DNA of 20,332 bases from Synechococcus sp. (GTDB lineage Bacteria; Cyanobacteriota; Cyanobacteriia; Thermostichales; PCC-7336), in contig JBFRWD010000154.1 in assembly GCA_051439425.1 (NCBI GenBank), positions 1-20,332 of the forward strand, written 5' to 3'. The number at the start of each line of letters is the position of its first letter. Position 1 is the first letter of the stretch. The notes beneath the pieces were generated by a model, which had not been told where the DNA came from, did not search any database, and saw only the letters and a program-made list of their open reading frames with translations. A program made the translations under genes and the position numbers. Positions 1 through 20,332 of this stretch are shown here, one piece after another.

Positions 1-540
1 GAGCTGGGACAACTCGCCAATTTGACGAGGCTTGACCTCGACAACAATCAACTGAGCAAGGTGCCCAAAGAACTGGGGCAACTCGCCAATCTAACAGTGC
101 TTTTCCTCTACAACAATCAACTGAGCAAGGTGCCCAAAGAACTGGGACAGCTCACCAATTTAACGGAGCTTTTCCTCTACGGCAACCAACTGAGTGAGGT
201 ACCCCAAGAGCTGGGAAAACTCGCCAATCTGGAGAGGCTTCGCCTCGATATAAATCGGTTGAGGGAAGTGCCCAAAGAACTGGGACAACTCGCCAATTTG
301 ACGAGGCTTGACCTCGACAACAATCAACTGAGGGAGGTGCCCAAAGAATTGGGACAGCTTGCCAATCTAACAGTGCTTTACCTCTACAACAACCAACTGA
401 GTGAGGTACCCAAAGAGCTGGGACAACTCGTCAATCTGCAGCAGCTTAGTCTCGAAAACAATAAACTGAGCGAAGTTCCCAAGGAACTGGGACAACTCAT
501 CAATCTGACGGAGCTTGAACTCACGAACAATCCACTCAAT
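1..540 (+). repeat. Tandem 69-bp LRR-coding repeats (7 complete units plus a partial 8th)
   Basis: Units start at 1, 70, 139, 208, 277, 346, 415, 484. Consensus ELGQLANLxxLxLxxNQLSEVPK. Units 1 and 5 are identical at 66/69 nt. Confidence 0.97.
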
Positions 541-2883
541 CCCGAACTTGCAGCTGCCTATAGGCAGGGATTAGACGCGGTTAAAACCTATCTCCAAGCC
601 CAAACCGAAGAACAAATTGTGTTGAATGAAGCGAAGCTGGTTTTGATCGGGGAGGGGGAAGTTGGTAAGACCAGCCTATTGGGAGCGCTGCGAGGCGATG
701 CCTGGGTCGAAAACCGCGAGACCACCCACGGGGTTGAGGTGGATATTAAATCGCTGATGGTTAGCGATGCTGGCAGCGGAACAGAAGTCACCTTTAATGG
801 CTGGGACTTTGGCGGCCAAAATATCTATCGTCATACCCACCAGCTCTTCTTCACTGCCCCTGCCATCTATCTCGCCGTGTGGAATCCCCGCCGAGGCCCA
901 GAACAATGTCGGGTGGATGAATGGATCGAAATGGTCAAACATCGGGCCTATGACGATACCCAACCCGACGCCAAGCCCTACATCTTTGTTGTTGCCACCC
1001 ACGGCGGTCCCAAAGAACGGCTCGATCACATCGACGAACAGACCCTAAAGGATGAATTTGGTGACTTAATCATCGGCTTCCACCATGTGGATAGCAAAAC
1101 TGGCCACCAGCTTGATGACCTCAAACAGCTGATTGCCCACACCGCCGCCAACATCCCTCAGGTCGGTCGCACTGTTCCCGCCAGTTGGAAGCGGGTGTTG
1201 GACGCCATTCGCCAACACAGCCAAACTGACGCCTGGATAACCTACGAGCAATTCCAATCCCTCTGTGCAGAACAAGACGTCGATCTAACGCTGGCGAAAA
1301 CCTATGCCGCCATCCTCAACGAGCTAGGCCACCTAATCCATTACAGCGCCGACCCCGTGCTTAAGGATACGGTAATCCTCAAGCCCGAATGGCTCAGCAA
1401 AGCCATCAGCTTTGTACTGGAAGATAAGCAGGTTAAAGACCAAAACGGCCTGGTGCGCCACAATCGCCTCAGCCACTTGTGGAACGATCCAGCCCGAGGA
1501 GAGGACCGTTATCCAGAGCGCCTTCACCCCGTGTTTCGCAAGCTGATGGAACGCTTCGATCTGTCCTATCAAGTGGATCTACCAGAGGCCGACGCCCCAC
1601 CTACCAGCCTGCTGGCCCAACTGGTGCCCAGTAAGCGCCCCGATAATTGGCAACAAGATTGGGTATTGAAAACAGGGGATACGGAACGCACCCACATTTG
1701 TCGCATGCTCGACAAAGACACCGGACGCACTGTTGAAACCGAAGGGCTAATGTACCGCCTGATTGTGCGTCTCTACCGCTATTCCCTCGGTCGTCAAAAC
1801 TACTACAACAGCCGCCATTGGAAAAATGGACTCATCCTCGATGACGGTTTCAACGGTCGTGCCTTTATTGAAGAAATTGGCGGCGATGTTTATGTCACCG
1901 TGCGTGCCGCCTATCCCAGCGGCTTCTTGAGTCACCTTTGCTCCGAAATTGAATGGTTGGTGAAATCCTTTTGGAAAGGTATCGACCCCCGACTGTACAT
2001 TCCCTGCCCCACTGAAAGATGCAAGGGCGTACTGGAGCGAGACGAAATCTTAGAGTTTAAAAATCAGGGCATGCCCAAAGTTCGCTGTTCCGTCTGCAAA
2101 ACCTTTCACGATATCGATGGGCTGATCGCCACCAGTGCCGCCAAACCCGAATGGCAAGTCGCCGTTGCCGAACTCAAACAATGTCAACAGAACATTATTA
2201 ATGCTGTCGAGCACGGTGTCGATTCCCTCAACGTCCAGCTCAAAACCCTAATGAGCCAAGCTGACGAACAATACGAAGCCCTGCTCACCACCCTTACCGA
2301 CTTCGCCAAAGATGGCCCCCGTCTCTTTAGTTTGGAACCTCTCGACCCTGGATCTTGGGACAAACCCAATTGGGTTGCTCAAAAGTTTCGACTCACACTT
2401 TGGTGCGAACATCGTCGGTTGCCACTGCCGGTACTGAATGGTGAAGGCGATACCAGCGGTGTTTACGAACTAGAAATCACCCGTGACTGGCTCAAGCGAG
2501 CCTCGCCACTGCTCCGGGTTATGTCGGTAACCCTGAAACTCGCACTACCGATCGCCATTCCGGGCACAACGCTAGCCACCGATGACGCTGAATATAAAGG
2601 CATTGCCGAACAACTCGAATTTGGCGTCAAATCCGGGAATTCATTTCTTTCAGGCGGAGAAAAAATCGGCGATTGGCTCGTTGAAGGTGATGCTGCCGAT
2701 ATGGATCGAACCAGCAGCAATACCAAAGATGTCTTTCGCGCCCAAGGTTCTGCCCTGCGCGAACTTCACGCCCTCTTAAAAGAAAAAGATCCAGCTAGCA
2801 GCTTTGGTGGCCTAGTACGCGTGCAAAATAAACGCCGACAATTCCTCTGGGTCCACCCCGATTACGTGAGCGAATACTCTTAA
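1..2883 (+). CDS. Roco-family protein (LRR-Roc GTPase-COR-Zn ribbon-C-terminal domain), 5'-truncated by the window edge
   Basis: Frame is open from base 1 (ELGQLAN...), so the TTG at 22 is not the true start. About 8 23-aa LRRs, then P-loop GEGEVGKTS (649-675), G2 TTHGV, G3 WDFGGQ (802-819), COR motifs (LNELGHLIHY, VILKPEWLSKAI, LMERFDLSY), CxxxxC..CxxC, stop TAA 2881-2883. Confidence 0.93.
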   Translation, partial: ELGQLANLTRLDLDNNQLSKVPKELGQLANLTVLFLYNNQLSKVPKELGQLTNLTELFLYGNQLSEVPQELGKLANLERLRLDINRLREVPKELGQLANLTRLDLDNNQLREVPKELGQLANLTVLYLYNNQLSEVPKELGQLVNLQQLSLENNKLSEVPKELGQLINLTELELTNNPLNPELAAAYRQGLDAVKTYLQAQTEEQIVLNEAKLVLIGEGEVGKTSLLGALRGDAWVENRETTHGVEVDIKSLMVSDAGSGTEVTFNGWDFGGQNIYRHTHQLFFTAPAIYLAVWNPRRGPEQCRVDEWIEMVKHRAYDDTQPDAKPYIFVVATHGGPKERLDHIDEQTLKDEFGDLIIGFHHVDSKTGHQLDDLKQLIAHTAANIPQVGRTVPASWKRVLDAIRQHSQTDAWITYEQFQSLCAEQDVDLTLAKTYAAILNELGHLIHYSADPVLKDTVILKPEWLSKAISFVLEDKQVKDQNGLVRHNRLSHLWNDPARGEDRYPERLHPVFRKLMERFDLSYQVDLPEADAPPTSLLAQLVPSKRPDNWQQDWVLKTGDTERTHICRMLDKDTGRTVETEGLMYRLIVRLYRYSLGRQNYYNSRHWKNGLILDDGFNGRAFIEEIGGDVYVTVRAAYPSGFLSHLCSEIEWLVKSFWKGIDPRLYIPCPTERCKGVLERDEILEFKNQGMPKVRCSVCKTFHDIDGLIATSAAKPEWQVAVAELKQCQQNIINAVEHGVDSLNVQLKTLMSQADEQYEALLTTLTDFAKDGPRLFSLEPLDPGSWDKPNWVAQKFRLTLWCEHRRLPLPVLNGEGDTSGVYELEITRDWLKRASPLLRVMSVTLKLALPIAIPGTTLATDDAEYKGIAEQLEFGVKSGNSFLSGGEKIGDWLVEGDAADMDRTSSNTKDVFRAQGSALRELHALLKEKDPASSFGGLVRVQNKRRQFLWVHPDYVSEYS

Positions 2884-3156
2884 CCCTTCAATGTTCGTCC
2901 GGGAAATATGGCGTGATGCCTTTTGACCCAATCTTCAAGTTGGGACACGTTCTAGCGATCTCGATCGCATGCTCGTGAAAGCACCACTCGGCCCTCAGTG
3001 CAGCGAATCTGCTTAACACAATGCAGCCAAAAACACTGTGACGCCATCGCTACTGCATAACTCGACAGTTCAGCTAGTTATAGATGGATAGCTACACGCC
3101 AAAGTCATTTGTCCTTCCATTTATTTCGCACGCACTGACGTGGAGGCACCCTATCC

Positions 3157-4476
3157 ATGCGCACTGTTACCCTGCACGCATTCAATTGGAAATACCAAGA
3201 CATTATTGATAGCCTGCCAACCATTCGTGAAACCGGCTACGGCGCAATCTTAATTCCCCCACCCCTCTACTCCGACCCCAATGGCGATGCCTGGTGGCAA
3301 CGTTACCAACCCAAAGATTATCGAGTGCTGTTGTCTCACCTAGGCGGCAAAAAAGACCTAGAAGAGCTGATCGAACTCTGCCATACCGGTACCCCCCAAA
3401 TCCGGGTCTACGCCGACCTAGTAATCAACCACATGGCCAACGAAGCCCGCGAAGACCGCTTGAAATTTCCCGGCGAAGCGGAGCTAGAACTCTACAAAAA
3501 GAACCCCGAACTTTACGAGGAAAACCGCCTCTACGGTGATCTCAGCACCGGGTTATTTTCCCCACATGACTTTAACCGGGCGGGTGAGATTGATGGCCAT
3601 GAATGGGGCGATCGCGACGCTGTTCAGTATCAAAACCTATCCGGTTTGCCCGACCTTCAAGATTCAGACTACGTGCTGGAACAGCAACACATTATGGTGA
3701 CGGCTCTGGCCGATATGGGATTTGACGGATTTCGAGTGGATGCCATCAAGCACATTACCGAGCGGATGGTGGATAACTTGGCCGATAGACCCGCACTGAG
3801 AAACAAATTTTGGTTCGGGGAAGTGCTCACCGGCAGCGACCACGACGAGAAGGTTTTTCTAGAGCCGTTCTTACGGGAAACCTGGATGTCAGCCTATGAC
3901 TTCCCCCTGTTCACTACCATTCGGGAAGCCTTTGGCTTTGGGGGGTCGTTGAGATTGCTGGTTGATCCAGGGGCTTACGGCAATGCCCTTCCCTGGAACC
4001 GTGCCGTCACCTTCGCCGTCACCCACGACATTCCCCATAACGAAGGGTTTCGCTACAACATCCTAGACCCCCAAGATGAACACTTGGCCTACGCCTACAT
4101 CTTTGGCCGAGATGGCGGCGTTCCCTTGATTTACACCGACCATGACGAATCCCCCAGAGATGGAAAGCGCTGGTACGACATCTACAAACGCCCCGACGTT
4201 GTGGCCATGATTCGGTTCCATAACGCAGTGCAGGGGGAGGAGATGGCCATGCTGTACGAAAGCGACGAACTATTAATCTTCCGCCGAGGCGATCGGGGTA
4301 TTGTCGCCATCAATAAAGGGGGCTCCGAACGGTGGGTGGACTTCAGCACCTGGGGCTTAAAGAATCCGGGCACCTATCGTGATTCGATCCACAGTCACGA
4401 AATGACATTGTCCGGCGATCGATTCACCCTGTATGTGCCACCCCGTTCCGCTCAAATGTGGTTGTCTCAGGGCTAA
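3157..4476 (+). CDS. Alpha-amylase, glycoside hydrolase family 13 (resembles Aeromonas/Vibrio-type GH13_27), no signal peptide
   Basis: GH13 conserved regions DLVINH, GFRVDAIKH (nucleophile Asp), FGEVL (Glu), FAVTHD (Asp); WWQRYQP; GGAGG RBS at 3142-3146. Confidence 0.92.
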   Translation: MRTVTLHAFNWKYQDIIDSLPTIRETGYGAILIPPPLYSDPNGDAWWQRYQPKDYRVLLSHLGGKKDLEELIELCHTGTPQIRVYADLVINHMANEAREDRLKFPGEAELELYKKNPELYEENRLYGDLSTGLFSPHDFNRAGEIDGHEWGDRDAVQYQNLSGLPDLQDSDYVLEQQHIMVTALADMGFDGFRVDAIKHITERMVDNLADRPALRNKFWFGEVLTGSDHDEKVFLEPFLRETWMSAYDFPLFTTIREAFGFGGSLRLLVDPGAYGNALPWNRAVTFAVTHDIPHNEGFRYNILDPQDEHLAYAYIFGRDGGVPLIYTDHDESPRDGKRWYDIYKRPDVVAMIRFHNAVQGEEMAMLYESDELLIFRRGDRGIVAINKGGSERWVDFSTWGLKNPGTYRDSIHSHEMTLSGDRFTLYVPPRSAQMWLSQG

Positions 4477-4677
4477 CTCCTACGACCACTCATTTCTCTG
4501 TAATTCATGCTGATGGTAGGCGACGTTGCCACCCTCCATCAGCCCTCACAATCTTGGTTGAGTTTTTATAGTGCTCGACAATCCGCGATGGAGTGCGACC
4601 CAACCACTGTTCCTCCCAAACAAAGATTTGAGCTATTTCCAAACTCCAGACCATACAGCCGATTGCCGCAGCAGAAG

Positions 4678-4704
4678 AAAAACCTCTTGTCCTAAGACAA
4701 GAGG
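4678..4704 (-). terminator. Intrinsic terminator on the minus strand
   Basis: Perfect 9-bp stem CCTCTTGTC-ctaa-GACAAGAGG (4683-4704) with AAAAA at 4678-4682, a U-tract on the minus strand, about 110 nt after the psb34-like stop. Confidence 0.8.
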
Positions 4705-4812
4705 CCTGGAGTGTGACATTCAAGGTGAAGGTAAACGTGCAAATCTGTTCAGTTGCCGCCCGCTAGCTCGATCGCCGAATCGAATATCGCGCTTAGCAAC
4801 CCGAATAAAAAG

Positions 4813-4980
4813 CTAGCTAACGCCAAAGGCCGTCAGGATTAGAGTCACGACCAGTAATACCGCCCCAGCCCCTTGCAGCGCGTACACCTGCTGCTCGCCT
4901 TTGGTCGGATAAGTGGCGACGTAGGCCTTAGGCATATCGGCATAGTTGTTAGCGACACCGTTCTCATCGAAGCGATACAT
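4813..4980 (-). CDS. psb34: Ssl1498/Psb34-family small membrane protein (PSII assembly factor-like), 55 aa
   Basis: MYRFDENGVANNYADMPKAYVATYPTKGEQQVYALQG followed by a C-terminal TM helix ending TAFGVS fits the family pattern (G.lNNYA..P..Y.A.YP...QQ..Y..QG). ATG at 4980 has an upstream GGAGG; the longer 5025 start lacks support. Confidence 0.82.
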   Translation of the reverse strand: MYRFDENGVANNYADMPKAYVATYPTKGEQQVYALQGAGAVLLVVTLILTAFGVS

Positions 4981-5004
4981 AGTGGCCTCCGGGGTGGGCT
5001 GCTT

Positions 5005-5022
5005 TATGTAAATTAATGCAAA
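5005..5022 (-). promoter_or_regulatory. Putative HLR1 (RpaB-binding) direct repeat
   Basis: Minus strand reads TTTGCATT-aa-TTTACATA against the consensus (G/T)TTACA(T/A)(T/A)-N2-repeat, one mismatch in total, about 25 nt upstream of the psb34-like ATG. Confidence 0.6.
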
Positions 5023-5290
5023 CAATCATTGACTAATTGACAATCACCCAAAAGGTTGAATGTCCGATTAAGCAGTCGAACCGTTCACACCGAACAGAGT
5101 CCTCTATTCACCAATGTTGTCCATACAGGTGATGTCCCTTCAATTGCACGCACCCGAATTCTGACCGGCCCCTTTCACAACCAATTCCGCTTATTTCAGG
5201 CGAGACACAAAATCAAATCCGTCTGCAAAATAGCCGCATCCGATCGAATTCTGTAGCATGGCATGATAAGAGCGGTGCACTTCGCAATCC

Positions 5291-7468
5291 ATGAGTTCTG
5301 AAGTCCAGTTGAATTCCGACTCGTCCGCCGCCGAACTGCCGCAGACTGATGCGTCGCAGTCGCAATCTTCAGCGCCCCCAGACTTGTCACCAGAACAGTC
5401 ACTGTCAGAACAGCCGCCAGCGGAGTCACCGTCAGGCACACCTTCAGACTCCCCCGCTTCAGTCCCCGAATCCAACTCGCCTGCAGCCGACTCTACCCCT
5501 CCCGAGGTATCTGAGAAAGCTGCCAGTAAAGCGACCGGAGACTCGAAATCAACCGGCGTGTTTGCCTCCTTTTGGCAGTGGTGGCAAGACTACAGCCGCG
5601 AACTACGCCTGGAAACTCGCCTATTGTTCGCCGCCACACTGGCCGTGTCGATCGTCATCAGCGGCTTCACCTTTTGGGCAGTAGATACCATTCAGCGGGA
5701 TGCCCAGCTAAACGACACTCGATTTGGAAAAGATCTGGCTCTGCTGTTAGCTGCCGATGTTGCCCCATTGGTCGCCGACGGAGAGGAGTCTCAAGTCGCC
5801 CAGCTCTCCCGTCGATATTTCCAAAGCACCTCCAGCATTCGCTATTTGTTATACGCCAACCCCGATGGAGACATCTATTACGGAATTCCATTTTCCAGTG
5901 CCGACCTCAGCACTTCACTGACCATCAGTCGCCGCTTGCAATTACCGGAAGGTCGCCGTCCCCAAGAAGGGGTGCCGTTGGTGCGATCGCACGAAACCCC
6001 GGAAGGACGAGTGACGGATATCTTTGTGGGAATTTACGAAGATGCTCGCTTCCTCGGCACGCTAGGACTGGGAATCAACCCCAATTCACTCGTCTTGCGA
6101 TCGTCCAGTCTGACCAGCAACGTCACCACTGGCGTGTTTGTGGCTGTATGGGTGCTGGCCATTTTAGGTGCCGTGTTCAATGCTCTCACCATTACCCAGC
6201 CCCTCAAAGAGTTGGTTAGTGGCGTCCAAGGGATTGCTTCTGGTAATTTTCAGCAGCGCATCAATTTGCCCTTTGGAGGCGAACTGGGGCAGCTCATTTC
6301 CAGTTTTAATCGGATGGCAGAACGATTACAGAGCTACGAAGAACAGAACATTGAAGAGCTGACTGCCGAGAAGGCGAAGCTAGAAACTCTGGTATCCACC
6401 ATTGTGGATGGGGCATTGCTAATCGGTCCCGATCTAGAGATCCTGCGGGTCAACCCGGCAGCGTTACGCATGTTCAACTGGGAGGGTAAAGCGATCGCCG
6501 GTCAACCGGTACTGGATTACCTGCCCGACCCGCTGCGACTGGAAATTGCCGATCCTCTCTACGAGATGATGGCGGGCGATCGCGAGGGAGAGGAATTCCG
6601 CATTACCTTATCCGAACCCACGCGGCGAGTCATACGAGTCCTGCTCTCTACGGTGCTGGATCGAACGCGAGCCAATCTGAAAGGGATTGTGATGACCGTT
6701 CAAGACATTACTCGCGAAGCCTCACTCAACGAAGCCCAGAGCCAATTCATTAGTAACGTCAGTCACGAACTCCGCACTCCGCTGTTCAATATCAAATCCT
6801 TTATTGAAACTCTGCAAGAGTTTGGCGAACAAATCAGCCCGGAGGAACGTCACGATTTTCTCGATACGGCCAATCGCGAGACCGATCGGCTGACTCGCCT
6901 GGTGAACGATGTTCTGGATTTGTCCCGCTTGGAGTCCGGGCGTCACTACCATTTTGATGCGATCGACATTGCCGATCCAATCGAACAAACATTGCGCACC
7001 TACCGGCTCAACGCCCGCGATAAAGGCATCGAGATTCAGCACGAACTAGAGGATGACCTGCCGCTGGTTTGGGGCAACTACGACTTGCTGCTACAGGTGT
7101 TCACCAACTTAGTTGGCAACGCACTGAAATTTACTCCCTCAGGTGGAGCCGTAACGATTCGAGTCTCCTCTCACCAACTCGATCGCCCCGGTCGACAGAC
7201 CGTTCGCGTTGCTGTCGTTGACACGGGCATCGGCATCGAAAAAGATGCCCAGATCAATATTTTCGATCGCTTTTTCCGAGCCGAAAACCGCGTCCATACC
7301 CTGGAGGGCACTGGCTTAGGGCTATCGATTGTCCGCAATATTTTAGAAAAACATCATACTCAAGTTCGAGTAGAGAGCGAACCGGGACAAGGCAGTACGT
7401 TTTGGTTTGACCTCCACCCTTACAACTCCGTCGAACCGGATACCTGCTCAATTGCCGCCCGTGCCTAA
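5291..7468 (+). CDS. nblS: Sensor histidine kinase NblS/Hik33 (DspA): 2 TM-HAMP-PAS-HisKA-HATPase
   Basis: Signatures TFWAVDTIQRDAQLNDTRFGKDLALLLAA and YEEQNIEELTAEKAKLETLV; H-box SHELRTPL, N-box NLVGNALKF, DTGIGI, GTGLGLSI. Start uncertain (S/P-rich N-terminal extension). Confidence 0.92.
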   Translation: MSSEVQLNSDSSAAELPQTDASQSQSSAPPDLSPEQSLSEQPPAESPSGTPSDSPASVPESNSPAADSTPPEVSEKAASKATGDSKSTGVFASFWQWWQDYSRELRLETRLLFAATLAVSIVISGFTFWAVDTIQRDAQLNDTRFGKDLALLLAADVAPLVADGEESQVAQLSRRYFQSTSSIRYLLYANPDGDIYYGIPFSSADLSTSLTISRRLQLPEGRRPQEGVPLVRSHETPEGRVTDIFVGIYEDARFLGTLGLGINPNSLVLRSSSLTSNVTTGVFVAVWVLAILGAVFNALTITQPLKELVSGVQGIASGNFQQRINLPFGGELGQLISSFNRMAERLQSYEEQNIEELTAEKAKLETLVSTIVDGALLIGPDLEILRVNPAALRMFNWEGKAIAGQPVLDYLPDPLRLEIADPLYEMMAGDREGEEFRITLSEPTRRVIRVLLSTVLDRTRANLKGIVMTVQDITREASLNEAQSQFISNVSHELRTPLFNIKSFIETLQEFGEQISPEERHDFLDTANRETDRLTRLVNDVLDLSRLESGRHYHFDAIDIADPIEQTLRTYRLNARDKGIEIQHELEDDLPLVWGNYDLLLQVFTNLVGNALKFTPSGGAVTIRVSSHQLDRPGRQTVRVAVVDTGIGIEKDAQINIFDRFFRAENRVHTLEGTGLGLSIVRNILEKHHTQVRVESEPGQGSTFWFDLHPYNSVEPDTCSIAARA

Positions 7469-7690
7469 ATTCCAGAAGAATCGGTCAATTCTCCCATAGC
7501 TCGCTTGTGATAGAGCGGATACAAGTATGTGTAGCGAGTGAACCAGTAACGTCGGTTTCTATTTCGCTAGTTTCCACCTGAACGTCTTCAGTGGGATTGC
7601 CTTATCGTTGCGGCAGCTTCCCTTCGCAAGGACGAGTTCGTTACTTCGATCTGACTGTATTGCCATAACATCCCCTCCTTCGGGTTTGAC

Positions 7691-9520
7691 ATGTCCTCGC
7701 AATCACCCCGTCCATCCATTGGCGCTTCCGCGCGCGAGCCTGAACCCCGCTCTGCTGGGAAGGGACTGCGCGGTCTGTTTCTGATGGCGGTGAGCACCGG
7801 CTTGCTATTTGGGGCGATCGGCCCCAGACTGGCTTACCTGCAAATCGTTCAGCAAGATCTCAATCGAGAGCTAGCCGAGAACAATCGCATTCGACTCATC
7901 CCCAAGCCTCCAGAACGCGGTCAGATTCTCGATCGCCATGGTTCGATGCTGGCCGGTAGCCAGTTAGCCCACAGCGTTTTTGTGTGGCCTCTGGCCCAGC
8001 CTCAACAAGATTGGCAACCTGTCATCGAACGATTGGCCACACATCTCGACATTCCAGCCAGCAATATCACCGAACGACTCAACCAAGCTGGGTACAGTTC
8101 GCCTCTCCCCGTCCGAATTCTGCGCAATGCCAGTCCCTCACAAGTAACGCGGCTGCAAGAACACATTGCTGAAGTCCCCGGCACCATCGTCCGGCCCGAA
8201 GCCATTCGTTACTATCCCAACGAGACCTTGGCAGCCCATCTCCTCGGGTATACCGGCGAAATTTCTCCAGAAGCGTTGGAAGCCGCCCCCAGAAGTGCCG
8301 ACTATCGATTGGGAGATGTGGTCGGTCAAGTAGGTGTGGAGCGTACTTATGAAACCGCGTTGAGGGGGCAATGGGGGGGGCAGCGGGTTATGGTCGATGC
8401 TGCCGGACACGTACTCGAGATTTTGGGAGAGCAGCCTGCACGAACGGGTAATCCGGTCCAGCTTAGTTTGGATCTCAATCTACAACAGGTCGCCGAGGAC
8501 GCGTTGGGAGACCGAAAAGGAGCGGTAGTCGCCCTCGACCCCAGAGACGGAGCCGTTTTAGTGATGGCTAGCTACCCCACCTTCGACCCCAACATGTTTT
8601 CCAGGGCGGTTGCGCAAGAGCAGTGGGATGACTTACAAAACCAGCAGTTTCCATTCCTCAATCGCTCAATGCGGGCGTATCCCCCTGCCAGCACCTTCAA
8701 AGTTGTCACCGCCACCGCCGCGCTAGAATCGGGCAGCTTTTCCCCGTCGTCCACCTTGCAGACAGGACCGTACATTGTGGTGGGGGGCTGGCAGTTTTGG
8801 GATTGGAACCGAGCTGGGTTCGGCGTTCTGGGCTTTCCACAAGCACTTGCCTACAGCAGCGATACGTTTTTTTATCAGACAGCGCTGCGCATGGGGGCCG
8901 AGCCCCTCCAGTATTGGGCACGGCAGTATGGATTTGGTTCTCCCACCGGGATTCCGCTAGTGGGCGAGGCTGCGGGCATAGTTCCGGATAGCGAGTGGAA
9001 GCAGGACAATTTGGGGGAAGTTTGGTACGCCGGCGATACCGTTAATATGTCCATCGGTCAGGGGTTCACCATCGGCACCCCTCTGCAGGTGGCTGTGATG
9101 ACGGCAGTCGTAGCGAATGGGGGCTGGCGCGTTACCCCTCACTTACTCGCCAATCCTCAAGAACAACCTCAACGGGAGTCCCTAGGACTGTCTCCAGAAA
9201 CGTTAGCGGTATTGCAAACAGGGCTGCGGGAAGTGATTACGGGGGGAACGGGTCGTGGTTTGGCCCTTGCGGTCGATCTTCCCGGCATTGCAGGCAAGTC
9301 GGGAACAGCGGAAGATCCGCCTCGTGATTCCCACGCTTGGTTTACCGCCTACGGCCCGTATGACAATCCAGAAATTGTTGTGGTTGCTTTTTTAGAAAAC
9401 AGCGGCGGTGGTGGTAGCAGCCAAGCAGGCCCGATCGCCCACAAAGTGTTAGACGCCTATTTTCGGCACCAGCTAGATACCGTAGTACGCACTGGCGGGG
9501 CTAATGATGAGGCGAGCTGA
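7691..9520 (+). CDS. mrdA: Penicillin-binding protein 2 (class B transpeptidase)
   Basis: N-terminal TM, dimerisation motifs RGQILDR and RYYP, GVERTYE; catalytic motifs STFK (SxxK), SSD (SxD, typical of PBP2) and KSGT. Confidence 0.9.
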   Translation: MSSQSPRPSIGASAREPEPRSAGKGLRGLFLMAVSTGLLFGAIGPRLAYLQIVQQDLNRELAENNRIRLIPKPPERGQILDRHGSMLAGSQLAHSVFVWPLAQPQQDWQPVIERLATHLDIPASNITERLNQAGYSSPLPVRILRNASPSQVTRLQEHIAEVPGTIVRPEAIRYYPNETLAAHLLGYTGEISPEALEAAPRSADYRLGDVVGQVGVERTYETALRGQWGGQRVMVDAAGHVLEILGEQPARTGNPVQLSLDLNLQQVAEDALGDRKGAVVALDPRDGAVLVMASYPTFDPNMFSRAVAQEQWDDLQNQQFPFLNRSMRAYPPASTFKVVTATAALESGSFSPSSTLQTGPYIVVGGWQFWDWNRAGFGVLGFPQALAYSSDTFFYQTALRMGAEPLQYWARQYGFGSPTGIPLVGEAAGIVPDSEWKQDNLGEVWYAGDTVNMSIGQGFTIGTPLQVAVMTAVVANGGWRVTPHLLANPQEQPQRESLGLSPETLAVLQTGLREVITGGTGRGLALAVDLPGIAGKSGTAEDPPRDSHAWFTAYGPYDNPEIVVVAFLENSGGGGSSQAGPIAHKVLDAYFRHQLDTVVRTGGANDEAS

Positions 9521-9754
9521 CAAGCGATGCCAGCGAGAAGATAGCGCGAGTCGACCCCCATACTGAGCAACGGGCAATCATTTTATGCATCAACAACAGT
9601 CATGATTCTCCGCACATCTTAGGATTTATGGGTCGGCAAATCTGAAGAAAAATACAAGGAATCCCCCTTAAACCCCAAGTGAGAGCTGTAAAATCAAGCT
9701 AGTCTTTTTTGGTTCCCATAACTAAAACTGCTGGTTGTAAATTTGGAGTTAGGG

Positions 9755-10039
9755 ATGAATAAAGGTGAATTAGTCGATGCGGTAGCCGATAAAGCTGGCG
9801 TTACGAAGAAAGAGGCAGATGCAGTAGTCTCTGCTGCGATCGACGTGATCGTGCAAACAGTTGCAAGTAAAGAAAAGGTCACCTTGGTGGGGTTTGGCTC
9901 GTTTGAGCCCCGTCATCGTAAAGAGCGCGAAGGTCGCAATCCAAAGACCAACCAAAAGATGGTCATTCCAGCTACCACTGTCCCTGCATTTTCTGCTGGT
10001 AAATCGTTTAAAGATGCAGTCGATCCGAAGAAGAACTAG
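9755..10039 (+). CDS. hup: DNA-binding protein HU
   Basis: MNKGELVDAVA...VTLVGFGSFE...GRNPKT...IPATTVPAFSAGK; GGAG at 9745-9748 supports ATG 9755 over TTG 9743. Confidence 0.96.
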   Translation: MNKGELVDAVADKAGVTKKEADAVVSAAIDVIVQTVASKEKVTLVGFGSFEPRHRKEREGRNPKTNQKMVIPATTVPAFSAGKSFKDAVDPKKN

Positions 10040-10087
10040 GGCAAAGCTTTCGAATACCCTTTGAGTGGATTCTCGATTCAATGCACG

Positions 10088-10111
10088 GAGCGCTGTTACA
10101 GCGCTCTTGTT
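10088..10111 (+). terminator. Probable intrinsic terminator of hup
   Basis: GAGCGCTG-tta-CAGCGCTC stem (10088-10106) followed by TTGTT. Confidence 0.7.
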
Positions 10112-10141
10112 CGTTTAATATAGCTTTTCTGAAAAAACTGG

Positions 10142-10186
10142 CCCCCATCCCCAACCCTTGTCCCAATTTGGGAGAGGGGAGCAAGA
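10142..10186. repeat. REP-like/small dispersed palindromic repeat of the cyanobacterial CCCCATCCCC..TCCCAAnTTGGGAGAGGGG type
   Basis: Imperfect palindrome CCCTTgTCCCAA-t-TTGGGAGAGGGG preceded by CCCCCATCCCCAA. Resembles intergenic repeats recalled from cyanobacterial genomes; only one copy in this window. Confidence 0.5.
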
Positions 10187-10202
10187 GACTACGCCCCTAA
10201 TA

Positions 10203-10240
10203 GTTTTGTTAAGCGATGAAGGTTTTGTTAAGCGATGAAG
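10203..10240. repeat. Perfect 19-bp tandem duplication
   Basis: GTTTTGTTAAGCGATGAAG at 10203-10221 and 10222-10240. Confidence 0.95.
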
Positions 10241-10386
10241 TCAATTATCCTGCTCAAGTGGTTCTGTCGACCTGACTTTGAAAACCATGACCTCACCATT
10301 GTGGCCACCATGGTTGAATGAAGACCCACGAAGGACTCGGCTTTCGGAGGGTGGACTGGCAACCCTCTGCCTGTAAAGGCCCGATC

Positions 10387-11343
10387 CTAATTGAGGGATG
10401 ATGGGGGAAAAGACTCGGAGTAGGCGCTTCCCGGGGTGGTGAGCTTACCGTTGGACGCTCCATTCACGATGGGTTGATGCAGGCTAATCAGCTGGTTCAA
10501 ACGACGGGTAAGCTTCGGACGTCGAACGATCGCATCAATCAGCCCATGTTCCATCAAATATTCTGCAGTTTGGAAGCCTTCAGGTAGTTTCTGTCGAATG
10601 GTCTGCTCGATAACCCGTCCACCCGCAAATCCAATTAACGCACCGGGCTCAGCCAGAATAATGTCACCCAACATGGCATAACTGGCCGTTACCCCTCCAA
10701 ATGTGGGGTGGGTTAACACGGAGATAAAGAGTTGACCGGCTGCTCGATGGCGCTCCAAAGCAGCAGACGTCTTTGCCATCTGCATCAGGCTAAAGATACC
10801 TTCGTGCATGCGGGCTCCGCCAGACGCACAGCAGACAATGAGAGGGAGATGTTCGGCAGTCGCTCGTTCGATCAGGCGTGTGAGCTTTTCTCCCACCACC
10901 GAGCCCATGCTGCCCCCCATAAACCGGAAATCCATAATGCCTAGTGCAACCGGGATCGGCTGGTGAATGGAATCGCCGCGCAGTTGACCGATGCCCGTGA
11001 CGATCGCATCTGACAGGTGAGTTTTATCTTGGGTCGCCCGAACGCGATCGCGATAGGACTGGCGATCGACAAACTCTAAAGGGTCGCCAGACACCAGGTT
11101 GTTATCCAGCGAAGTCCAGGTATCCAGATCGATCAACTGCTCCAATCGCTCTTCAGACGTTGCGCGGTAATGGTGCCCGCAATCGGGGCACACCAGGAAG
11201 TTCGTTTTTAAGTCTTTGCTGTAGGTCAGTGCATCGCAAGACGGACACTTTTGCCACAAGTCATCAGCAATCTCCCGCTCTTGGCGTTCTTTGCTGATGG
11301 GAGTGTCTTTACGTCGGTCTGCAAACCAGTCAAACAGAGACAT
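10387..11343 (-). CDS. accD: Acetyl-CoA carboxylase carboxyltransferase beta subunit
   Basis: [12 protein letters not shown] start, Zn finger LWQKCPSC...[38 protein letters not shown]. Confidence 0.97.
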
Positions 11344-11570
11344 GTATTCCGCCGCCTGTCGGTCCTTCCTTACTATGCTAGAGCAATCTTGACGCCGAGC
11401 TACTATCCTGCACTTTTACCTACATCGCACGTGTGTAGCCAAGCCAAGGTCACATCAATGAGGAAGCTTCGGTCGTTGCCAAGCTTCAATAGGGATGGGT
11501 AATAGCTGCCAGAGCGGGAAAACTGTAAGCCGTCCCTGAAACTGGGTTGAGAGAGTCTCGGGGAGAGTCA

Positions 11571-11634
11571 CCCGATGTTGCCACCATCGTTGTCCTAATG
11601 TTGAGACCATCTTTCCTAATGTTGGGACCATCTA
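11571..11634. repeat. Three-copy ~21-bp tandem repeat, core ATGTTGnnACCATC
   Basis: cccgATGTTGccACCATCgttg (11571-11592), tcctaATGTTGagACCATCtt (11593-11613), tcctaATGTTGggACCATCta (11614-11634). Confidence 0.85.
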
Positions 11635-11672
11635 TCATCAAGGCCGTATAGGTCAATTGCTATTCAACGTTC

Positions 11673-11885
11673 CTAGTTGATGGGAGATTGTTCCTCCTTG
11701 ATTAACTGGGTTGCGACATACGCATTTCGTTTCTCAACCAAAATAGCCGTTGTCGCGCCCGAGCCGAAATAAACTGTCGACCCCAAATCTATCAAGCGGG
11801 TGGGAATGTCATACCCCGACAGTAGCTGCGCTAAGAGCTCTGCCTCCCAACGGTTGGCCTTTGTGCACAATCGAGTCCACGCCAT
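11673..11885 (-). CDS. DUF2007-like putative signal-transducing small protein, 70 aa
   Basis: W..L.....RWEAELLAQLL....IP.R..DLG...YFG.G pattern of cyanobacterial DUF2007 proteins; GGAGG upstream of ATG 11885. Confidence 0.7.
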   Translation of the reverse strand: MAWTRLCTKANRWEAELLAQLLSGYDIPTRLIDLGSTVYFGSGATTAILVEKRNAYVATQLIKEEQSPIN

Positions 11886-12146
11886 ATTCGCCTCCCACTT
11901 GACCGAACTCATATTAACGTGAGCCTTCGGTCGGGGTAGAACAATGAACTCAAGTTTGACGCATCGCTAATTGGGAGCGAGTAACGGCTAGGATTGCTTT
12001 CAAACAAGAGGGGTGGGGCAAACCAGTCATTTATTAAACACAACCCTCACTTTGCGAGATCGGCCTTCATGGGCAGTTGATTTTGATTGTCTGGGTTATC
12101 ATTCAGTCATATTGAACAAATATTAAGTTGAGTTACAGATTCGCAG

Positions 12147-13274
12147 ATGCAGGTTGTTCCGAACTTTTCCGCCCTCGCTTCTAACTCCTTAGAAAAGAAT
12201 GCATATCAGGCTCTTCAGTGGAGCAAAAACTTTTTTGGAGTGTTCCACAAAATCGCATCCACCCGTGCAGGGCTGGCGATAACTGATACCTCAACAGCTA
12301 TTCAGCAGCTTTTTGAGGGGAAGTTTCCTGACTTGAGCTCCTCGTCGGCATCATCCCAAATGGCCAGCCCGCAAACGCTCAATATTGTCAGGCAGAGATT
12401 CGAGCGTATTTTGGAGGTCGATTGGCAGGACGCAGAGAATGGCCTGTATCCTAAAGCTTTGCTGTTCGACAACCCTTGGCAGGATTTTTTCCGGTTTTAT
12501 CCGCAAGTGTGGTTTGACCTACCCGGAATGTTGAATCGAGTAAAACGCAAGAGATATCAGGAGTTCAATCCGACGATTGACACTGACAACTATCCTAAGT
12601 ACTACCTGCAAAATTTTCACCACCAGACTGACGGGTACCTGAGCGATCGCTCGGCTGAACTCTACGATTTGCAGGTGGAATTATTGTTCGGGGGTAGTGC
12701 TGACATTATGCGACGCCGGGTGATTCGTCCCATCATCGACACCTTCGGTCATCCCGATAAATCCACTCGCATACTAGATATAGCTTGCGGCACCGGCAGA
12801 ACGCTGCGGATGTTAAGGGGCGCATTTCCTGACTCTAAACTCTTCGGAACCGATCTGTCCCCGGCTTATTTGCGTAAAGCCAATCAATTATTGAGCGAGT
12901 TATCTGGGGAGTTGCCTCAACTCTTGCAGGCAAATGCTGAAGAACTTCCCTATGCAGATAAAGCTTTCGACATCGTCACCAGCGTCTTCCTATTCCACGA
13001 GTTGCCGGGTGAAGCTCGCCAAAACGTCATTAACGAAGCCGCTAGAGTGCTAAAACCCGGCGGATTAATTGTGATTTGCGACTCTATCCAGATGAATGAC
13101 TCGGCAGAGTTAAGCGAGTTGATGGATACCTTCGATACCGCGCTCCACGAACCTTACTATCGCGATTACATTCGGGATGATTTGGGCAAACGCCTAGAAT
13201 CAGAAGGGTGCGAGGTGGTAGAGACTGAGGTGCATCTTATGAGTCACTACACCATTGCCCGTAAGCCTGCTTAA
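12147..13274 (+). CDS. Class I SAM-dependent methyltransferase (UbiE-like, conserved cyanobacterial family)
   Basis: Motif I ILDIACGTG, GTDLS, NAEELPY, FDIVTSVFLFHELP, RVLKPGG; family motif YYLQNFHHQTDGYLS. Confidence 0.88.
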   Translation: MQVVPNFSALASNSLEKNAYQALQWSKNFFGVFHKIASTRAGLAITDTSTAIQQLFEGKFPDLSSSSASSQMASPQTLNIVRQRFERILEVDWQDAENGLYPKALLFDNPWQDFFRFYPQVWFDLPGMLNRVKRKRYQEFNPTIDTDNYPKYYLQNFHHQTDGYLSDRSAELYDLQVELLFGGSADIMRRRVIRPIIDTFGHPDKSTRILDIACGTGRTLRMLRGAFPDSKLFGTDLSPAYLRKANQLLSELSGELPQLLQANAEELPYADKAFDIVTSVFLFHELPGEARQNVINEAARVLKPGGLIVICDSIQMNDSAELSELMDTFDTALHEPYYRDYIRDDLGKRLESEGCEVVETEVHLMSHYTIARKPA

Positions 13275-13386
13275 CCGGTTTTGCCTTACAACACGTGGCA
13301 ATATTTGACGGGGAGCGATATCCCTCTGAGAAACTGTTTAATAAATGCAACCTTTCACCTACCGTCAGTCCTGGCGGTGACTCCCC

Positions 13387-14370
13387 ATGCTCGGTTCTGA
13401 GGCGATCGCCCTCCATTCCAATTCCAATGCCCTCAATCTAGCCGGCCCACAAGAGACCAATCTTAAGTTGGTATGCCGTCTGACGGGGGCTCAAGTAGCC
13501 GTGCGCGGCGATGAATTGTGGACAACAGGGACGGAGTCTCAACGTCAGCGGGTTAAAGCGTTGGTTGAGCTACTGTCCCCCCTCTGGCAACAAGGTAGTG
13601 CAGTCACCGAGGTCGATGTCGAAACGGCGTTGGGAGCGCTGAATACGCACCAAGAGGAGCGCTATCGCACCTCTCAGAATCAGGTGTTGGCCGTCAATCG
13701 CAAAGGGGAATCGATTCGCCCTAAAACCCCTCGCCAGCAGCAATACATTACAGCGATAGAGACTCACGACCTGACCTTTGGACTAGGCCCAGCAGGAACG
13801 GGCAAGACCTATTTGGCGGCGGTAGTGGCTATACAGGCGTTGAAAGACCGCAAATACGATCGCCTGATTCTCACCCGACCGGCGATCGAAGCTGGAGAAC
13901 GGTTGGGTTTCCTACCCGGCGATTTACAAGCAAAGATCGATCCGTATCTGAGGCCGCTGTACGACGCACTGTACGAATTCATCGATGCGGAAAAAGTCTC
14001 CCAGTTGATGGAACAGGGGGTGATTGAGATTGCGCCGCTGGCCTATATGCGTGGGAGAACCCTCAGCAATGCCTTTGTCATCTTGGACGAAGCTCAAAAC
14101 ACCACTCCCGAGCAAATGAAGATGGTACTGACGCGGATTGGATTTCAGTCCCGCATGGTGGTGACGGGCGATCTGAGTCAGACTGACTTGTTAGCCCACC
14201 AAACATCTGGTTTGACAATGGCAGCTAGGATTTTGGAAGGGGTCGAAGGAATCGCCACCTGCCGGTTTAAACAGCAGGATGTCGTTCGCCATCCGCTGGT
14301 GCGTCGAATTGTGGCCGCTTACGAAAAATTTGAGGCTGGAGACAAACAGCCTCCCAAACTCAGGAAGTAG
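13387..14370 (+). CDS. phoH: PhoH-family ATPase
   Basis: Walker A GPAGTGKT, RPAIEAGERLGFLPGD, YMRGRT, Walker B ILDEAQN, GDLSQTDL, VRHPLV. Confidence 0.93.
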   Translation: MLGSEAIALHSNSNALNLAGPQETNLKLVCRLTGAQVAVRGDELWTTGTESQRQRVKALVELLSPLWQQGSAVTEVDVETALGALNTHQEERYRTSQNQVLAVNRKGESIRPKTPRQQQYITAIETHDLTFGLGPAGTGKTYLAAVVAIQALKDRKYDRLILTRPAIEAGERLGFLPGDLQAKIDPYLRPLYDALYEFIDAEKVSQLMEQGVIEIAPLAYMRGRTLSNAFVILDEAQNTTPEQMKMVLTRIGFQSRMVVTGDLSQTDLLAHQTSGLTMAARILEGVEGIATCRFKQQDVVRHPLVRRIVAAYEKFEAGDKQPPKLRK

Positions 14371-14397
14371 AACTGACACAGAGAATTCGATACCGAT

Positions 14398-14428
14398 AAA
14401 AGGCCAGCGAGGAGTTACCCCGCTGGCC
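14398..14428 (-). terminator. Terminator between convergent phoH and glsF (U-tract on the minus strand)
   Basis: GGCCAGCG (14402-14409) and CGCTGGCC (14421-14428) form a stem, preceded by AAAA at 14398-14401. Confidence 0.72.
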
Positions 14429-14471
14429 ATATAATTACGCTGGCTAATTCAGTTGTTTCTCGTACAACTGG

Positions 14472-17400
14472 CTACTTCGCGACAGCAGGTTCCTCGCTTA
14501 CAGCCGGTTGACTGTGGGTGAGTTCGGTATTGTCCTCAGACGGTGGGACAACTTGCCAGAACTTAGGCAAGTACTCATCCCAACGTTCCAGTATCAAGGC
14601 TGCTTTCGGACTACCGGTGCGATCGCTATGGCGTTGAATAAACCCTCGCAATTCCTCTTGCGCAGCAGTCGTTTGAATCCTCTGAATGCGCACAATCTCG
14701 CCATTCACTTTCGAGGGCAAGTTACCGGCTTCATCCAATAGGTAAGCCATGCCGCCCGTCATACCGGCTCCAACATTGCGGCCCACTTTACCCAGGACAA
14801 CGATGCGGCCACCGGTCATGTATTCGCAGCAGTGATCGCCAGCCCCCTCAATCACCGCCTGACCGAGGGAGTTACGCACGGCAAATCGTTCGCCAGCCAC
14901 ACCGCTAGCGTAGAGGGTGCCACCAGTGGCTCCATACAGACAGGTATTACCCAAGATGACATTCTCGTGTGGGGCACGATGGGCCGATACAGGGGGCTTG
15001 ATGACAATCTCGCCACCGTTCATCCCTTTACCGACGTAGTCATTGGCTTCGCCCACTAGCGTTAACGTCATGCCGGGCAGCGTATAAGCACCGAAGCTTT
15101 GTCCGGCACTACCGGTAAAGTCTAAATTAATCTGGCCACCCTTCTCGGCGAATCCGCTATTGCCATACTTCTTAGCTACGCGGCCAGCAATACGGGCGCC
15201 GACCGTACGATCGGTGTTGCAGATATCGGAATGAACGCGTACCTGGCCCACTTGTGCGATCGCCGCTTCTAACTCGGGATTGTGCAGCAGGTCGTTATCC
15301 AGAACGGCACCGTTGCTGTGGACGTCTTCGTGCTCCAACCAGCTGCGATCGTCACGAGTATCGGGCAGATCGAGCAGGCAACTGAGATCGAGTTTGTGCA
15401 CTTTCGAAAGCTGCACGTCAGCGCGAGCCACCAACAAGTCAGAACGTCCCACAATCTCGTCGATCGAGCGATAGCCCAGCTTGGCCAAGATTTGGCGGAC
15501 TTCATCGGAAACAAAGGAGAAGAAGGTGACAACATCTTCAGGAACTCCTGAGAAACGCTCCCGCAGCCGCTCTTGCTGAGTAGCAACACCTACAGGGCAC
15601 TGATTCGTGTGGCAGACTCGCGCCATGATGCATCCGACGGCAATCATGGCCACCGTACCGAAGCCGAATTCCTCAGCTCCCATCATGGCCGCCATCACGA
15701 CTTCCCAGCCAGTGCGGATACCTCCGTCTACACGCAAGATAGAGCGATCGCGCAACCCGTTCTCCATCAACGCTCGATGAACTTCCGTTAATCCCAATTC
15801 CCAAGGACTACCGGCATGCTTAATCGAGCTGAGGGGAGACGCCCCAGTACCACCATCGTGACCGGAAATTTGAATAATGTCGGCGTTGGCTTTGGCAACA
15901 CCAGCCGCAATTGTGCCGATACCGATCTCCGCGACTAACTTCACCGACACTTTCGCTTCAGGATTAATCTGATGCAGATCGAAGATCAGCTGAGCCAGAT
16001 CCTCAATCGAGTAAATGTCATGGTGGGGAGGGGGAGAAATTAGGGATACACCGGGTTTAGAGCGACGCAGACTGGCAATGTAGGTGCTGACTTTGTGCCC
16101 GGGCAACTGACCGCCCTCTCCAGGCTTGGCCCCCTGCGCCACCTTGATTTCAATCTGCTTAGCGTTCAGCAAATATTCAGGGGTGACACCAAACCGCCCG
16201 GAAGCCACCTGCTTGATGGCAGAACTAACGCTGTCGCCAGACTTCAATCCTTTGAGGTGGGGGAACAGAGCGGACTTGCCGTCAGCAGTCACATCGTGGA
16301 TTTGGATAAATCGCGTGGGATCTTCCCCCCCTTCGCCGGAGTTAGACTTACCGCCAATCCGATTCATTCCGATCGCCAAAGTCTCGTGAGCTTCGCGGCT
16401 AAGGGCCCCCAGAGACATGCCTCCTGTGGCAAAGCGGCGAAAGATCTCTTCAGCAGGTTCCACCTCGTCTAGGGGAATGGGCTGGCGATCGCTCTTAAAT
16501 TCCAATAAGTCTCGCAGTGTGGTGGGGGGGCGGCTAGCAATACTGTCGCGATAAACCTCGTACAAGTCGGGATTGTCCGATTCCAGCGCCTTGTGCAACT
16601 GCTTAGCCATCATCGGACTGTTGATGTGGTGCTCTCCTGTACGGCGGGCCTGGATAAAGCCGTAGTTTTCTAGTTTTGTGCCCTGGAGTTCGGGGAATGC
16701 CCTCCCGTGGAAGTCGATGACCTCTTGAGCCAAGTCAGCAAGAGTCAAACCACCAACTCGAGACACAGTGCCGCAGAAGGCCAAATCCACCAACTCAGAG
16801 CTGAGGCCGATCGCCTCGAAAATCTGTGCCCCTTGGTAGCTGGAGAGTAGCGAAATACCCATCTTGGAGAGGATCTTCAGCAGCCCCAGCTCTACCGCCG
16901 CGCGATACTTCAGTTGCACCTCTTCAACAGTCTGAGCTTCTAGCTTGCCATCCGCCATCATCTTTTGAGTCTTAGGCTTGCTCCACCACTGACGAACGGT
17001 TTCGAACGCCAGATACGGACAAACAGCACTGACACCGTAGCCAATCAGGCAAGCAAAGTGGTGGGTACTCCAGCATTGGGCGGACTCAACCACAATGGAT
17101 GCCTGCAGGCGCACCCCTTCTCGAATCAAATGGTGGTGGATGGCACCGGCAGCTAATAGCGGTGGAATAAAAGCATGCTCGGAATCCAGGCCGCGATCGC
17201 TCAATACGAGCGCTTCAGTGCCATCCCGCACAGCAGCTGCTGCTTGGACGCACAACTCACGAACAGCCTTTTCCAATCCCCCCGGCCCATCGGCGATAGC
17301 AAACAAGATCGGCAGGGTCGTTGTCTTGAAGCCTCCGGAGGATAGTTGAGCAAGCTCCGACTCGTTCAGAACTGGACTCTTGAGGTGAAGCAACCGAGCA

Positions 17401-19058
17401 TCTTCCGGTTTAGGGTCGAGTAAATTACCTTTCTTACCAACGTAGGTATCCAAAGACATCACTAAGCTTTCACGCAGTGGATCGATGGCAGGATTAGTGA
17501 CCTGAGCGAACCGCTGCTTGAAGTAGTCGTACAGAGGGTGAGGCTTACTAGAAAGTACTGCTAAAGGGGTATCGTCACCCATGCAGAAGGTGGGCTCTTT
17601 ACCCTTCTCTGCCATCGATTCGACGATCATTTCCACGTCTTCGAGAGAGAACCCGAACGCCGTCTGCATTTGGACCAAACGAGATTCAGATAGCTCGGCC
17701 TGGGTAGAAAAACTGTCTGTTTTTAGGTCGACACGATGTTCGGATAGCCACGCACCGTAAGGGCGCTTGGCCGCAATTTTTTGCTTGATATCCCAGTTCT
17801 TGAGAACAGTACCGTCATGAATGTTCACTGCAAGCATCTGACCGGGGCCGAGACGCCCTTTCTCAACAATGCGCTCTTCAGCAATATCGACAACTCCAGC
17901 CTCAGAGCCAACCAGAATGAAGCCATCGTGTGTAATGGCGTAGCGAGCTGGCCGTAAGCCATTGCGGTCGAGTGCCGCCCCTACCAAGCTGCCATCACTG
18001 AACACGATCAAAGCTGGGCCATCCCAGGGTTCTTGCAAACCGCTGAAAAACTCATAGAAGTCAGTAACTTCAGGATAAGACTCCAGTTCGGGTTGATTGC
18101 GGTAAGCTTCCGGAACTAAGATCGAGAGAGCTTCGGCTGGGTCATAACCAGCCTGAACCATCAGTTCGAGAGCGTTATCCAACGCAGCTGAGTCACTCGC
18201 CTCATCGGAGTTAACGATAGGCTTAATGTCGGCAGCGATCGCATCCAACTTGGGAGCTGTTAATGTACTCTCTCGAGCGGCCAACCAATTTGCATTTCCC
18301 AAGTAAGTATTAATTTCACCGTTGTGGGCTAAGTAGCGCATCGGTTGCGCAAGAGGCCACCGGGGATATGTATTTGTACTGAAACGACGATGATAGGTAG
18401 CGAACGAGCTGATGAACAGGGGATTCTGCAAGTCTAGGTAGAACGCACCTAACACGGAGGAACGCACCATGCCCTTATAGACCAGCGTGCGACAGGAGAA
18501 CGACGCTGCATAAAAGGCCCCAGCACCACAAGCTTGGGTCACGTGTTTGCCTAAGCGGCGGCGAAGAGCGTACAGCTCGTGCTCTAAGTCAGTTCCCATC
18601 AGCGTGGGATGGGCGAGAATGACTTGACAGATAAATGGCAGATTCCCACGCGCCACTACCCCCAACACCTCAGGCTTGATGGGAACGGTACGCCATCCCA
18701 CCAACGAGAAATCTGTGGTGGCAATGAATGCCTCAACCGCTGACTGGACCGCTTGGCGACGGGCGTTGTCCTGAGGCAAGAACAGCATGCCAACCGCCAG
18801 TCGTTCAGTGGCCGGAAGGTCAATCTGAGAAATAGCCGCCCATTCCTGAAATAAATCCCATGGGATGGCGGTCATGATTCCCGCACCATCGCCACTATCG
18901 CCATCACTCCCGCATCCCCCTCGGTGCTCCATGCACTCTAGCGCTGTCAGGGTTTGCTGCACTAGCTTATGGGTGGCTCTTCCTATTCGATCCGCCAGAA
19001 AACCAACACCGCAAGCGTCTCGTTCTTCAGTAAGCCAGCGCAGTGGGGATGCGTTCAT
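14472..19058 (-). CDS. glsF: Ferredoxin-dependent glutamate synthase (Fd-GOGAT)
   Basis: ERDACGVGF (N-terminal nucleophile Cys), [23 protein letters not shown], 3Fe-4S motif [17 protein letters not shown] domain. It carries the Fd-GOGAT-type insertion [21 protein letters not shown], and no gltD follows. Confidence 0.94.
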
Positions 19059-19117
19059 ATCGTGAGTGTTTAATTAGAACGTTGCAAAACAAATTGATGG
19101 TAGGCGTGCGGATTACC

Positions 19118-19146
19118 AAAAACGGGGTGATTCACCGCCACCCCGC
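19118..19146 (-). terminator. Terminator-like hairpin in the glsF 5' region
   Basis: Minus strand GCGGGGUGG-cggugaa-UCACCCCGU-UUUU, ending about 60 nt before the glsF ATG. Confidence 0.6.
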
Positions 19147-19993
19147 CAAGCACACAGCTGCACGAGCTACTCCTTCGTGCCGACCAACCTGTTTCTCAAG
19201 AATGCTTTGAGTCGAGCAGGAACGACACCTGAATTTCAACCCACCAGCTAGTCTCCGAGAGCTAGCTGAGAGTATTCTGTCGCCGACAACATTAAGATTG
19301 TCGGAAGACCAGCTTAACGCAACAATCCACTGGATCTCAATAGGGTTGGAACCGACTATCTCCCAACCTAAGAGCCTCCAAGCCTCCCAGCACAAACCTG
19401 CCCAAGCCTAGAGACTGGCATAGCAATGCAAGATCTGCATTCTAAAGAAACGGATTCGCATGATTCAGATTATTCGTCGAACCTCCCCCTTGTAATTTGT
19501 CAGGCTTGCTACGAAGAGTTTCCTAGAATCACAAATTCGTTTCGACAAGTCTTAGGAAGAGCAGGTAACTATCATTTCTGAGTTGACAGAAAATTAGGCC
19601 TGATTAACATGTCACAAGACAGAAGGCGTTTGCCCCTGATGGTGCCCTTGGTAATTGTTCACCCGGCAGTCTGCAAGTCAGTCAGAGAAGATCACCCATA
19701 ATCACCACCCATAGTAATGTCAGTGATGAAGCCCTTTCCTCCTTTTCCTCCACTAGAGAAAGTCTAGGGATAAGGGTGCCAGAACTCAGACTAGCCAGTC
19801 TTAACAGCAGATCGACAGGGCAATCGACAATCTGCTATGAAGAATCCCGCGAGAATTCTTCTGTGTATATCAGAACAAGAATTTAAGCTGTCTTCAAACT
19901 CCAAACCTTATCGGTGGATAGCTATCGGTGTGTTAAGTCTGCCTCACGGTTTGTGGAGCGCCATACCTCTGCTATTTGTGGCCAATACCTACA

Positions 19994-20026
19994 AACATTC
20001 CCCCGGCAACAGCACGAGGGAATGTT
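19994..20026 (-). terminator. 3' hairpin of petF
   Basis: AACATTCCC (19994-20002) and GGGAATGTT (20018-20026) form a 9-bp stem about 40 nt after the petF stop; the U-tail is weak. Confidence 0.5.
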
Positions 20027-20064
20027 GAATATATGAGGAGGACAAACCCGCAATTGGAGTCGGA

Positions 20065-20332
<268 letters not shown>

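Follow-up and report, generated by a model that had tools for sequence, protein, structure and literature searches.

The LRR array analysed here is predicted to be the sensor arm of an LRRK2-like (ROCO) GTPase of a cyanobacterium, and the variability of its binding face likely reflects the ordinary evolution of an LRR solenoid, with no reverse transcriptase-based mutagenesis acting on the array. The array opens the window, i.e. the whole stretch of 20,332 bases that was analysed (bases 1-20,332 of contig C154, from a genome of 4.8 Mb in 182 contigs that is 96% complete). Units and blocks of units would duplicate and recombine in register, through unequal crossing-over or gene conversion, and such recombination would preserve similarity between parts of the units. 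The scaffold (L, N, P and helix) would be held by purifying selection. The exposed x positions of the beta-strands form the concave face, the presumed ligand-binding surface, and would be under almost no constraint; positive selection there would be modest or episodic at most, and limited to codons 10 and 12. This proposal starts from the domain anatomy of the gene, the substitution rates, the mosaicism of the units and the finding that the assembly contains no template copy, all of which were observed directly. Variable residues on the concave face are a textbook property of LRRs.

Frame 1 of the window is open over positions 1..2883 and encodes a 960-residue protein, P0001. The LRR array occupies positions 1..552 on the plus strand, in frame 1, and comprises eight units (R1-R8) of 69 bp or 23 codons, as delineated by Tandem Repeats Finder (69-bp period spanning 4-536), the codon table, Pfam families LRR_8, LRR_4 and LRR_1, and the strands of a structural model. 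Over residues 1-180, family LRR_8 was matched with an E value of 2.8e-23 and LRR_4 with one of 4.8e-25. The last unit, R8 (484-552, plus strand), was seen from the codon table to be a degenerate C-terminal cap that runs into NPLNPELAAAY. The stretch on which the original prediction was based, codons 9-15 (xxLxLxx) of units 1 to 8, lies at 25..530 on the plus strand; codons 9, 10, 12, 14 and 15 of each 23-codon unit are treated below as face codons. Downstream of the array, on the same strand, a Roc (Ras of complex) GTPase domain with the P-loop GEGEVGKTS was found at 634..954 (residues 212-318; PF08477, E 3.6e-20), followed at 1177..2127 by COR-A (residues 393-541; PF16095, E 6.2e-33) and COR-B (residues 581-709; PF25497, E 6.2e-14). 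The Roc and COR domains all exceeded the Pfam cut-offs, and COR follows Roc, as it does in ROCO proteins. Likewise, the repeats display the LxxLxLxxNxL pattern and the beta-strand/helix solenoid of LRRs according to Pfam, the model and PDB matches, the latter including many LRR proteins with E values down to 5.7e-98. For the Roc-COR part, the nearest protein of solved structure was the Chlorobium tepidum Roco protein (PDB 6hlu, E 3.3e-53, residues 175-517). Together with the Pfam LRR, Roc and COR assignments, this match identifies the gene product as an LRR-Roc-COR (ROCO) GTPase.

Beyond COR-B, a conserved C-terminal extension of approximately 250 residues reaches the stop codon (2128..2883, plus strand). 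It was 49-79% identical among 26 homologues and belongs to no Pfam family, the Pfam search of P0001 having returned no match past residue 709; a search of the ESM Atlas with the C-terminal 261 residues retrieved COR-family clusters only (score 0.77). An Rfam scan of the whole window gave no match. For residues 1-205, the AlphaFold model (pLDDT 89, pTM 0.87) displayed eight strand-helix units, in each of which the beta-strand was formed by codons 10-14 (residues 10-14, 33-37, 56-60 etc.). In standard LRR geometry, codons 10, 12 and 14 alternate with the buried leucines at codons 11 and 13 and face the concave side. Given the position of the modelled strands, codons 10, 12 and 14 of this array are thus predicted to point to the concave face.

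The contig starts within the array, so that the gene is truncated at its 5' side. Its 5' end is most likely found at the end of contig C89, the minus strand of which reads MTPDEGYRKALQRIRTAL-TGA-RRLIVLDLSGLGLSEVPK and then continues with a complete unit and the beginning of a second one. The TGA is codon 19 of this putative 5' end. The C89 end was assigned to the gene because it is 91% identical to positions 53-167 of the window and because the closest homologues have a similar N-terminus (MTPDKAYR... in P0003 and MVPDEAYR... in P0002). A second LRR gene start, on contig C93, has a different N-terminus and a different unit, and belongs to a paralogue. The middle of the array, between C89 and C154, is unassembled. 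Logan contigs, which do not retain rare variants, were examined for four sequencing runs, three of which (X2-X4) contained small shares of the stretch only; the contigs of the remaining run, which held 95% of the sampled words of the window, served as a second assembly, with the restriction that this run is possibly the window's own source and that its agreement is not independent support. A 91-nt contig of this assembly, lying over positions 59-149, differed at 7 letters and had a depth of 33 against 11-13 in the flanks, which indicates that more units exist than were assembled.

The truncation, the location of the 5' end on another contig and this deep, divergent 91-nt contig would all be expected if short reads of a longer, collapsed array had been joined into chimeric units. 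We nevertheless consider an assembly artefact of this kind very improbable as the source of the pattern. In the second assembly, a 438-nt contig covering 120-557 and a 4472-nt contig covering 528-1500 both agreed with the window at every position, with the reservation about independence made above; no contig of that assembly lay over 1-50, and units R1-R2, at the contig edge, were not confirmed by it. Moreover, chimeric joining shuffles real variants and would not create variation specific to the face, and the pattern recurs in arrays located inside long contigs of other genomes.

When frame 1 of positions 1-552 was cut into 23-codon units, the codon lists of the original prediction proved exact throughout. 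The leucine codons at positions 11 and 13 were CTT and CTC, respectively, in 8/8 units; codon 10 read AGG, GTG, GAG, AGG, AGG, GTG, CAG and GAG from R1 to R8; codon 12 was NNC in R1-R6, and the lists for codons 14 and 15 were reproduced as given. The claim that variation is concentrated at positions 1-2 of the face codons was also borne out, since among R1-R7 these 10 of the 69 columns accounted for 16 of 44 minimal steps (binomial P 2.7e-4; the last unit of every array was left out of the third-base, tree and minimal-step counts). Amino-acid change among the units was concentrated at the beta-strand x positions. Over 994 long ORFs of the genome, CTT and CTC represented 8% and 15% of leucine codons and AGG represented 4% of arginine codons, so that these codons are not simply the favourites of the genome.

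The statement that neighbouring synonymous sites are frozen did not hold. Among the eight units, 42 of the 69 columns varied, and only 8 of these corresponded to positions 1-2 of codons 10, 12, 14 and 15, the other 34 being located elsewhere. Third positions varied at 15 of the 23 codons in R1-R7, including codons 9, 12, 14, 15 and 16, and were invariant at codons 2, 6, 7, 10, 11, 13, 18 and 22. By tree counting over the C89 unit and R1-R7, codon 11 underwent a single synonymous change and codon 13 none, for 1.5 expected at each, and the additional unit on C89 carries CTC at codon 11. The possibility that synonymous sites of codons 11 and 13 are under a constraint of their own was envisaged and set aside, synonymous changes there amounting to 90-93% of expectation: in 29 other arrays, 66.5 changes were counted against 71.7 expected for codon 11, and 59 against 65.4 for codon 13. 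Of 30 arrays, 17 used CTT in most units at position 11 and 20 used CTC in most units at position 13, and third-base conservation within arrays was 0.74-0.76 for codons 11 and 13 and 0.70-0.81 for the other codons. The prevalence of CTT and CTC at these two positions was therefore put down to common descent of the arrays or to a mild preference for these codons.

A derivation of the face codons from a single template by changes of A to any base, also put forward in the original prediction, fared no better. In 10 of the 42 variable columns, A does not occur in any unit, and the derivation reduces to the retention of third bases, because AAG can give rise to any NNG codon and AAC to any NNC codon. 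Such retention was evident at codon 10, which ends in G in 9/9 units when the C89 unit is included and uses the rare AGG for 3/3 of its arginines, showing that the third base outlasted several replacements, a point that counts against the ordinary evolution preferred here.

The genome does contain a diversity-generating retroelement (DGR). A single reverse transcriptase (RT) match was found (RVT_1, E 2.7e-16), on contig C146, where the RT is surrounded by three genes with FGE-sulfatase (C-type-lectin-type) domains at their 3' ends, one of them starting with a TIR domain at its N-terminus. The surroundings of this RT also include a HicAB pair. Located 3' of the RT, a 124-base template rich in AAC shares 85-89% identity with the 3' end of each of these three genes. 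Over a 116-column core, mismatches with these targets fell at template adenines in 12/12, 14/15 and 15/16 cases, i.e. 41/43 overall. This element is a canonical DGR of the multicellular-cyanobacteria kind, and it served as an internal positive control for the signature of adenine mutagenesis.

Rewriting of the LRR face codons by this or a similar adenine-mutagenesis system, from a template such as AAG-CTT-AAC-CTC-AAC-AAC, is nonetheless extremely improbable. The presence in the genome of a DGR RT with an AAC-rich template speaks for it, so that a lack of RT, which the original prediction had named as evidence against the model, was not what was found. The NNG form of codon 10 in 8/8 units and the NNC form of codon 12 in 6/8 can be read in the same direction, as can the 32 of 38 mismatches that fall, by hand count, at the 'A' sites of the template proposed post hoc in the original prediction. 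However, when compared with the whole assembly, the C146 template matched its three FGE-sulfatase variable repeats only, and the LRR array was not similar to it. The other observation that was to count against the model, the lack of a template repeat, was indeed encountered: a blastn search of the 182 contigs with positions 1-552 (word size 7) retrieved C154 itself and the coding LRR ends of C89 and C93 only, and thus no non-coding or additional copy of the LRR unit in this 96% complete genome. The reading frame of the RT is interrupted by a TGA at residue 126 of 366. Differences among the LRR units are not confined to adenines, given the columns without an A state, and 34 of the 42 variable columns lie outside the proposed positions. 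The usual home of DGR variable repeats is a C-type-lectin or Ig-like fold. The array differs from this both in fold, being an LRR solenoid, and in placement, lying at the 5' side of its gene where DGR repeats are usually found at the 3' end. Additionally, neither 'LRR' nor 'leucine' was retrieved by a term search of the main text of a report on DGR targets in multicellular bacteria (PMC10907252). An LRR as the target of a DGR would have been a new target fold, and a false lead is thereby removed.

The descent of the units gave further indications against templated rewriting and in favour of ordinary repeat evolution. Over codons 8-15, R1 and R5 were identical at all 24 bases and R2 differed from R6 by 1 base. 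Over codons 16-23, in turn, the C89 unit, R1 and R2 were identical to one another (0 differences), and R3 and R6 differed at 1 base. As these two segments group the units differently, the units are recombinant mosaics, most visibly R1-R2 (1..138, plus strand), which also appear as block duplicates of R5-R6 (277..414, plus strand), R1 and R5 being identical at 66 of 69 bases and R2 and R6 at 60 of 69. The face haplotypes are linked to synonymous markers at codons 8 and 9 (TTG-ACG versus CTA-ACA), and face variants are thus passed on in blocks. Markers of this kind would be lost if the units were reset from a single template, and their persistence speaks against it.

The original prediction had alternatively invoked selection combined with homogenisation. 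The homogenisation part stands insofar as recombination is visible in the mosaic units, but the array itself is not homogenised: mean pairwise identity among R1-R7 was 74% at the amino-acid level (range 57-91%) and 78% at the nucleotide level. A homogenising role of the recombination may be proposed from these mosaics.

Substitution rates were estimated from 8-9 related units of 23 codons, a sample in which pairwise counts are non-independent. Nei-Gojobori pairwise pN was 0.47-0.49 for face codons and 0.065-0.117 for the scaffold, pS being 0.45 and 0.43-0.44, respectively, which corresponds to pairwise omega values of 1.04-1.11 for the face and 0.15-0.27 for the scaffold. Parsimony counting on a tree of the C89 unit and R1-R7, the last unit of each array being left out, yielded an omega of 1.48 for the face (one-sided Poisson P 0.042, uncorrected) and 0.17 for the scaffold. 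Per codon, the tree values were 2.36 for codon 10 (P 0.023) and 2.13 for codon 12 (P 0.038), both P values being uncorrected and failing correction for 5 codons; codons 14, 15 and 9 were near 1 (1.03, 0.95 and 0.95, respectively). The face thus evolves almost neutrally, and positive selection is hinted at for codons 10 and 12. The claim of positive selection finds its best expression in these two codons and is weak for the face as a whole, and the value of 1 or below at which the original prediction would have dismissed diversifying selection is bordered, at 1.04-1.48, by the face estimates.

These rates also bear on the possibility that the protein is an immune-type receptor, the concave face of which would be under sustained and strong diversifying selection, with frequent homogenisation keeping the scaffold uniform. 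The elevated values at codons 10 and 12 and the mosaic structure of the units are what such a receptor would display, and published parallels in other repeat proteins exist (PMC3341825 and PMC4986451). Several observations are less easily accommodated. The synonymous divergence of the scaffold (0.43-0.44) is as high as the non-synonymous divergence of the face (0.47-0.49), contrary to what frequent homogenisation would produce, and codons 9, 14 and 15 do not depart from neutrality. The two youngest pairs of units (R1/R5 and R2/R6) had accumulated 1 face replacement versus 8 scaffold synonymous changes (binomial P 0.027 under neutrality), in a test biased by the choice of the pairs on whole-unit identity, which favours equal face codons. 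When units are paired on the scaffold alone, R1 and R2 differ at 4 of 54 scaffold bases but at 6 of 15 face bases. PADLOC assigned no defence-system model to P0001, its one weak match being to LeoA (E 0.007) over the P-loop stretch. On balance, we regard an immune-type receptor under lasting diversification as unlikely for this array, with a chance that is small without being negligible; the ordinary evolution of an LRR arm, with a nearly neutral face, accounts better for the same figures.

Comparison with homologues was in agreement with this assumption of ordinary LRR evolution for the window's array. Homologues of P0001 number in the thousands, and identity with the nearest ones is 76-80%; the best match among 5.8 billion proteins was 80% identical and the nearest in 41 related genomes 50% identical. 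The closest DNA relative (locus L047, 81%) has three units only and a frame break. The family spans several phyla at 55-80% identity. Across 26 aligned homologues, mean identity was 43% for the LRR part, 76% for Roc-COR and 66% for the C-terminal part, and face positions were 13% identical versus 48% for the scaffold, unit-by-unit orthology being not assured for the latter comparison. The low conservation of the face would also suit an immune-type receptor. From 43 family loci in species genomes, the 20 with at least 5 regular 23-residue units were kept, the other 23 having fewer than 5 such units or no P-loop ORF. In these 20 orthologous-family arrays, the ratio of face pN to scaffold pS ranged from 0.56 to 3.25 and was below 1 in 14, the window's array falling in the middle of the range. 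Tree omega values in the 29 other arrays were 0.58-1.04 for face codons, with a mean of 0.89 that argues against sustained diversification of the face, and 0.41 for the scaffold.

Some sibling arrays, in contrast to that of the window, vary almost only in their face. L010, L013 and L016 are paralogous ROCO arrays from three other cyanobacterial genomes, the first from the same genus and the other two from other families. Minimal steps at face positions 1-2 amounted to 9/12, 6/7 and 10/13, respectively (P 4e-6 to 6e-5), i.e. 25 of 32 when pooled, the rest of the units being near-identical, and face pN/pS in these arrays was 1.4-3.7. Units were 86-90% identical in L010, L013, L016, L020, L034 and L041. 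Selection plus homogenisation is therefore well supported for some sibling arrays and weakly for the array of the window, and the three extreme arrays speak for diversification of an immune-type receptor. They argue, on the other hand, against a DGR. No second array copy was found in the genomes of L010, L013 and L016, save the other half of the array's own gene at a contig end, and in one of these host genomes, which is 99% complete and in 20 contigs, no RVT_1 match was obtained. Since the extreme pattern occurs without a template copy and, in one genome, without an RT, it does not need a DGR.

A further explanation can be based on these siblings. It is conceivable that the face codons of cyanobacterial ROCO LRRs are diversified by a fast process that involves neither RT nor template, which could be either a targeted process or a very rapid turnover of units combined with selection. 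We give this explanation a slender chance, its support coming from the sibling arrays and not from the window. If it were correct, such arrays would be variable sensors built on LRRs and correspond, in bacteria, to the fungal NLRs with highly internally conserved (HIC) repeats, and the array of the window would represent an older, decayed example. Under the preferred reading of ordinary solenoid evolution, the window's array behaves as a normal LRR domain and is in itself of little consequence, and the sibling ROCO arrays that vary in their face only would offer an entry to how bacteria vary a binding surface.

Among known systems, the C. tepidum Roco protein (PDB 6hlu and 8r4b) has the same order of domains as P0001 (LRR, Roc, COR-A, COR-B), and the P0001 family differs from it by the additional conserved C-terminal region of approximately 250 residues without a Pfam family. 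A report on LRR-ROCO genes of the brown alga Ectocarpus (PMC3341825) describes positively selected sites on the concave face, with significant codeml site models. As in the window, the LRR arm precedes Roc-COR and repeat units are shuffled; in Ectocarpus, however, each unit is an exon and the shuffling is exon shuffling, whereas the units of the window lie within one ORF and carry a borderline signal. Repeat mining has also revealed regular LRRs, each of about 22-23 residues, in which a single face carries a few hypervariable positions, in surface proteins of Flavobacterium psychrophilum and in Dictyostelium purpureum (PMC10392669). The hypervariable positions of the latter are dominated by Tyr and Asp, as are codons 12 and 14 of the window's units, but the LRR proteins in that report are secreted, surface-exposed or eukaryotic, and the LRR of the window would be the N-terminal arm of a cytoplasmic GTPase.

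The DGR on C146 resembles those of multicellular cyanobacteria, for which PMC10907252 offers the picture of an 'antigen sensor' with C-type-lectin targets: it combines an RT, an A-rich template and three FGE-sulfatase/C-type-lectin targets, one of which is fused to a TIR domain. It has no sequence in common with the LRR gene, lies on a different contig and has targets of a different fold. In the literature outside subscription journals, no description was found of arrays like those of the siblings in bacterial ROCO proteins or LRRs. A parallel to the sibling arrays is provided by fungal NLRs, the WD40, ANK and TPR repeats of which are near-identical with hypervariable binding sites, as explained by concerted evolution and positive selection (PMC4986451; see also PMC1805685). 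Bacterial NLRs show such repeats too, and prokaryotic NLRs were stated to be without LRRs (bioRxiv 10.1101/2020.01.06.895854). HIC repeats are borne by STAND NTPases as WD40, ANK or TPR units, in contrast to the LRR borne by a ROCO GTPase in the window. The threshold for HIC repeats, as quoted in PMC4986451, is a unit-to-unit identity above 85% across a stretch of 100 residues or more. With its 74% unit identity, the array of the window falls below this value and is an ordinary one, whereas L010, L013, L016, L020, L034 and L041 are HIC-like in unit identity and resemble the highly conserved repeats of fungal NLRs.

Among the ROCO genes of other cyanobacteria, four LRR arrays were built from 69-bp units that were nucleotide-identical except at positions 1-2 of the face codons 9, 10, 12, 14 and 15. 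These arrays belonged to a genome of the same genus (L010, G001), to two genomes from other families (L013, G031 and L016, G036) and to Lusitaniella coriacea (L034). The same codon 10 alleles, GAG, ACG and AGG, recurred in both L010 and L013, which come from unrelated genomes, and no template copy of the LRR unit was found in the genomes hosting these four arrays.

Leucine codon choice was surveyed in 30 LRR arrays from several phyla, comprising that of the window and those of loci from the L009-L064 set. For the beta-strand leucines, CTT was the majority codon at codon 11 in 17 of the 30 arrays and CTC at codon 13 in 20 of them; synonymous turnover at these two codons was near expectation despite this preference. 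At codon 8, also a leucine, CTG, TTG and TTA were in about equal use.

The window's ROCO gene is cut by the contig start, and its 5' end likely corresponds to bases 1-260 of contig C89 from the same genome (locus L006, minus strand). Codon 19, within the N-terminal cap helix encoded there, reads TGA in frame, at a position that is an ordinary residue in the homologues, and a TTG lies three codons 3' of it. This TGA may reflect a broken gene, a restart or a base error. At the DNA level, the gene was most similar (81% identity) to L047 from an Acaryochloris sp. MAG. Over about 1500-2000, this locus encodes no more than three LRR units, and its reading frame is interrupted after the LRR cap, ahead of the Roc domain; this could be due to assembly collapse or to a broken gene. 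At the other end of the protein, a Cys-rich CxxxxC...CxxC stretch lies at the end of COR-B and is followed by about 250 residues (710-960, window 2128-2880) without a Pfam family. Identity levels of 49-79% were kept across phyla in this region, which may be an output domain.

Two further LRR or ROCO genes were present in the genome. The first, at 30885-31178 of contig C93, runs off the contig end so that only its start is available; its LRR unit is LTEVPAELGNLQSLTLLRLDSNQ and its counterpart in a same-genus genome is L011, a ROCO protein of 1074 residues. The other, a third ROCO gene, is complete and located on contig C115. Elsewhere in the window, an accD-like gene (10387-11343) is flanked on each side by one intergenic tandem repeat, at 10203-10240 (19 bp x 2.0, 100% identity) and 11575-11633 (21 bp x 2.7, 86% identity).

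The genome also hosts a canonical diversity-generating retroelement (DGR) on contig C146, at about 11450-16220 (locus L005, 3447-10797), consisting of a reverse transcriptase gene, a template repeat and three variable repeats. The 366-residue reverse transcriptase frame is interrupted by a TGA at residue 126. A HicA/HicB pair sits between the reverse transcriptase and the target gene encoding a TIR-fused protein of 456 residues, and a TraI-like helicase/DUF3854 gene lies past the target of 273 residues; the remaining target has 902 residues. Each variable repeat is located at the 3' end of an FGE-sulfatase/C-type-lectin gene, the template repeat is A-rich, and its adenines hold 41 of the 43 template/variable mismatches.
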